Shown: in pieces, positions 1 through 64,000 of the stretch
Layout of the letters: the number at the start of each line of letters is the position of its first letter
How positions within the stretch are numbered: position 1 is the stretch's first letter
Assembly: GCA_965214095.1 (NCBI GenBank)
Contig: OZ243938.1
Coordinates: forward strand, 1,984,001-2,048,000
DNA from: Candidatus Poribacteria bacterium
GTDB lineage: Bacteria > Poribacteria > WGA-4E > WGA-3G
DNA: 64,000 nucleotides
Reading direction: 5' to 3'
Position numbers and translations under genes: made by a program
Notes under the pieces: generated by a model
Databases searched by the model: none
What the model was told of the DNA's origin: nothing
Seen by the model: the letters and a program-made list of their open reading frames with translations, nothing else

Positions 1-695
1 AACGCGCATTGGCTGCTGAGCTTGAAGTAACGGCTATATCCGTTCATGCGTATGCCTATGTTTCAAACAATTATGCCCTTATGCCTTGTGGAGCGAGTAT
101 CGGAGATAACTATGGTCCTCTTGTCGTTTCAAAATCACCGATAGATAGTCTTCAAGGTAAACGAGTTGCAATTCCAGGGGAAATGACCACTGCATATTTG
201 ACAATGAAACTTTATCAACCTGATGTTCAAACCAGAACATACCAATTTGATAAGATTATTGAAGCGGTGCAGGATGAAGAGGTTGACGCTGGTCTCATCA
301 TCCATGAAGGTCAACTTACTTATGCCCGCGAAGGTCTCCACAAAATAGTTGACTTAGGTGAATGGTGGTATGAGGAAACTGGTTTACCACTACCTCTCGG
401 GGCAAACGTAATACGTCGTAATCTCGGTTCAGAAAAAATCCGTGCTATCACCTCTCTCCTGAAGCAAAGCATTCAATATTCACTTGACCATCGTGAACGT
501 GGACTTGAATATGCGATGACTTATGCAAGGGATATGGAAACGGAACTCGCTGATAAGTTCGTTGGCATGTATGTAAATGATTACACTTTGGACTATGGAG
601 AAAGTGGCAGAAAAGCCGTGCAAGAATTGCTCAACCGTGGACACGATGCTGGTGTGATTGCACACAAAGTGGATCCTGACTTTGTAATTCTGTAA
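1..695 (+). CDS. mqnD: 1,4-dihydroxy-6-naphthoate synthase (futalosine menaquinone pathway), 5'-truncated by window edge
   Basis: Motifs YGPLVV, AIPGEMTTA, GLIIHEGQLTY, DLGEWWYEETGLPLPLG, MYVNDYT; frame is open to the window start. Confidence 0.9.
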   Translation, partial: RALAAELEVTAISVHAYAYVSNNYALMPCGASIGDNYGPLVVSKSPIDSLQGKRVAIPGEMTTAYLTMKLYQPDVQTRTYQFDKIIEAVQDEEVDAGLIIHEGQLTYAREGLHKIVDLGEWWYEETGLPLPLGANVIRRNLGSEKIRAITSLLKQSIQYSLDHRERGLEYAMTYARDMETELADKFVGMYVNDYTLDYGESGRKAVQELLNRGHDAGVIAHKVDPDFVIL

Positions 696-751
696 GGTAT
701 GCGTTGTAGTCCTGACAGATATTTACCAACCCATCATACAAAGGTGCAGTT

Positions 752-955
752 ATGGACGAAAAACGCCGTAGAAGTTTTCAGTTAGAAGATGACAAAGGTA
801 ATAAACTCGCCACTGGGGTAATCTATGATGAGGGGAATGTCCAAGTGCTGTGGCGAGTTGATTGTGGGTATACGGCTGAACAATATGCATCTCTCAACCC
901 GATTTTAGATTTGATGCCTGGTGTGTTTGTGTTGCGGCTCATTGATTCGGAATAA
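752..955 (+). CDS. small hypothetical protein (67 aa)
   Basis: ORF with AAGG RBS-like site, converging on the next gene; no recognisable motif. Confidence 0.55.
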   Translation: MDEKRRRSFQLEDDKGNKLATGVIYDEGNVQVLWRVDCGYTAEQYASLNPILDLMPGVFVLRLIDSE

Positions 956-956
956 A

Positions 957-1829
957 CTAACGCAACCGACTATCTGCTAATTTAATAATCTGTCCGTTTT
1001 CCTGAGAGATATACATATAACCGAGTCCATCTAACGTGACACCTTCTTGGTCTTTTCCCGGTAATAGATATTTATGCAGCATGCTACCATCGCGTTTTAG
1101 TTCAACCAATAGATTTGTCGTATCACTAATTAGCACAAGCGAATCTGCTTGTACATCGTACGTAAGACCGGAAATATCAACAAAATCCATTTCAAAGAAA
1201 CGGATGATAGTGCAGTCGGACACTTTATCATCTGATGCGTTAAGAGGTACTTCTACTTCACAGACGACTGAACGTTCACCACTCGGTTTAAGATTAAAGG
1301 TTTGATTACCGATCCAAAAAGTGCCTCCATTTGGATGAGATTTATCTGGGACAAAAGCGATCGCCTCCACACCCATTCCACCTTCCTTCAGGAGCGGCTT
1401 TCCATCAAAAATACGGTTGATTTTAAATTCTCTCCGTATAGCAAGTGTTTCAGGATTTATCTCCAATATCACTTCCTCATCTTCAACCACAACATACAGT
1501 CGTCCGGTTGTCGGGTGCGTTGTAATCCCTTCAAAGTCACGTTCTTTATAATCTTTCATTTTGATAGCCGTTCCATCGGGATGGATTTCATGAATAAATC
1601 CACCATCGTCTGCAACAAACAGTGTTTTTCGCAGCGGATGATAGGTAATTCCAGAAGGTTCAGTGATCGGTGTTTTGTTAATATTGCCTATCCAGGTATA
1701 CGGTAGTTCAACTGCAACAACAGATGCTCTTTGCCTTCTATCGGTATCCTCCATCCTCATCAGAAAGTAAAAAATCAACGCACTGATACCCAAAAAACAT
1801 AGTAGTACAATTATTCTGTAATAGCGCAT
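957..1829 (-). CDS. SdiA-regulated (YjiK-like) beta-propeller protein with N-terminal membrane anchor
   Basis: Repeated EPSGITY / DFEGIT / DISGLTY / DQEGVT blade motifs; hydrophobic N-terminus. Confidence 0.75.
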   Translation of the reverse strand: MRYYRIIVLLCFLGISALIFYFLMRMEDTDRRQRASVVAVELPYTWIGNINKTPITEPSGITYHPLRKTLFVADDGGFIHEIHPDGTAIKMKDYKERDFEGITTHPTTGRLYVVVEDEEVILEINPETLAIRREFKINRIFDGKPLLKEGGMGVEAIAFVPDKSHPNGGTFWIGNQTFNLKPSGERSVVCEVEVPLNASDDKVSDCTIIRFFEMDFVDISGLTYDVQADSLVLISDTTNLLVELKRDGSMLHKYLLPGKDQEGVTLDGLGYMYISQENGQIIKLADSRLR

Positions 1830-1948
1830 CGGTGCCACCTTTTGCCAAGTTATTGGAAATATTTGAACAGGAGACTATTGGATTCCGATGTTGATTGAAT
1901 ATGCGAAACCTTACGCATAATAGTGAGATACATAAACTCCTAATTGTA

Positions 1949-2036
1949 AAACTATCATATTCTTGTGTAAGTGTCAAGTGCAAAAGACAGTTGTATTCTC
2001 TTTTTCCTTGACAATACCTTAAATCAATGATATAAT
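1949..2036. promoter_or_regulatory. divergent sigma70 promoter pair
   Basis: + strand TTGACA(2008)-17-TATAAT(2031); - strand TTGACA(1977)-17-TAGTTT(1954). Confidence 0.75.
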
Positions 2037-2093
2037 AATTTACCAATGACCCGATACATATAGATATTATGACTTTCAGCGAAGGGCAACACC

Positions 2094-3512
2094 ATGTCGA
2101 GCAGACCAAGGTTAGTTGTTGAAGTCTTTGAACACGTCAACTATCACGGACGCAAGATAACACTTATTGATTCTGTACCAAATACCATTGAAATTGGTGC
2201 CCAAGATGTAATATCTTCTGTTAAGATATATAAGGGCCCGAGTTTCAATGCGTCTCCTAACTACAAAGCGATATTTCATGAACATGCAAGTTTTGCAGGT
2301 AGACGTTTAGTTTTAGCACCAGGCTTCTATCCGAACGTTCATGAAATTCCGTATAATTTTGGTGACGTAATTTCGTCAATAAGTTTTAGTCCTGCTGCAC
2401 ATCCGACTCCACCAGAATATGGTGCGGTTCCTATCATCATGGAAGTGTTTCGCGACATAGATTTCAGCGGTAACAAAAGTGTTGTGCTACGTGATGTCAG
2501 TTCGATGTTTGAGATTGGCATGAACGACGTTATATCCTCTATTCGTATTCAACGCGGACCGAATTTTCCGTTCAATGGATGCCGTATCATCTTATATGAA
2601 CATGTGAATTTTGAAGGTCGTAGGTTTGATATTGTCCTTGATTCACGGCAATTCCAACATAACATCAGGAATCTTCGTTCATTACCGAACTCACAATCTT
2701 TTTCTGATATTATATCTTCCATCAAGATAGTACCATTAGGTGTTTTTCGTGTTTTAATTGTTGTTAGTGATAATCTAACAGGGGAACCCGCCGTTTTGGA
2801 GTCTCTTACCACACTTGAAGGGTTAAGATTTCAATTTACAACAGTCAAGATAAACGACAATCCCGACAACCGAGGCGATCCAAAAAATGCTATAAAACTA
2901 TCTCACATTGTGCTGTCAAATTACGATATCATCTGGTTTACATGGAATGGACCGGGACACGATGGAGAGTATTATGTTGAAGATGCTGATGAAGACATCA
3001 GAGACTTCGTCCGTCAAGGCGGTATTGTGTGGGCATCTGCGATGGATAACAACATTGTACCAGCAGATGGTGTGCATCATCCTGAACCGGTCTGGAGAGG
3101 GGATTGGCTACCAGTGGACCGCCACCCAATTACTGTAACCAACTCCAACGATTCAAACGTAAATATTACAGAGGACGGTAATAGAACCGGTATGTTTACA
3201 TGGCCACATAAAGTTGATGTTGACAATTTAGTGACTGATGACCATTGGGTTACAAATGACCCAAGTTATAAGAAATTAGCTGTCAGAGAGGACAATGCGG
3301 ATGCTGTCAGTATTGTGTTGCCTTGGGGTGAAGGGTATTACGTTGGGTTTGCCATAGATACTCGGGATGCACATCGCACAGCAGTCGCCAAACCTCTCAT
3401 TGAAAATAGTCTCTGTTATTTAGCAAACCTTGCGTGGCAGACCTCTCCACGCCAACCTTTGAAGGGACGTCAGAGGACAAACGAAAATATTGAAATTATG
3501 TTTCAATCATAA
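2094..3512 (+). CDS. beta/gamma-crystallin repeat protein with C-terminal class I glutamine-amidotransferase-like domain
   Basis: Four Greek-key motifs (FEHVNYHG, HEHASFAG, FRDIDFSG, YEHVNFEG), each followed by D(V/I)ISS; C-terminal LSNYDIIWF...IRDFVRQGG. Confidence 0.75.
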   Translation: MSSRPRLVVEVFEHVNYHGRKITLIDSVPNTIEIGAQDVISSVKIYKGPSFNASPNYKAIFHEHASFAGRRLVLAPGFYPNVHEIPYNFGDVISSISFSPAAHPTPPEYGAVPIIMEVFRDIDFSGNKSVVLRDVSSMFEIGMNDVISSIRIQRGPNFPFNGCRIILYEHVNFEGRRFDIVLDSRQFQHNIRNLRSLPNSQSFSDIISSIKIVPLGVFRVLIVVSDNLTGEPAVLESLTTLEGLRFQFTTVKINDNPDNRGDPKNAIKLSHIVLSNYDIIWFTWNGPGHDGEYYVEDADEDIRDFVRQGGIVWASAMDNNIVPADGVHHPEPVWRGDWLPVDRHPITVTNSNDSNVNITEDGNRTGMFTWPHKVDVDNLVTDDHWVTNDPSYKKLAVREDNADAVSIVLPWGEGYYVGFAIDTRDAHRTAVAKPLIENSLCYLANLAWQTSPRQPLKGRQRTNENIEIMFQS

Positions 3513-3549
3513 CTGTAGTTGAAAGTGTGTTTTACCATAGGAGAGATTC

Positions 3550-5619
3550 ATGCGTCTCATTATTGCTGTAATTGTTTTTATTATTGTTGCAACTGTCATC
3601 GGTTATTACGCGTATACGATACTGAATTTAGGTGCTGCCAATGACCAAACAGCTGCATTGCGATGGATGGGTTTTATTGCAATCGTTATTATCTGCGGTT
3701 TAGCAGCTGTTATAGGTTCTGTTATACGGTATCGGAAACCAAAATCTGATATTGCGTTAGTCAGAACTGGGGGTGCCAAGGAAAAGATCGTAGTAACAAG
3801 CGGTCTCTGGGTCAACACCATTATCCATGAAGTCAAAGAAATGTCACTGAACACCATGCGACTTGAAGTACTTCGCGAGCAATCCGATTCCTTAATTACA
3901 GTTGATTTCAACCGCGCAGATGTTGAGGTCGTATTTTATATTAAAGTCACACCTGATGAGGATGTGAATAATATTGATATATTAAAAGCTGCACAAGCAC
4001 TCGGTGATAAATCATTGACTCCAGAAACAGTCCGAGAGTTGATTGAACCCATGTTAGACGGTGCTTTAAGGAGTGTTGCTGCAGAAAGTGAAATTCAAGA
4101 CTTACTACAAAAGAGACAGGAGTTCGCTGAGAAAGTAAAAGACGCTTGTGGGGGCGATCTAAAACTTCATAACGGTTTGACACTTGATACCGTGTCCATC
4201 GTGCGTGTTGATCAAACACCGATAAGCACATTGGATCCCACCAACAGGTTTGATGCTGTTGGTATACGTGCAATCACAGAAATTACAGCAGATGCGGAAC
4301 GAGAAAAAGAACGTATTGAACAAGAAAAAGAGGTCGCAGTCGTAAAAATACATGTTGAAGCGGATCTCCAAAAATTTGAACAAGAGCAAGACAGAGCATG
4401 GGGTGAATCTGATCAACAGAAAAACATTGCAATCTATGCTGCTGACCGTGAAGCTGAGACGATAAAGTTCCAATATGAGATGGATCAGAGCATTCAAGAG
4501 CGCGAATATGAGATGAAACTTGAGGTAGAACGCGCTCGTATCGCTCAGGAAGAGGGTATACAATTAAGAGAAATTGAACAAGAATTAGCTGTGCAGACTG
4601 ATAAAATCGCTCAAGAACAACAGGTTGAACAACGGGAAATTGAGAAAAACGTTATCGTTGAAACAGCACAGATTGAACAAACCAAAGTCGTTCAACTTGC
4701 AGAGATACAACAACATCTCACTGTCCAATTGGATAAAATCAGTCAGGAACAAGATATTGCAGTTCGTGAAGTTGAAAAAGAGCTCTTCGTTGAAAAAGCC
4801 AAGATTGCGCAAGAAGAGGGTGTACAGTTACGAGATGTTGAACGAGAATTGACTGTCCAAGTCGCCAAGTTAGCACAAGAACAACAGGTACAACAACGAG
4901 AAATTGAGAAGAACCTTGTCGTTGAAACCGCACAGATTGATCAGAACAAGTATGTTGAACTCACCGAAATTGCCAAGATGTTGACGGTTGAACAATCTCG
5001 GATCAACCAAGAACTCCGTGTTGCTATCACCGATGAAGATAGGAAAATAGATGTTGCCAACAAACAACAGCTTACCGCTCTTGCTGAGAAAGAAAAACTT
5101 GTTGCTGAAGCAGAACGCATGGGAGCTGAGGTTGAAGTTACGGCAACTGAAAAGACGAAAGAAGCAGAATGGCAGCGTGATGTAGCAATCATCGGTGCAG
5201 AAGCACAAGCGCAACCGATTGAACGTCTCGCCGATGCGGTGCTTTCCGAAGCCCGGGCGAAAGCACAAGGTGAAATGGCTGAATACGAAGCACGGAATGT
5301 CGCTGAACAACGTGTTCTCGTTCAAGAAGCTATCCTTGAACTGATTGATGAAGCCCCAGATATTGTTGAACAGATGATGCGTCCTGTTGAGAAAATTGAT
5401 AATATCAAGATTCTTGATATGGGTGGCAATGATGGACAAGGTGGTGTTAACCGAAGCAGCATGGGACGGCTCGCAAATGCTCTGCTTGACACAGGTGTAA
5501 TTTCTCCAATGTTAAAGGAACTCTTTAACTTTGCTGATGTAGATGCAGAACAGATAACTGACAAAATTGCTGAATACCTTGCGGATCTTGTGAACCGCCC
5601 AAACAATCCAAATGCATAA
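3550..5619 (+). CDS. flotillin/SPFH (YqiK-like) membrane protein with long coiled coil
   Basis: Two N-terminal TM helices, ALVRTG..GALRSVAA SPFH domain, E/Q-rich coiled coil, PVEKIDNIKILDM C-terminal motif. Confidence 0.85.
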   Translation: MRLIIAVIVFIIVATVIGYYAYTILNLGAANDQTAALRWMGFIAIVIICGLAAVIGSVIRYRKPKSDIALVRTGGAKEKIVVTSGLWVNTIIHEVKEMSLNTMRLEVLREQSDSLITVDFNRADVEVVFYIKVTPDEDVNNIDILKAAQALGDKSLTPETVRELIEPMLDGALRSVAAESEIQDLLQKRQEFAEKVKDACGGDLKLHNGLTLDTVSIVRVDQTPISTLDPTNRFDAVGIRAITEITADAEREKERIEQEKEVAVVKIHVEADLQKFEQEQDRAWGESDQQKNIAIYAADREAETIKFQYEMDQSIQEREYEMKLEVERARIAQEEGIQLREIEQELAVQTDKIAQEQQVEQREIEKNVIVETAQIEQTKVVQLAEIQQHLTVQLDKISQEQDIAVREVEKELFVEKAKIAQEEGVQLRDVERELTVQVAKLAQEQQVQQREIEKNLVVETAQIDQNKYVELTEIAKMLTVEQSRINQELRVAITDEDRKIDVANKQQLTALAEKEKLVAEAERMGAEVEVTATEKTKEAEWQRDVAIIGAEAQAQPIERLADAVLSEARAKAQGEMAEYEARNVAEQRVLVQEAILELIDEAPDIVEQMMRPVEKIDNIKILDMGGNDGQGGVNRSSMGRLANALLDTGVISPMLKELFNFADVDAEQITDKIAEYLADLVNRPNNPNA

Positions 5620-5726
5620 TCTAGGGATAATACGGTTTTAGGTTCGTTCATATACAACAGATATTCTCTTACCTACACATTCAATGTGTCTTCTTAACGG
5701 ACAAATGCAAAGAAAATCAATAAGTC

Positions 5727-7064
5727 ATGCGACATCAGAGACATCCTACAAGACAAAGACGTATCAAAACACAAAGGTGCCGTACATGCAGTTCTAATAA
5801 TGGAAAGCGCGCATGTCCGGCACTTGGCAACCTGATTATTTGCCCTGAGTGTTGTAGCGCAAAACGTGCTAAGATCCCAGGTTGCGATAATCGTTGCAGA
5901 TACTACAGTCCACTCATCGTCAGTAGCAGAAGAGGGGCACGTCCCGAATATCCGTTACATATATGTCTTGTGAGTCATTCTAAAGACACAGGCATGCTCA
6001 TTGTTGTTGGTACACGGAAACGACCCGATGGCAATATAAAGGCAATGTTTCTTCTGCTTGACCTTTGGAAGAAAGGTATCAGAGACTGTTTCTACGATGC
6101 CAATCTGACAGAAAAACAATTTCAACGGGCATGCCAACGTTTCGGAAATAGTTTTGCTGAACCAGACCATGCTATCCCTGAAGATGAAGATGCGAAAAAA
6201 AAGGAAGAAGAACGCGAACGAGAACGAGATGAGAAAGAAAAGAAACCAGAATTTATTCGTCTTCCAAGAAACACTCTTATTGTTGAAGCAGAAACTGCTT
6301 TACATTTTGATAATGGTGTCAACATCGTTGAAGACGAAGAAGCTTCCAACAAAAGAGCAATTGACAGTGCAAGAAATGCCCGCGCTATTTATGACGTTTA
6401 TATTCCAAAAACAGGGAAATGGTATGTGTGGATACGCACCTTCTATAAATCTGGTAGTCAGGATTCATATTGGGTCGGCATTGATGATGCTGAACCGAAT
6501 CCGTGGGATGAAAAAGGTGGACCAAATGCAATCAAAATTTGGTCTGTACCTGGCGATGACTCAAAATGGAATCGTTGGATATGGGATACATCTACAGACC
6601 CAGACGGAAAGTCTGCTCCCGGTTATTTTCGAATTAAACGTAAAGGCTACTATCGGCTCTGGTCTAAGGGTAGAGAACCAGGGACACGGTTAGATCAAAT
6701 TTTATTGACCCGTTCGCGTCGGTTTAATCCACAAAATGCCACTGAAGGCAACACTGTACCTGTCTTTACTATACCCCACCCATATAAACCTGCAACCTTT
6801 GATGAATGCAGAAAATTAATCCATCATGCAGTGGAAATCTCGAAAGCGATTGAAACAGAGTTTCCGTGGGAATTCAAATACTGGCTTGATGACATCTGGG
6901 GAGACATCAGACAATTCCCTAAACATGAAGGTTCGCTCTACAAGTGCCATAAATGTGAGGAGAACCTACCGGACCAGGCCGTGGATCTTATCAAACAACA
7001 CGCACATTCCGATGACATCCAATTTTACATCTTGTGCAGGAAATGTGGTGGTGAGTTTGATTAA
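5727..7064 (+). CDS. Cys-rich (Zn-finger) hypothetical protein with inserted carbohydrate-binding-like beta-sandwich
   Basis: N-terminal CRTC/CP/CPECC/CxxxC, C-terminal CHKC/CRKC; central VEAE...GKWYVWIR...DSYWVGID...REPGTRLDQILLT. Confidence 0.6.
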   Translation: MRHQRHPTRQRRIKTQRCRTCSSNNGKRACPALGNLIICPECCSAKRAKIPGCDNRCRYYSPLIVSSRRGARPEYPLHICLVSHSKDTGMLIVVGTRKRPDGNIKAMFLLLDLWKKGIRDCFYDANLTEKQFQRACQRFGNSFAEPDHAIPEDEDAKKKEEERERERDEKEKKPEFIRLPRNTLIVEAETALHFDNGVNIVEDEEASNKRAIDSARNARAIYDVYIPKTGKWYVWIRTFYKSGSQDSYWVGIDDAEPNPWDEKGGPNAIKIWSVPGDDSKWNRWIWDTSTDPDGKSAPGYFRIKRKGYYRLWSKGREPGTRLDQILLTRSRRFNPQNATEGNTVPVFTIPHPYKPATFDECRKLIHHAVEISKAIETEFPWEFKYWLDDIWGDIRQFPKHEGSLYKCHKCEENLPDQAVDLIKQHAHSDDIQFYILCRKCGGEFD

Positions 7065-9225
7065 TAGACATTCTGTTTCAGTCCTTTTCTGTTTGGGCTG
7101 TCTCCTTGCACTTACACCCCTATCATTTGCAGCCCCACCCAGTCCATATTTGTTTTTTGACATTGATCCTGTCACAGGAGAAATGAAGCCAAAACCTGGT
7201 ACTGAACAGCGTTCTGGTTCAGGTCTTTCAAAATATCAACAAGCATTGGATGGATGTTGCTTTGCCAAACCACAGAGCATTGTGCAACCTGATGGTATTG
7301 AATATGTCCTCGCCATAAAAATTGACTTCAGTGACCAACCAGGACAACGTACAAGTACAGAGTTTAACGAATACCTATTTGCTGAAGAAGGAGTCTCCCT
7401 AAAAACATACTTCCGTGAAAACTCTTACGGACAGATGGATGTGCAACCGGGTCCGGCAGGAGGTGTGCTACCTGCTGCTAACACTTGGGTACGTGCCAAG
7501 AATCCGATGACATATTACGGTGAAGGTCTAAGAATCGTTCCGCGGTATCGGGAACTCATTGCAGAAGCGTGCCATGGGGTTGATGCGACTGTTGATTTTT
7601 CAAAGTATGACCGTGATAAAGACGGAATCGTTGATCATCTATTTTTAATACATGCCGGCAACGATGAAGCGACCTCAGGTGAGGAAAATGATATTTGGTC
7701 AATTCTAACACCAAGTGTCAATGTTGTTGTTGACGGTGTTAGAGTTGATACAGCGGTTGTTGTCGGAGAGGAACCTGGTTTTGATAAACCCCACTTAGGT
7801 ATCTACTTCCATGAATTCTTTCACGACTTCGGTGCCCCTGATGTTTATGGATTGAACATTACAGATGCTCGTGATCATAAGTGGGGATTGATGGGACAAT
7901 TCGGACCTTTTCAAGGTGAAGTGGTAGGCAATGTTGGCAACGGACTGGCACCAAGTCATATCATGGGTTACCTGAAATGGGATTTTGATGCACGTCCAGA
8001 AAATGGCAGACTTGGATGGATTGAACCGGTTAATATCACACGTTCTGGACAGGTATCCGTTCCGAGTTTTGAACTATCGCCCAAAACAAACAAACTCTTC
8101 AAAATCGATATTCCACTTACTCGGGAATCACGGACAACCTTTGGTGATGATTTCCAACTACCAAATACGGTTCTTAACAGAGAGTTTTTCCTGATTGAAA
8201 ACCGAAATAAGACCTCTGGTGCGACTTTTGATACCTATCTACCCGAATCAGGTATCCTTATTTGGCACATTGATGAGACGCGGGTACGCACGGTCGGAAG
8301 TTATGATGCTGCTCAACAGATTTGGTTGGAAGACCCTAATGACCCTGAACATTTCGGAATTAGTCCTGATGACCCAGGATTTATTGACATTAATACGATT
8401 ACTGATGGTGCAGCCTATTCCGCTGATGACGACCAAACAGCATTTACCCCCGGCACTCTACCTAACAGCAGTGATAACAATGGTAAATCTTCTGGTATAT
8501 CTATCACAAATATCGGTCCAGAAGGGTTAATCATGACCATGTTAGTATCTTTTGGCGATACCTATGAACCGAACAACACTATAGACACGGCATTTCCAAT
8601 CTACTACAGTGAGGATTACTATTCGTTCCTATACGATGCTTCGGATACACAGGATTATTATCAAGTACAAGCTGCGGGTGGAAAAACAATTCGAATAACA
8701 CTGACAGATACTCCCGAAGATAAGAACTATCGTTTATCGCTCTTAACTGCCTCTGGTGAAGTATTAGCAATTGGCGAAAAAGCTCCTGAAGAGCTCGGAT
8801 ATCAAATTCTTTACCAACCTGCGACACAACAAACGTTGTTTCTCTTAGTATCATCAGATGGTGGATATAGCAGTGTTGCATCATATAAGTTATCTGTTGA
8901 ACAGCTTGAACCTGAAGCATTTGCTGTTGTAGAAACCCGTGTATTTCCCAACCCCTTCCGACCTACAACATCAAAAATGACGTTTGATTATCAACTTTCT
9001 GTATCACAGTCCGCAGAAACTGTATCCCTCGATCTTTTTACTGTTAATGGAAAGAAGGTCTATAAAGAAGAACACCAAGAGGTGGTTGGTGTGGGACAGT
9101 TTATTTGGAATGGTACAAACCAAAATGGTAACCTGCTCGCACCCGGTATCTATATCTACCAGATTACTGCGACACAGGATGATTTGGTTTCCAGAGACAT
9201 CGGGAAGATCATTATTCTCAGATAG
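7051..9225 (+). CDS. secreted M6 (immune inhibitor A) metalloprotease with PPC-like domain and C-terminal FlgD/T9SS-type sorting-like domain
   Basis: Signal peptide after GTG 7051; YFRENSYG, DFSKYD.D.DG.VD, HEFFHDFGAPDVY, FLIENR, GILIWHID, DTYEPNN, VFPNPF...GIYIY. Confidence 0.88.
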   Translation: MSLINRHSVSVLFCLGCLLALTPLSFAAPPSPYLFFDIDPVTGEMKPKPGTEQRSGSGLSKYQQALDGCCFAKPQSIVQPDGIEYVLAIKIDFSDQPGQRTSTEFNEYLFAEEGVSLKTYFRENSYGQMDVQPGPAGGVLPAANTWVRAKNPMTYYGEGLRIVPRYRELIAEACHGVDATVDFSKYDRDKDGIVDHLFLIHAGNDEATSGEENDIWSILTPSVNVVVDGVRVDTAVVVGEEPGFDKPHLGIYFHEFFHDFGAPDVYGLNITDARDHKWGLMGQFGPFQGEVVGNVGNGLAPSHIMGYLKWDFDARPENGRLGWIEPVNITRSGQVSVPSFELSPKTNKLFKIDIPLTRESRTTFGDDFQLPNTVLNREFFLIENRNKTSGATFDTYLPESGILIWHIDETRVRTVGSYDAAQQIWLEDPNDPEHFGISPDDPGFIDINTITDGAAYSADDDQTAFTPGTLPNSSDNNGKSSGISITNIGPEGLIMTMLVSFGDTYEPNNTIDTAFPIYYSEDYYSFLYDASDTQDYYQVQAAGGKTIRITLTDTPEDKNYRLSLLTASGEVLAIGEKAPEELGYQILYQPATQQTLFLLVSSDGGYSSVASYKLSVEQLEPEAFAVVETRVFPNPFRPTTSKMTFDYQLSVSQSAETVSLDLFTVNGKKVYKEEHQEVVGVGQFIWNGTNQNGNLLAPGIYIYQITATQDDLVSRDIGKIIILR

Positions 9226-9246
9226 GCTAAGTTGATTTTTAGGTGT

Positions 9247-9364
9247 TATACCATTTCTATAAATGTTTATCCCATTAACAATTTGTTAAGAATGTCTTGT
9301 AGGATGGCACAAACTGGCAGTTTGTGCTACAAAAATGCGGCGTTCTCTATTAGAAATGGTATTA
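9247..9364. repeat. MITE-like repeat family A, copy 1
   Basis: TIR TACCATTTCTA/TAGAAATGGTA; internal hairpin GCACAAACTG-G-CAGTTTGTGC followed by TAC; related copies at 27531 and 40564. Confidence 0.8.
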
Positions 9365-9418
9365 TCATCAAACGAGACTTATTCACACAGTAGTAGGTTA
9401 TACCTAAACGATGGATAT

Positions 9419-10660
9419 CTACTTCTCCTGTGTTTGTCCTGCGACAGCAGATGCACGTGCACCGACACCCAGCACTGCTAAAAATCCTTCCGAATCCGCA
9501 TGATCAAAGTCCCCAATATCTTCCATAGATGCAGTTTCTTCGGAATATAGTGAATGCGGAACGCCACCTGCAGCATGAAATGCTACATTCCCTTTATAGA
9601 GTGCAACCGTAATCGTGCCACTCGCTAAATTGGTGAACTGTTCAACAGATGCTAACATAGATTGTGTGGCAGAATCGAACCAGTAGCCTTCATATATCTG
9701 TTCAGCAACATTGGCGGAAATATCTTCAAAAAGTTTTCTGGCACGTCTATCTATAATCAGTTGTAATAGATATTCATAACACCTACCAAGAAGTTCCATC
9801 CCTGGTGATTCATACACACCACGACTCTTAATTCCAACAAAACGGTTTTCAACGGTATGAATACCGATTCCGACTCCGTTACGTCCGCCAATCCGATTTG
9901 CTTCTATTAAACTCATTAGTGGTGTACAAGGACTTCCATTGATTTCAACAGGGATGCCCCGTGCATAAGTAACACTAAAGTGCTCTATATTATCGGGGGC
10001 ATCTTTTGGGTGTACACCCATCCCAGGTGTGATAAATCCTGCGGGTGTTTTCAACGACTCTAACCTGCCAGCCTCATGTGTTAATCCTAACAAATTTGCA
10101 TCAGTAGAATAAGGTTTCTCATGGGTTGCAGTAATAGGTAGTCCGTGTTTTTCACAGAAGTCTATCATCTCTTTTCTACCACCGAATTGCTTGAGGAATT
10201 CCGCATCACGCCACGGGGCATAAACATCAAAATTTGGATTTAGCATGTTAGTCGCAAGTTGAAATCGGACTTGATCGTTTCCACGTCCAGTGGCACCGTG
10301 CGTTAGAATAGAGATCCCACGACTTTCCATTTCTGGCAACAATGCTTTGACAGTAACATGCCGTGCAATGCCAGTCGTGTTCCAGTATCCTCCTTCATAC
10401 ATCGCCTGACATTGGATGAGTCGTATTCCTTCTTCAGCGAGTGCATCCTTTGCGTCAACGATTACCGCTTCTTTAGCACCACACGCCAACATCCGATCCC
10501 GAATCTCGTCAACGTTTCGTTCATCGGGTTGTCCAAGGTCTGCCGTTAAACAGACTACGTTGACACCGTTGTCAACTAACCACTTTGTTATAGTGCAACT
10601 ATCAAGTCCACCAGAGACTGCTGCTCCGACGGTTTTGCCTTGTAAATCTTGTATATTCAT
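9419..10660 (-). CDS. argG: argininosuccinate synthase
   Basis: AVSGGLDS, HGATGRGNDQVRF, YSTDANLLG, VENRFVGIKSRGVYESPG; native start ATG at 10660. Confidence 0.95.
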   Translation of the reverse strand: MNIQDLQGKTVGAAVSGGLDSCTITKWLVDNGVNVVCLTADLGQPDERNVDEIRDRMLACGAKEAVIVDAKDALAEEGIRLIQCQAMYEGGYWNTTGIARHVTVKALLPEMESRGISILTHGATGRGNDQVRFQLATNMLNPNFDVYAPWRDAEFLKQFGGRKEMIDFCEKHGLPITATHEKPYSTDANLLGLTHEAGRLESLKTPAGFITPGMGVHPKDAPDNIEHFSVTYARGIPVEINGSPCTPLMSLIEANRIGGRNGVGIGIHTVENRFVGIKSRGVYESPGMELLGRCYEYLLQLIIDRRARKLFEDISANVAEQIYEGYWFDSATQSMLASVEQFTNLASGTITVALYKGNVAFHAAGGVPHSLYSEETASMEDIGDFDHADSEGFLAVLGVGARASAVAGQTQEK

Positions 10661-10718
10661 CAATCTTCGGGCAGGAGACCCCGCTGCTTTAGCACGGGGA
10701 GGAATGCCCGCTCCTCTA

Positions 10719-12177
10719 GGGTGTGTAAAGTTTTTGGCATGAAATTGCCTTGAATGGAGTTCTTGCTTTGCATGTATACACATGGTATCCTAACCTAATA
10801 AATAAATCACAAGTTTAGGAGAGGATACCAATGTCAAGTATATCATTAAGTGTTCATGAAAGCAACGATTACGAAGATGATTTTAGAAAGATTGTTAAAG
10901 AAGTAAACGATCTCTATGGAGACATCAATGTTAACGAGAGTTTATCTTTAGATGATGTTGAAGTTCGTGTTTTTGAAGCATTTCGTTCTCTTGAACAAAA
11001 GTTTTTAGAAATGTGTGTCTCTAAAAAGGCAAGTAAGCAAGAGAGTGAACCTGTTGAATGTCCAGAGTGTAAAGCACCTTGCCGTCCATTACGCAAGCGT
11101 GCGAAACATCTAACAACTCTTTGTGGCAAAATAAATATAAGGCGTTGGGTGTATTGTTGTGAACACGGACATAGGCATGCCCCGTGGGAAGTCAAACAGA
11201 AGTTATCGGATCAATACACGCATCGTGTCGCTGAAGCGATGTGTCGTTTGTCTGCGCGGCTTGACTATAGGGAAGCATCAGAGGAGTTGTCTCATCAAGG
11301 TATAGAAGTGAGTCACACGACACTTCATCAAAGTGTGTGTAAGTTGGCAGAAGATTTGGATGTATGTGAACAAGTAGAGGCTCAAGAACTTAAGGAAAAT
11401 CAGCGTTGGTATGTGAGTTGCGATGGGTGCCACACGAACTCTCCGGATGGGTGGAAAGAGGTGAAAGTGGGGTGTATTTACAGAGATTATCCACAACCTG
11501 TTTCGGGTGGGACCCCGAGTGTGAGAACAGAAAGTATTCGGTATGTTGCGGGTCGTCAAAATGCCGCCGCTTTTGGTAAGAAGTTGTATGCGTTAGCACT
11601 AAAAAGTGGCATCTATCAAAAAGATATAAATACACAAGTGATTGTATTTATCGGAGATGGTGCTGCATGGATTTGGAACCTTTGTAAAGAATACTTTCCT
11701 AATGCTGTTCAGATTGTGGATTATCCACACGCCGTGTCTCATCTGTATGATGTTGCGAAACTTGTGTTTGAAGAGACAGAAACGGAGTTGTTTGAAGCGT
11801 GGACAAAAGAAACAGAATGTTTTCTGCATGATGGGAACATCGCAGAAGTTGCCTCAAGTATTCGTGCCTTAGCCACACAGCACCCAGAGGTGTCAGAGAG
11901 TTTAGAAAGAGAAGCAAGATATTTTGAAAAACATGCCAACCGCATGCAGTATAAAGCGTTTAGAGAAAAAGGGTATATGATTGGAAGCGGTGTGATTGAA
12001 AGTGCGTGTAAACATGTTGTCGGAGAAAGGTGTAAACAAGCAGCTATGAGATGGGAAAAACGGGGCATCAATGTTGTGCTAAAGTGGAGATGTTTGTCAA
12101 AGAATAAGGCTTGGGACAGATATTGGTATCCAAACACAAAAGCAGCATGATGTTCATGCCAAAAACTTTACACACCC
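10719..12177 (+). mobile_element. ISLre2/ISKra4-type (Mutator-like DDE) insertion sequence, copy 1, 1459 bp
   Basis: 25-bp perfect TIR GGGTGTGTAAAGTTTTTGGCATGAA; 9-bp TSD GCTCCTCTA at 10710-10718 and 12178-12186. Confidence 0.95.
10831..12150 (+). CDS. ISLre2/ISKra4-type DDE transposase
   Basis: VSCDG, IGDGAAWIW, DYPHA, IGSGVIESACK..R.K..MRW motifs; N-terminal Zn ribbon. Confidence 0.92.
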   Translation: MSSISLSVHESNDYEDDFRKIVKEVNDLYGDINVNESLSLDDVEVRVFEAFRSLEQKFLEMCVSKKASKQESEPVECPECKAPCRPLRKRAKHLTTLCGKINIRRWVYCCEHGHRHAPWEVKQKLSDQYTHRVAEAMCRLSARLDYREASEELSHQGIEVSHTTLHQSVCKLAEDLDVCEQVEAQELKENQRWYVSCDGCHTNSPDGWKEVKVGCIYRDYPQPVSGGTPSVRTESIRYVAGRQNAAAFGKKLYALALKSGIYQKDINTQVIVFIGDGAAWIWNLCKEYFPNAVQIVDYPHAVSHLYDVAKLVFEETETELFEAWTKETECFLHDGNIAEVASSIRALATQHPEVSESLEREARYFEKHANRMQYKAFREKGYMIGSGVIESACKHVVGERCKQAAMRWEKRGINVVLKWRCLSKNKAWDRYWYPNTKAA

Positions 12178-12193
12178 GCTCCTCTATTTTTTC

Positions 12194-12222
12194 TTGACAT
12201 TTGTTGTCAAATATGTTAGACT
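12194..12222 (+). promoter_or_regulatory. sigma70 promoter of tnpB element
   Basis: TTGACA-17-TAGACT with extended TG. Confidence 0.75.
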
Positions 12223-12227
12223 CTTCT

Positions 12228-12310
12228 CAGCATAGTTTTTTGGTAGAGAGGAAATCCGCTTCGCTTGAGGCGGTCTCTACCATAACTACATTGCCCCGGG
12301 AACTATGCTG
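12228..12310 (+). ncRNA. structured 5' leader RNA of tnpB (three stems plus possible pseudoknot)
   Basis: CAGCATAGTT/AACTATGCTG, TGGTAGAGA/TCTCTACCA, CCGCTTC/GAGGCGG; same topology as 13702-13776. Confidence 0.6.
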
Positions 12311-12322
12311 GAGAAGGAAACT

Positions 12323-13368
12323 ATGCGAACCTATAAATATAAGATCCGCAACCATCCCAAGAACAAACGCTTTGGCAATATGCTGGCAGGAACAGAATGC
12401 AACCCCATCTGACGAAGTTGCTCAAGACGACCAAGAAACATTGGGCTTGGATACCTCGTGACACTTTGGACGCTGCGATTATCCGTGTTGACACTGCTTA
12501 TCAACGTTTCTTTGCGGGTAAAGGCGGAAAACCCAAGTTTAAGCGCAGGCACAGATATAAGTCTGCCAAGTTCCAAAGCGGCTATAAACTTGAAGAAGGC
12601 AGAGTTCGGATATCCTTTAAATCGTGGAACGCCACCACACAATCTCTGAAGTTTGACAAACGTTGGTTTTCTTTCCATCAACACCGTCCTTGGAAGGGGA
12701 ATGTCCGCTATATCCAAATCCTTCTCGATAGTGCAGGTGACTATTGGCTCTATATTATCACAGACGACGATTCTGCCGAACCCTTTACGCACACAGGTGA
12801 GAACGTTGGTATTGATTTTGGTCTGAAGTCGTTTTTGACATTGAGCACTGGTGAAAAGATAGAGTCTCCGCAGTTCCACAAACACTCTTTGAAACAACTT
12901 CGCCAACTGAATAAATCCGTGAGTCGCAAAATCAAAGGGTCTAACAACTGGTTCCGTGCTATCAGACACCTCGCACGGCATTATATCAAGATAGCAAACC
13001 AACGCAGAGATTGGCACTGGAAACTTGCGACAGACTTGTGCAGACGGTTTGATGTGATTGCCACCGAAACGTTGAACCTTGATGGCATGAAGCGGTTGTG
13101 GGGACGGAAAGTCTCCGATCTCGGTTTCTATCAGTTTATTCAATTGTTGAGTTTCAAGTGTTTTAAGCATGATAAACAATTCCATCAAATCGGACAATGG
13201 ACACCGACAACAAAACCTTGTAGCACCTGCGGACATAAAAACGAAAATCTTTCTCTCAATGATAGACAGTGGACATGCACTCAATGCAAATCTCAACATG
13301 ATAGAGATGTCAATGCTGCTATCAATATATTGCGGGCTGCTTATGATCCCGTTGTGGAGCAGATGTGA
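12323..13368 (+). pseudogene. tnpB: TnpB RNA-guided nuclease, frameshifted near the N-terminus
   Basis: ATG 12323 MRTYKYKIRNHPK... stops after 29 codons; rest in another frame (12397-13368) with intact RuvC GIDFG / ATETL / DRDVNAAINI and CSTC/CTQC Zn ribbon. Confidence 0.8.
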
Positions 13369-13446
13369 GACGGATGTTCTCTTCGGAGAACAACGCAAAC
13401 TGCTACGAAGCACAAGCCCCACGCTTTAGCGTGTGGGTGCTATGAC
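13369..13446 (+). ncRNA. predicted omegaRNA (reRNA) scaffold at the tnpB element right end (5' boundary uncertain)
   Basis: Lies between tnpB stop and right end; hairpins GTTCTCTTCGGAGAAC and the right-end hairpin; role inferred from TnpB biology. Confidence 0.6.
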
Positions 13447-13453
13447 AATCGGA

Positions 13454-13482
13454 ATTATATCACGATAGTACAAAAATCGCAA
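13454..13482 (-). promoter_or_regulatory. displaced native argG promoter
   Basis: - strand TTGCGA-17-TATAAT with extended TG; only 7 nt from argG ATG once 10661-13446 is removed. Confidence 0.75.
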
Positions 13483-13606
13483 TAATCATATCTTAGCAAA
13501 AGCATTTAATTGTCGTGATTCAATATTGTTGGAGGGGTTTTTAACCCCAATTCCTGTGCCAAGGTGAATTTTGCTTGCCGAACTGACGTGTATCTCCAAT
13601 TTTTAC

Positions 13607-14129
13607 CAAACGTTGCGGTGTGAAAGCCCAAGTCTTTAGATTTGGGATGAAACACCGCCAAAAACCTTGATTTTATTCAAGTAATGTGGTATACTCTATA
13701 TATCAACTGGATAGGAGAGCAATCATCTACTCTCTGTAGATGTCCTATCCAATCCGATTGCTCGGACAGAGTTGATGTTGATACTCTCAACGATACCACA
13801 TTCGGTTGTATACACTGCAAGTTATGATCCTTGCCAGTCGTTTGTGATGCGTTCTGAAATCGCTTTATGAGATTGTGGCGGTGTTCCCTCCACAACCGCG
13901 AGAAATAACAGAACAATAGACAAAGTATCTGGGACGATTTTGGGGTAATAAAGTAGTCCCTGTTAGTCGTGTCTTGGCGGACACCCCCACAATTGCTGTG
14001 CTGGTAAACTTGGCTTGAACCCAAGTGAGTAGTCTATAAGTCTATAAAAGATGCCCACATCTTCAAAAAACTTCCGAAGTGAGAAGATAACCTAAAGAAC
14101 CCCAATCCTTTAGGTTTGGGAGCCGTCAG
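13607..14129 (+). mobile_element. non-autonomous IS200/IS605 derivative (523 bp)
   Basis: Target TTAC 13603-13606; guide AAAG + hairpin CCCAAGTCTTTAGATTTGGG; right guide GAAC + hairpin CCCAATCCTTTAGGTTTGGG ending TCAG; internal promoter TTGATT-17-TATACT; LNDTTFGCIHC remnant like the TnpB Zn ribbon. Confidence 0.8.
13702..13776 (+). ncRNA. structured pseudoknotted 5' RNA in the non-autonomous element
   Basis: ATCAACT/AGTTGAT, GGATAGGA/TCCTATCC, CATCTAC/GTAGATG, pseudoknot GAGCAAT/ATTGCTC. Confidence 0.65.
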
Positions 14130-14297
14130 AAAAGGTTTAGTCCGAAGTATCTTCAGAAAACCTTTACGACATTAAATGAATATGGATTTGAAGTAGGACT
14201 ACGTAGACTTGAAGCGGATGATATTGAGATGATCAGACAATTAGAACGAATAATGCGACAGAAACGACCTACCCAACGAAATAATCGCAAAAATTAA
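14130..14297 (+). pseudogene. 3' remnant of a hypothetical gene truncated at the IS right end
   Basis: Open frame KRFSPKYLQKTFTTLNEYGFEVGLRRLEADD...* starts exactly at the element boundary with no start codon. Confidence 0.5.
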
Positions 14298-14333
14298 ACT
14301 CTTGAAGGAGAAAATAATCTCTTGGAGGAACAA

Positions 14334-15140
14334 GTGAAAGTTATACCCACAGTTGTGTTAATTTTTATTTTATGCACGGTTGTATCCTGTGTTCAAACAA
14401 TAGAGGCACCTGTTAACAAATATGAGGGACCAAGACCACAAACGCCTGAGACTATTCTTGAAGCATTTAAAGATGTTCCCAGTAAATGGCTGCGAAGAAG
14501 TTATGAGAAATATCCTGCAACTAAATGGTTCCAAATACTTATTGATAAAGGTATTGTGATTGAAGATTCTGATGATTTTGATCAGTATCTGATGCTGCGT
14601 GAGCGTTTAATACAGGAGGAGCGTAGATATTTATCTGAACCAGATATGTGGCTGCCAAAAAAATATTTCGGAAAAACATACAATAGCTGGGAAACCTATA
14701 AAGATGCTTTCATTGACAGAAAAATTTGGGAATACCAACAAATAAAAACTGCAAAACAGGCAGACCCTTCTGTATACCGAGTTAAATTCCTAGGCCCCGA
14801 TGGTAGAACCGTTCTTCCGCTTCCCGAAAAAAGCGTTGTCATTAAGAGAGTACATCGGGGATATGCTGGAAATAGAGGAACAAGTAGCAATGCTAAACTT
14901 TCTGAGCAACAAATGTTTGACATCGTATATAAAGGGAAACACCCACGGGGTTGGAAAGTCGTTTATATTGATAATATGAGCAACATTCTTCCTGAAAGAC
15001 CGACACCGATCAGCCGAGAGGAACTTGGACTTCCCCCTGATGTGCCGTGGCCCCCAAAAAGCCGAGCACACTTAGAGCGTATTTTTGAGGAAGTAAAACA
15101 AGGTCGCTATAACAACTATAACAACTTTGGGGATAATTAA
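14334..15140 (+). CDS. hypothetical lipoprotein
   Basis: GGAGGA RBS before GTG; hydrophobic signal ending VVSC. Confidence 0.7.
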   Translation: MKVIPTVVLIFILCTVVSCVQTIEAPVNKYEGPRPQTPETILEAFKDVPSKWLRRSYEKYPATKWFQILIDKGIVIEDSDDFDQYLMLRERLIQEERRYLSEPDMWLPKKYFGKTYNSWETYKDAFIDRKIWEYQQIKTAKQADPSVYRVKFLGPDGRTVLPLPEKSVVIKRVHRGYAGNRGTSSNAKLSEQQMFDIVYKGKHPRGWKVVYIDNMSNILPERPTPISREELGLPPDVPWPPKSRAHLERIFEEVKQGRYNNYNNFGDN

Positions 15141-15423
15141 TGAGACTTTCTTGATTTTAGGCGTTATTTGTTTGTGTGTAATCGCTACATGTTTTGTGGT
15201 ATACGCAACAATTGGATTTCCTAAGTCTATCCAACCTGCTATGCAGGGATCCTCTGTTACGTCTCAGGGTGCAGCTGTGAAAAAGAAAAGAAAATCTTGC
15301 AGCTGCTGCCCAACACGCGAAGAACGAATTAGGCGTGGAAAGATACTCAGAGAGAAAATGGAACAGGCATGGACAGAACAGGAAAGAGAAAAACAAAAAT
15401 CTATCCAGACACCTTCCAGATAA
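15127..15423 (+). CDS. small membrane-anchored hypothetical protein with CSCC motif
   Basis: N-terminal TM helix; overlaps upstream gene. Confidence 0.6.
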   Translation: MGIINETFLILGVICLCVIATCFVVYATIGFPKSIQPAMQGSSVTSQGAAVKKKRKSCSCCPTREERIRRGKILREKMEQAWTEQEREKQKSIQTPSR

Positions 15424-15426
15424 TTC

Positions 15427-15855
15427 ATGCTACAACAAACAGGTCCGCTATTTTTCGCCGTTACACGTTTTTTTTTAGCACTGTGTATCTTTGCAGTTAT
15501 TAGTTCGCCCAGATTTTTTGCGTTATCGGCACATTGGTCAAGCGATGAGGCGCGGTGGCTCAATAGAAGTGCTGACTTCATGGATGCTGTTACCCGTGGA
15601 GACTTCTCTGAAACACTTATTGCGTATCACCCTGGCGTCATAACGATGTGGGTTTCGGGGTTACGGACATTCTTTTTAGAAATACATTTAGATGTTGCGA
15701 ACTTAGCAGCTGCGCGATGATTTATTGGTTTGGCAGTGTGGTTTGGCATTGGTGTCTGTGGTATTCTGATTATCCGTCTGTTTGGACTTTGGGAAGCAAT
15801 AACAAGTGTTGTGTTTCTGGCTTTTTCACCCTTCTTCTTAGCGCAGGCAAGGCGT
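15427..15855 (+). pseudogene. ArnT/PMT (GT39/GT83)-like glycosyltransferase N-terminal fragment
   Basis: SSDEARW, YHPGV, FLAFSPFFLAQ motifs; in-frame TGA at 15718; truncated near 15855. Confidence 0.7.
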
Positions 15856-16459
15856 AGAGGTCACTGTGCTCACCCCGGATACGCCGATGTTTTCACGAGT
15901 GGCATCCGATCACACTGTTAACCTGCAAACCTATCGTTACTGTTTTCCGCGTAGGTTGCAGCAGCTCGGTTATTCTAATACACTGATCAATGATTGCGAG
16001 TTGAAAAAGTATGTTTATCTCCTTGCACCTTTTATGTTTTTATTCGCCATCTTTCGCCTGTTCCGTTTACACCGTAAACATCAGTTTGATGTCATTCATG
16101 CGCATTGGCTTTTGCCAAACGGATTTATAGGGGCGATTATTTGTAAGTTGTGTAAAATCCCACTGGTGATTAAACTTCACGGCTCTGATATCTTCGTTTC
16201 AAAACTCAATCCTATGTTCAAATCAATGGCAAAATGGACACTCACACATGTTGCGATGGTAACGAGTGTGACACCCTCATTTTTACCGGAGCTCGCAGCA
16301 TTAGGCGTTCCGCAAGAAAAGCGGTGTCTCATTCCCAATAGCGTGACCCCAGAAGTATTCCCGTTCCCACCTCATAATCAGTTAGCGACACTGCGAGAGA
16401 AGCTTTCGATCCCAGAAGATCACCTTGTCCTTTTTGCGTTGGGTCGGATCGTATTATAG
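15856..16459 (+). pseudogene. GT4 glycosyltransferase internal fragment
   Basis: FDVIHAHW, LHGSDI, IPNSV, ALGRIV; lacks N-terminus and C-terminal domain; stop supplied by a repeat end (TATAGT 16455). Confidence 0.75.
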
Positions 16460-16546
16460 TGACATTTAGAATTATTGATACATTTTTTGTTTTTTGTTAG
16501 AATATGTTCCCTATGGCACATTCACCAGATTTATGAAAACGGATTT

Positions 16547-16665
16547 TATAGTGGAATTTACAATTAATAGGACACGCCTCAGCGGGCGAGGAAACCTCGC
16601 CCCTACGGGACTTGTGGTACTTGAAAGCGCATTGAAATGTCTTCTTAATTCTAAACTTTACTATA
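16547..16665. repeat. TATAGT...ACTATA-bounded element with central REP-like hairpin
   Basis: GGGCGAGG-AAA-CCTCGCCC followed by CTAC, flanked by imperfect TIRs. Confidence 0.7.
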
Positions 16666-16728
16666 GTTTTCGGATTTTTGTTCAATATTATTCACAAACG
16701 TTAGATTTATTATGGGTTGTATTCCTAT

Positions 16729-16772
16729 TTGTCTGAACCAGGATTTTCAGGATTAGTAGATTTTCAGGATTA
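16729..16772. repeat. GTCTGAACCAGGATT(TTCAGGATT)n-type interspersed repeat
   Basis: Similar copy at about 31715-31758 and a reverse-like copy at about 25976-26010. Confidence 0.55.
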
Positions 16773-16830
16773 TGAGTTTGGCTCTCCAAAGTTCCTATCA
16801 AAACCGTTGCATCCTATACCAAAAATATGT

Positions 16831-16859
16831 TTGACACTCTTAAATTCATGTGTTATACT
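16831..16859 (+). promoter_or_regulatory. sigma70 promoter for tRNA-tilS-hpt
   Basis: TTGACA-17-TATACT. Confidence 0.8.
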
Positions 16860-16878
16860 TAACTAATGACTATAATGT

Positions 16879-16950
16879 GCCGGTGTAGCTCAGTGGTAGA
16901 GCACACGACTCATAATCGTGCTGTCCGGAGTTCAACTCTCCGCACCGGCA
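16879..16950 (+). tRNA. tRNA-Ile2 (anticodon CAT, lysidine-modified); CCA not encoded
   Basis: Cloverleaf with acceptor GCCGGTG/CACCGGC, anticodon arm CACGA-CTCATAA-TCGTG; lacks initiator features; directly upstream of tilS. Confidence 0.85.
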
Positions 16951-16972
16951 TTTTTCTTTGAAGGTTCACCTC

Positions 16973-18388
16973 ATGGAAACCCGTTTTGTGCGAGAGATGT
17001 ATCGCTTCATTTCACAGCACACGATGATTGAGGATGAAGAAACCGTACTCGTTGCAGTCTCTGGCGGTGCAGACTCCCTTGCATTGCTTTACGGGTTGCA
17101 TGCCCTATATACACATCTAAACTGCTACCTATATGTCGCCCACCTAAATCACGGTCTTCGTGAAGATTCTGCTGCTGACGCTGAATTTGTCCACGAACAC
17201 GCTAAACAGTTAGGTCTACCTTTTGCAGAGCAATCTATAGACTTACATCGTTTGAATAAAGAGTGGAAACTATCTGTTGAAGCTGCAGGACGCAAAGCGC
17301 GTTACGAATTTTACGAATCTGTCTGTGCCCAGACAGGTGCGACTAAAGTGGCTCTCGGACATCATCAGGATGATTCTGCTGAAACAGTTTTAATGAACTT
17401 AATTCGTGGCGTTGGGTCTACAGGTTTGAAAGGCATTGAACCCGTTAGAGATGAAAAGTTTATCCGACCACTTTTAAGATTCAACCGCACAGAAATTGAA
17501 ACCTATCTTACGACAATAGACGTTGTACCAAGACAGGATTCAACGAACAAAGACACACAATTTCTGCGCAACAGAATCCGTCATGAGTTGATTCCTCTTC
17601 TTGAACAAAATTATAACCCAAATATCATATCAGGATTAGTCCGTACAGCAGATATTATAGGTGCTGAATCGGAATTTCTTGATGAAATGACACGTGAAGC
17701 TTATGTTGTTTGTAATCTGGAGTTTTCCCAATCTAAAGACATAACATTAGATAGAACTAAATTTCTACATCATCACACTGTTCTGCAAAGAAGAATTATA
17801 AGACATAGCATCGCCGAATCAATTGGACATATCAGTGATTTCTCTTTTGATCATTGCAACGCTATCCTCAACATCATCAATGGGGAAAAACCGAATGCAG
17901 CGATTACATTACCAAACGGTCTGCATTTTAGACGAACTTATCAGCAACTCATTTTTGAAAGCACACCTGCCCATTCACAAGATTATAATTGTTTGCTTAA
18001 CATTCCGGGTGATACATATATTTCGGAGTTAGATGTAGAAATTCAAGCAGACTTATATGACATTCCACAAGGAGATATTTCTGCCGTTCCTGATGGAACT
18101 TATGAGGCAATGTTTGATTATGGTGCAATTCAATTGCCTTTGACCGTCCGTAATCGGCAGAAAGGCGATAGATTTCAACCTTATGGGATGGAAGGAACTA
18201 AAAAGATTAAAGACTATTTGATGGATGAAAAAGTTCCACTTTGTGAACGAGACCGAATCCCGTTGCTTATTAGCGGGAATGATATTATTTGGGTTATCGG
18301 TTTTACAACCCATGAAAGGTATAAAGTTCACCATCAAACGCAAAGCATTCTTCACTTGTATTATGGAAATAGAGAAATCAACACCTAA
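16973..18388 (+). CDS. tilS: tRNA(Ile)-lysidine synthetase
   Basis: AVSGGADS PP-loop, HLNHGLR, GHHQDD.AET, IRPLL, RNRIR. Confidence 0.97.
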   Translation: METRFVREMYRFISQHTMIEDEETVLVAVSGGADSLALLYGLHALYTHLNCYLYVAHLNHGLREDSAADAEFVHEHAKQLGLPFAEQSIDLHRLNKEWKLSVEAAGRKARYEFYESVCAQTGATKVALGHHQDDSAETVLMNLIRGVGSTGLKGIEPVRDEKFIRPLLRFNRTEIETYLTTIDVVPRQDSTNKDTQFLRNRIRHELIPLLEQNYNPNIISGLVRTADIIGAESEFLDEMTREAYVVCNLEFSQSKDITLDRTKFLHHHTVLQRRIIRHSIAESIGHISDFSFDHCNAILNIINGEKPNAAITLPNGLHFRRTYQQLIFESTPAHSQDYNCLLNIPGDTYISELDVEIQADLYDIPQGDISAVPDGTYEAMFDYGAIQLPLTVRNRQKGDRFQPYGMEGTKKIKDYLMDEKVPLCERDRIPLLISGNDIIWVIGFTTHERYKVHHQTQSILHLYYGNREINT

Positions 18389-18914
18389 TTCTATCCTGAT
18401 TTCTGAATCAGAGATTCGGAATAGGATTCAAGAACTTGGCAAGCAAATAACACACGACTATGAAAACCAAGAACTTGTGCTTATCTGTGTACTGCGAGGT
18501 GCCACACTCTTTTTTGCAGATCTTGTTCGGGAAATCTCTCTACCATTGAGGTTTGAATTTCTACAAACATCAAGCTACAACGATAGTACTGAACCTTCTA
18601 AGAACATTGAGTTTATTCGAGAGGGCAGCAATTATGTTAAACAGAAGCATGTCCTTATTGTAGAAGACATCATTGACACAGGACAAACACTGAAATTTCT
18701 TATCAAACATCTACAATCATTAGAACCAAAGACTATCAAGATTTGTACACTTCTTGATAAACCCTCTCGCCGTCAATTTTCTGTTTCTGTTGATTATATC
18801 GGTTTTGAGATTCCAAACGTGTTTGTAGTAGGTTACGGTCTTGATTATAGTCAGATGTATAGAAATCTCCCGTACATTGCAGTTATAGAATCGTCTACTA
18901 TAAACACATCCTAA
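18363..18914 (+). CDS. hpt: hypoxanthine phosphoribosyltransferase
   Basis: VLRGA, VLIVEDIIDTGQT, FVVGYGLDY, YRNLPYI; start at ATG 18363. Confidence 0.95.
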   Translation: MEIEKSTPNSILISESEIRNRIQELGKQITHDYENQELVLICVLRGATLFFADLVREISLPLRFEFLQTSSYNDSTEPSKNIEFIREGSNYVKQKHVLIVEDIIDTGQTLKFLIKHLQSLEPKTIKICTLLDKPSRRQFSVSVDYIGFEIPNVFVVGYGLDYSQMYRNLPYIAVIESSTINTS

Positions 18915-19047
18915 AATTCAAATGAAATATAGAACATATTTGGAATCAAAACTTTTCAGAATACAGACATTTTTTCTTGACAACAGAATAGTAATTTGCT
19001 ACACTTTCATAAGGTAAAAGCATATCAATTCAGGAAGGAGAATTTAG

Positions 19048-19830
19048 ATGCGTAAATTTGTTTCGTTCTCAGTTGCCATCATGTTGATTGCAGTGATAGT
19101 GTTTTTTACACAAGCACAGCAGATGTCAGACAAAGCGCAACTTGGACGCGAACTATTCAATGACCCAACCTTTAAAGGAACTCTAAGCCCGGATGGAAAA
19201 AAAGCAGCAACTGGTCTTTCTTGTGCCAATTGCCATGCAGATTTTGATGAAACAGAAGAACCGGACGGATTGATTCGTGCTGGACATAGTGTCATCGGTG
19301 TTCCGAAGCGCGGTTCTGCAAAAGGTGGTATGATTTCAGGTGCTAATTTTGCCCGTGCCGCTGGCGGCGGCGGGTTCTGCTATGAGCATTTCCTACAAAG
19401 AGTTGCTCCTGCAGATGTTAAGCCAACAGCAATTCCAGAAGAACATGCTGAAGCACTTATGGCTTATTTTGAGGTTATAACTGGAGACAAAGAAGGTCCT
19501 CAGTTTGAAATCAAGATGTTAGATGATGATGCCAAAGCAGCAGCGGGTGAAAAAATTGCTGCTATGAAAGGCGATTCAAAGAATGGATGGCAGTTATTTG
19601 GACGCGCCTGCGCCGTTTGCCACCCTACACCGAAAAAAGCCGGCATCGGCACCCAACTCGTTAGAAGTAGAGCACCGCGTAATATAGATACAACTATGAC
19701 TCGGTGGGCAACGAAAATACGAGGTGGCGGATCACTTATGCCTTTCTATGCCTCTGATATCCTCAGCGATCAAGATATAGCAGACATTCTTGCATTTCTA
19801 CGCGAGTTAATGGAAGCTACAGCAAGATAA
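19048..19830 (+). CDS. secreted diheme c-type cytochrome, TsdA/SoxA-like architecture
   Basis: Signal peptide; CANCH and CAVCH; extra Cys between hemes; upstream TTGACA(18977)-17-TACACT. Confidence 0.8.
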   Translation: MRKFVSFSVAIMLIAVIVFFTQAQQMSDKAQLGRELFNDPTFKGTLSPDGKKAATGLSCANCHADFDETEEPDGLIRAGHSVIGVPKRGSAKGGMISGANFARAAGGGGFCYEHFLQRVAPADVKPTAIPEEHAEALMAYFEVITGDKEGPQFEIKMLDDDAKAAAGEKIAAMKGDSKNGWQLFGRACAVCHPTPKKAGIGTQLVRSRAPRNIDTTMTRWATKIRGGGSLMPFYASDILSDQDIADILAFLRELMEATAR

Positions 19831-19838
19831 CAATTAGA

Positions 19839-19872
19839 TTTGGCAGGGATGACATTATTCCTGCCAAATTTC
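19839..19872 (+). terminator. probable intrinsic terminator
   Basis: TTTGGCAGG...CCTGCCAAA hairpin right after the stop. Confidence 0.55.
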
Positions 19873-20069
19873 AATAATCTCGCTTTTCTTTGTAACCGTC
19901 TTCCGCTTTATCCGTATTAGTTAATGTGTGATTGTATCAAGACAAGCATTCCAAAATCTATGTCGAATTGTTGATTAGAACTGGAAGTATTTGTCTGATG
20001 AGATAAATCTCTCTTGGAGATTGTATGTTTGCGTGCTATTTCCAAGATAAAACTAAAGTGGAGGAAGTC

Positions 20070-20588
20070 ATGAGGACATCGCGATTTCTTAGATTATTCT
20101 GTTGTGTCTTTTTACTTTTCTCGGTTCTCTGTTTCTTAGGATGTGGTGGCAGCAATCTCAATAATCCTGTTTCTGACACCGATCAAACGGATGAAATCGG
20201 CGATGACATCGTTGAATTAGAAGGTAGCGAAAATGCTGTCGCTGAACAAACAGGTGAACTTGATGTGTCAGTTACCGTAACAAGAAAAACTGTGAAGCCG
20301 GGTGAACAAGTTGAGTTAACAGCGACGTTGGAAGGAGTTCTCGGAACAAACGTTGTAATAAATTGGCTTAATATTACAGGATATGGGACACTTTCCGCAA
20401 CTAACGAAACCCGTGTTACTTGGACAGCACCAGATACATTAGGTGATGATAATACTCGCGTGGAAGTTCTTCAACTTGTTGTGACTGTGATTAGCGAAGT
20501 TGTTTCGGTTGGTTCTACTGGCATAAAAACCGAAACACAGATTTTATCAGATACGAAAGAAATTTTACTACAAGTAGTTCGTGAATAA
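20070..20588 (+). CDS. lipoprotein with Ig-like domain
   Basis: FLGC lipobox; beta-rich VTWTAP segment. Confidence 0.7.
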   Translation: MRTSRFLRLFCCVFLLFSVLCFLGCGGSNLNNPVSDTDQTDEIGDDIVELEGSENAVAEQTGELDVSVTVTRKTVKPGEQVELTATLEGVLGTNVVINWLNITGYGTLSATNETRVTWTAPDTLGDDNTRVEVLQLVVTVISEVVSVGSTGIKTETQILSDTKEILLQVVRE

Positions 20589-21052
20589 AAAAAAGGACTA
20601 AAAACACAAATACTTGTCATTTATATGTTGACAAAAAAATAGAAATACATACAATATACTGTACATCAGTCCGATATATTATTAAAATAGGGTTCAACTT
20701 ACTAAATAAATTGCACTTACAGATCAATTAAGATGTTTGTGTAGTTTTTAGTGGGTTCCTCCTCACACAGTTTGTCTATTCAATTTGTGCTACATTCATA
20801 TTTTTTCTGAGGCTTGATTTACCCTTTCATTTTATCGTGATGTCCAAATCCACTAATAATATATCAAATTGCGTTCTACAGCATAAAAATCAAATTGTTT
20901 AAACTTTACTATAACTTATTTGTCCAAACTATAGTAATACTTTATTTTCTATAACGAGGATTCATTTTTCTAACCAAATGCAAGGGTTATTTTATACTAT
21001 TTTTATTTATTCATAGGATAGGTCCTTGCACACATAATCTATTAGGAACGAA

Positions 21053-21865
21053 ATGAAGAGAGTAAATTTACATTTAGTTTTATCCGTTGTCTTGATGCTA
21101 ATAATTTCTGCATCTTGGACATCATCATGTATTGGAGAGTTACACCATGTTAAGAAGGGAGAGACGTTATCGGAAATTGCAAGAATATATGATGTGCCGA
21201 TGAAACGTATTGTCCAAACCAATAGTATTGCATCTATTGACCGATTACAAATCGGAGAGAAGTTATTAATACCAGTTGCATCTAAACCGGGAAATACTAA
21301 TGAGAATGCTGGAGGATCTTGGTACATCGTTAAACCTGGCGACTCATTATATGGTATCGCTCGAAAGCATAATATTGAAGATTGGAAAAAACTGCAGCAG
21401 ATAAATGGAATCTCTAATCCAAAACGGATAAAACCCGGTGATAGAATATTTCTCCCTGGTGAAGGGGATATCGGATTCGTAAAACCTCTACGAACTAAAA
21501 TGCATGTGACTTCACAATACGGTTACCGCAATCATCCTATCACAGGACGTTACCGTCTACATGAAGGTATAGATTTTCGTGCAGCAACTGGCACACGAGT
21601 TTATGCATCAAAAACCGGAACGATTACATACGCATCAAGAAAAGGGGGCTATGGTAAGACAATCAACATCCAACACGAAGATGATTTCAGCACAGCTTAT
21701 GGACACCTGTCCAGGATTTATGTTTCTGTCGGCGATTTTGTCAGACAAGGACAAGTTATTGGATTAACAGGAAGTTCCGGACATTCAACAGGTCCCCACC
21801 TCCATTTTGAAGTCAGATACAAAGGCAAAAGTGAAAACCCAGCTCGCTACCTTGATCTCCACTAA
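21053..21865 (+). CDS. 2x LysM + M23 peptidoglycan endopeptidase
   Basis: HHVKKGETL, YIVKPGDSL, HEGIDF, YGHL, STGPHLHFEV. Confidence 0.93.
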   Translation: MKRVNLHLVLSVVLMLIISASWTSSCIGELHHVKKGETLSEIARIYDVPMKRIVQTNSIASIDRLQIGEKLLIPVASKPGNTNENAGGSWYIVKPGDSLYGIARKHNIEDWKKLQQINGISNPKRIKPGDRIFLPGEGDIGFVKPLRTKMHVTSQYGYRNHPITGRYRLHEGIDFRAATGTRVYASKTGTITYASRKGGYGKTINIQHEDDFSTAYGHLSRIYVSVGDFVRQGQVIGLTGSSGHSTGPHLHFEVRYKGKSENPARYLDLH

Positions 21866-21875
21866 ACGCAGAAAG

Positions 21876-23381
21876 TTGCTTAGAAACATCGTTCTTATCA
21901 TATTAGCGTGCGTTCTTTGTGGTAAGATTACACTTTCAGATACATCCAACAATCAACAAAATCAAGAAACACATCAACACCGCCCTGCAGTGGGTACGCG
22001 TGGTATCGGATTAAGCCGCTCTTATGTGAGTAGTGCAGACGATGCGACAAGTCCACTATGGAATCCCGCAGGACTTGCCTCTCTTGAGTCTGGGAATCTG
22101 ATCTATGATTTCTCGCAAGGTGCATTCTCCGTTGCATATCCGATCAAACATATAGGAACATTTGGTATTAACATACTTGATTTAAATGCATCTGATCGTT
22201 TTCTTGTCCACAACGTTTCCAATCCTATTGGCACATTTGAATATGGTTCTAATCAGGCATTATTCTCCTATGCAAGGAAGATCGGAGCATTACAACTTGG
22301 TGCAAGCACAGGATATAGTCGCGCCCCGTATATGAATAGTCTTTGGGCACCAAACTATGATGTCGGTGCGATAATGTCACTGCCGCATAACGTGGTCGTA
22401 GGAATGCACTTTCGCGATATTACTGGTGTTTCTATTCATGACGATACCAATATTCTGTTACAAACCTACGATCCACAGTTCGTTGTCGGAAGTACATTTA
22501 CACCACATCCATTAATCAAATGGCATTCATGCTTAAATGTTGTCCCATTGAGTTTTGGTACCAGTGTTGAATTTGTTACTGGTCCGTTTTCTGCAAATAT
22601 AGGTTCCTTCTTCTCTTCTAATCCCGACACACCGGCTCAGACTTGGAGTTTAGGACTCTGTTTCAACAAATGGGGAAAGCAGACCTATTATACATTTTTG
22701 AATGAAAATAACGACCAATATAAGCATCTTATCGCCTTCGGCTTCACATTTGGTGGCATTCAGGAAACGATAGGTGAAGTTAAGCCCCAAAGGGTTGGAC
22801 CTAAGACTACCGACACAACTACAAAGGTTACACCAAAAACCTCAGATACACCTAATGGAACTAAATCTGACCTTAGAGACAATACCTTACACATTACACC
22901 ACCTACGATAAAGAGAAGCATTCAAATTGCCAAAAAACACAATGTTTCAATGGAACTCATGCTTGCAATCATCTATGTTGAATCCAAATTCAATCCGGTT
23001 GCTGTGTCACCGACTGGGGCAGGTGGTTTGATGCAAATGGTCCCCGGAACCGCAAGGGGACTTGGTTTGAAGGTGCCGAAGTACTCAAATAAACTTAAAC
23101 CGAGCCTTGATGGTAGTGTTGATGAACGTTTCGACCCACAAAAGAATCTTGAGGCGGGGTTGATCTATTTCAATCAACTTCTGAGAAAATACCAAAATAA
23201 CCTTACATTAGCACTCGGGGCATATAATGTTGGTCCAGGTAGAGTTAAGGTTGGGGGTCCCCTAATAAGCAGGGGCAAAACTTATGCAAATTCAGTGATA
23301 AACCGTCGGGACCTCTATCGTCAAAATGTCAACCTATTAGAAACTGACTCTAAAAGATTAGAGATAATACTAAATCAGTAG
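21876..23381 (+). CDS. lytic transglycosylase (SLT) fused to an N-terminal PorV/PorQ-like barrel region
   Basis: N-term GTRGIGLSRSYV.SADDATSPLWNPAGL; C-term AIIYVES.FNP.AVS..GAGGLMQ...ALGAYN.GPG. Confidence 0.8.
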   Translation: MLRNIVLIILACVLCGKITLSDTSNNQQNQETHQHRPAVGTRGIGLSRSYVSSADDATSPLWNPAGLASLESGNLIYDFSQGAFSVAYPIKHIGTFGINILDLNASDRFLVHNVSNPIGTFEYGSNQALFSYARKIGALQLGASTGYSRAPYMNSLWAPNYDVGAIMSLPHNVVVGMHFRDITGVSIHDDTNILLQTYDPQFVVGSTFTPHPLIKWHSCLNVVPLSFGTSVEFVTGPFSANIGSFFSSNPDTPAQTWSLGLCFNKWGKQTYYTFLNENNDQYKHLIAFGFTFGGIQETIGEVKPQRVGPKTTDTTTKVTPKTSDTPNGTKSDLRDNTLHITPPTIKRSIQIAKKHNVSMELMLAIIYVESKFNPVAVSPTGAGGLMQMVPGTARGLGLKVPKYSNKLKPSLDGSVDERFDPQKNLEAGLIYFNQLLRKYQNNLTLALGAYNVGPGRVKVGGPLISRGKTYANSVINRRDLYRQNVNLLETDSKRLEIILNQ

Positions 23382-23391
23382 GGAAGTAGTC

Positions 23392-24654
23392 ATGGAAACA
23401 ATTCGTCTTGCAATCGTTGGATGTGGCGGCATGGGACATCGCCACATGTATGGATTAGCAGAGCTCCATCGGGTAGGATGGAAAAGGTTTGATCTGGTCG
23501 GTGCGTGTGACCCTGTTATTGAAAATGCGGAATCTCTTGCGGAAAAAGCAGAGGAACGTTTCGGTAAAAAACCTACCGTTGTTGCAAACCTTGAAGAACT
23601 GGCTAAAATCGGTGTTGATGCTGTTGATGTCACAACAACCCCACCTTATCATCACACCGTTGCTGTTGAGACACTTGAGCGTGGATGGCACACTATGGTT
23701 GAAAAACCGATGGGGTTAACAGTTCGCGCATGCAACCTCATCTGTCGTGCTGCAGATAAATCGGATGCTGTTCTGAGTGTTGCAGAAAACTATCGACGTG
23801 ATCCTATAAATCGTCTTGCGAAGGCACTCCTTGATGCTGAGGTTATCGGAAAACCACGGTTTCTCATCCATCATGCGATAGGTGGATCAAACCGCATGCT
23901 TATCTCTGTGTGGCGGCATCAGAAAGATCAAAGCGGGGTTCTGCTTGATGTCGGCGTTCATTACGCAGATATGATTGAGTATCTACTTGGTGAGGTGGAA
24001 ACCGTTTTTGCAAAGACACGACTTCATGAACCGATCCGACATAATCCTGCTGCAGTGACAGGTGAATCAGGTTCAAATCCTGCGGGTGTTTATACAGAGT
24101 GGCAACGAAAAATGCCTGCTGAATTTGAGGCAACTGCGGAAGATGCAGCTTATGCAACCTTGACTTTCAAGAACGGCGTCGTTGGACAGTATATTGAAGA
24201 TCACGGTGCATGGGGACAAGGAAGTTGGCTCCGCAAAATCCACGGTTCACAAGGTTCTATGACCCTCCCCGGTGACCGGAGTGGGGGTGTTATCTCCTTA
24301 CAAATTGATGGTCACGGAACTATAAACGATGAGAAACTGTTAGATTTGGTCCCAGATTTTGAGCTTGATGCAGTTACCACTGACTTATTCGGCGGGAACC
24401 GTCTCTGGCAGTATGAATCCCAATTCGTTGATACAGACGCGAAGATTATTGCTATTGAATACGGTGATTTTGCTGAGGCTATCGCGGGTAACCATCCCAT
24501 TGAAGTTGATGCACATCAGGGGACCCGTTCCGTTGCGATCTCTTATGCTATGCTTGAATCCGGTGCAACCGGTCAGATCGTTCACATTGACAAAATGTTA
24601 GACGAAACGATTAATACCTATCAACGTGAGATTGACGATGGGTTAGGCATCTAA
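23392..24654 (+). CDS. Gfo/Idh/MocA oxidoreductase
   Basis: IVGCGGMG, VEKPM, LDVGVH. Confidence 0.92.
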   Translation: METIRLAIVGCGGMGHRHMYGLAELHRVGWKRFDLVGACDPVIENAESLAEKAEERFGKKPTVVANLEELAKIGVDAVDVTTTPPYHHTVAVETLERGWHTMVEKPMGLTVRACNLICRAADKSDAVLSVAENYRRDPINRLAKALLDAEVIGKPRFLIHHAIGGSNRMLISVWRHQKDQSGVLLDVGVHYADMIEYLLGEVETVFAKTRLHEPIRHNPAAVTGESGSNPAGVYTEWQRKMPAEFEATAEDAAYATLTFKNGVVGQYIEDHGAWGQGSWLRKIHGSQGSMTLPGDRSGGVISLQIDGHGTINDEKLLDLVPDFELDAVTTDLFGGNRLWQYESQFVDTDAKIIAIEYGDFAEAIAGNHPIEVDAHQGTRSVAISYAMLESGATGQIVHIDKMLDETINTYQREIDDGLGI

Positions 24655-24689
24655 TGCCAAATCTATAAATGATATTCCCATTTTAGTTG

Positions 24690-24752
24690 GAATGTAAGAG
24701 GCGCAATGAATTGCGCGACTACGAACCAACTATCTCTTTAATGGTATGTTCT
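24690..24752. repeat. REP-like family C (GAGGCGCAATGAATTGCGCGACTAC)
   Basis: Other copies at 27464-27526, 31764-31793, 36602-36640. Confidence 0.8.
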
Positions 24753-24798
24753 TTTTTTGATATGGTATAACATTCCATACATTTCTATTTCACAACAC

Positions 24799-25863
24799 AT
24801 GGCAACATTACAAGATTTCGGAATCGGTCTAATAGGATTAGGCATCGGGCAGCAGCACTTGCTCGGCTATCAAAGCAGAGACTTACGTGTCATTGCGATT
24901 TGCGATAAAGATGAAGAACGATTAGGCAACGTTGGTGATAGATTTGGCATCAACAGAAGGTATACTCGCATTGCCGATCTGATAGATGATTCCGATGTTG
25001 ATATAGTTGATATGGCTGTGCACCCATGGATACGTTTGCCTATCGTAAGTGCCGCCGCACAAGCAGGAAAGCACATTTTCTGCCAAAAACCCTTTTCCAT
25101 GACAATGCAACAAGCGATTGAGATGGTAGAAATCTGCGAGAGACACAATGTGCAACTCATGGTCAACCAAAACTCATGCTTTGTTCCCGGTTTCCTCGCT
25201 ATTGACCCGTTCATTGACACCGATCATCTCGGTGAAATCTATCATGTATCTATTACCTGTAACGGGTTTTATACTGGATACCCCGGCAAACATCTCATCC
25301 CAGTTATGCAAGTGCATCACATTAGTCTTATCCACAAATGGTTTGGAGAATTTGAAAGTGTCTACTGCCAAGCACACGGACACAGTCGTTCCATTGAGAT
25401 AGGTGAAACGATGTCAGTCGCGCAGTTCAAATGTCGTAACGGTATCAAAGGACTACTTTCATGTAACTGGTCATTCCTTGCAAATTCAGGACACAACCTT
25501 CAACACCCGCACGAAGAAATCCGTATTCAAGGTACAAAAGGGGCAATCTACGGTAATAGTGCGGATATGACAGTCCATCTCACAGAACCCGATACAAATG
25601 TAATTAAACCTGAGATAAATGGGGTTTGGTTTCCTGATGCTTTCGGCAATTCTATGGTTCATTTTATTGAATGCCTGTTATCAGGGAGAAAGCCGCTTAC
25701 AGATGGACGCAGCAACCTTCACACCATCCAAACTATTTTCGCCCTGTACCAATCCGCTTTGACAGAGCAGGTCGTAATGATTGACGACATTTCACTTGAT
25801 GGAGACTACGACATAAGTCCCTATCCTGTGCATCCTGCCGATGACATTTCCATCTTATACTAA
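24799..25863 (+). CDS. Gfo/Idh/MocA oxidoreductase
   Basis: IGLIGLGIG, HIFCQKPF; start at ATG 24799. Confidence 0.9.
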   Translation: MATLQDFGIGLIGLGIGQQHLLGYQSRDLRVIAICDKDEERLGNVGDRFGINRRYTRIADLIDDSDVDIVDMAVHPWIRLPIVSAAAQAGKHIFCQKPFSMTMQQAIEMVEICERHNVQLMVNQNSCFVPGFLAIDPFIDTDHLGEIYHVSITCNGFYTGYPGKHLIPVMQVHHISLIHKWFGEFESVYCQAHGHSRSIEIGETMSVAQFKCRNGIKGLLSCNWSFLANSGHNLQHPHEEIRIQGTKGAIYGNSADMTVHLTEPDTNVIKPEINGVWFPDAFGNSMVHFIECLLSGRKPLTDGRSNLHTIQTIFALYQSALTEQVVMIDDISLDGDYDISPYPVHPADDISILY

Positions 25864-25869
25864 CAAGGT

Positions 25870-25972
25870 TATAGTAGATTTTGAAATTACTTAAACACTC
25901 TGCATCGGCGAGGTTAGGAAACCTCGCCTACCGTGGGTCGAAAGTGTCAACTTATATTTATAATTCACTATA
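25870..25972. repeat. MITE/REP family B, 103 bp
   Basis: TATAGTAGATTTTGAAATTAC...GGCGAGGTTAGGAAACCTCGCCTAC...TTCACTATA; copies at 27560 and 40461. Confidence 0.85.
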
Positions 25973-26052
25973 ATTATCTAAGCCAAGATTCTGAGAATCC
26001 TGATCCAGACGATTTGCTAATTTTTGCGGGTAAATACGGGAGTGAAAAAAGA

Positions 26053-26127
<75 letters not shown>

Positions 26128-26140
26128 CAAGGAAGAAATA

Positions 26141-26227
26141 TGGTCGAGGAGGGACTTGAACCCTCACGCTTGTGTTAGAAGCGATGGATTTTAAGTCCAT
26201 TGTGTCTACCGATTCCACCACTCGACC
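26141..26227 (-). tRNA. tRNA-Leu (TAA)
   Basis: Acceptor GGTCGAG/CTCGACC, ATGGA-CTTAAAA-TCCAT, long variable arm; promoter TTGACA(26272)-17-TATACT upstream. Confidence 0.95.
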
Positions 26228-26299
26228 CCATGGATGATATAATAGTATACACAATATAGGAGACGTTGTCAACTTTTTTATCTTATTCACAGGACTATT

Positions 26300-26474
26300 T
26301 ATGGTAAATTATTGAATTAATTATACACATTGATCAGACGAGGTTAGGAAACCTCGCCTACCGTTGATAGAAATGGTAAATTATTGAATTAATTATACAC
26401 ATTGATCAGACGAGGTTAGGAAACCTCGCCTACCGTTGATAGAAAGCGTAGATATAATTATATGCTTCACCATA
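26300..26474. repeat. MITE/REP family D with internal 72-bp tandem duplication
   Basis: 26301-26372 = 26373-26444; TATGGT...ACCATA ends; single-unit copy at 50048-50147. Confidence 0.85.
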
Positions 26475-26764
26475 GTTTTAGGATGTTCTGCTATATTTCA
26501 TTACAAACGTGAATTGATGTGAGATACGATTTCGCTTGTGAGTACGACACATGGTAGTAGACACGCTGCGCGTGCCATCCAAACGTGAATGGGAACGACA
26601 CACGTAGTGTTTGGATTTAAAACGAACATTTTTTGAATAGACTTGACTAAACAAACGAAACTACATTAGAACACTCTTGCAGCAATGGTATTGTTATGCA
26701 ATGGAGTGTTTCACATTTACTGTAATTTTGAACTAATTTTTGACTATAAATTTAGGAGAATGAA

Positions 26765-27316
26765 ATGAGAAAGAAATTTTTTGCAATCGGTACAATCGCA
26801 CTTATGACAGTAGTCAGTCTATTCATATTTGAACATGTGACAGACGCACAGCGTCCGGACAGAAATGCACAGCCAGGACAAAATCAACGGGGTGGTAACC
26901 GTGGTGGTATGGACATGACGAGAATGACAAATCCGACAAGCATCGCTGATAACTCGTGGTTGGATTTGACATTCAAAGTGAAAGTTGATGACGAGACCCT
27001 CGTGAAAGCTCGTCCTATATATGCAGCGACCCGAGAGAAATTTGAAAAGAAGATGACAGAAGTTCGAGAATCCCAAGATATGCGAACGGCAATGCAAGAG
27101 ATGCAGACCTATATTGGTACTGTTGGTAGAGAATTTCAAACAGAACTGAAGAAGGTGTTATCTGAGGAACAGATGACGCAACTCAATAAGTTAACGAAAG
27201 AACGTCAGATTCAGGAACAGGAACGTCGTAATAGGTTCCGTGGTGGACAACAACGCGGTGGACAAGGCGGACAAGGTGGACAAGGTGGACAACGCGGTCA
27301 ACGTCCTACTCAGTAA
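26765..27316 (+). CDS. secreted helical hypothetical protein with GGQ-rich tail
   Basis: Signal peptide; LSEEQ motif (Spy/LTXXQ-like); GGQ repeats. Confidence 0.75.
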   Translation: MRKKFFAIGTIALMTVVSLFIFEHVTDAQRPDRNAQPGQNQRGGNRGGMDMTRMTNPTSIADNSWLDLTFKVKVDDETLVKARPIYAATREKFEKKMTEVRESQDMRTAMQEMQTYIGTVGREFQTELKKVLSEEQMTQLNKLTKERQIQEQERRNRFRGGQQRGGQGGQGGQGGQRGQRPTQ

Positions 27317-27381
27317 TGTAAAGGAAATTCAGTTCGCTTGCAAAGTGTCTATTGTTTGTAGGTAAGTTCTATCAGCAAATT

Positions 27382-27409
27382 AGGTCGGGTGTTTCACCCG
27401 ACCTTTTTT
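27382..27409 (+). terminator. intrinsic terminator
   Basis: AGGTCGGGTG-TTT-CACCCGACCT followed by a T-tract. Confidence 0.8.
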
Positions 27410-27463
27410 GTTGCCATTATTCCTGTTTGTACCAAATCTAGAATGATTTTCACTTTTTTATTT

Positions 27464-27748
27464 GAATGTAAGAGGCGCAATGAATTGCGCGACTACGAAC
27501 CAACTATTTCTTTATTGGTATATTCTCTATTATACCATTTCTATAAATGTTTATCCCATTATAGTAGATTTTGAAATTACTTGAACACTCTGCATAGACG
27601 AGGTTAGGAAACCTCGCCTACCGTGGGGCGAAAGTGTCAACCTATATTTATAATTCACTATCACATTTATTAAGAATGTCTTGAACGACTGCACAAACTG
27701 GCAGTTTGTGCTACAAAAATGCGGTGTTTTCAATTAGAAATGGTATTA
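27464..27748. repeat. nested repeat cluster C + A(B)
   Basis: Family B (27560-27661) inserted into family A (27531-27748), next to family C. Confidence 0.8.
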
Positions 27749-30700
27749 GATGTAGTAGTACATTTGACCACGACAAGTGTTAAATCATCATATTGTTCTG
27801 CATCTTCAACAAATGCTTGTACATCATCAACGATGTGTTGAACGACTTCTTCAGCAGTAGAAGCGTTTGGAATTTTGGAAGTTAGGTTTATTAGCCGTTC
27901 AGTTCCGTACATTTCCTCGTTTGAGTTTAGTGCCTCAATCAAGCCATCCGAATGGATGATAAGAATATCGCCATCTTCAAAATCATAAGTAACAGATTCA
28001 TACTCTACTTTTTTCATACTTCCGAGCGGTAAATCACTGTTTGTGAGTTCAATTATCTCTGTGCCTCTTTTGAGGATGGGATAAGGCTGTCCTCCGTTTG
28101 CGTAGTCAATGGATGTCCCGTTTTCGTCAAGGATTGCCAAGTTGAGTGCGATAAAGTTGTGTCCATACATTCGTGGTGCTAAACCGATATTTAGGTCGCG
28201 TAGGATGACATTTGCGTCAGACTTGATGTGTGCGATTTCATTTAACATTCCATTTGTAAGCACAGCATTCATTGCTCCTCTGATACCTTTGCCAGCTGCA
28301 TCAGCTACAGCGATAGCAGTCCGTCCATTTGCGACAGTCAGGTAATCGAAAAAGTCGCCACCGACCTGTGTAGCGGGAATTGATTTACCTGCGATGTCAT
28401 AAGATTGTGTTTGTGGTGGTTCGGTTGGAAGCAGTGCCATTTGTATGTTTTGTGCTTCGTTTAACTCGTCACGGATGCGTTGGATTTCTGTCTCTTCTTT
28501 CTGTCTCATTTCCTGCTGTAGTTGTGCTGTGTGCCTTCGGTTGACAATCAGTCTAAATAGAAGATAACTTACGACGACAAAGACAATGAGAGAAGGTAGA
28601 TATGTTCGCCATCGTGTCCAGAGGGGTTTATCTATAGTGAAATTCAGAACGGAGGGTTGTTGTGTATAGTGCCAACCTTCACGATATGCTTTGATTAGAA
28701 AGGTGTAATTTCCTGGTTTCAAACCTTGATAGCGGATTCGAGGAAAATCCTGTGATGTTCCAATTGTTTGTGGTAGAAAGTATTGGTGAATTCCACTATT
28801 AAACGTTGTTATATGATCTTGCGGATTGTTAGGATATACGGTTGTCCATGCGTTGTTGTCTATTCCGATTAATTTAAATTTGTATGCAACATCACCACCC
28901 AGTGGATTTATGCCTTGAAATTGGATCGTCAGATATTTGTTTCGGGCAGGTATTAATTCTGTTATATCAGTCATGGTGTGTTTCGCAGATTCCGTGCGTA
29001 AAGTGTCTGTAGTGGCTTTTCCAGTATTGACAGATATGATACGACAGAATGGCAGTGCACCTCGGCTTACCCGATATTGTGTTGCACCACCTTCGGTTCC
29101 AAACCATAGGTCTTCTTGGTCTGATACATGGATACTTGACACATTGTTATGAATGAGACCATCTTTTGTGGTAATAGATTCAAACGTGTCCCCATTGTAA
29201 CGTAATAAACCACCACCCCATGTTGCGAACCATATATTGCCCCACTTATCTTCCTTGACATCACGCAAATCATCAACGATGAAACCGTCTGCTTTTGTGT
29301 AAGAGGTAGTTTCTTTGCGGTTATATCGGATTGCTCCGTGTGTGGTAGCTAACCAAATATCACCATCAGATGCGACAAGTGCGTTGGTGACCTTATCTAT
29401 TTCAACGGATGCTTCATGTATCAATTCAGTGCCTTGATACGTCTTGATGCTGTTCTTGAAAACAATAGTTGCTAATTCATTGTTTGTGTTTCCTGTGCTG
29501 GTGTTCTGCTCTGATTCTGGGAAAACAGGTGAAGTGTGGACAACTAATAGCGGTGGATTTCCAGATGTACTGGATATTTCAAGTAGCGCGTTTTTCCAAT
29601 AAATTAAGCTATCCTTTTTAGTGTTGTAAAACCATTTTGTGGACTTGTTTTCAGGCACAACAGGTATAGGGATAATTGAATTTAGTGTTAGTTTTTCCTC
29701 TTGTATTTTTCCAACTGGCTGATTGTTTCCACTACGGATATGTGTATACCTTTTTACTTCGCCTGTATCTAAATGACACCATAATTGGTTTTGACTGTCT
29801 GTATGGAGTGCTATTATATTATCAGGAGACGGGGGTAGGTTTTCGATTGTATCAAAGGCTATTCTTCCTGTGTTGTTGTCCTGTAATATGCGATATAATC
29901 CGTTTTCTGTCGGTAGGAAAAGCCATCCACTCAATGCGAACCATGGATCAGTGTTTGAAGATACGATCAGTTTTGGATCGCTGAATATCGGTTCTGCATT
30001 TTGTCCGATTTTAGCACGGATTTGTATTGAAAGTTTGTGAAATACTCCGTTTGTATAGCGGAAGATTCGGTGGTGTGTAAATCCGTCTTGATGTTGAATT
30101 GGTTTATCCATAAACCATAGGTCTCCACCTATCTCAAAGATCTCAACTATCTCTGTAGGTCTATCAACTTTTAGGTTTCCATTCTGTTCCAACGTTAGAT
30201 TTGGTAATGGGTATTTATAGAGTTCATCATCTTGTGGGACGTATCGTGCGACACCACCGGGAATGCTAAGCCATAGGGTTGCCATGCTGTCAGGGAACAT
30301 CAGTTTAATGCTACTGCTTCCTAATATAGAACGTGTGCCGTAATGTACGATTGCGGGTTGCGGTTGTAGTGCGGTGACTCCGTTGTCATGACCGAACCAT
30401 ATTGTGCCATCTATTGCTTCAAAGATAGTGAGGATGTTATCACTTCCGAGTCCATCGTTGACTTGGAAGACTTTGTGTGTGAGTTCTGTGGTGCCTGTAA
30501 GTGTAGATTTCAACTGGGAATTACTTATGCTCTCTTCTCTGTTATCGTTGTTTTCGTAGAGGTGGACACCTGTTTCAGTTGCAAACCAAAGTCTTCCACG
30601 TGCATCTTCAATTCCATAAGTGCCTTGTAGGTAGATTTCTTGGTTTGCTTCCACACTTAATGTTCCGAGTCTGTGGAGATTATTGCCATCACACCATCGC

Positions 30701-31587
30701 AATTGTTTGTTATCGCTATACCAGATTCTTCCTTGCGTATCGCTTTTTACAGAAACGGAGTCTCTGTTTAGAATAATCGGATTTTGAAATGTGCCGTTTT
30801 GTGAGGGGGTTTTTATGGATGAATCTATAAACTGTTCAAACTGTGAACCATCATATCGCAGTAAGAGTGATTTTCCACCGAACCAGAGGTAATCCTGCGT
30901 ATCTTGTGCAATAGACTGGATTGAGCGAAATTGAGGAAGGTTTGGCAGGTTATTGAAACGGCTTAGGTTGGCTGCTTGTCCGGCATTGATGTTTCCTTGA
31001 AGACGGAGAATAAGCACGTCTTGTGCATCGGATCCACCTATCCAAATTGTCTCGTCTCTACTTTGGAAAATGACATTTATTTTTGTCTCTGATCCACTGC
31101 CGACATTGAGTTGGAGTGCCTTCGGTATTTCTTGGTTATTTGTTGCTGTGTATCGCGTTAATATATTCTTGTTGCCGACCCAGATATCTCCGGCTATATC
31201 AGCGATAAGGCAGTTTCCATCAGAAAGGTATTCAAATGTGTTGCCGTTGTATCTGATGATAACTCCTGTGTCTTGCGATGGCTTTTTGTTTAGGAACCAT
31301 ATATGTCCCCACTTATCTTCAACGATGTTTTGTGTTCTGCCGTAGAAGTTCTCTGATATTGCTCCGTAGGCAGTTATGGTTTTTCCATCAAACCGACTTA
31401 CGCCTCCCTGTTCTGAACCGAACCATAGCATTCCTCGGCTATCTTGGAATATTACGGGAACAACTGCATCTAATAGTCCATCTGCTATGGTGTAGGTCTT
31501 TACCTGCTGAAATGCAATGGCATTTTGACTTAGGGTATAAGTGAAGATGAGGATTATGATGAAATAGTGCTTTCTATGGTTGTTCAC
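27730..31587 (-). CDS. sensor phosphatase: two-component-regulator beta-propeller + Y_Y_Y + SpoIIE/PP2C domain
   Basis: Repeated DxxGxIWF / DGL propeller motifs; TM helix; VGGDFFD, DAAGKG, SDGLIEA, DDLTL. Confidence 0.92.
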   Translation of the reverse strand: MNNHRKHYFIIILIFTYTLSQNAIAFQQVKTYTIADGLLDAVVPVIFQDSRGMLWFGSEQGGVSRFDGKTITAYGAISENFYGRTQNIVEDKWGHIWFLNKKPSQDTGVIIRYNGNTFEYLSDGNCLIADIAGDIWVGNKNILTRYTATNNQEIPKALQLNVGSGSETKINVIFQSRDETIWIGGSDAQDVLILRLQGNINAGQAANLSRFNNLPNLPQFRSIQSIAQDTQDYLWFGGKSLLLRYDGSQFEQFIDSSIKTPSQNGTFQNPIILNRDSVSVKSDTQGRIWYSDNKQLRWCDGNNLHRLGTLSVEANQEIYLQGTYGIEDARGRLWFATETGVHLYENNDNREESISNSQLKSTLTGTTELTHKVFQVNDGLGSDNILTIFEAIDGTIWFGHDNGVTALQPQPAIVHYGTRSILGSSSIKLMFPDSMATLWLSIPGGVARYVPQDDELYKYPLPNLTLEQNGNLKVDRPTEIVEIFEIGGDLWFMDKPIQHQDGFTHHRIFRYTNGVFHKLSIQIRAKIGQNAEPIFSDPKLIVSSNTDPWFALSGWLFLPTENGLYRILQDNNTGRIAFDTIENLPPSPDNIIALHTDSQNQLWCHLDTGEVKRYTHIRSGNNQPVGKIQEEKLTLNSIIPIPVVPENKSTKWFYNTKKDSLIYWKNALLEISSTSGNPPLLVVHTSPVFPESEQNTSTGNTNNELATIVFKNSIKTYQGTELIHEASVEIDKVTNALVASDGDIWLATTHGAIRYNRKETTSYTKADGFIVDDLRDVKEDKWGNIWFATWGGGLLRYNGDTFESITTKDGLIHNNVSSIHVSDQEDLWFGTEGGATQYRVSRGALPFCRIISVNTGKATTDTLRTESAKHTMTDITELIPARNKYLTIQFQGINPLGGDVAYKFKLIGIDNNAWTTVYPNNPQDHITTFNSGIHQYFLPQTIGTSQDFPRIRYQGLKPGNYTFLIKAYREGWHYTQQPSVLNFTIDKPLWTRWRTYLPSLIVFVVVSYLLFRLIVNRRHTAQLQQEMRQKEETEIQRIRDELNEAQNIQMALLPTEPPQTQSYDIAGKSIPATQVGGDFFDYLTVANGRTAIAVADAAGKGIRGAMNAVLTNGMLNEIAHIKSDANVILRDLNIGLAPRMYGHNFIALNLAILDENGTSIDYANGGQPYPILKRGTEIIELTNSDLPLGSMKKVEYESVTYDFEDGDILIIHSDGLIEALNSNEEMYGTERLINLTSKIPNASTAEEVVQHIVDDVQAFVEDAEQYDDLTLVVVKCTTTSNTISN

Positions 31588-31913
31588 AATAGATTAGTTT
31601 TGATGTATATGGTTGTTATAATGTTTGATATTATACAACGGTGTGCGGTTAATGACAATAATCTAATGGTTTGTTTTTGAATCTTGGGTTTTCGCGGGTG
31701 ACGCGACATGTTTTTTGTCTGAACCAGGATTTGCAGGGTTTGTAGATTTCCAGGATAATGTCCGAGGCGCAATGAATTGCACGACTACGAACCGCGGAAT
31801 TTGGGTTGGTTGTTTTTTGGTTTTTGGTTAATATTTTGTCTTTCTATTCTACGTCAATTTTCTTGGATTTTTCTCGTTTTATATCGGGTGTTCTGTGTTT
31901 CATTGTATTTTGC

Positions 31914-33372
31914 GGGTGTGTAAAGTTTTTGGCATGAACATCATGCTGCTTTTGTGTTTGGATACCAATATCTGTCCCAAGCCTTATTCTTTGACAAACA
32001 TCTCCACTTTAGCACAACATTGATGCCCCGTTTTTCCCATCTCATAGCTGCTTGTTTACACCTTTCTCCGACAACATGTTTACACGCACTTTCAATCACA
32101 CCGCTTCCAATCATATACCCTTTTTCTCTAAACGCTTTATACTGCATGCGGTTGGCATGTTTTTCAAAATATCTTGCTTCTCTTTCTAAACTCTCTGACA
32201 CCTCTGGGTGCTGTGTGGCTAAGGCACGAATACTTGAGGCAACTTCTGCGATGTTCCCATCATGCAGAAAACATTCTGTTTCTTTTGTCCACGCTTCAAA
32301 CAACTCCGTTTCTGTCTCTTCAAACACAAGTTTCGCAACATCATACAGATGAGACACGGCGTGTGGATAATCCACAATCTGAACAGCATTAGGAAAGTAT
32401 TCTTTACAAAGGTTCCAAATCCATGCAGCACCATCTCCGATAAATACAATCACTTGTGTATTTATATCTTTTTGATAGATGCCACTTTTTAGTGCTAACG
32501 CATACAACTTCTTACCAAAAGCGGCGGCATTTTGACGACCCGCAACATACCGAATACTTTCTGTTCTCACACTCGGGGTCCCACCCGAAACAGGTTGTGG
32601 ATAATCTCTGTAAATACACCCCACTTTCACCTCTTTCCACCCATCCGGAGAGTTCGTGTGGCACCCATCGCAACTCACATACCAACGCTGATTTTCCTTA
32701 AGTTCTTGAGCCTCTACTTGTTCACATACATCCAAATCTTCTGCCAACTTACACACACTTTGATGAAGTGTCGTGTGACTCACTTCTATACCTTGATGAG
32801 ACAACTCCTCTGATGCTTCCCTATAGTCAAGCCGCGCAGACAAACGACACATCGCTTCAGCGACACGATGCGTGTATTGATCCGATAACTTCTGTTTGAC
32901 TTCCCACGGGGCATGCCTATGTCCGTGTTCACAACAATACACCCAACGCCTTATATTTATTTTGCCACAAAGAGTTGTTAGATGTTTCGCACGCTTGCGT
33001 AATGGACGGCAAGGTGCTTTACACTCTGGACATTCAACAGGTTCACTCTCTTGCTTACTTGCCTTTTTAGAGACACACATTTCTAAAAACTTTTGTTCAA
33101 GAGAACGAAATGCTTCAAAAACACGAACTTCAACATCATCTAAAGATAAACTCTCGTTAACATTGATGTCTCCATAGAGATCGTTTACTTCTTTAACAAT
33201 CTTTCTAAAATCATCTTCGTAATCGTTGCTTTCATGAACACTTAATGATATACTTGACATTGGTATCCTCTCCTAAACTTGTGATTTATTTATTAGGTTA
33301 GGATACCATGTGTATACATGCAAAGCAAGAACTCCATTCAAGGCAATTTCATGCCAAAAACTTTACACACCC
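31914..33372 (-). mobile_element. ISLre2/ISKra4-type IS, copy 2, 1459 bp
   Basis: Same 25-bp TIR; TSD GTATTTTGC at 31905-31913 and 33373-33381. Confidence 0.95.
31941..33260 (-). CDS. ISLre2/ISKra4-type DDE transposase (same protein as 10831-12150)
   Basis: Identical 439-aa translation. Confidence 0.92.
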   Translation of the reverse strand: MSSISLSVHESNDYEDDFRKIVKEVNDLYGDINVNESLSLDDVEVRVFEAFRSLEQKFLEMCVSKKASKQESEPVECPECKAPCRPLRKRAKHLTTLCGKINIRRWVYCCEHGHRHAPWEVKQKLSDQYTHRVAEAMCRLSARLDYREASEELSHQGIEVSHTTLHQSVCKLAEDLDVCEQVEAQELKENQRWYVSCDGCHTNSPDGWKEVKVGCIYRDYPQPVSGGTPSVRTESIRYVAGRQNAAAFGKKLYALALKSGIYQKDINTQVIVFIGDGAAWIWNLCKEYFPNAVQIVDYPHAVSHLYDVAKLVFEETETELFEAWTKETECFLHDGNIAEVASSIRALATQHPEVSESLEREARYFEKHANRMQYKAFREKGYMIGSGVIESACKHVVGERCKQAAMRWEKRGINVVLKWRCLSKNKAWDRYWYPNTKAA

Positions 33373-33600
33373 GTATTTTGCTCCTGTTTTTGTGATTTTA
33401 TTGCTATTATTATAACTGGTTGGAAGTGGGGTGTGAATGGAATTTTGGGATTGAGGAGAATGGATTCACAATAGATTTCGCGTGGGAATTATTTGAATTG
33501 CGGGTTGGTTTGAGAATCGCGGATTATGTAGATTGAAGATATGTAACTTCATGCAATCCGAGAAGTAGGAATTATTTTATTTTCAGCCATACAGACATAC

Positions 33601-34911
33601 CTACGGAGGTGTCAGCATTACTGCGATGTCATCTGGTAGTTTTACATTAAGTTTCTGTTCAAAATCTTCAATGTTTGAATATGACTCTTGAAACAAAGTT
33701 ATGATATTTTCACCCATGTTTCTAATGTCTGTCATGTCTACTTTGGCTTTTTCCCACTCATGCGAATGTAATAGTGCCATAATGCGACTCTTATAGTACA
33801 GAACGTTTTCTGGTTTGAGTTGAATGGCTTGATCATAGTTCTCGGTTGCACGAGTAAAATCACCTTTTTTATAGTAAGCATAACCGAGATTGTGATAAGC
33901 ATCAGCAAAATTACTATTATACTTTAAAGCAAGGGTATAATCTTCTATAGCACGGTCCTCCTCGCCTTTTTCATCGTAAGCAACACCACGACTGAAATGG
34001 GCTACAGAAACTGTGGAAGTGTCTGCAGGTTCCGATTGTATGAATTCAGTATAGTATTCAATAGCAATGTCCCAATTTCCACTTTGATGTGCTTCAGTGC
34101 CGCGTTGTAAATAGTAATGCACATCAGGTTCACTATGTTTTTTATTGTGTGCATGTAAACGTGCGAATCCATCAAAATCAGGGTAAATACTACCTTCAGT
34201 GATACCAAATATTTGTTCCAAGAATATTAGGATCTCTTGTTTATAATCTTCCTCAATAACACATTCAGCTTCTGCTTCAATTTGAGCACCGCTAAATACA
34301 AAGATGGACTGTTGTGCGATAATACGGTTATTTTGAAGTTTAGGTGACCATTGATACTGCAAATATCTACCGTTTTCATCCGGTTGAAGAAAATAATAAA
34401 TATCTTTTTCCATCAACTTAGGATTAACTGTTTTCAAGCGAACCGTATCATCACAATTAATAGCAAATACTTTCCCATTTGTTTTCCCGTTTGCTTTTCT
34501 ATCTGAGCTTGTCTGGCATGCAAACCAAAGCGCAACCAGTGAATTACGCGAAAAATCTATCAGACATGTAGCTGCACCGAAGTGCTGAAGTTCCGCAAGC
34601 AGTTCCAGATCAGTTAGCTGCCTACCATTTCTTTGATCATGCCCCAAACCCCGTGCTTTATCTATCAATTCTTGGTTTATTTTCAGTAACTTACTCGGAT
34701 TATTTTGGTCCGCATCAGGTAAACGACGACAAGCAGACGCTTCAATCCCGTATGTTTCTTTCGTAACACCACGAAAAAGATATTGACCATTCTTAAATCG
34801 TTCTGCCCATTTTATAAACTCGTTTAAAGTTTTAACAATATCGTTATTATTTTCCAAGATGATTATTTGTCCGCATTTAAGTATTCCTTGTGTTTCAAAG
34901 TATGATGTCAT
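33601..34911 (-). CDS. FRG domain + TPR repeat protein
   Basis: YLFRGV, LQHFGAATCLIDFS.N.LVALWFAC, NNRIIAQQSIF; three C-terminal TPRs. Confidence 0.88.
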   Translation of the reverse strand: MTSYFETQGILKCGQIIILENNNDIVKTLNEFIKWAERFKNGQYLFRGVTKETYGIEASACRRLPDADQNNPSKLLKINQELIDKARGLGHDQRNGRQLTDLELLAELQHFGAATCLIDFSRNSLVALWFACQTSSDRKANGKTNGKVFAINCDDTVRLKTVNPKLMEKDIYYFLQPDENGRYLQYQWSPKLQNNRIIAQQSIFVFSGAQIEAEAECVIEEDYKQEILIFLEQIFGITEGSIYPDFDGFARLHAHNKKHSEPDVHYYLQRGTEAHQSGNWDIAIEYYTEFIQSEPADTSTVSVAHFSRGVAYDEKGEEDRAIEDYTLALKYNSNFADAYHNLGYAYYKKGDFTRATENYDQAIQLKPENVLYYKSRIMALLHSHEWEKAKVDMTDIRNMGENIITLFQESYSNIEDFEQKLNVKLPDDIAVMLTPP

Positions 34912-36116
34912 TCAGAGAGTTGGCAGATGCCATTAACTTCAAATTCATGGGGTATGCCGTTCACACACCGTCTGTGTCGACGTCCTTTAAATGTTATTTC
35001 TACCTCATTAGAATTCAAAAGTTTCAAATCAAATTGAAGTATCTCCTCAACTGTGTTTGAAAGTTTCAAATAAAGAATAGACGTTAAACGGGCATATTTT
35101 TCAAATTGAGTTTGTTTTTTACCGAAAATGCGATATAAGGGTGGAATGGGTGAAGCAGAAATATGAAATCCGTTTGAAGTCCCACGAACAAACATTTCCA
35201 ACGTAGCTTCGTTGAATAACCCCACGGTGCCCGTTCGGGTCTGAAAATCTGCTGGGAGTTCACCCAATTCCTTATCAAGCAAAATCCGTTTCGCACGCTC
35301 TTCCGCAATCTTTTCTGGTGTAAAGGATCCAAAGGTCATCTCACCAAGTGGATCGCTATTTTGTCTCTGTCTTTCCTCCTTGAAAACGACTTTCCAAACG
35401 TTTTGGGAACCGGACGTGGTTTCTACAATTTCTTGAGGCTTTATCCAGGCGGCATCTTCTCTAAGCGCAAATGCGATATTAACATCTCTTGCAAACGCGT
35501 CATTGATATGTCTTCTCAAGGTACGGAGAAAAGCAGTTTCTTCGGACGATACTGGAAGCAGTTCAAGCGAAATCTCTGTTGTATCCCAATGTGGATTTTG
35601 AAATGGAATAAAATACAGTTTTTCATCTTCAGAAATTAACAGAACATATTCGTTTGTATCAACCTCAACACTGGGAGTCGTTTGATCTGTTTCATCGGTT
35701 TTTGGTGTTGTACCTGACAACTTCTCATCTAAGATTTCATAAACCTGTTTAATAGTCATTTCCCGTAGATCAAGGTAACCAATCGTCTGTGTAATTCCTG
35801 GGATCTCTGTATCGTCAAGACGAACGGGAAGGATATATTCACGGTTTTCCTTAAATGCTCTTACTTGAGCATGTTGACGTTCATGGTTTGTCCATAACTT
35901 TTGTTGGTAGTGCTTAGACAAAAACATCACACAATAGCGCGCATTGTCTTTATAAACTGATGACAAGTAATCATAAAGGTTTTTGCCCCAAAGATTTGGC
36001 AACTCATTCCCATCATAAAAGCACGAATAGCCATTCGTACCAAGAAGTTCTGCTAACTCTTCGGCATACTTTCTATCTTCTCCAGCAAATGATAATGCTA
36101 CATCATATTCTTCCAT
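34908..36116 (-). CDS. TIR domain protein with uncharacterised C-terminal domain
   Basis: YDVALSFAGEDR...FYD...LWGKNL...WTNHE (catalytic Glu position)...ILPVRLDDTEIPG. Confidence 0.9.
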   Translation of the reverse strand: MEEYDVALSFAGEDRKYAEELAELLGTNGYSCFYDGNELPNLWGKNLYDYLSSVYKDNARYCVMFLSKHYQQKLWTNHERQHAQVRAFKENREYILPVRLDDTEIPGITQTIGYLDLREMTIKQVYEILDEKLSGTTPKTDETDQTTPSVEVDTNEYVLLISEDEKLYFIPFQNPHWDTTEISLELLPVSSEETAFLRTLRRHINDAFARDVNIAFALREDAAWIKPQEIVETTSGSQNVWKVVFKEERQRQNSDPLGEMTFGSFTPEKIAEERAKRILLDKELGELPADFQTRTGTVGLFNEATLEMFVRGTSNGFHISASPIPPLYRIFGKKQTQFEKYARLTSILYLKLSNTVEEILQFDLKLLNSNEVEITFKGRRHRRCVNGIPHEFEVNGICQLSE

Positions 36117-36425
36117 CCTTAACACCTCTTAAATCCTTGCAAACTTCGTTTCCACACATTCTCCAATACAGACGCTTTATTGTTCTTTACTTCTACTCTG
36201 AGTCTCTCTAATATGTTTAAGCGTATCATAAATAAGGTCATTTGTCAATTTCAAATATAATAACAATATTCAATCTATAATAGGATTTATAGAATTTTCT
36301 CATTTGCAGTTTTTATCAAAATCTCGGATTTCTCCGATTACTCGGAGGGCACAGAAGAAGGGGGGTACGCATAGGATTAGACTGCATTGAGATATTACGA
36401 AATATGGATAAATGTTAGGCAAATA

Positions 36426-36520
36426 GTAGGCACACTCCGCCAATTGCCAAAAGCGTATTTGGTGTTGATTTGGTGTGCCGTAACCGTCCTTTAAGCATGG
36501 CACTCGGAGTGTGCCTACTA
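36426..36520. repeat. inverted GTAG-REP doublet (degenerate)
   Basis: GTAGGCACACTCCG ... GGCACTCGGAGTGTGCCTAC; related sequence at about 26553-26610. Confidence 0.55.
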
Positions 36521-36659
36521 CTTTTATAGTCAAATTTAGAAACAAATACACATAACTATGATTATACGTTTGTAGTGGTACAATTTGTGCTTCTTCTCTT
36601 TGAATGTAAGAGGCGCAATGAATTGCGCGACTACAAACCAGTTATTCCCTAAAGGTTTG

Positions 36660-39185
36660 TTATTTTTTGATATGGTACTCTTCAAGGGATTGCTTGAAAT
36701 TGCTGTCCAAGGGTTCTACTAACTGGATGATTTTGTCGCGTTTTTGGATGTCGTTGCGGGATTGATATGTGTTGGCAAGTTTTCTTCCTGTGTCAATTAG
36801 GCGTTTCAGGAATTCAGTGGAGTCAAGTTTGTTTTTCAATGCCTGTTCGTATTTTGATAAGGCATTCTTGGGTTGTCCACGATTAACTAAGCAGATTGCC
36901 AGTGAACATTGGGTATGAAGTAACTTCGTCTTTACTGCTATAATTTCGGGAGTGTCTAGTTTATCCTCCAGTGCTTCTGTTTCTTCACCTTCTGTTGTTT
37001 CCTCCTTTGGTGGTGCTAATTTTGTGAGTCTTGCTATGAGACGCGATTCAATAGCACGGATGTTCTGATATGCTACAGCGTTACGAGGTTCTTTGGTAAG
37101 TGTGGCTTCATAGGCAGTTATTGCTTTCAAGTAATCGGACTTAATAGTATAGAGATAGCCGATCATGTTGTGGATATTCGTGCTCTTCTTGGATTCTGGG
37201 ATGCTATCAAAGACTTCAATAGCAACAGTGTATTTCTTCTGCTGCACGAGTTCGTTTCCACGTTTGAGTTGCATATTAAAGAGGGCTGCTGTTGCTTGTA
37301 GGTGTTCGGGATGGTTTGCGAGTATATGCTCCAATTGGGTTTTTGCTTTGTCGAACTGGCTTGCGTGCTGATATGCTTGCGATAGATTCAGACGGAGATT
37401 GATGTCTTCTGAGAATAGTGTTACTGCTTTTTCAAGTTGATCAACTGCTGTGGTGTGGTTTTTTTGGTTTATCAGATGTTGTGCGTATTGTTGATAGACT
37501 GCGATAAGGTTATGTTGTGCCTGTTCGTCATCTTGTTTTTGGTTGTATACCTTTTGAAACGCTGATAATGCTGATTGATATTGCCCTTTCTTGAGGTATA
37601 AGTCACCGAGCAATGCGTGAATATCGGGTTCATCTGGCTGGAGTTTTTTGAGTTCAAGATATGCTTCAATCGCTGCATCTATGTTGCCTTCAGCACGTCG
37701 TGCGTTTGCTTTCTGCCAGATAGCATCTACCATGTTCGTAGTTGCGATTTCAAGTTTTGGGTCTAATTTGCGTGCTTGCTTGTAGGCAACGATGGCTTCA
37801 TCCCATTTTTTCTGTTCTTTCAATGATACGCCATAACCGACATAACATTTTGCAAACTCTTGTTGTGTTGACATATCTGTGGGTTGGATTTTGAGTGCTT
37901 TTTTGTAGTTCTCAATTGCTTTTGTGAACATTCCATTTATGGAATATCCGTTTGCTAAATACTGATAGATTGTGGGGTTCTGAGGTTCAAGTTGAATTGC
38001 TTTTTTGCTATATTGTTCAGCAGATGGGAAGTCTTTGGTTTTCAGTGCGTGGTGTGTTTTTTCAAGATAGATTTGATGCATGTTTCGTTTTGTGGCTTGG
38101 TGGTGGGGTGAGATTTCTAAAACTTTTTCAAACGCCTGAATTGCTTTGTCTACTTCCCCTTGCCGATAGTGTAGCACACCGAGATGGTTGTATGCTATGG
38201 CGTTGTCTTGCTGTGTTTTCCGCTTGTCCGGTCTAACGAGTTTGTTCTGTAGTAGATCAATTGCAAGGGTCTGATTTCCTGTTTTTTCATAAGCTTGGGC
38301 GAGTTTATGTGATGCGTTGATATTATTGGGTTCAAGTCGGAGACATTCCTGAAAACTCTGGATTGCGGATTCGATGTCACCTTTGTCAAAGTGTATGGTT
38401 CCAAGTAGGTAGTGCAGACGAGGATGATCTGGTGTGCTTTCTATTGTTTTCATTAGGAGACCGATAATAACATCATGCTGAGGTGTGTTGAGTGGCGTGT
38501 TGTAGAGTTTGCGGAGTGTGTTTATATCGCGTTCGGTTGGGTGTTGTGCTGATACTACTGCATAATTGACATCTCCTTCATAAGGACTGTGCCCCCATAA
38601 ACCGAGAGCGTGTCCTAACTCATGGAGACAAACCACTCGCATTTCTTGCTGTGTTATGTCGTCAATTGATCCATCGCTTTCAAGTAAGAGGATAATGTCT
38701 ACTTTAAAATCTATTTCATTTTTTGCATCGGTAGGTTGTTCTTGTTGATCTGTGACTGGATCGGTTCCTGGTTGCTGCTCTGTGGTGTCGGATGCGAAGA
38801 TTATTTGTGTGCTGTTGTCAATGCGCGTGAGTTCTGCACTGCCGAGACGTGTGTCAAGATGTGTTATCAAGGTGCTTTCTCCGGCACTGATACGGATGTC
38901 TGCTTCTTCGGATATGTCGGTTTCTTGAAATGTGATGAGTTGTTCGGTGGCAGTTTCCCATTCTTGCATTGCATACCGTAGTTCTGGTAGGTATGGACTG
39001 TCTTTTATTTTTTGCGAGATGTAGACTTGTATCGGCATTTCTGTGAATCGTGTGATTCTGCCGTCTGAGAAGAGTGTGATGTGGTTGAAGTAGTCAGATG
39101 CGGGGTTGGTGTGGTCGTGTGCAGTTAGGGGTGTTGTGGGGGTTAGGATGATGAAGGTGAGAAGGGGTAGTATCCTGAAAAACAC
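36660..39185 (-). CDS. secreted matrixin-like Zn protease with long TPR array
   Basis: Signal peptide; HELGHALGLWGHS; many TPRs. Confidence 0.88.
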   Translation of the reverse strand: MFFRILPLLTFIILTPTTPLTAHDHTNPASDYFNHITLFSDGRITRFTEMPIQVYISQKIKDSPYLPELRYAMQEWETATEQLITFQETDISEEADIRISAGESTLITHLDTRLGSAELTRIDNSTQIIFASDTTEQQPGTDPVTDQQEQPTDAKNEIDFKVDIILLLESDGSIDDITQQEMRVVCLHELGHALGLWGHSPYEGDVNYAVVSAQHPTERDINTLRKLYNTPLNTPQHDVIIGLLMKTIESTPDHPRLHYLLGTIHFDKGDIESAIQSFQECLRLEPNNINASHKLAQAYEKTGNQTLAIDLLQNKLVRPDKRKTQQDNAIAYNHLGVLHYRQGEVDKAIQAFEKVLEISPHHQATKRNMHQIYLEKTHHALKTKDFPSAEQYSKKAIQLEPQNPTIYQYLANGYSINGMFTKAIENYKKALKIQPTDMSTQQEFAKCYVGYGVSLKEQKKWDEAIVAYKQARKLDPKLEIATTNMVDAIWQKANARRAEGNIDAAIEAYLELKKLQPDEPDIHALLGDLYLKKGQYQSALSAFQKVYNQKQDDEQAQHNLIAVYQQYAQHLINQKNHTTAVDQLEKAVTLFSEDINLRLNLSQAYQHASQFDKAKTQLEHILANHPEHLQATAALFNMQLKRGNELVQQKKYTVAIEVFDSIPESKKSTNIHNMIGYLYTIKSDYLKAITAYEATLTKEPRNAVAYQNIRAIESRLIARLTKLAPPKEETTEGEETEALEDKLDTPEIIAVKTKLLHTQCSLAICLVNRGQPKNALSKYEQALKNKLDSTEFLKRLIDTGRKLANTYQSRNDIQKRDKIIQLVEPLDSNFKQSLEEYHIKK

Positions 39186-39291
39186 AACGGAATTCCTTAT
39201 GTGAAAAGATTTATGAATTCGGTAAAGAAGAAAACTAAGTCACATTATATTTCTCTCGTATATTCTGTCAAGTTTTGATTTGGTCGGGAAA

Positions 39292-40461
39292 CTAACTCCG
39301 ACTCGCCAGTTTATTTGCAAAAATGCTAATCAGCCCACCCAACATCAGATACCCGAAAATCACTTCCATCGTGACAAGGAAACGTGCTGTGGCATTGTCC
39401 GCAACGACATCACCGAAACCGAGTGTCGTAAAGGTAACAATGCTGAAATAGAAGGAATTCCAAAACGTTAATGACTCACCACTATATGTCCCCGTTGACT
39501 GATGAAACTGCGGTGACCAGTCCAGGATCCACTCTGGCAACCATGATGGAAACGGCATGTATGCGATAGCAAACAGTAATGCAAAGAAAAGGGACCAGAA
39601 CCCCCACAGACCAAGGTTGCGTCCATAATCCGAACTCCATCTCCATAGGCGCGCTAACAACGGATTCGCTTTTTTGAACGCACGGATAAACTGCTGGTCT
39701 GCAATATATCTCTTAAAAAACGGATTCGCGACTTCGTCCACATGCTGACTGTCTAAATAGAATTCAGTCGGTCTATTTAGATTCTTAGAGAACCGATTGA
39801 TAATTGATTGACGGATAGTGTTCGGGATGTAATGGACATCCCTGAAAGATGCGACAGCAGCAAATTTTGCAGCAGTAAAACGCGAGGTACCGATAAAGGT
39901 TGCACGATTAAAAACAGCTGCACCTGCGAAGTTTGTTCCTGTACTGTCAAGTGTCTGTTGGAATTGGACTTGACTGAAGTTTGCTTCCTTTTGAAATTGT
40001 GCCTCATGAAAGACAGCGTTCTGGTGGAAATGTGCTTGGTGGAAATCCGCTACATTGTGAAAATCCGCACGCCAGAAACTGACGCTTTTGTGGAAGATAG
40101 CACTATGGAAGTTAGCACGTCTCTGAAATGTAACTTCTCGAAATTCACATGGATTTTCAAGCATGGCTTCATCAAAATCAAGGTCTGCTTCAAAGATTGA
40201 CCGTCTGAAAGACATCTCTTTTTGAAAAACGACTGACCGAAAATTGACCACGTTTTTGAATATGCACCCGTTACAAGTGAGCGATTTGTTTAGAAAGATT
40301 CGGTCATTTTCGTCACGTTCAATTTCTGAAGAGAAAAGGTCAACAACACCTTCAATCTTACAATTGGTTAGTGTGATGTCAGTTACATCGCTTTCCAACA
40401 CATCAAGAAACTCTCGTGCATCAATTGTCTCACCTTGCTTTTCATACATTGATTTTGTCAT
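39292..40461 (-). CDS. pentapeptide-repeat protein with 2TM K+ channel domain
   Basis: A.F..A.F repeats; FYFSIVTFTTLGFGD selectivity filter. Confidence 0.88.
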   Translation of the reverse strand: MTKSMYEKQGETIDAREFLDVLESDVTDITLTNCKIEGVVDLFSSEIERDENDRIFLNKSLTCNGCIFKNVVNFRSVVFQKEMSFRRSIFEADLDFDEAMLENPCEFREVTFQRRANFHSAIFHKSVSFWRADFHNVADFHQAHFHQNAVFHEAQFQKEANFSQVQFQQTLDSTGTNFAGAAVFNRATFIGTSRFTAAKFAAVASFRDVHYIPNTIRQSIINRFSKNLNRPTEFYLDSQHVDEVANPFFKRYIADQQFIRAFKKANPLLARLWRWSSDYGRNLGLWGFWSLFFALLFAIAYMPFPSWLPEWILDWSPQFHQSTGTYSGESLTFWNSFYFSIVTFTTLGFGDVVADNATARFLVTMEVIFGYLMLGGLISIFANKLASRS

Positions 40462-40649
40462 ATAGTAGATTTTGAAATTACTTGAACACCCAACATCGGC
40501 GAGGTTAGGAAACCTCGCCTACCGTGGGGCGAAAGTGTCAACTTATATTTATAATTCACTATAACATTTGTCAATAATGCCTTGAACGACGGCACAAACT
40601 GCCAGTTTGTGCTACAAAAATGCGGCGTTTTCAATTAGAAATGGTATTA
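40461..40649. repeat. family B element plus right half of family A
   Basis: B 40461-40563, then the A right arm; left end overlaps the ATG of the channel gene. Confidence 0.8.
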
Positions 40650-40652
40650 TAC

Positions 40653-41807
40653 TTATTCAGACATTTGTGACCAACCGGTGCTTGCGCGTATAGCATCAAT
40701 AGCTATTTGATAACGCCATCCGTCTTGGAATGTGAGATAGGGTTCATGGGGTCGGTCTTCAATATCTGCGAGTAAATCACGGACGAGGGCAGTCCATTTA
40801 TTCTGTATCTCATCTCCGATTTGTGGTAGGTCGTCTTGTAATTCCTGCGGAACAGAAAACTCCTCTACTTCTTCGCCTACATGTTTTGTGATGTGATGAA
40901 GGATGTGTCCGCCTCTACCGACGAGTGTGCCTTGTGTGCCGTAGAAGAACCAACCACCATCGGGTCTATGTGATGGCACACCGGGATGCGTTGCCATTGT
41001 CACAAGGATTGAGTTACCAGTGTCTTTGTTTGGTTTTCCTAACTTGAAGAAGGCAGTATAATCCCATTCAGCGTCACAATCTCGCCATTCAAGTTTTGAT
41101 GCTTCTTCTTGTGTGATCATGGTGCTTCGCCAGACTCGCCAGTCACGTATTTCAGGGACAACGGGGGCTTTTCTCGGATGGATTTTTGCCTCACCGACAG
41201 CTGCCGTAGTTTTCATACCGGTCATCCGCTCAAGCATACCGAGTCGATGTGTGAGTCCGTTGTTCAATGCGCCGCCACCGTGTGCGAGTGAACTCATCCA
41301 ATTCCACGGCTTAATCTTATCTGAAGGGGGACCGTGGATTCTGCGTGTATATCCGACATCAACTGCTGTCAACTCACCGATGATTTTCTTTTCTGTCAGC
41401 AGTTGGCGCACATAAGCAACACTCGGATCGTACCGGTGGGTGGCAGCGAAAGCGTGCTTTAGGTCCGTGTCTTTGATGAGGTTGTAGATATGAGTTGCGT
41501 CCTCTGCGTTGAGTGCGAGTGGTTTTTCACATACAATGTGGCATCCGAGTTCAACGACTAATTCAACTACCTCAGTGCGTAAAATAGCAGGAGTAGTGAT
41601 TGCGACGATATCTGGCTTATGTTCCAACAAACTCTTGCGCCAGTCAATTGAAGCATTTGGAACACCTAATTCGGTGGCGACTCTCCCAACGATTTCAGGT
41701 TTGCGCGCACAGATGGCAAGTACTTCTACACCGTAATGTTGGAATGCTTTTATGTGTCCTTCTGCTGACCATCCTGCACCGACAACGATGGCTGTTAGTT
41801 TTTTCAT
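40653..41807 (-). CDS. Gfo/Idh/MocA oxidoreductase
   Basis: VVGAGW, IVCEKPLA. Confidence 0.9.
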   Translation of the reverse strand: MKKLTAIVVGAGWSAEGHIKAFQHYGVEVLAICARKPEIVGRVATELGVPNASIDWRKSLLEHKPDIVAITTPAILRTEVVELVVELGCHIVCEKPLALNAEDATHIYNLIKDTDLKHAFAATHRYDPSVAYVRQLLTEKKIIGELTAVDVGYTRRIHGPPSDKIKPWNWMSSLAHGGGALNNGLTHRLGMLERMTGMKTTAAVGEAKIHPRKAPVVPEIRDWRVWRSTMITQEEASKLEWRDCDAEWDYTAFFKLGKPNKDTGNSILVTMATHPGVPSHRPDGGWFFYGTQGTLVGRGGHILHHITKHVGEEVEEFSVPQELQDDLPQIGDEIQNKWTALVRDLLADIEDRPHEPYLTFQDGWRYQIAIDAIRASTGWSQMSE

Positions 41808-41842
41808 CTGATGATAGTTCCTAACGGACGAATTTGATATAC

Positions 41843-43531
41843 TTAATTCTCAATATACAAATTCGGAATTTTCTTCTTGAGTTTACGAATCTGGGTTTTG
41901 TCTTGAATTGAATTATCTTTGAGAAATAAATACCTTAACCGCTTACAATTTTCAATGGGACTAATGTTACGGATTTGATTTTCATGAAGATCCAAGTATC
42001 CAAGTTGTGTCAAACGAGAAAGCGGAGTGACATTGCTAATATGATTCTTATAAAGCGTTAAGTGCTTCAACTGCGTCAGATTAGTGAGTGGTGTTAGGTC
42101 GTTTATCTGATTTCCACCAAGCTTTAATTGTATCAGTCGCGTCAAATTGGTGAGTGGTGTAAGGTCGCTGATGTGAGTTATCGCGAGTCCTAAATATGTC
42201 AATTGTGTTAAATCAGCAATTGGAGTGAGGTCACTAATTTGATTACGAGAGAGCTTCAAGGTCTTCAACTGCTTTAAATCAGCGAGGGGTGTAAGGTTAC
42301 TAATTTGATTACGAGAAAGATCTAAGCGTTTAAGCTGCTTTAGACCGCTAACCGGTGTAAGATCACTAATTTGATTATCATCAAGCGATAACTCTGTCAA
42401 CTCTGTTAACTTATTGAGTATTGTAAGGTCGTGGATTTGAGTGCCAGAAAGTCTTAATCGCTTCAATGTTTTCACTTTAGACAAGAGCGTTGCAAGAGGT
42501 GATAGGTCATTAATTTGAAGGTTATCAACTACTAAATGCGTTAATTGTGTCAACTCCGCAAGTGGTGTGAGATCACTAATTGGATTGTTTTCAAGTCTCA
42601 AATCTGTCAATTGTGTCAACTCCGCAAGTGGTGTGAGATCATTGATTAGATTATCACCAAGACTTAAAAGCAGCAATTGCTTCAATTCTGTAAGCGGTGA
42701 AATGTCTTCAATTTTATTATCAGTGAGCCATAAGTAATCAAGTTGTGTTAATCCGGCGAGTGGTGAAATATCTTCAATTTTGTTAGAATTAAGTGCCAAG
42801 TGATTCAGTCTCGTCAAATTAGCCAATGGTGTGATGTCACGAATCTGATTAGCACGGAGGTTTAAATATCCGAGCTCCGTGAATCCTGTAAACTGTGACA
42901 GATCCTCTATTTTATTGAATTCAATAGTTAATGCTTTCAGTTGCTTTAACTCGGTGAGTGGTGTGATGTCGCTAATAGAATTCCTACCACTGAATTGATT
43001 CTGCCAAATATGTTGGCTTCCCGCAATTCTTAACTCGTTCAGTTCTGTTAATTCAGCAAGTGGTGTGAGACCTTTGTTTGAATAATTGCTAAGCCATAAG
43101 CGTTTTAGTTGTTTTAACTTAGCAAGCGGGAGAAAATCTTGAATTGGATTTTTCTCAAGTTTTAATTCTGTCAGGTGTACCAATCCGGATAAAGGTGTGA
43201 TGTCAAAGATTTCATTACTATATAGATCTAACGTTTCCAATTGTGTCAATTCTGCAAGAGGTGTGATATCATTTAGATGGTTATATGATAGTTTTAAAGT
43301 CGTTAAACCCGTTGCTTCTTCTAATCCATTTAAGTTCTTGATCTCTCTTGCTTCTGCAGAAAACTCTTTTAGTTCTTTCAGATTCTCTTTCGGAATTGGT
43401 TCGGTTTCCGCTATACCAAGCACTTCACGTACGGCAGCAGCTAAGTTAGGATCTGGTATTGCCACATTTTGGTTAGATGAGCAACTTAGGAAAACCGCAA
43501 GAAGTATAAGAATAGTAAAAGAATGTTTCAT
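41843..43531 (-). CDS. internalin-like LRR lipoprotein
   Basis: FLSC lipobox; IPDPNL cap; 22-aa LxxLxLxxNxIxDLTPL repeats. Confidence 0.93.
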   Translation of the reverse strand: MKHSFTILILLAVFLSCSSNQNVAIPDPNLAAAVREVLGIAETEPIPKENLKELKEFSAEAREIKNLNGLEEATGLTTLKLSYNHLNDITPLAELTQLETLDLYSNEIFDITPLSGLVHLTELKLEKNPIQDFLPLAKLKQLKRLWLSNYSNKGLTPLAELTELNELRIAGSQHIWQNQFSGRNSISDITPLTELKQLKALTIEFNKIEDLSQFTGFTELGYLNLRANQIRDITPLANLTRLNHLALNSNKIEDISPLAGLTQLDYLWLTDNKIEDISPLTELKQLLLLSLGDNLINDLTPLAELTQLTDLRLENNPISDLTPLAELTQLTHLVVDNLQINDLSPLATLLSKVKTLKRLRLSGTQIHDLTILNKLTELTELSLDDNQISDLTPVSGLKQLKRLDLSRNQISNLTPLADLKQLKTLKLSRNQISDLTPIADLTQLTYLGLAITHISDLTPLTNLTRLIQLKLGGNQINDLTPLTNLTQLKHLTLYKNHISNVTPLSRLTQLGYLDLHENQIRNISPIENCKRLRYLFLKDNSIQDKTQIRKLKKKIPNLYIEN

Positions 43532-43614
43532 TGATTATACCTTGACATAAATTATAGCAAAAATGTGAGTTTTCAGCGCGCTTGCAAAACGCGCTTGCAT
43601 ATAATTATTTACAA

Positions 43615-45081
43615 TTATACCAAGATTTCGTTGACGACACGCGCTTTTTCTTCAACACCAGTCAACCGATGATCTAATCCTTGGAACTTGTATGTCAACC
43701 GTTCATGGTCAATACCGAGTTGGTTGAGGATAGTTGCGTTTAGGTCTCGGACAGAAACAGGGTCTTTGATGACGTTGTAACTGAAATCGTCAGTTTCACC
43801 GTAAACGATTCCGGGTTTGATACCAGCTCCTGCCATCCACATCGTAAAGCATTTCGGGTGATGGTCCCGTCCGTAGTTATCCTTTTTGAGTGCCCCTTGG
43901 CAGTAGACGGTGCGTCCGAATTCACCACCCCACACAACGAGTGTATCGTCAAGCATACCGCGCTGTTTTAGGTCTTGGACAAGTGCTGTAGAGGGTTGGT
44001 CAATGTCACGACACTGATTTCTTATATCGTTGGGTAGGTTCCCGTGCTGGTCCCAACCACGATGGAAGATTTGAACGAGTCGTACATCGCGTTCCATCAT
44101 CCGCCGTGCGAGGATACAACAATTTGCGAATGTGCCGGGTGTGTTGACATCGGGTCCGTACTTCTCCTTGATGTTGTCCGGTTCCTGATTTAGGTCTGTG
44201 AGTTCGGGAACAGAGGACTGCATGCGGAATGCCATTTCATACTGTGAGATACGCGCATGCGTTTCTGGATCGCCGACTTCTTCATAGATTTCTTCGTTGA
44301 GTTTGACTAACGTGTCAAGCATCCGTTTTCGTGTCTTTTCATTCATGCCTTTCGGATTAGATAGGAAAAGCACGGGATCACCTTGACTACGGAGCAGAAC
44401 ACCTTGATGCTCGGAAGGCAAGAATCCTGAACCCCAGAGGCGGTTATAGAGTGCTTGTGCAGATTTTCTCCCAGTCCATGTTGCGTTCATAACAATGAAA
44501 GCGGGAAGGTTTCTGTTTTCAGTGCCTAACCCGTAGCTAAGCCATGCGCCGAGACTTGGTTTGCCGGGAGTTTCATCACCTGTGCAAACAAAGGTGATCG
44601 CAGGGTCGTGGTTAATGGCATCAGTATGTACCGATTTGACGATAGCGATGTCCTTTACCATCGTTGCGGTATGTGGGAGCAATTCGCTGAGCCATGCGCC
44701 GTCACTACCGTTGTCGTGCTTTTTAAACTCAAAGATGGAAGGGGCAATTGGGAAACGTTTCTGTCCGGAGGTCATCGTAGTGAGACGTTGTCCCATCCGA
44801 ACGGTCTCAGGTAAGTCTTTATCAAAGAATTCACCCATCTTGGGTTTGTAGTCATACATATCCATCTGTGAGGGTGCGCCGGACATAAATAGGTAGATAG
44901 CGCGTTTTGCTTTTGGTGCGAAATGTGGAAGTTCAGATAATCCACCAGTTTGTTGTTCAAGGGCGCGGACGATGCTATTCGGTAGCAGCGAAGCGAGAGC
45001 AGCACCGCCAAGTCCCATCGCACATTTACCGAAAAATTGTCGGCGTGTTTCAAGCTGCAAATATTCTTTGATCGGGTCCAT
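43615..45081 (-). CDS. DUF1501 (alkaline-phosphatase/sulfatase-superfamily) Tat-exported protein, paralog 2
   Basis: TRRQFF; [21 protein letters not shown]; GWDQH; GGEFGRT; GRDHH. Confidence 0.92.
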
Positions 45082-45144
45082 TGTCAGTCTCCTTTAGAAA
45101 AATTTCCTCATGATTCAGTGATGCTTTGTTATCCAATGCAGTTT

Positions 45145-45281
45145 TATAGTAAAACTACAATTATTTACACACTACGGTAGGTTCGGTTTCCTAACCGAAC
45201 CGGTGTTTGTTCAGTGTTATAGATGCGGTTAGGAAACCGCATCTACCGGGGAGTGTGCATGTATTTTTACATTTCACTATA
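45145..45281. repeat. TA-bounded element carrying an inverted REP doublet
   Basis: TATAGT...GTAGGTTCGGTTTCCTAACCGAACC...AGATGCGGTTAGGAAACCGCATCTAC...CACTATA. Confidence 0.75.
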
Positions 45282-45323
45282 ATATTGTTCTACATCTGAA
45301 AGTTGTTTTATGGCACGTTAATC

Positions 45324-45491
45324 CTAACTTCGACTCGCAAGTTTATTGGCGAAAATACTGATTAGTCCACCGAGCATGACATATCCGAATATGACTTCAA
45401 GTGTAACGAGGATACGAGCCGCTGTATTATCCGCGACCACATCCCCGAATCCCAGTGTTGTAAAGGTTACGATACTGAAGTAAACTGACAT
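45324..45491 (-). CDS. 55-aa K+ channel pore + inner helix ORF or remnant (paralog of the C-terminus of 39292-40461)
   Basis: Manual translation MSVYFSIVTFTTLGFGDVVADNTAARILVTLEVIFGYVMLGGLISIFANKLASRS*. Confidence 0.75.
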   Translation of the reverse strand: MSVYFSIVTFTTLGFGDVVADNTAARILVTLEVIFGYVMLGGLISIFANKLASRS

Positions 45492-45546
45492 TCTATAAAT
45501 CTATGGATATTTGTATTACGTCAATAGAGAATTTCACAAAACTAAT

Positions 45547-47025
45547 TTATGCTAATATCTCATTAACAACACGTGCTTTTTCTTCAACGCCAGTTAATCG
45601 GTGGTCGAGTCCTTGGAACTTATAGGTTAACCGTTCGTGGTCAATCCCAAGTTGGTTGAGGATAGTTGCGTTTAGATCTCTGACAGGGACGGGGTCTTTT
45701 ACGATGTTGTAACTGAAGTCGTCCGTTTCACCGTAGACAATTCCGCCTTTGATGCCAGCACCTGCCATCCACATCGTGAAGCATTTCGGGTGATGGTCAC
45801 GTCCATAATTATCCTTCTTGAGAGCACCTTGGCAGTAAACGGTTCTTCCGAATTCACCACCCCACACAACGAGTGTATCGTCAAGCATACCGCGTTGTTT
45901 CAAGTCTTGGACGAGTGCGGTTGCGGGTTGGTCAATGTCGCGTGCTTGATTTCTAATGTTCTTGGGCAAATCACCGTGCTGGTCCCAACCGCGATGGAAG
46001 ATCTGTACCAGGCGGACATCGCGTTCCATCATTCTACGCGCAAGGATGCAGCAATTTGCAAAAGTGCCGGGTGTGTCAACTTCGGGACCATACATCTCCT
46101 TAACTTTGTCAGATTCCTGTTTTAAGTCTGTGAGTTCGGGAACTGAGGTCTGCATGCGATATGCCATCTCATATTGTGAGATACGGGCATGCGTTTCTGG
46201 ATCACCGACTTCTTCATAGATTTCCTCGTTGAGCTTGACTAACGTATCAAGCATCTGTTTGCGTGTCTTTTCATTCATTCCTTTCGGATTTGAGAGGAAC
46301 AGCACCGGATCGCCTTGACTGCGGAGTAGCACCCCTTGATGTTCTGATGGAAGGAAACCGGAACCCCAGAGACGGTTATAGAGTGCTTGTGCACCCTTTG
46401 GACCGCTCCATGTTGCGTTCATCACAATGAATGCGGGTAGGTTTTGGTTTTCACTACCGAGACCATAACTCAACCATGCACCGAGACTGGGTTTGCCGGG
46501 GGTTTCGTCTCCAGTACACACAAAGGTGATTGCTGGGTCGTGGTTGATCGCATCAGTATGTACCGATTTGACAATAGCAATGTCCTTTACCATAGATGCA
46601 GTATGAGGTAACAATTCGCTAAGCCATGCACCATCGCCACCGTTGTCATGCTTTTTGAACTCAAAGATAGAAGGCGCGATTGGAAAACGTGCTTGTCCGG
46701 AGGTCATCGTGGTGAGACGTTGTCCCATCCGAACGGTCTCAGGTAAGTCTTTATCGAAGAATTCACCCATTTTTGGTTTGTAGTCAAATAGGTCCATCTG
46801 TGATGGTGCCCCTGACATAAATAGGTAAATGGCGCGTTTTGCTTTTGGTGCGAAGTGCGGGAGTTCAGGTAAACCGCCAACTCGTACTCCTGCTTGCTGT
46901 TCAAGTGCAGTGGCAACGCTATTGGGCAGTAATGATGCGAGGGCTGCACCACCAAGTCCCATTGCACACTTGCCGAAGAATTGGCGACGTGTTTCAAGTT
47001 TTAAAAATTCCTTAATCGGGTCCAT
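45547..47025 (-). CDS. DUF1501 Tat-exported protein, paralog 1
   Basis: Same motifs; highly similar to 43615-45081. Confidence 0.92.
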
Positions 47026-47075
47026 TATAATCTCCTTTTGCAATGCCTACTGCTAATTTAGGACATTGCTACGCT

Positions 47076-50036
47076 TTACCTATTTGCAGGTGGTGGTTGA
47101 ATATTCAGTTCCTCAGGTGCTGGAATATCCAGCTCTAAATCCGGCAGTTGTTCAAGTAATTTTTGAAACGGTTCCATATTCTGAATTGGATTTTGGCTTA
47201 CAGCTAAACGGTTTAGATTTGTAAGGTCTTCAATATAGCTAAAATCACTAATTTGATTAGTCGAGAGCACTAATTCATTTAATTTTGTTAATCCACCAAG
47301 CGGCTTTATGTCACTGATTTGGTTGCTGTTAAGATGCAATATCGTCAATTCTGTTAACTCAGTAAGTGGTGTAATGTCAGTAATTCGGTTTCCCCAAATC
47401 CATATCCAAGCCAATTGTTTCATGCCAGCGAGTGGTTTGATGTCACTAATTTCGTTCCTGCCGAGTGCTAAATCTGTCATCTCCGTTAACCCCGCGAGTG
47501 GTTTGATGTCACTGATCTGATTCTTTTGAAGATTCAGTGCCACTAATCCCTTCAATTTAGTGAGTGCGGTAATGCCACTAATCTGATTTTCCCCAAGATA
47601 TAAGTGCGTCAATTGTGTTAGATCCTTGAGTGGTACTATGTCACTGATTTGATTCCGCCAAACCCACAGCTTTGTCAATCGATTTAAATTAGCAAGCGGT
47701 TTTATGTCGGTGATCTGATTTCCGCCAAGGTTTAACTCTACTAACTGTTTCAATTCTGAGAGAGGGGTGATGTTATTGATCTGATTTCTATGAAGTCGTA
47801 ACTTCGTCAACTGCGTTAAGTTTTTGAGCGGTTTTATGTCGGTGATCTGATTAGTATTGAGCCGTAATTCAGACAATTGTGTCAGTCCACCGATTTGGCT
47901 AATATCACTAATCTGATTTCCCCAAAGCAGTAACTTTGATAGCTGTTTCAAGTTAGCAAGTGGTGAAATATCAGCAATCTGATTTCCGGCAAGGTTTAAC
48001 TCCACTAAGTCTGTCAAGTTAGCGAGTGGTGTGATGTCAGTAATCTGATTATCAATGAGGACAATCTCGCTTAATTGAGTCAATCCGGTGAGTGGTGTAA
48101 TGTCACTGATTTCATTGTCACGAGTATATAATTTGGTAAGTTTCGTTAAATTTGCAAGTGGTGTAAGATCACTGATCGGAGTATAGTGTAACCATAGTTC
48201 AGCGAGTTGTGTCAAACTTGCTATAGGTTTCAGATCACTTATCTGGTTTCTTATAATATTTAGTGTCTCTAAGTTTGTTGCATTTTCCAGACCAGTTAAG
48301 TCTTTTATGTTTTTGTTACTTACGTCTAATCTTTTTAGTGTTTTCAACTTCTCTATTGGAATAGGCTCGTTACGTTCAATATTAAGTTCATCTCTTATTG
48401 CGTCTGCTAAATTGACATCAGGAATTGTCGGATCTAATTTTGTTGAACTTGGAAGTTGTACCTTAATATCAGTATTTAAATTTGGATTTTGTTCCAATAG
48501 TTTTTCAAGTGGTTCCATATCTTGAATTGGATTTCCTGTAACACGTAAACGCGTTAAACTTGTCAGGTTTTCAACAGGACTAATATCCTTAATTTGATTG
48601 CCATACATCAATAATTCTGTCAACTTCGTTAATTCTGCGAGCGATTTGATGTCGTTGATCTGATTGGATGCAAGCCATAACTGTGTGAGTTCCGTCAACC
48701 CAGCAATTGGTGTGATGTTGTCAATTTCATTTCCGCTGAGCAATAAACTACGAAGTTTTGTTAGACCTTCAATTGGTTTAATGTCACTGATTCCATTATC
48801 GTAAAGGGATAATGATGTCAACTGTGTCAATCTTGATAAGGTTTTGATGTCGCTGATTTGATTTCCACTGAGGGATAAATATGTTAATTGTGTTAATCCC
48901 GTCAGTGGTGCGATGTCTTGGATCTGATTGCCGGAAAGATCTAGACGCGTCAATTGTGTTAGATTAGCAAGAGGCGTAATGTCAGAAATCTGATTATTTA
49001 AAAGTAATAAGGATGCCAACTGTTTCAAGTTAGCAAGTGGTGTGATGTTGCTAATCTGATTCCTCCAGATGCGCAACCATGTCAACTTCGTCAATCCAGA
49101 AAGTGATGTTATGTCACGAACTTGATTATCCATGAAAGTTAAGTCTGTCAGTTGTGTCAATCCAGCGAGTGGCGTAATGTCGCTGATTTGATTGTCGTCA
49201 AGCCATAATGTTGTAAGTTTGGTTAGTCCAGCAAGCGGGGTAATGTCGTTAATCTGATTTTCTATGAGGTATAACTTTTCCAGTTTCGTTAGTCCAGCAA
49301 GCGGGGTAATGTCATTGATAGGATTTTTCGTGAGGTATAAGTCTGTTAGCATAGTCAATCCAGCAAGCGGGGTAATGTCACTGATTTGACTTTCCCAAAG
49401 CCATAACTTCCTCAATTCTGTCATACCTGAGAATAGTGTTAAGTCGTTGATCAGATTTCCCCCAAGACTTAACTCTCTTAACTGTTTCATTCTTTCAAGC
49501 GGGGTAATGTCATTGAGTGGATTATTCCAAAGATATAATTGCGTCAGTTGCGTCAGTCCAGCAATTGGTTTTATATCACTGATTTGATTATTGTTACACC
49601 ATAGTTCTGTGAGTCTCGTCAAGCCAGCAAGCTGAGTGATGTCATTGATTTGGTTACCAGAAATTGATAGTTTTATGAGTTCAGTTAAGCTTGCCAATGT
49701 CTTGATGTCACTGATTTGATTATTTGTCAGGTATAGTTCTGTCAGTTTTGTTAGGTTTGCAAGGGGTGTAATGTCACTAATTTGATTGTCAGTAAGTTTT
49801 AAAGTCGTTAATCCTGTTGCTTTTTCTATACCTGTTAGGTCTTTTATACCTTTTTTTGTGACATCTAAACTTTCCAATTCTTCCAACTTATTTTGTGGGA
49901 TAGGATCAGTTGGATCTAATCCGAGCACCTCACGCACAGCGATGGCTAAGTTGGCATCCGGTATCGTTACGGCATCACTATATGAAAAACTAAGGGAAGC
50001 TATGAGAATAGTTAGTATAATGCAAAAATACTTCAT
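47076..50036 (-). CDS. secreted internalin-like LRR protein with two cap+LRR modules
   Basis: Signal peptide; TIPDANLA and TIPDVNLA caps, each followed by LRR arrays. Confidence 0.93.
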   Translation of the reverse strand: MKYFCIILTILIASLSFSYSDAVTIPDANLAIAVREVLGLDPTDPIPQNKLEELESLDVTKKGIKDLTGIEKATGLTTLKLTDNQISDITPLANLTKLTELYLTNNQISDIKTLASLTELIKLSISGNQINDITQLAGLTRLTELWCNNNQISDIKPIAGLTQLTQLYLWNNPLNDITPLERMKQLRELSLGGNLINDLTLFSGMTELRKLWLWESQISDITPLAGLTMLTDLYLTKNPINDITPLAGLTKLEKLYLIENQINDITPLAGLTKLTTLWLDDNQISDITPLAGLTQLTDLTFMDNQVRDITSLSGLTKLTWLRIWRNQISNITPLANLKQLASLLLLNNQISDITPLANLTQLTRLDLSGNQIQDIAPLTGLTQLTYLSLSGNQISDIKTLSRLTQLTSLSLYDNGISDIKPIEGLTKLRSLLLSGNEIDNITPIAGLTELTQLWLASNQINDIKSLAELTKLTELLMYGNQIKDISPVENLTSLTRLRVTGNPIQDMEPLEKLLEQNPNLNTDIKVQLPSSTKLDPTIPDVNLADAIRDELNIERNEPIPIEKLKTLKRLDVSNKNIKDLTGLENATNLETLNIIRNQISDLKPIASLTQLAELWLHYTPISDLTPLANLTKLTKLYTRDNEISDITPLTGLTQLSEIVLIDNQITDITPLANLTDLVELNLAGNQIADISPLANLKQLSKLLLWGNQISDISQIGGLTQLSELRLNTNQITDIKPLKNLTQLTKLRLHRNQINNITPLSELKQLVELNLGGNQITDIKPLANLNRLTKLWVWRNQISDIVPLKDLTQLTHLYLGENQISGITALTKLKGLVALNLQKNQISDIKPLAGLTEMTDLALGRNEISDIKPLAGMKQLAWIWIWGNRITDITPLTELTELTILHLNSNQISDIKPLGGLTKLNELVLSTNQISDFSYIEDLTNLNRLAVSQNPIQNMEPFQKLLEQLPDLELDIPAPEELNIQPPPANR

Positions 50037-50047
50037 TTGAACTCCAT

Positions 50048-50147
50048 TATGGTAAATTATTGAATTAATTCTACACATTGATCAGGCGAAGTTAGGAAAC
50101 CTCGCCTACCGTTGATAGAAAGTGTAGATATAATTTGCTTCACCATA
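50048..50147. repeat. MITE/REP family D, single unit
   Basis: Matches the 26300-26474 unit. Confidence 0.8.
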
Positions 50148-50219
50148 AATAACGGGCAGATGCACTCGTTGTAGATAATCGTGTTCTTGAATTACCAACC
50201 AACAAATTGAGGTGATTAA

Positions 50220-50951
50220 TTATTCGCTTGCTTCAATATCCAGTTCTAAATCCTTCCGTTTTTTGAGTAATCCCATGTCCTGAATCGGATTCTCATTGAT
50301 ACGTAAATGCGTTAAACTCGTTAGGTTAACTATAGGTTGAATAGAGTTGATTTGATTCTTATCCAAAGCCAAATGTGTCAACTCCGTCAGTCCACCCATA
50401 GTATCTATGTCTTTAATCTGATTTCCACTAAGCCATAGGTGCGTAATTTGCTTTAAGTTTGCAATTGGACTTATATCACTAAGTTGGTTTCGCCTGATGT
50501 TCAATAACTGCATCTGTGTTAAGTTTGCAAGTGGTGAAATATTGCTAAGTTGATTATCCCAAAGTCCTAATTCAGTGAGTTGCGTTAATTCTGAAATCGG
50601 CGTGATGTCAGTGATACAATTATCGCCAAGTCCTAACTTTGTAAGTTGCGTCAAGTTTGTTAGAGGCGTGATGTCACTAATTTGATTGTCCCAAAACTCT
50701 ATATAATGCAGATTCGTTAATCCTGCAATAGGCGTGATGTCGGTGATTTGATTCTTCTGAAGTTCTAAAACTTTTAGACCAATTGCTTTCTCCAATCCTG
50801 TCAGGTCTTTTATGTTTTTCTCTTCGGCATGAAGTTTCTCTAATTTTTCAAATTTGGTTAGCGGAATAGTTTGATCCGAATTCAAACCGAGTGCTTCTCG
50901 TACTGCTGTGAATAGGTTCTTATCGGGTATTGTTACAATAGTATCAGGCAT
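50220..50951 (-). CDS. short internalin-like LRR protein (no signal peptide)
   Basis: TIPDKNL cap + LRRs. Confidence 0.88.
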   Translation of the reverse strand: MPDTIVTIPDKNLFTAVREALGLNSDQTIPLTKFEKLEKLHAEEKNIKDLTGLEKAIGLKVLELQKNQITDITPIAGLTNLHYIEFWDNQISDITPLTNLTQLTKLGLGDNCITDITPISELTQLTELGLWDNQLSNISPLANLTQMQLLNIRRNQLSDISPIANLKQITHLWLSGNQIKDIDTMGGLTELTHLALDKNQINSIQPIVNLTSLTHLRINENPIQDMGLLKKRKDLELDIEASE

Positions 50952-50962
50952 AACGTTATGCG

Positions 50963-50990
50963 ATGGGTACTACTAAAAAGTAGTACCCAT
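50963..50990 (-). terminator. hairpin after the DUF1553 gene
   Basis: ATGGGTACTACT-AAAA-AGTAGTACCCAT. Confidence 0.6.
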
Positions 50991-50999
50991 TAAGTTTTA

Positions 51000-53900
51000 T
51001 TACCCCTTATTCAAGACTTCGTCAAGATTGAGGATAAGGTTTGCGATCATTGTCCATGTAGCGACTTCAATCGGGTCTAATTTTTCATCAGGTTTGGATT
51101 CTCCAACGGCAATGAGTTCTTTGGCAGCTTCTGGATTTGCCTTCAATTCTTCAGCGTGAACCTTCATCGTATCAAGGATAAGTGTTGCTTCCGTAGCCTT
51201 CGGTTCGCGTGCGGTTGCCATCTCAAACATATATGCGATTCGTTCCTCAGGTGTATTGCCACCCAACTTAATCGTGCGTTCAGCGAAAACACGTGCCGCT
51301 TCAAAGAACTGCGGATCGTTCATCAACATCAACGCTTGCATTGGCGTGTTTGTGCGTTCACGACGGATAGTGCATGCCTCACGTGATGGTGCGTCCAAAA
51401 TGTTCATTTGCGGTGGTGGTGCTGTTCGCTTCCAGAACGTGTAAAGGCTCCTACGATATATCTTATCAGCACCAGCATCTTTCCTGAAGGTATCCGTATT
51501 AGATCCAGTAAACCCGACTGCTTTCCATAATCCACCCGGTTGCGGGGGTTTGACGCTTGGTCCACCGATCTTTTTGAACATCAACCCACTAAGAGCAAGT
51601 GCGTTGTCACGAACGATCTCAGCATCAAACCGATACCTTGGACCGCGTGAGAGCAACACATTATCCGCATCAAGTTCCAGCTTTTCAGGTGTAACCTTTG
51701 AACTCTGTCGGTATGTTGCAGAGGTGAGCATCAGTTTCTGCATAGCTTGCACATCCCAACCAGAAGCAATAAATTCGGTTGCGAGCCAATCAAGTAGTTC
51801 CGGATGCACTGGTGGCGTGCCTTGTGTTCCAAAGTCCTCTGATGTTCTGACAATACCTGTTCCAAAAACATGTTGCCAGAAACGGTTGATCGTGACACGA
51901 GCCGTGAGAGGGTGATTTGGTGAGACTAACCATTTTGCCAATGATAGTCTATTGGGTGGTGCACCTCTTACCATCGGTGGGAGCACAGCAGGGGTCTGTG
52001 GATAGACCTGTTCGCCTCTGTGTTCATACGCACCGCGTTCCAACACATAAGCACCACGTGGTTCTGAACGTTCTTGCATAACCAATGTTGTAGTGAACGA
52101 ATTGTTCAAGGAATTCCGCTTGTTTTGCGTATCAGAAATGTCGGCGTAAAGTTTCTTCAAATCCTTATCTGTTGTAACATTCCGACGGTAGTATTCGCGT
52201 ATTTGCGTCTGTTGATCTCCGTTGCGTTGTCCTCTATCAATAGCAATGGTGTCTACGATATTTGCTGTAACCATTGGGGTATCGGATTCCATACGGAAGT
52301 AGAATCCAGACGGACCGGAATAGTTGACAACCTTCAAGAGCAAAGCATTGTTGCCTGGGTTAAGTTGAATTTGCACCTTCTCAGTATCTGGCGCAGCATC
52401 ACGTTGGATATTGTTTGCAAGCACTTCCATCTGATTTACCCACACCTTCAACGCATCATTACTACTGAGGTATAACGTTGCTTTCTGTTTGGTTTCTGAG
52501 GAGATGTTACGATAGAGATAGGTTGCACTATTTTCCCCAACGATGTCATTATGCACCTCTCCATCTGTCCAATGTGTCTGCTGTTTCCATGTCAACTCCT
52601 GTGAATCGACACTGAATTTATCACTAGTGTTGACAGGTTTGGTTTCTGGTTCATACACATTATAGAAGGCGACGTTGCCGTGTTCAGCAGTGAATGGACC
52701 GACCGAATGCCATGTTGAAATGCCAACTTTAGAACCGATAGGATAGATTGTTGGTGCATTTGTGACAGCGAGTCTGAACCGACCAAAATGGTGTTTCGCG
52801 TGTTCAGATTCATGCTTGAGTCGGATTCTTACTAACCCACCTTCCGTGCCAAATGGATTGGAAACGAGGAAAATCGCTTGTCGACTGCTTCCACGATTAT
52901 TGTTGCTTTCTAATCCCCAACCAGTTTCAAGTTTATCGTCAATTACATTTGCAATGACGAAGTCGCTACCTGCCTGCTCTTTGTCTGCCCAAGCTTTGAC
53001 GATGGGAACTGCTGTCCAAGGGTCTTTTTCCTCCACTGGTTCAGCTGCATCTTCAGATGTTTCCTCAGTATCTTTGGTTTCATCTGTTTCTGGTGTTGTA
53101 ACTTCCTCAGCAGTCTCTGCTCCTTCAATTTCAGGAGGAGCCTCTTCCCCTTCAGTTTCAGGAGGAGCCTCTTCCCCTTCAGTTTCAGGAGGCGTGTCGG
53201 CATTTTCTGTTGGTGTCTCTTCAGCAGGTTTGTTAGCATTTTCTGTTGTCTCTTCAGCAGGTTTGTCAGCAGTTTCCTCTTCATCGGTTGCTGCTGCATT
53301 TTCTGGAGTCTCTTCAGCAGTATCCGCTTCTTCGCCTGCTTCTTCTGCAGCCTTAGCTTCTTCTGCAGCCTTAGCTTCTTCTGCAGCCTTAGCTTCCTCG
53401 GCTGCCTTTTTTGCTTCTTCGGCTGCTTTCTTTATTGCTTCAGCTGCCATCTTTGCTGCTTCCTGCGCCTCAGTAAGCATCTGTTCTGACATATCAGCAG
53501 GTAAGATGTCGACAGAAAATCCTGATAAAACCACATTGCTATTGTCTGATCTTCCGATACCACTTCCGGGTAAGGCTTTGTCTGGAATCCCTTCTAACCG
53601 TATAGCACTCCATTTTCCTTGAGGTAGTTTTGCGATAACTTCATATACCTCTTTGTCTGGATTTGTGCCGCTTGCTAAAACTGAATTATCGTCCTGTATT
53701 GCGAGTGTCGCGCCACCTTGTGATAGCACTACCTCTGGTTTGATAGTTGTCCATCGCGGCATTCTGTTTTCCCAAGCGGTTTGTGCAGCGTCTATATGTG
53801 GTATTGATCCCTTACTCTGTGCGTCTAATTCTTTGATTTTGTCGTCATATTTTGCGAGTTGTGCTTGCTGCTCTGACGTTGGTAACTTCACAACTGGGGG

Positions 53901-55058
53901 AGAATCTTTTCGATTGCCATCCATCGCATTTTCAGTGATATTGTTGAAATATGCGTAGAGTTGATAGTATTCCTTCTGCGAAATCGGATCGTATTTATGG
54001 TCGTGGCATTGTGCACAACCCGCAGTCAATCCCATCCAAACGGTTGCGGTTGTATTTGCTCTGTCAACTGCATATCGGACGTAGTATTCTTCAGCGATTG
54101 AGCCACCTTCACTTGTTGTAACGTGGCATCTGTTGAAACCTGTAGCAACCTGTTGCTCTACCGTCGGTTCGTGCAAGAGATCTCCTGCCAACTGTTCCAC
54201 GGTAAACTGGTCGAAAGGCATGTGATTGGTGAAGGCGTTTATAACCCAATCTCTGTAGGGCCACATCTCACGGTAGTTGTCCAAATGTAGCCCGTGTGTA
54301 TCGCCATAACGCGCGACATCCAACCAGAAACGTGTCATGTGTTCGCCGTATTCAGGCTTCGCCATGTAGGTATCAATCAGTTTATCGTAAGCATTGGGAG
54401 AATCGTCATTTAGGAATAGATGTATCTCATCAAGGGTCGGTGGTAGACCTGTAAGGTCAAAACTTAAGCGTCTGATGAGTGTGCGTTTGTCTGCTTCTTT
54501 CGCAGGTCGAAGTCCTTCTTTTTCAAGACGTGAGAGAATGAATGCATCAACTGGGTTTCGGACCCAATCTGCTTTTTTGACTTTGGGTGGTGTTGGTTGA
54601 ACAGGTGTTGTAAATGCCCAATGTTCTTCCCATTTTGCGCCATCTGTAATCCATTGCTTGATTGCTTCAATTTGCTCTGGTGTTAGCGTTTTATTGAAAT
54701 TCGCTGGTGGCATCTGATAGTTATCGTCTTCAGATATTATGCGTAGGTAGAGTTCGCTCTCATCTGGTTTTTTGGGGACGATAATCGGATATCCACTCGG
54801 TTCGGAAAACGCGCCTTCTTTTGTATCAAGTCGCAGATTTGCCTGTCTGGTCTTCTCGTCGGGACCGTGGCATGCGAAACAGTTATTTGATAGGATAGGA
54901 CGGATATCTTGGGTATAATCAACGGTCGTTTGTGCGGTCTCGTGGTTATCTGCGGATGCAAGGGGTACCCCTAACATCAAGATGCACAAACAGATTAACA
55001 ATGCAGTTAGTGGAACAGAACTTTTAGCACTTTTCACTGGTATCTTCTCCCTTTTCAA
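51000..55058 (-). CDS. Planctomycete-type cytochrome c + DUF1549 + DUF1553 (PSD1) protein with acidic low-complexity insert
   Basis: [56 protein letters not shown]. Confidence 0.93.
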
Positions 55059-55241
55059 TTTGGTTTAGATGCACAAGTTTTCTATGACGAAATGTTATGT
55101 TATGTAACGTTACGACAATCATAAAGTTTAAAAGTGGTTATGCAATTTTAAGGTGTAATAGGTTTTGTTGTCAATACTTTTTTGAATTGAGATATAGTTT
55201 CAGTTGAGAATGTATCAAAATCATGGTAGAATCATAATCAA

Positions 55242-55595
55242 ATCGCTTATGATGATGTTCTAAGCGGCACACCAGATTATTTTATTTCAACCCGTTCTGA
55301 ATTGGGCAAACTTGTTGTCGGTACGCCGTTGATAATATTAGTTGAAGCAAAGAAGAACGATTTTGAGATTGGTTGGGGACAATGTCTGGCAGAATTAGTC
55401 GCCGCTCAAAAGATAAATGGGAATCCGGAACATCCAGTGTTCGGTATTGTTAGTGACTGAACACTCTGGCAGATTGGACACCTTGTTGGTGAAACCTTTA
55501 CCCAAAATCGTACAAGTTTTAGAGTGGATAATCTGCCTGTCCTATTTAGTGCTATTGATTCTGTCTTTAAAGCGGCAAAAAATTCAGTTCAGTAA
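55242..55595 (+). pseudogene. PD-(D/E)xK restriction-endonuclease-like protein fragment
   Basis: Manual translation LSGTPDY...LVEAKKNDF..GWGQCLAEL..FGIVSD*TLW; in-frame TGA at 55458; no start codon. Confidence 0.7.
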
Positions 55596-55624
55596 TCATT
55601 TTTACCGATTTGTGTAAAATCTAT

Positions 55625-56368
55625 CTATTCCCCTGCAACCTTCTCAAAAATAATCACATGCTGCCACGGCAGGTCATCATGTGTTGCTACCCAAGACAAC
55701 GGGTGCGGTGTTGCCTCTTTCATCACCTGTAACTGACTCATCTTGTGTAAACGTTTAATAGGCACATTGTCATCTTCCAAACGGTACTCAACAAATACTA
55801 CCCTACCACCTACTCTGAGTGCACTACAGATATTCTGCATCATCTGATATGGATGTGAAAATTCGTGGTAGACATCCACCATAATGACAAGGTCAACCGA
55901 ATTGGGAGGCAACTTCGGATCGGTAATTGTACCTAACACTCCTGTGATGTTAGTAATACCTTCTTCAGCCATTTTGTCGGCAAGAATGTCAAGCATCTCC
56001 TGCTGAATCTCGACACCGTAAACGACACCAGTATTGCCGATTTTTTGTGAAATGCGTCTGGCAATGTACCCTGTGCCTACACCAATATCCGCAACAATAT
56101 CACCCTCTTTTAGATTGAGTAGTTCTATGAGTTTATTCGGCATCTCTTCGCGTTCACGCTCAGGACGTTCTAACCAACCTGCAGCGAGATGACCCATCAC
56201 TTGCGATATTTCGCGCCCCATATAGATTTTGCCAATACCATCTCGGTGTGGCGTACGTTGTTCATAGCGCGTACTCGTTGGGCGTTGCGGGTTATCAGCA
56301 GTTGTGGCATAACCCAACAGAAGAAGCATGCCAAAAATGCTTACCATAACATAAAGGTTTTTACACAT
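55625..56368 (-). CDS. class I SAM-dependent methyltransferase, exported
   Basis: VADIGVGTGY, VDVYHEF, LPWQH. Confidence 0.9.
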   Translation of the reverse strand: MCKNLYVMVSIFGMLLLLGYATTADNPQRPTSTRYEQRTPHRDGIGKIYMGREISQVMGHLAAGWLERPEREREEMPNKLIELLNLKEGDIVADIGVGTGYIARRISQKIGNTGVVYGVEIQQEMLDILADKMAEEGITNITGVLGTITDPKLPPNSVDLVIMVDVYHEFSHPYQMMQNICSALRVGGRVVFVEYRLEDDNVPIKRLHKMSQLQVMKEATPHPLSWVATHDDLPWQHVIIFEKVAGE

Positions 56369-56406
56369 TGATTTGATCTCCTATATCTAATATTAGTTTG
56401 ATTCTT

Positions 56407-56754
56407 TTAAGTTCTAGCAGGCGGCAGCAGCATAAGTAATCCCCGATTAGGATCTTTCGTAAATCTTCTGATATCCGAGTAATGATTTCTCAAACTGTCT
56501 TCAACAGCACTTGTTGGACAATTCCCCAGTCGAAGCCAAATGACTTTTGGAGGATGGCCGTGAACAATACTTCTGTTACTGAAGTCTGCGTCCTTTGATA
56601 CAATTAGATGGTTATTTTTACGGGCGTAATCCCATAACTCAGTATCCGCTGCCGTATTCAGTCCAATCGTTTTGGCATGAATGGAATTGGGAAATAAGTC
56701 CGACAACCGCGTCACGAGCTGATCAGATAGATTCTGATCAAATAGAAGTTTCAT
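56407..56754 (-). CDS. DUF5615 PIN-like (VapC45-type) toxin
   Basis: MKLLFDQNLS, IVSKDADF, PPKVIWLRLGN. Confidence 0.88.
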   Translation of the reverse strand: MKLLFDQNLSDQLVTRLSDLFPNSIHAKTIGLNTAADTELWDYARKNNHLIVSKDADFSNRSIVHGHPPKVIWLRLGNCPTSAVEDSLRNHYSDIRRFTKDPNRGLLMLLPPART

Positions 56755-56980
56755 TCTTGTAAACGACCATTTGGGATTTTTCCTTGTCCGCGGCATACGC
56801 AAAACAGGCGCGAATGTCGGTCTCGGTTAATTCGGGGAAATCATTAAGAACTTCAGCTACTGTCATCCCTGATGCCAGATACTCAAAGACATCGTAAACA
56901 GTGATCCGCATTCCACGAATACACGGTTGTCCGCTGCGTTTGCCATGTTCAATAGTAATAATATCTCTGTAGTTGTTCAT
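56738..56980 (-). CDS. DUF433 antitoxin
   Basis: GKRSGQPCIRGMRITV..L..GM..E.L.DFPEL...DI.AC..YAA. Confidence 0.92.
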   Translation of the reverse strand: MNNYRDIITIEHGKRSGQPCIRGMRITVYDVFEYLASGMTVAEVLNDFPELTETDIRACFAYAADKEKSQMVVYKNETSI

Positions 56981-57047
56981 TGCTGCACCTTCTAAGTATG
57001 GTTCCTTACACTTTCTCAGAGCATCTCTACAAGAGAGATCCAATAGT

Positions 57048-58091
57048 TTACCACCTTCCGAGGTAGAGACCTCGATTCTCCATCGGTATCGGCACACGCA
57101 TGCCTTTCTGACGTTGCGAGTCCACAATTGCGAAGACCATTTCGGTGCTCCGATGTGCAAGTTGAATGTTGCCTTGTGTTTCCGTATCTGTGTCAATTGC
57201 TTCAACAATGTCCTCAATACATCCTACGGTACCGCTTTTCCGCTCAAAAACAGGGAATTGTGTGTCTAATACTTCATTGAACTGCCCTTGACGTTTGCGT
57301 AGTTGAAAACCGAGTCCATTGTTGAGAGAACGGACTGTGCCTTCACTACAATTCACCTCAAATTCATAAGCGGTTCCGAGAATACTGATGCCGTGGATGC
57401 CGTTCTTAAAACGGATGTAACCCATCACGATTCCTGGATCCGAATCGGTTTGATTATCCTCAAAGTCGGCATCATCAACAGCGACATTGCCTTGGACGTA
57501 TTCTATCTCTGAATCGCTTGCCAAAAAGAGGATTAGGTCAGCAGCATGAGTATATCCCCATAAAGCGGAACCTCCCGTATAGGAGATGATAGAACGTCGG
57601 TCTCCTATTTCTCCACTTTCAAGGATTTCACGCATTTTTATGTATCCGGGTGTAAAGCGACGTTGTGTGCCGAGATTGAATTTGATGTTGTATTTTTCGC
57701 ACACATCAAGCATAGCGTCTGCCTCTTCCATAGAGGCACAAAGCGGTTTGTCGCAATAGATGCCTTTCACACCATTTTCTGCAGCAAATTCTGTGATTTC
57801 TGCATGGTTCCCCGGACGCGTGGCAATACTGATGATATCCGGTTTTTCCTGTGTTATCATCTCTTGATAGTCAAGATAGTATTTCGGAATGTCCCACTTA
57901 TCGCAAACATATTTTGCTTTATCTTCAACTACATCTGCCCCTGCGACAATTGTAGTTCGTTCATACGCGGTATAACCGGCTGCATGTGAATATGGTAACG
58001 CGCCGTGGGGTGATCCTTGAACTTCTTCATCTATCGTGCCACCCATCCTTCCACAGCCGATAATACAGACGCGGTATTGTGTGGTTTCCAT
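57048..58091 (-). CDS. Gfo/Idh/MocA oxidoreductase
   Basis: IIGCGRMG, IYCDKPL. Confidence 0.9.
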   Translation of the reverse strand: METTQYRVCIIGCGRMGGTIDEEVQGSPHGALPYSHAAGYTAYERTTIVAGADVVEDKAKYVCDKWDIPKYYLDYQEMITQEKPDIISIATRPGNHAEITEFAAENGVKGIYCDKPLCASMEEADAMLDVCEKYNIKFNLGTQRRFTPGYIKMREILESGEIGDRRSIISYTGGSALWGYTHAADLILFLASDSEIEYVQGNVAVDDADFEDNQTDSDPGIVMGYIRFKNGIHGISILGTAYEFEVNCSEGTVRSLNNGLGFQLRKRQGQFNEVLDTQFPVFERKSGTVGCIEDIVEAIDTDTETQGNIQLAHRSTEMVFAIVDSQRQKGMRVPIPMENRGLYLGRW

Positions 58092-58132
58092 AGCTTTCCT
58101 CCATAAATCTGTCTCTGATGCAACTTATCCTG

Positions 58133-58972
58133 TTAAGTCGTTAATTGGACAACCTCTTGTTGAACAACTTCCTTTATTTTTCCATAAGATGCGGTTTTTG
58201 TTAATTCCTGCACCTCTGGTGACAAACGTTCAAAGATTGGTTCAGGCATGCCAGATCTACCTTCAAATTGTGGACGGTACCGAAGGATAAGGAAACGTCT
58301 ATCTCGATCCTTTGGTCTCCACTGTAGCACACCGTGGGTCAGAAGTTCAGAGATAACAAGAAAATCTCCTGCTTTAGGTGTTAGGTTGGTAAAAACATCG
58401 TCTGGTTCTGGATCAATACCGTCTGGTCCGGGTGTCAGTAGGTCTTCAGGTCGGTCAAATTGGCTTTTATGTGAACCGGGAATGACAATAAGTCCACCAT
58501 CACCAGGTTGTACATCTGTGAGGTAGAAAAACGCGACAAAGTCGTTGCAGTAGATTTGGCTATTCTTGACTTCATATCGTGTGAGCCAGTGCCGTCCTTC
58601 CCGAGCACAGTGTAGACCCGCAGGATTTGTTCCCATCGGCTGCCTATCAGGATTGTGCTGCTCAAGCGTGAGTGTGCCTGATACAAACCTTGGCATATCA
58701 AAGGTGAACTCTTTGACGAGAGGCCAAATAGCAGGATGTACCGTCATCGCTTCAAGTGAACGGTCAAAAGCGAATCCGTGTTCATATCTACCACCCTTAC
58801 CGGGTTCTAAATCACGAGGACGCGTTGTAAATCCCTCAGGACGTTCATCAAGTGGCATGTGGATATATCTATCAACTGCCTCTTGTGCTGTCTTCAGCGC
58901 ATCTCCTGTAACAGCAGATTTAATGTGTAAATAGCCTGTAACATCAAATAGATAACGTTGTTCTGGTGTCAT
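58133..58972 (-). CDS. phytanoyl-CoA dioxygenase (PhyH) family
   Basis: YLFDVTGY, GGLIVIPGSHK, KAGD...LTHG. Confidence 0.9.
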   Translation of the reverse strand: MTPEQRYLFDVTGYLHIKSAVTGDALKTAQEAVDRYIHMPLDERPEGFTTRPRDLEPGKGGRYEHGFAFDRSLEAMTVHPAIWPLVKEFTFDMPRFVSGTLTLEQHNPDRQPMGTNPAGLHCAREGRHWLTRYEVKNSQIYCNDFVAFFYLTDVQPGDGGLIVIPGSHKSQFDRPEDLLTPGPDGIDPEPDDVFTNLTPKAGDFLVISELLTHGVLQWRPKDRDRRFLILRYRPQFEGRSGMPEPIFERLSPEVQELTKTASYGKIKEVVQQEVVQLTT

Positions 58973-58984
58973 TCTATGTTCCTT

Positions 58985-59800
58985 TTAGGTTAACTGGACA
59001 TGTTCCTGTTTAACTATATCCTTAGTATGTGTATAGTGTCCGTGTTGTGCAAGTTCGCGTGTTTCAGGTGAAAGTCGCTCCATCACCTCAGGTGGAAATG
59101 GGTCTCTGTGTCCTCTATTATCTTGGAAAAACTGCGTCTTATAGCGTAGGATGAGAAATCTACGATACCGTTCCTTCGGTTTCCATATCAGAACACCGTG
59201 TGTCAGCAATTCAGACATGACGATTGCATCGCCTGCGCGTGCGGTAACATTAACGAGGGCAGGATGTAGTTCATCTGATGGATTCTCTGGGTCGGGGAAG
59301 AAGATACCTTCTGGTCTTTCAAAATTCGCTTTATGAGAGCCCGGTAAGACGACTAACCCGCCATCACCCGGACAAACATCAGTGAAATAGAAAAAGATGG
59401 CAAAATCGTTATTGTGAATATGTCCATTTTTAGCGACATATCTACGTGTCTGCCATCCGCAATCTTCGCGAGCACAGTGCAACTTCCCGAGAACCTGATC
59501 GTGCTCAGAACCTTTCGCAACCAGAGAACCCCGATTAAAACGTGGTCTATTGCTGGTCAATTCTTTTACAATTCCCCATGTTTTTGGATGAAGTGTGAGT
59601 GCCTCAAGCGATTTGTCAAACGAAAAACCGTTGGAAAACCCACCACCACCATAACTTATACCGGGTGGGAGTTGGTCTGCGGGTGTTTGGACGCACCGTT
59701 CAACAGCATCCTGAGCGTTTTCCAACTCCTCTTCACTGAGAACATTTTTTAGGTGGATATATCCCGTTAAATCAAAAAGGTATCGTTGTTTAGGAGTCAT
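58985..59800 (-). CDS. phytanoyl-CoA dioxygenase (PhyH) family, tandem paralog
   Basis: YLFDLTGY, LVVLPGSHK, AGD...LTHG. Confidence 0.9.
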   Translation of the reverse strand: MTPKQRYLFDLTGYIHLKNVLSEEELENAQDAVERCVQTPADQLPPGISYGGGGFSNGFSFDKSLEALTLHPKTWGIVKELTSNRPRFNRGSLVAKGSEHDQVLGKLHCAREDCGWQTRRYVAKNGHIHNNDFAIFFYFTDVCPGDGGLVVLPGSHKANFERPEGIFFPDPENPSDELHPALVNVTARAGDAIVMSELLTHGVLIWKPKERYRRFLILRYKTQFFQDNRGHRDPFPPEVMERLSPETRELAQHGHYTHTKDIVKQEHVQLT

Positions 59801-59895
59801 TTTTTACACCATGTGTTCTTTTTAGGTGAATTGTATCATATTTTTGAAATTTTGAAACAAAATTCATTGCATATCATGGAATGAGGAAATATATA

Positions 59896-60744
59896 CTACG
59901 CAGTTACATCTTTCACACAACGAAAACCGAGGTTATACTCTGTATTCCAAGGCGGGTAGTTATTACGAAATGTAATACGCAAAAATCTTTCATCATCGTT
60001 CCATGCACCCCCACGCTGAACGCGTTCCGTTCTTATTTCTCTATGATTTTCCACGACATCAACTATTCTTTCTGCTCCTCCAATCGGATTACTTTTCGGT
60101 GAATTGGTGAAAGGATAGTGGTATGCATCCAAACACCACTCCCACACATTTCCAGCCATATCGTATAAACCGTATCCGTTGGCAGGATAACTTCCTACCG
60201 GGGCAGTCCACTTGTATCCATCATCTGCATCCATATTTGACCACTCATTGTCTGTATTTTTATCAGCGAAATTACACTGTGTGCCATCAGGCAAGGTGTT
60301 GCCCCACGGAAACTGTTTGCCTTCCAAGCCACCCCGAGCAGCCTTCTCCCATTCAGCCTCAGTAGGCAGGCGTTTTCCCAACCATTTTGCATACGCCATC
60401 GCTGCATGCCAACTCACAAAAGTAACCGGATGATCTGCATGTCCTTCTGGGTAGTTGTTATCACGCCAGAGTACCAAGTATCCTTCTGCGTATCCTTGGT
60501 AGATGCGATCCTTTCGCCAGTGTAGATTTGCATCTACGAACGTTTTATATGCTGCATTTGTCACTTCGTGCACATCCATATAAAACGCATCCGTATAAAC
60601 AGGGTGTAACGGGTGTCTATTGTCATTTGGATCTGCATCGGGACTCCCCATTTGGAATTCACCTGCTGGAATTAGGACCATCCCATCTAAAGAAGCATCA
60701 TCGTTATTTGCCGTATCAGTTGTTGTCGTATATGTCATTTTCAA
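59896..60744 (-). CDS. formylglycine-generating enzyme (SUMF1/FGE-sulfatase) family protein
   Basis: IPAGEFQMGS, EVTNA.Y, RLPTEAEWEKAARGG, DMAGNVWEW, LGFRC. Confidence 0.92.
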   Translation of the reverse strand: MKMTYTTTTDTANNDDASLDGMVLIPAGEFQMGSPDADPNDNRHPLHPVYTDAFYMDVHEVTNAAYKTFVDANLHWRKDRIYQGYAEGYLVLWRDNNYPEGHADHPVTFVSWHAAMAYAKWLGKRLPTEAEWEKAARGGLEGKQFPWGNTLPDGTQCNFADKNTDNEWSNMDADDGYKWTAPVGSYPANGYGLYDMAGNVWEWCLDAYHYPFTNSPKSNPIGGAERIVDVVENHREIRTERVQRGGAWNDDERFLRITFRNNYPPWNTEYNLGFRCVKDVTA

Positions 60745-61012
60745 TTCCTATGATTTCTTTTGTTTCAATTTTATATTCTACTGTGCAGTTTGTCAATGAA
60801 AAGAGGGATGTAGTTTTCAGTCATCAGCAATCAGTTATCATTTTCTCTGTAAAACCGTTCCCATTAGATTGTATCCTATTTGTGCAAGTACCAAACACTT
60901 TTCAATCTTGTGTTTCAGAGAATAGTGGTTCATATACATTTCATTTACACAAAGACCTTTAAAAATAGCAAATTGCATAGTATAATATCTAAAAACGACA
61001 TGGAGGTAGTAT

Positions 61013-61927
61013 ATGAAACTCGGATTTGCAAGCGCAATTTTACCTGACCAAACATTAGCACAAGTCGTACAATTCGCCTCAAATACAGGCTATGATTGTG
61101 TTGAATTGATGTGTTGGCCGAAAGGAAAAGCGGAACGACGTTATGCTGGCGTTACTCATATTGATGTCGCAGCACTTACCAATGCGGAAGTTGACCTAAT
61201 TCTACAATGTCTGTCGGATGCGGAAATAACGATTAGCGGATTAGGCTATTATCCAAATCCACTAACACCAGATGAAACAGAAGCAAATATCTACAGCGAA
61301 CACCTTAAAAAACTGATATTGGCAGCAAAACGACTCTCAGTAGACATTGTAAATACATTCATCGGTAGAGATCAGACACGCACAATAGACGGCAATTGGG
61401 AAAGATTCAAACAAGTATGGAAACCGTTAATACAATTTGCAGAGGACAATGGAATTCGTATCGGCATTGAGAATTGTCCAATGTTCTTTACAGAAGATGA
61501 ATGGCCTGCTGGACAAAATCTTGCCTACAGTCCAGCGATTTGGGAACGGATGTTTAATGAGATTCCATCAGAGAATTTCGGACTCAACTTTGACCCGTCC
61601 CATTTTATCTGGCTTCAGATGGATTACCTGAAACCGCTTGTTACTTATGTTGATCGTATCTTTCATGTGCATGCAAAAGATGTGCGGTTAGATAGAGATA
61701 AACTTGATGAAGTAGGTATCCTCGCAACACCACTTGCATTTCACACACCGAAACTGCCGGGACTTGGCGATGTGGATTGGGGAAAATTCTTCTCTGTCCT
61801 GGGCGATACTGGGTATGATGGTTCGGTCTGCGTTGAAGTAGAGGATCGCGCGTATGAAGAAACATTGGAATCACGCCAACGTGCCTTAAGACAGAGTCAT
61901 ATCTACTTGAGACAGTTCATCGGATAG
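61013..61927 (+). CDS. sugar phosphate isomerase/epimerase (AP endonuclease 2 TIM barrel)
   Basis: [30 protein letters not shown]. Confidence 0.9.
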
Positions 61928-61931
61928 CAGT

Positions 61932-63107
61932 ATGAAGCAATTTGAGTGGCTGCAAACAGAGTATTCTGAGCTCGAAACGGCAGGATTAGCACGACACTTA
62001 CGCACCGTAACGAGTGCACCGACAGGCACAATCAACCTTGATGGACGCGATGTTGTGAACCTTGGTTCAAACAACTATTTGGGGTTAAGTACACACTCCG
62101 AAGTCATCGCTGCAGCAGTTGAAGCAACACAAGTTTATGGTACAGGTGCAAGTGGTTCCCGTCTTATATCTGGCAACACTGAACTCTATACAACTTTGGA
62201 AACTAACCTTGCAAAAATAAAAGGTGCTGAAGCTGCGCTTGTCTTTAGTTCGGGATATGCTGCCAATTTAAGCATCATTCCGGTGCTTGCTGGGGAAGAC
62301 GATCTCATCTTAAGCGATGCCTTGAATCACGCAAGTATCATTGACGGGTGCCGCCTCAGTCGCGCAACAAAAAAGGTCTATCAACATTGTGATGTGGAAC
62401 ACCTAAAGACACTATTAGCCGAGTCCTCTGAATATAGCCGTAAATTGATTATTACAGATGGCGTTTTCAGTATGGATGGAGATATTGCTCCGCTACAGGA
62501 TATTTACGATGTTGCCTTAAATTATAATGCAATGCTGTTAGTAGATGACGCACACGGTTTTGGGGTTTTAGGAAAAGATGGAAGTGGCACTGTCGCACAC
62601 TTCGGACTTCAAGATACAGATATTATTCAGATGGGTACGTTAAGTAAAGCAATAGGCGGTCTTGGTGGATATGTCGCGGGGAGTCGTGCGTTAATTGAAT
62701 TGCTCATTAACCGAGCGCGCGGTTTCATTTTCACCACAGGATTGCCACCCGCAACCTTAGCAGCAGCAGACGCAGCACTCAATGTTATACGTTCTTCATT
62801 GGATTTACGGCAACGTCTACTAAAACATGCAGATACATTGAAAACGGCTCTAACGAACATTGAATATACCTTATTACCGAGCCAAACACAGATTTTGCCT
62901 GTAGTATTAGGAGAACCGCAACGTGCAACTGACGTTGCTGAGGCACTCCTTATGAAAGGTGTATTCGCACCTGCAATTCGTCCACCTGCGGTGCCACCGG
63001 GGACAAGCCGTTTACGTGTAACTGTCATGGCAACGCATACAGATACTGAAATCCAAAAAGCAATAGATGGGTTTGCTTGTGTTACTCACCTTGCCTCTAA
63101 GAGGTAA
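61932..63107 (+). CDS. bioF: 8-amino-7-oxononanoate synthase
   Basis: SNNYLGL, GSRLISG, SGYAAN, NHASIIDG, DDAHG, GTLSKA, AIRPPAVP. Confidence 0.9.
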   Translation: MKQFEWLQTEYSELETAGLARHLRTVTSAPTGTINLDGRDVVNLGSNNYLGLSTHSEVIAAAVEATQVYGTGASGSRLISGNTELYTTLETNLAKIKGAEAALVFSSGYAANLSIIPVLAGEDDLILSDALNHASIIDGCRLSRATKKVYQHCDVEHLKTLLAESSEYSRKLIITDGVFSMDGDIAPLQDIYDVALNYNAMLLVDDAHGFGVLGKDGSGTVAHFGLQDTDIIQMGTLSKAIGGLGGYVAGSRALIELLINRARGFIFTTGLPPATLAAADAALNVIRSSLDLRQRLLKHADTLKTALTNIEYTLLPSQTQILPVVLGEPQRATDVAEALLMKGVFAPAIRPPAVPPGTSRLRVTVMATHTDTEIQKAIDGFACVTHLASKR

Positions 63108-63186
63108 TATCACACCTTATTACTACTTGAAATTTTCATCAATATGTGTGAAAATATGATAAATCTAAACAGAGAGACCTACCAAA

Positions 63187-63600
63187 ATGAGCACAAAAGC
63201 ACATGTGATTGATTTTGACGAACAGAAACCCGTAGACCGAGGTACTGGTGTTAAGACAGTGCCTTTAGCAGGTAAATGGCTTGATTCTACATCACTGACC
63301 AACGGCATAACGATGTTTGAACCCGGCGCAGCGATTGCCCGTCACTACCATAACTGCGATGAGTCTGTCACGATACTTGAAGGTGAAGCAACTTGTGAAG
63401 TTGACGGGGAAGTCTTTACCATGAATACTTATGACACAACCTTTGTTCCTGCTGGTATCCCGCATCGGTTTTGGAATGAGAGCGATGTCCAGATGAAGAT
63501 TTTGTGGACGTATGCATCAGTTGAAGTCACTCGGACTTTCACTGAGACAGGTGAAACGGTTGGACATTTATCTGCAGGTGACCAGGCGGTTGTATCATAA
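63187..63600 (+). CDS. cupin domain protein
   Basis: HYHNCDE...VPAGIPHRFWN. Confidence 0.9.
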   Translation: MSTKAHVIDFDEQKPVDRGTGVKTVPLAGKWLDSTSLTNGITMFEPGAAIARHYHNCDESVTILEGEATCEVDGEVFTMNTYDTTFVPAGIPHRFWNESDVQMKILWTYASVEVTRTFTETGETVGHLSAGDQAVVS

Positions 63601-63616
63601 AACAGGAGATGTGAAA

Positions 63617-64000
63617 ATGTCCGTACAGACCTATATTAAGGACAATCAAGCAGCGTTGTGTAAGTTGCTGCAAGAACTTGTCAAGATTCCTACCGTCAAT
63701 CCACCAGGGGAAAACTATACCGAGATTGTTGAATTACTTGAAGAGAAGTGCAATGCGTTAGGAATGAAGACAAGAGTCGTTAAGGTTACCAAGCGACGGG
63801 CAGAACAAGTTATATCAAACGTCTCTACCCATCCGAGATTAAACCTAATTGCACGTTGGGATGTTGGTGCAGAAAAGACGGTGCATTTCAACGCACACTT
63901 TGATGTGGTACCAGTTGCAGGAGAGTGGCGATTTGATAATCCGTTCAGTGGGAAGATTGATGGGGAATGGCTTTACGGACGCGGTTCCGATGATATGAAA
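63617..64000 (+). CDS. M20 (ArgE/DapE-like) metallopeptidase, 3'-truncated by window edge
   Basis: Manual translation LVKIPTVNPPG...FNAHFDVVP...LYGRGSDDMK. Confidence 0.88.
   Translation, partial: MSVQTYIKDNQAALCKLLQELVKIPTVNPPGENYTEIVELLEEKCNALGMKTRVVKVTKRRAEQVISNVSTHPRLNLIARWDVGAEKTVHFNAHFDVVPVAGEWRFDNPFSGKIDGEWLYGRGSDDMK

Follow-up and report, generated by a model that had tools for sequence, protein, structure and literature searches.

The argG gene of this sponge-symbiont bacterium (Candidatus Poribacteria) carries a tnpB-only IS200/IS605 (IS1341-type) element at 10661-13446 of the window, by which we mean the whole 64,000-nucleotide stretch analysed; the element abuts the ATG of argG and lies antisense to it. 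We consider this probably a tolerated start-codon insertion, not a switch, and give about an even chance that argG is still expressed through the element. It inserted in antisense orientation at the argG start codon; over half of the relatives that target TCAT occupy start codons of other genes. The displaced native promoter would transcribe through the element. Its open antisense frame would allow ribosomes to cover most of the read-through RNA against Rho, and folding of its left-end hairpin would loop out some 43 bases and place AGGAG about 7 bases from the ATG. Given this predicted split ribosome-binding site and the stop-free antisense frame, argG is likely still made by read-through. In this strain the path is lengthened by a nested ISKra4, with 1.46 kb of stop-rich RNA, which would likely lower argG output. 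Precise excision by TnpA in trans would be possible as a rare, one-way reversion, the product of which could be cut by an intact TnpB paralogue. Coordinates of all features are given in Table 1.

Table 1. Features at the argG locus (window coordinates)
Feature	Position	Strand	Details and basis
argG, argininosuccinate synthase	9419..10660	-	413 aa, intact; sole copy found in the genome
Target TCAT, serving as left cleavage site and as predicted TAM	10657..10660	+	Sequence; same motif 5' of other copies
Left end of the IS200/IS605 element	10661..10718	+	Four-base guide GAGA at 10675-10678, followed by the inner hairpin (10679-10699); outer stem formed by 10668-10673 and 10705-10710
Predicted split ribosome-binding site on the argG strand	10661..10715	-	AGGAG 10715-10711, 43-nt stem-loop, 7 bases, ATG
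ISKra4-family element, nested	10719..12177	+	Transposase 10831-12150, 439 aa; 25-bp perfect inverted ends
Putative sigma-70 promoter 5' of tnpB	12194..12222	+	TTGACA-17-TAGACT; consensus match only
tnpB, frameshifted	12323..13368	+	76-bp deletion at 12376/12377; 323-aa C-terminal frame left from 12397
Stop-free frame antisense to tnpB, in register	12331..13422	-	363 codons; no TTA, CTA or TCA codons in tnpB
Right end of the element	13413..13446	+	Guide CAAG 13413-13416; hairpin 13417-13437; cleavage site TGAC 13443-13446
Right flank, predicted omega RNA guide over the argG -10 box	13447..13462	+	Analogy with known TnpB systems
Native leaderless argG promoter	13454..13482	-	TTGCGA-17-TATAAT with extended TG; conserved in 36 of 37 other argG loci of the genus

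IS200/IS605 guide tetranucleotides pair with the cleavage sites, by a rule that fits AAAG/TTAC of IS608; in the genome, guide and target tetranucleotides covary over five target families. The element is inserted 3' of a fixed TCAT without target duplication, TCAT precedes the copies examined, and at argG it is, as the original prediction had read off the sequence, the reverse complement of ATGA at the start of the gene. Folding of the DNA yielded subterminal hairpins at both ends (-13.7 and -9.3 kcal/mol), which bears out their claimed intactness, and no inverted pair, i.e. no terminal inverted repeat, was found between the two ends. The right end also corresponds to the 3' part of the predicted omega RNA scaffold, and the guide placed over the argG -10 box by the original prediction holds by the same analogy as in Table 1; a search of 10500-14400 against Rfam returned no matches with E up to 1. 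The tnpB gene was assigned with profile NF040570 (219 bits, cut-off 100), and its frameshift, also recognized before, goes back to the 76-bp deletion, which was defined against an intact paralogue. As the contig of sequencing run X1 crosses 12376/12377 without any difference, this deletion is not an assembly slip. The paralogue, at C1:326 kb, encodes an intact TnpB of 373 aa that is 83% identical; its target is likewise TCAT and its guide-RNA end about 90% similar. No tnpA is present at the argG locus; the genome search that had been proposed returned four full-length tnpA genes elsewhere, two with an intact HUH motif, in elements with another hairpin sequence and a TCAC target. Four IscB-like copies whose left end nearly matches that of the argG element are 99% alike, suggesting recent movement of such ends in trans.

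The locus had been described as a single TnpB element of about 2.8 kb, and this extent was correct, but half of it is a separate ISKra4 that had been overlooked, without which the TnpB element proper measures about 1.32 kb. The nested element shares with its family the DDE transposase (NF033572, 242 bits, cut-off 205), the inverted ends and a 9-bp target duplication (10710-10718 and 12178-12186), which is also found at a second genomic copy. It has nothing unusual but its place, just outside the predicted ribosome-binding site; AGGAG stayed next to argG when the target was duplicated. ISKra4 is absent from the argG site in runs X5 and X9 (joint 10706 to 12175). The TnpB element came first, followed by strain-specific deletions and ISKra4.

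ArgG scored 361 bits against TIGR00032 (profile search, cut-off 268), and the gene is intact, as claimed, and single. The claim that excision of 10661-13446 restores a leaderless promoter also stands: upon virtual excision, TATAAT lies 7 bases from the argG ATG, the rejoined flanks agree with relatives at each base of the junction, such that the empty site would equal wild type exactly, and the proposed comparison with sister genomes revealed TATAAT 6-8 bases 5' of the ATG, without the element, in 36 of the 37 other argG loci of the genus. The displaced promoter is now 2.8 kb from argG, about half of this distance being ISKra4.

The split ribosome-binding site was predicted from the RNA fold and the 16S 3' end CACCTCCT. 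The 6-bp outer stem is kept in the predicted fold of all nine sequences, in some with flanking pairs, and in these models the element's left end has the layout of Shine-Dalgarno motif, stable stem, short spacer and AUG. Passages of PMC3014915 describe a precedent in genes 38 and 25 of phage T4, where a stem-loop between Shine-Dalgarno motif and AUG shortens the spacing. Function has been shown for these genes, with linear distances of 22 and 27 bases; at argG the distance is about 50 bases, a transposon end forms the stem, and the split site is predicted. A 41-codon in-frame extension of argG from an ATG at 10783 is part of ISKra4's own hairpin and was kept as a minor possibility only.

Within the 323 codons of tnpB there are no in-register antisense stops, against 14 expected; at most one such stop was found in only 4 of 1037 genes of 300-450 codons. 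In the IscB-like copies with the same ends, the host strand is open up to a TAG overlapping AGGA. Low stop counts occur throughout the clade (0-8 in 49 tnpB loci, TTAT- and TTAA-target families included) and are thus no peculiarity of start-docked elements; in the tnpB at argG, the remaining codons ending in A are somewhat low too (28 against 44 expected). The antisense frame has no evident good start: the leaderless transcript would provide no AUG, and the earliest GTG falls within the hairpin of the right end. A literature search for 'antisense open reading frame' gave no instance among the matches listed. No convincing -10 box of an outward promoter was seen by eye in the element's left part. 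Three minus-strand promoter matches inside ISKra4, among 13 found versus 7.4 expected by chance, were rejected as outward promoters for being near chance level.

The idea that targeting TCAT steers insertions towards start codons, put forward in the original prediction, has strong support. The proposed search for further copies placed 8 of 11 complete TCAT elements in G000 on the first ATG of a frame 90 or more codons long. Across 67 distinct sites, from the genome and relatives carrying the two left-end patterns, 38 open such a frame, against a background of 14.8% of 55,051 TCAT sites (17-22% once TCAT sites inside genes are set aside). Where both ends were in hand, 27 of 42 sites are a gene's first ATG (background 3.9% of the 55,051 sites), pyrC being among the genes concerned. 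With argG left out, P is about 1e-8 versus the 22% background, with kin that are not independent. AGGA or GGAG immediately precedes the outer stem at 45 of the 67 sites, of which 30 are start-docked, versus 8 of the 22 without (Fisher p 0.034). We infer that the bias likely arises because the element end supplies a replacement ribosome-binding site. A literature search found no published account of start-codon docking by such elements. The GC skew gave no clear origin.

Part of this architecture is known from other systems. Among IS605B-1_MA, ISC1-1_MA and other N|ATGA elements (Kapitonov, Makarova, Koonin 2016, PMC4810608), tnpB-only and iscB elements have a common end and the target N|ATGA; like the argG element family, they combine one end with this target (TCAT on the other strand) and lack a target duplication, and seen from the common end tnpB lies on one strand and iscB on the other. 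The phrase 'start codon' is absent from the main text of that article, and its relevant passages describe, unlike here, no gene-start docking, split ribosome-binding site or open antisense frame. According to passages of PMC3201880 and PMC5027513, the peel-and-paste elements IS608 (Helicobacter pylori) and ISDra2 have subterminal hairpins with four-base guides 5' of each, insert 3' of a tetranucleotide and excise precisely, keeping the target. The argG element differs in having no tnpA, in TCAT/TGAC instead of TTAC/TCAA, and in an extra outer stem at the left end. For ISGst of Geobacillus stearothermophilus, passages on TnpB/IscB retention (10.1101/2023.03.14.532601) predict that many tnpA-less copies moved in trans, as here, and describe cutting of the empty donor joint by the nuclease, with no start-codon docking; at argG the element's own tnpB is frameshifted, and cutting would need a paralogue.

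Filled junctions were found in three DNA-type runs of three studies (X1, X5, X9), beside argG alleles that are 100%, about 97% and 92% identical, respectively, without gaps. Among the differences listed for X9, 16 of 17 are in third positions, a bias which may predate the insertion. In X1 the argG contig continues unbroken into the left end at a depth of 239, with 245-246 at tnpB and the right junction. The RNA run X15 covers a 92% argG allele up to 10650, where coverage ends, and thus carries no information on the filled allele; in this one RNA run no transcript across the element was seen. A metagenome scan for the promoter-side motif gave six matches, none at argG, and in a genome scan of 80 argG loci the hairpin of this element's family was at the argG start in none of the 79 parsed.

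The main rival to read-through is fixed silencing: argG would have been silent at least since the arrival of ISKra4, in a fixed arginine/citrulline auxotroph fed by its sponge surroundings, the insertion having been fixed by drift. We regard this as possible, if on balance doubtful. The 2.8 kb between promoter and gene are half stop-rich (12-20 stops per frame in the ISKra4 stretch), in a cell that bears a rho gene, and there is no clear outward promoter. In the relative G004 (99% complete) argG was not found, so that its loss may be tolerated in the genus, and in the relative G013 the assembly shows argG severed from its promoter. However, an unrelated TnpB element in codon 2 of the G013 argG supplies an in-frame GTG with its end, which fits persistence of a usable gene; argG, argH and the argF-like gene are all intact, with no stops in any of them, and among TCAT elements insertions within reading frames are rare and start-codon ones common, a difference not easily accounted for if either kind of insertion destroyed the gene.

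Alternatively, the start bias could stem from targeting rather than tolerance, with TnpA preferring the single-stranded, unstructured, T-rich template at gene starts, or forks that RNA polymerase has stalled there, and AGGAG being incidental. This is compatible with either state of argG, and we consider it rather unlikely. Several non-start insertion sites lie at probable transcription starts (C1:4221016, L072, L095), a subfamily without AGGA still docks at starts at 6 of 19 sites, and passages of PMC5027513 describe an attraction of IS608 to stalled forks and to strongly transcribed genes. Against it, docking is commoner with AGGA, by the counts given above, and AGGA is absent from the listed left ends of TTAA- and TTAT-target elements, though one TTAT mini-element family in G000 carries it.

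The original prediction of a reversible switch, in which TnpA in trans excises often and revertants escape cutting, giving argG-ON and argG-OFF cells in one population, is improbable: although both ends and guides are intact and fit the target, two tnpA genes keep their HUH motif, the IscB-like copies point to movement of such ends in trans and excision would leave a perfect wild-type site, the filled state was the only one seen, with no empty junction in the assembly or among 15 of the 22 joints in runs X1, X5, X9 and X15 (whose contigs drop rare variants), and the depth of X1 is even across the junctions. Excision is moreover one-way, as a return to OFF would take reinsertion at one of 55,051 TCAT sites or TnpB-driven copying from the sister chromosome, and the resident tnpA elements differ in hairpin and target. 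Nor is the filled state necessarily OFF, since the element is predicted to bring its own substitute ribosome-binding site. The safety of revertants is not clear either, as the intact paralogue could use the guide of the argG copy, which weakens the claim that they escape; action of TnpB in trans on guide RNAs of other elements has been proposed in passages of 10.1101/2023.03.14.532601. Excision falls with element length, to which we attach no weight as evidence here.

Tentatively, and with more reserve than for argG itself, TCAT elements may be read-through cassettes: with a hairpin acting as split ribosome-binding site and an open antisense nuclease gene, they would occupy start codons of housekeeping genes, leaderless genes included, and turn them into Shine-Dalgarno-led starts at little cost, and TnpB homing may have carried the filled argG allele from one species to another (run X9). 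Owing to its leaderless native transcript and the later second element, argG is a hard case for this model, and the site can for this reason separate tolerance from fixed loss. If read-through is true, a DNA transposon would be near-harmless without splicing, by landing on start codons and restarting the gene from its own end. This would explain how elements with RNA-guided nucleases fill gene-dense symbiont genomes, and an insertion sequence 5' of a biosynthetic gene would not by itself mean auxotrophy.

The original prediction placed the TnpB element exactly at the argG start codon, and the plus-strand sequence bears this out, with the first four bases of argG forming the TCAT that directly precedes the left end (see table). 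The gene is intact, as predicted, and is the single match of its Pfam domain in a profile search of the genome (5.2 Mb, four contigs). Database records of the closest argG relatives belong to Candidatus Poribacteria, those concerned here being presumably sponge symbionts; two RNA runs of small share are labelled "sponge metagenome".

Features of the argG locus and nearby elements, in window positions
Feature	Position	Strand	Remarks
Short repeat	9247-9366		between peptidase M6 gene and end of argG
argG	9419-10660	minus	413 aa; above family cut-off
IS200/IS605 left end	begins 10661		directly after TCAT
ISKra4 element	10719-12177		25-bp inverted ends; 9-bp target duplication
tnpB -35 box	12194-12210		position of the TTGACA...TGTCAA palindrome that includes the box
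IS200/IS605 right end	ends 13446		TGAC
IS200/IS605 mini-element without genes	13607-14129		523 bp; target TTAC; right end TCAG
Second ISKra4 copy	31914-33372		identical to the first

With the element removed, the rejoined flanks read across the junction as in the two closest relatives. Of 39 further genomes in the genus, 37 have argG, and 36 of these 37 loci show the predicted leaderless promoter arrangement, element-free, with TATAAT 6-8 bases 5' of the ATG. The promoter call is further supported by many other Poribacteria records, in which the same -10 box lies about 30 bases further up, together with GGAG and a TTG start. At loci L098, L099, L109, L115, L116, L117, L012, L016 and L021 of the genus, an ISKra4-type terminal repeat is found within about 40 bases 5' of the argG -35 box, so that the argG upstream region collects mobile elements genus-wide. 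In genome G013, a different TnpB element occupies codon 2 of argG (TGAA target, gene's own direction; L017:1-1417, L036:1500-3020) and supplies an in-frame GTG to the gene from its right end; it is interrupted by an element that we take to be IS982-like, and its left part is found on a separate contig, next to a different flank. Two partial argG duplicates adjoin the intact gene in G007 (C1:1861889-1862302). The short repeat downstream of argG reaches a summed depth of about 20,800, versus 240, in sequencing run X1 and is thus a high-copy small element.

The location predicted for the TnpB element was correct, whereas the ISKra4 element nested in it had been missed. The reading of tnpB as broken was confirmed by comparison with an intact paralogue (C1:326 kb, 373 aa, 83% identical), relative to which 76 bp are lost near the 5' end; the right ends of the two elements show 90% agreement over 147 bases. 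The palindrome around the tnpB -35 box is found again in related elements, possibly serving as an operator. The mini-element starts 160 bases past the TnpB element and has at least two further full copies elsewhere in the genome.

Docking of TCAT elements at start codons, which had been proposed as a bias of the target, is real. Of the 11 complete TCAT elements in the genome holding the window (G000), 8 occupy the first ATG of an opposite-strand frame of at least 90 codons, a count that leaves out one partnerless left end and one TCCT-target copy 5 bases before an ATG; of the remaining three, two lie 16 and 35 bases before a start, and the third, which directly follows a stop codon, is a remnant of 47 bases. 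A search of 40 genomes of the genus for two left-end patterns located them in 15 and 2 other genomes; merging identical host sites gave 67 sites, with a few loci missed by pattern. Of these 67, 38 opened a frame of 90 or more codons, and the first ATG was hit at 27 of the 42 sites with both ends in hand, compared with 14.8% and 3.9%, respectively, among TCAT sites of G000, and with 17-22% expected there even if only insertions outside genes and at starts could survive. Because kin share insertions, P values overstate the bias; the sites nonetheless represent different genes, including pyrC, a glutaredoxin-like gene and an ECF sigma factor fusion. C1:3279539 (G000) and L093 (G044) share start codon and upstream sequence and carry a 406-bp mini-element and a 1386-bp TnpB element, respectively; the site was either targeted more than once or hit once by an element that later lost internal sequence.

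On the host strand, the element ends in AGGAG, a 43-base stem-loop and 7 bases, followed by the ATG; the stem is kept in the predicted fold, and the 16S rRNA 3' end reads CACCTCCT. This predicted stem-loop between SD and AUG resembles the split ribosome-binding sites used by T4 genes 38 and 25, as described in PMC3014915. Sites lie at starts in 30 of 45 cases with AGGA or GGAG versus 8 of 22 without (p 0.034), a weak correlation, and docking by the latter is still above background; start docking is probably tied to the predicted replacement ribosome-binding site. The in-register antisense of tnpB has 0 stops in 323 codons versus 14 expected, and among 1037 genes of similar length just 4 show one stop or none; a rho gene is present. 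A special link of this open frame to start docking is weakened by clade-wide stop depletion (0-8 stops in 49 tnpB loci, other targets included), by somewhat low numbers of other A-ending codons in this tnpB and by the lack of a visible good start for its antisense frame. Three TTAT-target TnpB elements (386 aa; G000 C1:491851, 1009430 and 2317001) are inserted within the final codons of host genes; in-register antisense stops are absent from them, and the host-strand frame exceeds 430 codons.

In five families of this genome, the guide tetranucleotide before each hairpin changes along with the target (GAGA or GAAA with TCAT, GAAG with TCAC, AAGA or AAAA with TTAT, AAAG with TTAC, AAAT with TTAA), the exact register of pairing being presumed. 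This covariation fits the guide principle of end recognition in IS608, as set out in PMC3201880, and the ends of the argG element therefore look transposition-competent. The search for tnpA returned four full-length genes and one partial match; the HUH motif is HVH in two of the four and YVH in two, and the elements that carry these genes target TCAC and have a hairpin sequence unlike that at argG. IscB-like copies (NF040563 match below cut-off) have almost the same left end, four being 99% and a fifth 93% alike, which implies recent movement in trans. In the C1:4230081 region of G000 (L002), another small inserted repeat interrupts the left-end hairpin of a tnpA+tnpB element.

Strains were compared using contigs, which drop rare variants, from 4 of 22 listed runs. 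Both junctions are filled in X1, which is probably the source sample: argG continues into the left end on one contig, with no differences (depth 239), and the right end into the promoter on another (depth 245). X5 and X9, from other studies, both have filled junctions and lack ISKra4; the 76-bp deletion is absent from X9, and X5 has its own 147-bp deletion. The TnpB element thus preceded ISKra4, and several strains show it decaying where it landed. The X9 element and the adjoining 160 bases of promoter flank agree with the window to about 99%, but the argG contig entering the left end to 92%; that contig has 15 of 17 listed letters in common with G042, whose site is empty. Recombination or homing between species may account for this, or the presence of two strains.

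Read-through to argG would need to pass antisense tnpB (1.26 kb) and, after it, ISKra4 (1.46 kb), the target duplication of which retains AGGAG on the argG side. We consider it an even chance that argG is still expressed, perhaps at a reduced level. Permanent silencing is a possible but more doubtful reading, favoured by 12-20 stops per frame in the ISKra4 stretch and by a genome of 99% completeness in which argG was not found (G004; nor was it found in G032, 73% complete), but disfavoured by intact argH and argF-like genes (the latter at 272 bits, under the cut-off of 281) and by gap-free argG alleles beside the element in X5 and X9; 16 of 17 listed differences of the X9 allele are at third positions, a pattern that may be older than the insertion. 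The proposed argG switch, with excision by TnpA in trans giving ON/OFF heterogeneity, is unlikely despite competent-looking ends, since excision would be a one-time ON event and a return to OFF would require homing or a hit on this one among the chromosome's 55,051 TCAT sites, revertants would not escape cutting should the intact paralogue take up this copy's guide RNA (TnpB action in trans on the guide RNAs of other elements is proposed in 10.1101/2023.03.14.532601), and no empty junction (10660 to 13447) occurs among the 15 joints listed, of 22 in total, for the four runs' contigs.

N|ATGA targets are described in PMC4810608, whose main-text coverage of them, in the part available, makes no mention of start codons, and a search mostly outside subscription literature found no publication on start-codon docking of such elements. 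The elements studied here share that target. What the argG locus contributes to their start-codon docking is a housekeeping target without a leader, a second element nested in the first and persistence in three samples.

Follow-up and report, generated by a model that had tools for sequence, protein, structure and literature searches.

Two transposon-derived elements in a 64-kb stretch of a Poribacteria genome (the window) carry, on the + strand, leaders that are predicted to fold into the same pseudoknotted three-way junction at the very start of the transcript, and the 5' strand of this fold can pair with either of two tandem copies of its partner, the second of which covers or adjoins the tnpB start site in most leader types read. 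We propose, as somewhat more than an even chance on the sequence evidence, that the leader is a cis-acting bistable 5' RNA that would both protect the 5' end and gate translation. The features are collected in Table 1.

Table 1. Features of the two leader-bearing elements and of the adjoining insertion (positions in the window)
Feature	Position	Strand	Basis or remark
Insertion-sequence gene, UPF0236-family transposase-like, unrelated	10831..12150	+	Pfam PF06782, 2.9e-8
Element 1 -35 box TTGACA	12194-12199	+	sequence
Element 1 -10 box TAGACT	12217-12222	+	sequence; spacer to -35, 17 nt
Element 1 predicted +1	A12229	+	predicted from promoter sequence
Element 1 leader fold, whole	12228..12310	+	sequence, RNAfold, R1/R2, family covariation
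Element 1 P1	12228-12237 with 12301-12310	+	
Element 1 P2	12242-12249 with 12274-12281	+	
Element 1 bulge	12250-12255	+	
Element 1 P3	12256-12262 with 12267-12273	+	
Element 1 P4, degenerate	12286-12289 with 12296-12299	+	
Element 1 P4 loop ATTGCC	12290-12295	+	partner of the bulge
Element 1 Shine-Dalgarno-like GGAGAAGG	12310-12317	+	sequence
Element 1 second copy of P1 3' strand, AACTATGCG	12319-12327	+	sequence, family covariation
Element 1 decayed tnpB	12323..13368	+	tblastn, ORF list
Element 1 right end, omega-RNA-like stem-loops	13369..13447	+	paralogue 3'-end alignment
Element 1 right-end hairpin	about 13417-13439	+	
Element 2 target TTAC	13603-13606	+	element starts at 13607
Element 2 left-end hairpin, TnpA-type, CCCAAGTCTTTAGATTTGGG	13627-13646	+	
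Element 2 -35 box TTGATT	13667-13672	+	sequence
Element 2 -10 box TATACT	13690-13695	+	sequence; spacer to -35, 17 nt
Element 2 predicted +1	A13702	+	predicted from promoter sequence
Element 2 leader fold, whole	13702..13776	+	sequence, RNAfold, R1/R2, 15-leader parse
Element 2 P1	13702-13708 with 13770-13776	+	
Element 2 P2	13709-13716 with 13743-13750	+	
Element 2 bulge GAGCAAT	13717-13723	+	
Element 2 P3	13724-13730 with 13736-13742	+	
Element 2 P4	13753-13756 with 13763-13766	+	
Element 2 P4 loop ATTGCT	13757-13762	+	partner of bulge bases 13718-13723; ATTGCT(C), 13757-13763
Element 2 second copy of P1 3' strand, GTTGAT	13777-13782	+	
Element 2 copy 2 region	13777..13791	+	parse of 15 element-2-type leaders
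Element 2 remainder, conserved non-coding body	13792..14129	+	70-96% identity across copies, frame-breaking indels
Element 2 right-end hairpin CCCCAATCCTTTAGGTTTGGG	14100-14120	+	

An earlier note on this DNA had assigned the two folds to IS200/IS605 elements, and the family traits bear this out, with the qualification that element 1 carries tnpB alone and has decayed, and that element 2 is protein-less. The tnpB gene of element 1 is 82.7% identical to that of an intact paralogue, in which Pfam recognised OrfB_IS605 (PF01385, 1.9e-23) and Cas12f1-like_TNB (PF07282, 9e-19); tblastn placed its residues 1-21 at 12323-12385 and its residues 44-372 at 12376-13362 in another frame, and the longest open frame runs from 12397 to 13368. 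Compared with the paralogue, the left-end hairpin of element 1 has been replaced by the UPF0236-family insertion, the left end being reduced to ...CCCGCTCC..., and on the other side the similarity ceases at the terminus ...GCTATGACA (13447), where the 3' stem-loops are, judging from their position, a putative omega-RNA. Element 2, whose boundaries were defined from three copies in its own genome plus copies in other genomes, is a tnpB-less mini-transposon derived from IS200/IS605: similar subterminal hairpins are found at both ends, the target is TTAC-like and there are no inverted repeats. TTTAC lies directly 5' of every aligned copy, the left-end hairpin also occurs at the left end of a tnpA-tnpB element, and the terminus is ...GCCGTCA(G), at about 14128. 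No + strand open reading frame of at least 50 aa was found in the remainder of element 2 and no tnpB gene in the element, and BLAST searches of its own genome for a tnpB partner of the 3' body matched the end hairpins only. The conserved body of element 2 is probably a guide-RNA scaffold.

The leader fold consists of P1, a P2-P3 arm and a short P4 hairpin, with a bulge of 6-7 nt on the 5' side of the arm that pairs with the whole P4 loop in a bulge-loop kissing helix. Both folds, with all the helices named in the earlier note, were recovered from the sequence and by RNAfold, and the nested part is the minimum-energy fold in element 1 (-39.7 kcal/mol, z -4.4) as well as in element 2 (-32.1 kcal/mol, z -4.3), none of 200 shuffles being as stable in either case. 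The pseudoknot described previously proved to be real and covarying in its bulge pairing, its 3' strand being the loop of the P4 hairpin and not a free junction; in the decayed element 1 of the window the P4 hairpin is disrupted, as is one pair of the pseudoknot. The likeness of the two folds exceeds chance. A covariance model built from element 1 and its paralogue only (R1) gave element 2 as its best non-self match in the window (E=0.0024), and a model built from 21 element-1-type leaders (R2) gave element 2 a score of 32.9 bits (E=7e-7) and element 1 one of 68.7 bits (9.5e-14).

The search of relatives covered 151 Poribacteria genomes and six outside loci, and further leaders with covarying helices and pseudoknot were found in Poribacteria genomes. 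A MAFFT alignment across clades was rejected because it misaligned the helices, and per-clade alignments and covariance models were therefore used for 49 distinct element-1-type leaders and for 21 leaders of a second sequence clade (clade 2), while 15 element-2-type leaders were parsed; as controls the partner strand was slid and the pairing recounted. In the element-1 type 96.3% of the cells were paired, as compared with 32-44% in the slid controls, and double changes were observed at 23 of 34 pairs, the compensated pairs including 6/6 in the pseudoknot and 3/4 in P4. Clade 2 showed 95.1% pairing, with 5/7 compensated pairs in the pseudoknot and 7/7 in P1. Every helix and the pseudoknot are supported by covariation in these alignments. 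P2 is near-invariant in each clade (in the element-1 type, 47-49 of the 49 leaders per pair at seven of the eight P2 pairs, the eighth being AU in 45 and a compensated GC in 4), which the two-role model of the leader leaves unexplained. The junction strands (0, 4 and 1-2 nt) are poorly conserved, and the bulge and P4-loop sequences vary freely across the family. Since the pseudoknot sequence is hypervariable, the AAT/ATTGC core that the earlier note described as shared by elements 1 and 2 is a coincidence.

A feature unnoticed in the earlier note and new in this analysis is that a second copy of the P1 3' strand, in tandem with the first, complements the P1 5' strand as well, and in element 1 the tnpB ATG (12323-12325) lies inside this copy, the alternative partner of the 5' strand (P1'). 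Among the 49 element-1-type leaders P1' spans positions -5 to +3 of tnpB, with 97.4% of the cells paired (21-42% when slid) and six of its eight pairs compensated. The corresponding values in clade 2, where P1' ends 5-6 nt before the ATG, were 97.6% and 6/6. Direct reading revealed the same layout in leaders of two own-genome families whose TnpBs are 41% and 54% identical (F41 type, L132, L134 and L135; F54 type, L095). The tnpB start codon lies within the second copy in the element-1 and F41 types, the copy is directly upstream of it in clade 2, and the version that precedes a GIY-YIG nuclease gene has its second copy 27 nt 5' of the start codon. The start-site copy is a conserved design feature, and the pairing of the start codon by the 5' bases of the leader looks like a built-in expression brake; a conserved pairing over the Shine-Dalgarno sequence or start codon is a trait of translation-masking IS leaders, and P1' provides one. 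The covariation between copy 2 and the 5' strand could in principle come from a process that keeps direct repeats identical, and we know of no process that would do so here.

Alternative long-range 5' pairings also set the access to the start site of genes that may do harm in the fold-back inhibition of IS10/IS50 and in the tac/ucb/fbi refolding of hok mRNA, schemes that discriminate read-through from native transcripts or need 3' processing. In the Poribacteria leader a read-through-specific pairing was sought with negative result: the extension of P1 over the tnpB ribosome-binding site that had been suggested earlier, which would use bases upstream of the predicted +1, showed no covariation and amounted to 3.4 bp in cognate versus 2.9 bp in non-cognate combinations, and was rejected.

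The promoter places the fold at the 5' end of the RNA. As had been noticed before, the folds begin 6-7 nt past the -10 box in both elements, with the -35 box 17 nt further upstream, and a promoter of the same geometry was found in 49/49 related leaders (mean match 5.6/6 for -35 and 4.8/6 for -10); that of element 2 is kept in all aligned copies. The distance from the -10 box to the first conserved paired G is 7 nt in 40 of the 49 leaders, and P1 begins at the predicted +1 in all of them. Transcription would start at this +1, and the fold would make up the initial 75-85 nt of the RNA. A search of sequencing runs for positions 12100-14200 gave four runs of one study, none of them recorded as RNA. 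P1, P1', P3 and the pseudoknot contain many G-U pairs, which the opposite strand would show as A-C mismatches, and this speaks against identical half-sites for a protein in duplex DNA. The consensus-like promoter, the position of P1 and the G-U pairs point to a fold that acts at the RNA level, from the + strand. That the left end is instead structured in its top strand, as single-stranded DNA during TnpA-mediated excision or integration, seems very improbable. The fold does lie 55-60 nt from the TnpA hairpin and on the strand used by IS200/IS605 elements, DNA too tolerates G-T pairs, and non-autonomous derivatives, in which as a rule just the sequences required in cis survive, have retained the fold; its register, however, is fixed to the promoter and not to the hairpin, it accompanies the promoter where the left-end hairpin is absent, before the GIY-YIG genes, it is missing from the autonomous tnpA-tnpB element that bears the same hairpin, and one of its pairings includes the start codon.

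According to the bistable model that we favour, the leader would be driven by a strong promoter that lies a little inward of the left end in tnpB-only (IS1341-type) Poribacteria elements, and the RNA would fold from its first nucleotide into the three-way junction. Pairing of the 5' strand with the proximal, decoy copy would form P1, closing the junction and leaving the start site free, and pairing with the downstream copy would form P1', which is exclusive of P1 and in which initiation would be blocked. Burial of the 5' triphosphate end in a helix may stabilise the transcript, and the exchange between P1 and P1', with a balance that some factor might shift, would limit how often the nuclease mRNA is translated. 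The two states are near in energy according to nearest-neighbour calculations, with mean ensemble probabilities of 0.65 for P1 and 0.32 for P1' (n=49). These calculations favour the open P1 state, by 3.2 kcal/mol on average and in 45 of the 49 leaders, which counts against the gating model, and no trigger that shifts the balance was found. Moreover, the fold is compensated in protein-less elements and the GIY-YIG copy lies upstream of the start codon, so translation gating cannot be the sole function.

In element 2 the second copy forms a local hairpin, in which GTTGA (13777-13781) pairs with TCAAC (13787-13791), where the sequence of the 5' strand recurs. Of the 15 element-2-type leaders, 12 have a copy 2 that matches the 5' strand at every pair, and in 14 the hairpin partner matches 5/5 (the L187 row is a search artefact, with an unrelated hairpin); matching changes occur across five sequence versions. 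A comparable repeat of the 5' strand ("strand 4") was sought in the coding regions of the element-1 type, where the cognate distribution equalled that of the controls. A compact, tertiary-locked 5' fold that only shields the mRNA or guide-RNA precursor from 5'-end-dependent decay, with the second copy as a spare or stacked helix, would agree with the start of P1 at the predicted +1 in 49/49 leaders, with the retention of the leader in element-2-type elements and before the unrelated GIY-YIG gene, and with the copy 2 hairpin adjoining P1 with a 0 nt gap in 12/15, so that the 5' end would be enclosed in a quasi-continuous helix; 5'-terminal stem-loops, such as that of the ompA leader, do stabilise bacterial mRNAs. 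We nevertheless consider pure stabilisation possible but rather unlikely, since it does not account for the precise coincidence of second copy and start codon in the element-1 and F41 types, nor for the covariation there, and a simple hairpin would suffice to protect.

The layout of the bistable leader resembles that of a translational on-switch, in that a three-way junction is combined with a long-range loop contact, P1 can switch and the expression platform includes the start codon, and a ligand, a protein or temperature might stabilise the kissing junction and thereby choose P1 (on) over P1' (off). The near-invariance of P2 within a clade also hints at sequence-specific recognition. We regard such a sensor as improbable, because no conserved unpaired nucleotides that could serve as a ligand pocket were found in the alignments, the junction strands being short and unconserved and the pseudoknot sequence free, and no Rfam riboswitch model matched; in addition, one P2 sequence serves TnpBs only 40% identical plus the GIY-YIG gene, which makes specific recognition by the protein that the element encodes less likely. 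A self-cleaving ribozyme, or a put-like cis antitermination RNA for read-through of the guide-RNA region and right end, would suit a compact promoter-proximal fold with a pseudoknot, and the elements would have to be transcribed past several stable hairpins into the flank. Both are highly unlikely: a conserved unpaired core is lacking (the junction strands show no CUGAUGA/GAAA-type motif), there is no match to the hammerhead, twister, twister-sister, pistol, hatchet or HDV-like models, the fold is not preceded by any sequence whose removal would be needed, and the duplication of the 3' strand is left unaccounted for by either. Given short, variable junctions, a free pseudoknot sequence and the lack of Rfam matches, the riboswitch and ribozyme options of the earlier note are not supported, and its broader class, a conserved regulatory or protective RNA, is still the best. 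A wider form of the bistable model, a portable riboregulator that senses a host protein, an ion, temperature or the RNA-decay status and so sets the P1/P1' balance, is speculative and in our view unlikely.

Which genes follow the leader was examined in 30 loci picked by the RNA model alone. tnpB is directly downstream in 20 of them (tblastn) and a highly divergent tnpB in four more, confirmed by Pfam at L160 and L168 and judged by eye at L173 and L174, which are near-identical to L168; a GIY-YIG nuclease gene follows in two loci, from two genomes, two loci lack an open frame and two stop at a contig edge. Two families of the source genome, F54 and a further one whose TnpB is 29% identical (F29), went undetected by R2. 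These families are without P3, and their pseudoknots were identified by eye. At six non-Poribacteria tnpB loci (37-40% protein identity; three from cyanobacteria and one each from Rhodothermus, Bacteroides and Geoalkalibacter) R2 gave no match (best E 0.28) and inspection by eye revealed no leader-like fold in 6/6, the three cyanobacterial loci having a -10-like box a few nt 5' of the ATG. These six were sampled from 2187 matching plasmid records, so absence outside Poribacteria is not demonstrated; as far as sampled, the leader is restricted to some members of the Poribacteria, uncultivated symbionts of sponges.

In an Rfam search of the whole window at gathering scores only three tRNAs were reported, and positions 12000-14400 gave no match at E<=10, in keeping with the earlier note, in which no named motif had been recognised. 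No published description was found in the literature searched on tnpB leaders, pseudoknots, junctions and Poribacteria; within Rfam and this literature the fold is previously undescribed. The closest functional parallel drawn here is the 5' UTR of IS200 tnpA in Salmonella, where a left-end leader likewise represses its own gene by structure over the initiation region, a stem-loop over the Shine-Dalgarno sequence giving 20-fold repression (PMC5435999). IS200 differs in relying on a simple local stem-loop together with an antisense RNA, Hfq and a left-end terminator (PMC5435999). The Poribacteria leader, in contrast, precedes tnpB, forms a three-way junction with a kissing helix, would mask the start codon with the transcript 5' end in competition with a decoy, and has no sequence or Rfam relation to IS200. 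The add adenine riboswitch of Vibrio vulnificus (PMC4464220) is also a three-way junction, with arms locked by a long-range loop interaction. Its P1 also competes with an alternative pairing at the translation start. In purine riboswitches the junction holds a conserved pocket for the ligand and the kissing is between two loops, whereas the leader has almost no junction nucleotides, a sequence-free loop-bulge pairing and no Rfam match. The omega-RNA (reRNA) of TnpB transposons (PMC10097598, PMC8612924) is likewise a structured, pseudoknotted RNA, which lies at the 3' end, where it overlaps the right end as well as the last part of tnpB, and carries the guide; the leader, placed between promoter and start codon, is not the omega-RNA, as had been stated before. 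The group I introns of IStrons (bioRxiv 10.1101/2023.11.20.567912) are structured RNAs with a second function on the left side of TnpB elements, and they are self-splicing and several hundred nt long, unlike the leader with its 75-85 nt, to which the Rfam Intron_gpI model showed no match.

Taken together, these results describe a conserved, covariation-supported RNA solution at the transcript end opposite to the guide RNA. TnpB nucleases, from which Cas12 descends, are under development as compact genome editors, and to our knowledge their guide RNA has been closely studied while little is known of how the elements control the expression of the nuclease. The leader is a portable module, associated with TnpBs only 40% identical (a few being more divergent), with a GIY-YIG nuclease and with protein-less, putative guide-RNA elements. 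For RNA structural biology it offers a natural three-way junction with bulge-loop kissing in many compensated variants, and for transposon biology a testable hypothesis for the post-transcriptional control of TnpB. If the leader did sense the state of the host, it would couple selfish nucleases (TnpB and GIY-YIG) and the guide RNAs of protein-less transposons to that state, and would represent a riboswitch-like layer of control for RNA-guided transposon nucleases.

Every helix listed in the earlier note was found in the sequence, and in both structures the nested part is the minimum-energy fold, at -39.7 kcal/mol (z -4.4) for element 1 (12225-12325) and -32.1 kcal/mol (z -4.3) for element 2 (13700-13790), with 0/200 shuffles folding as well in either case. 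No named motif had been recognised there, and in agreement with this no Rfam family matched the region of both folds at E<=10; over the entire 64-kb window, Rfam at gathering scores returned three tRNAs only. Of the two IS200/IS605 elements proposed, element 1 indeed carries a tnpB leader, but its tnpB is decayed (residues 1-21 and 44-372 align in different frames), and element 2 encodes no protein.

A covariance model trained solely on element 1 and the paralogue of that element (R1; P1, P2 and P3, 25 pairs) ranked element 2 first among its non-self matches in the window (26.7 bits, E=0.0024), and it also detected the leader of F41, a tnpB family of the same genome whose TnpB is just 41% identical to the local one. 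On 72 Poribacteria tnpB loci, R1 gave 52 matches at E<=1; 51 of these, spread over 51 loci, were on the plus strand immediately upstream of tnpB. A second model (R2), built from 21 element-1-type leaders with element-2 sequence absent, gave scores of 32.9 bits (E=7e-7) for element 2 and of 27-37 bits for the three F41 leaders. The further homologues for which the earlier note had suggested searching related genomes were thus found with both models. Two other tnpB families of this genome, F54 and F29 (TnpB 54% and 29% identical to the local one), were not detected in the R2 search; read by eye, their leaders have no P3, and the P2 terminal loop itself pairs downstream. The leaders counted in the host genome are 14 full ones and a truncated one, namely those of element 1 and its paralogue, three of element 2 (plus the truncated one), three of F41, three of F54, two of F29 and one of a further mini-element.

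The earlier note had taken the 3' strand of the pseudoknot for a junction. In related leaders this strand forms the loop of P4, a small hairpin with stems such as CCGA/TCGG, CTAA/TTAG and CAGA/TCTG, which makes the leader RNA, as judged by sequence comparison, a three-way junction of P1, a P2-P3 arm and P4. The arm has a bulge of 6-7 nt on its 5' side, with which the 6-nt P4 loop pairs along its whole length. In 21 element-1-type leaders 94.8% of the cells were paired (slid controls, 34-45%), and in 49 distinct ones 96.3% (32-44%). Among the 49, both sides had changed in 23 of 34 pairs, compensation extending to 6/6 pairs of the pseudoknot (98.3% paired), 6/7 of P3 and 3/4 of P4; 0/500 column shuffles reached the observed values. 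Likewise, 95.1% of the cells were paired in 21 clade-2 leaders (P2 GGCAGACA/TGTCTGCC; slid controls, 27-43%), with 5/7 pseudoknot, 7/7 P1 and 7/7 P3 pairs compensated. The clade-2 alignment leaves out L098, L104 and L116, in which the tip of P3 holds a conserved, GC-rich insertion of 31 nt, as well as L111 and L118, which share with L119 (left out as the same as L118 across the extracted stretch) a 25-nt P4-loop insertion after the pseudoknot strand; in all six the remaining fold is intact. Across the leaders the pseudoknot is hypervariable in sequence (ATACTAC/GTAGTAT, ATTCCAT/ATGGAAT, TGTCAAG/CTTGACA and TGAACAG/CTGTTCA, among many others), and the AAT/ATTGC core common to the two window copies, which had been read as shared, is therefore a coincidence. 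P2, by contrast, hardly varies within a clade. Of its eight pairs, seven are the same in 47-49 of the 49 leaders; the remaining pair is AU in 45 leaders and, with compensation, GC in the other 4.

All clades carry, 3' of the P1 3' strand, a further copy of that strand, and covariation of the 5' strand is as good with this second copy (pairing P1') as with the first. The element-1 type reads AACTATGCTG GGAGTA AACTATGCG, the spacer being a Shine-Dalgarno sequence and the second copy (AACTATGCG) containing the tnpB start codon. The conserved GCAU at the transcript 5' end complements AUGC at the start codon. The F41 copies are arranged as TGTAATGCG-AAGGATA-TGTAATGCG, and those of clade 2 adjoin (ACGTGAT-ACGTGAA) and end 5-6 nt upstream of the ATG. 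P1' was paired in 97.4% of the cells in the element-1 type (21-42% in slid controls; 6/8 pairs compensated) and in 97.6% in clade 2 (6/6 pairs compensated). By nearest-neighbour energies that ignore the pseudoknot, the closed-junction P1 state is the stabler in 45 of 49 leaders, by a mean of 3.2 kcal/mol, and P1, again with the pseudoknot ignored, had a mean ensemble probability of 0.65 in the element-1 type and 0.64 in clade 2, against 0.32 and 0.16, respectively, for P1'. In these models, the two states are close in energy.

The element-2 type was parsed in fifteen leaders from ten genomes. P2 was fully paired (8/8) in 14 of the 15, the bulge-loop helix (6/6) in 13 and P1 (7/7) in 12, and the second copy was fully complementary to the 5' strand in 12. 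Here the second copy and a repeat of the 5' strand form a local hairpin (5/5 pairs in 14/15, one of which, L187, is an unrelated hairpin whose score is a search artefact). The hairpin begins 0 nt after P1 in 12/15 and could stack on it. The 5' strand occurs in five sequence variants, and for each of them the partners have changed to match. Selection thus keeps the leader in elements without protein, so it must have a function besides gating TnpB translation.

At E<=0.001, R2 had matches in 96 of the 151 Poribacteria genomes that were sampled, in some of them up to 26; by family the matches fell in 80/99 genomes of f1, 15/26 of f3 and 0/25 of the other seven families, and by genus in 4/22. Downstream genes were surveyed at the 30 loci that this search, by the R2 model alone, returned. 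By tblastn, tnpB lay directly downstream in 20, including TnpBs as low as 39-45% identical to the local one, and four others had a still more divergent tnpB (L160 and L168, confirmed by Pfam; L173 and L174, near-identical to L168 by eye). At two loci (L171 and L175) a GIY-YIG nuclease gene follows instead of tnpB (PF01541 at 1.8e-6 and 3.1e-5). This version keeps the tandem copies (AGCAATAC-ACTTT-AGCAATAC); the former ATG is ATA, the 5' strand and first copy have changed to match, and the actual start codon lies 27 nt further downstream. Two loci (L156, L162) had no open frame and two (L153, L172) run into a contig edge. All 79 loci encoding relatives of the local TnpB came from Poribacteria assemblies. 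In six tnpB loci from other phyla (37-40% protein identity), a small sample of 2187 matching plasmid records, R2 found no match and such a fold was seen by eye in none. Three of cyanobacterial origin (~38-40% identity) have, by eye, a -10-like box only ~7 nt before the ATG, which suggests leaderless tnpB mRNAs and an expression design unlike that of the Poribacteria elements.

Coordinates of the features discussed (plain positions count within the window, which spans G000:C1:1984001-2048000; G000, host genome; C1, its main contig)
Feature	Position	Strand	Details
UPF0236-like (transposase-like) ORF, 439 aa	10831-12150		part of the insertion sequence that removed the element 1 left-end hairpin
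-35 palindrome of element 1	12194-12209		TTGACA-N4-TGTCAA
Element 2	13607 to ~14128		~520 bp; protein-less, without tnpB
Element 2 left hairpin	13627-13646		
Element 2 right hairpin	14100-14120		
Intact element 1 paralogue	G000:C1:325964-327210		373 aa; Pfam OrfB_IS605 + Cas12f1-like_TNB
Protein-less mini-element	G000:C1:79770-80300	-	leader of element-1 P2 type, R2 E=1.4e-3
Further mini-element leader	G000:C1:80090-80180	-	one in the leader tally
Autonomous IS605-type element (tnpA + tnpB)	G000:C1:81560-82200	-	four copies in genome
415-bp protein-less element	G000:C1:781048-781434 (L019)		four near-identical copies
	G000:C1:959174-959560 (L017)		
	G000:C1:~3279134-3279520 (L015)		
	G000:C1:5082181-5082566 (L012)		
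GIY-YIG gene behind leader	L171:567-1587	-	two Poribacteria genomes, another family
	L175:68-1024		
Cyanobacterial tnpB loci	L197, L198, L202		plasmids of Aulosira, Nostoc PCC 7120, Chroococcidiopsis

The host genome (Candidatus Poribacteria; 5.2 Mb, 41% G+C) contains element 2 three times in full and once truncated; the element sits 3' of TTAC and has similar hairpins at its two ends. Its relatives of ~470-550 bp in other genomes of the genus (four in G023; also G005, G012, G069, G074, G030, G087 and G064) are all preceded by TTTAC. Element 1 has lost its left-end hairpin to another insertion sequence, which now stands in its place; the left-end hairpin of element 2 is shared with the autonomous tnpA-tnpB element, which presumably mobilises the tnpB-only and protein-less elements, element 2 included, through TnpA in trans. 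One copy of this autonomous element is immediately followed, on its own downstream side, by a protein-less mini-element. The 415-bp element has element-1-type ends and promoter, but its leader differs and lacks the three-way junction; its four near-identical copies suggest recent mobility. Contig C2 of this assembly (32 kb) has a G+C content of 64%, against 41% on the main contig, and is probably foreign to the genome bin.

All 49 element-1-type leaders have a near-consensus promoter (mean match 5.6/6 at -35 and 4.8/6 at -10, spacer 17-18 nt), and in 40 of them 7 nt separate the -10 box from the first conserved paired G, so that transcription is predicted to start at one of the first two nucleotides of P1. 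The window copies agree, with predicted starts at A12229 and A13702. The -35 box TTGACA of element 1 forms half of a palindrome that recurs, with N4-6 spacers, in many element-1-type promoters; it may serve as an operator or, in read-through RNA, form a hairpin. P1, P1', P3 and the pseudoknot contain many G-U pairs. On the opposite strand these would become A-C mismatches; they also argue against a protein that reads identical half-sites in a DNA duplex. The G-U pairs, the predicted start at P1, the GIY-YIG copies without a left-end hairpin (in L171 fold and promoter are present and the 110 nt shown upstream lack one; the L175 sequence begins at a contig end) and the autonomous element's different leader, which is AT-rich, unstructured and without the three-way-junction fold, together favour an RNA over a transposition structure in single-stranded DNA.

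As the earlier note had recognised, the leader is not the omega-RNA of TnpB, because it lies at the opposite end of the transcript. The riboswitch and ribozyme options found no support, no Rfam riboswitch or ribozyme matching, and an IStron intron was ruled out, Rfam again having no match. The purine riboswitch has a similar three-way junction and a switching P1, whereas the leader lacks a conserved pocket. No description of the leader was found in the literature searched, which did not extend to supplementary files. It is read as a leader that regulates a transposon gene in cis, proposed to work by translation masking like that of IS200; what is new is its architecture and the decoy-versus-start-codon design.

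Stem-loops at the 5' end are established transcript stabilisers. In the mechanism that we propose, the transcript 5' end would always lie in a helix of a compact, tertiary-locked fold, which should protect it from 5'-end-dependent decay. Where a protein is encoded, the 5' strand could leave its decoy copy and mask the start site, which would hold down nuclease synthesis, much as does the Shine-Dalgarno-masking stem-loop of IS200, which represses tnpA 20-fold (PMC5435999). It is conceivable that the kissing helix is coupled to the register of P1; no factor shifting the P1/P1' balance was found in this analysis. The near-invariance of P2 within clades is explained by neither of these two proposed roles. 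Taken together, the leader would constitute a portable module of promoter and 5' structure, heading transcripts both of selfish nucleases and of transposons that are guide-RNA-only.
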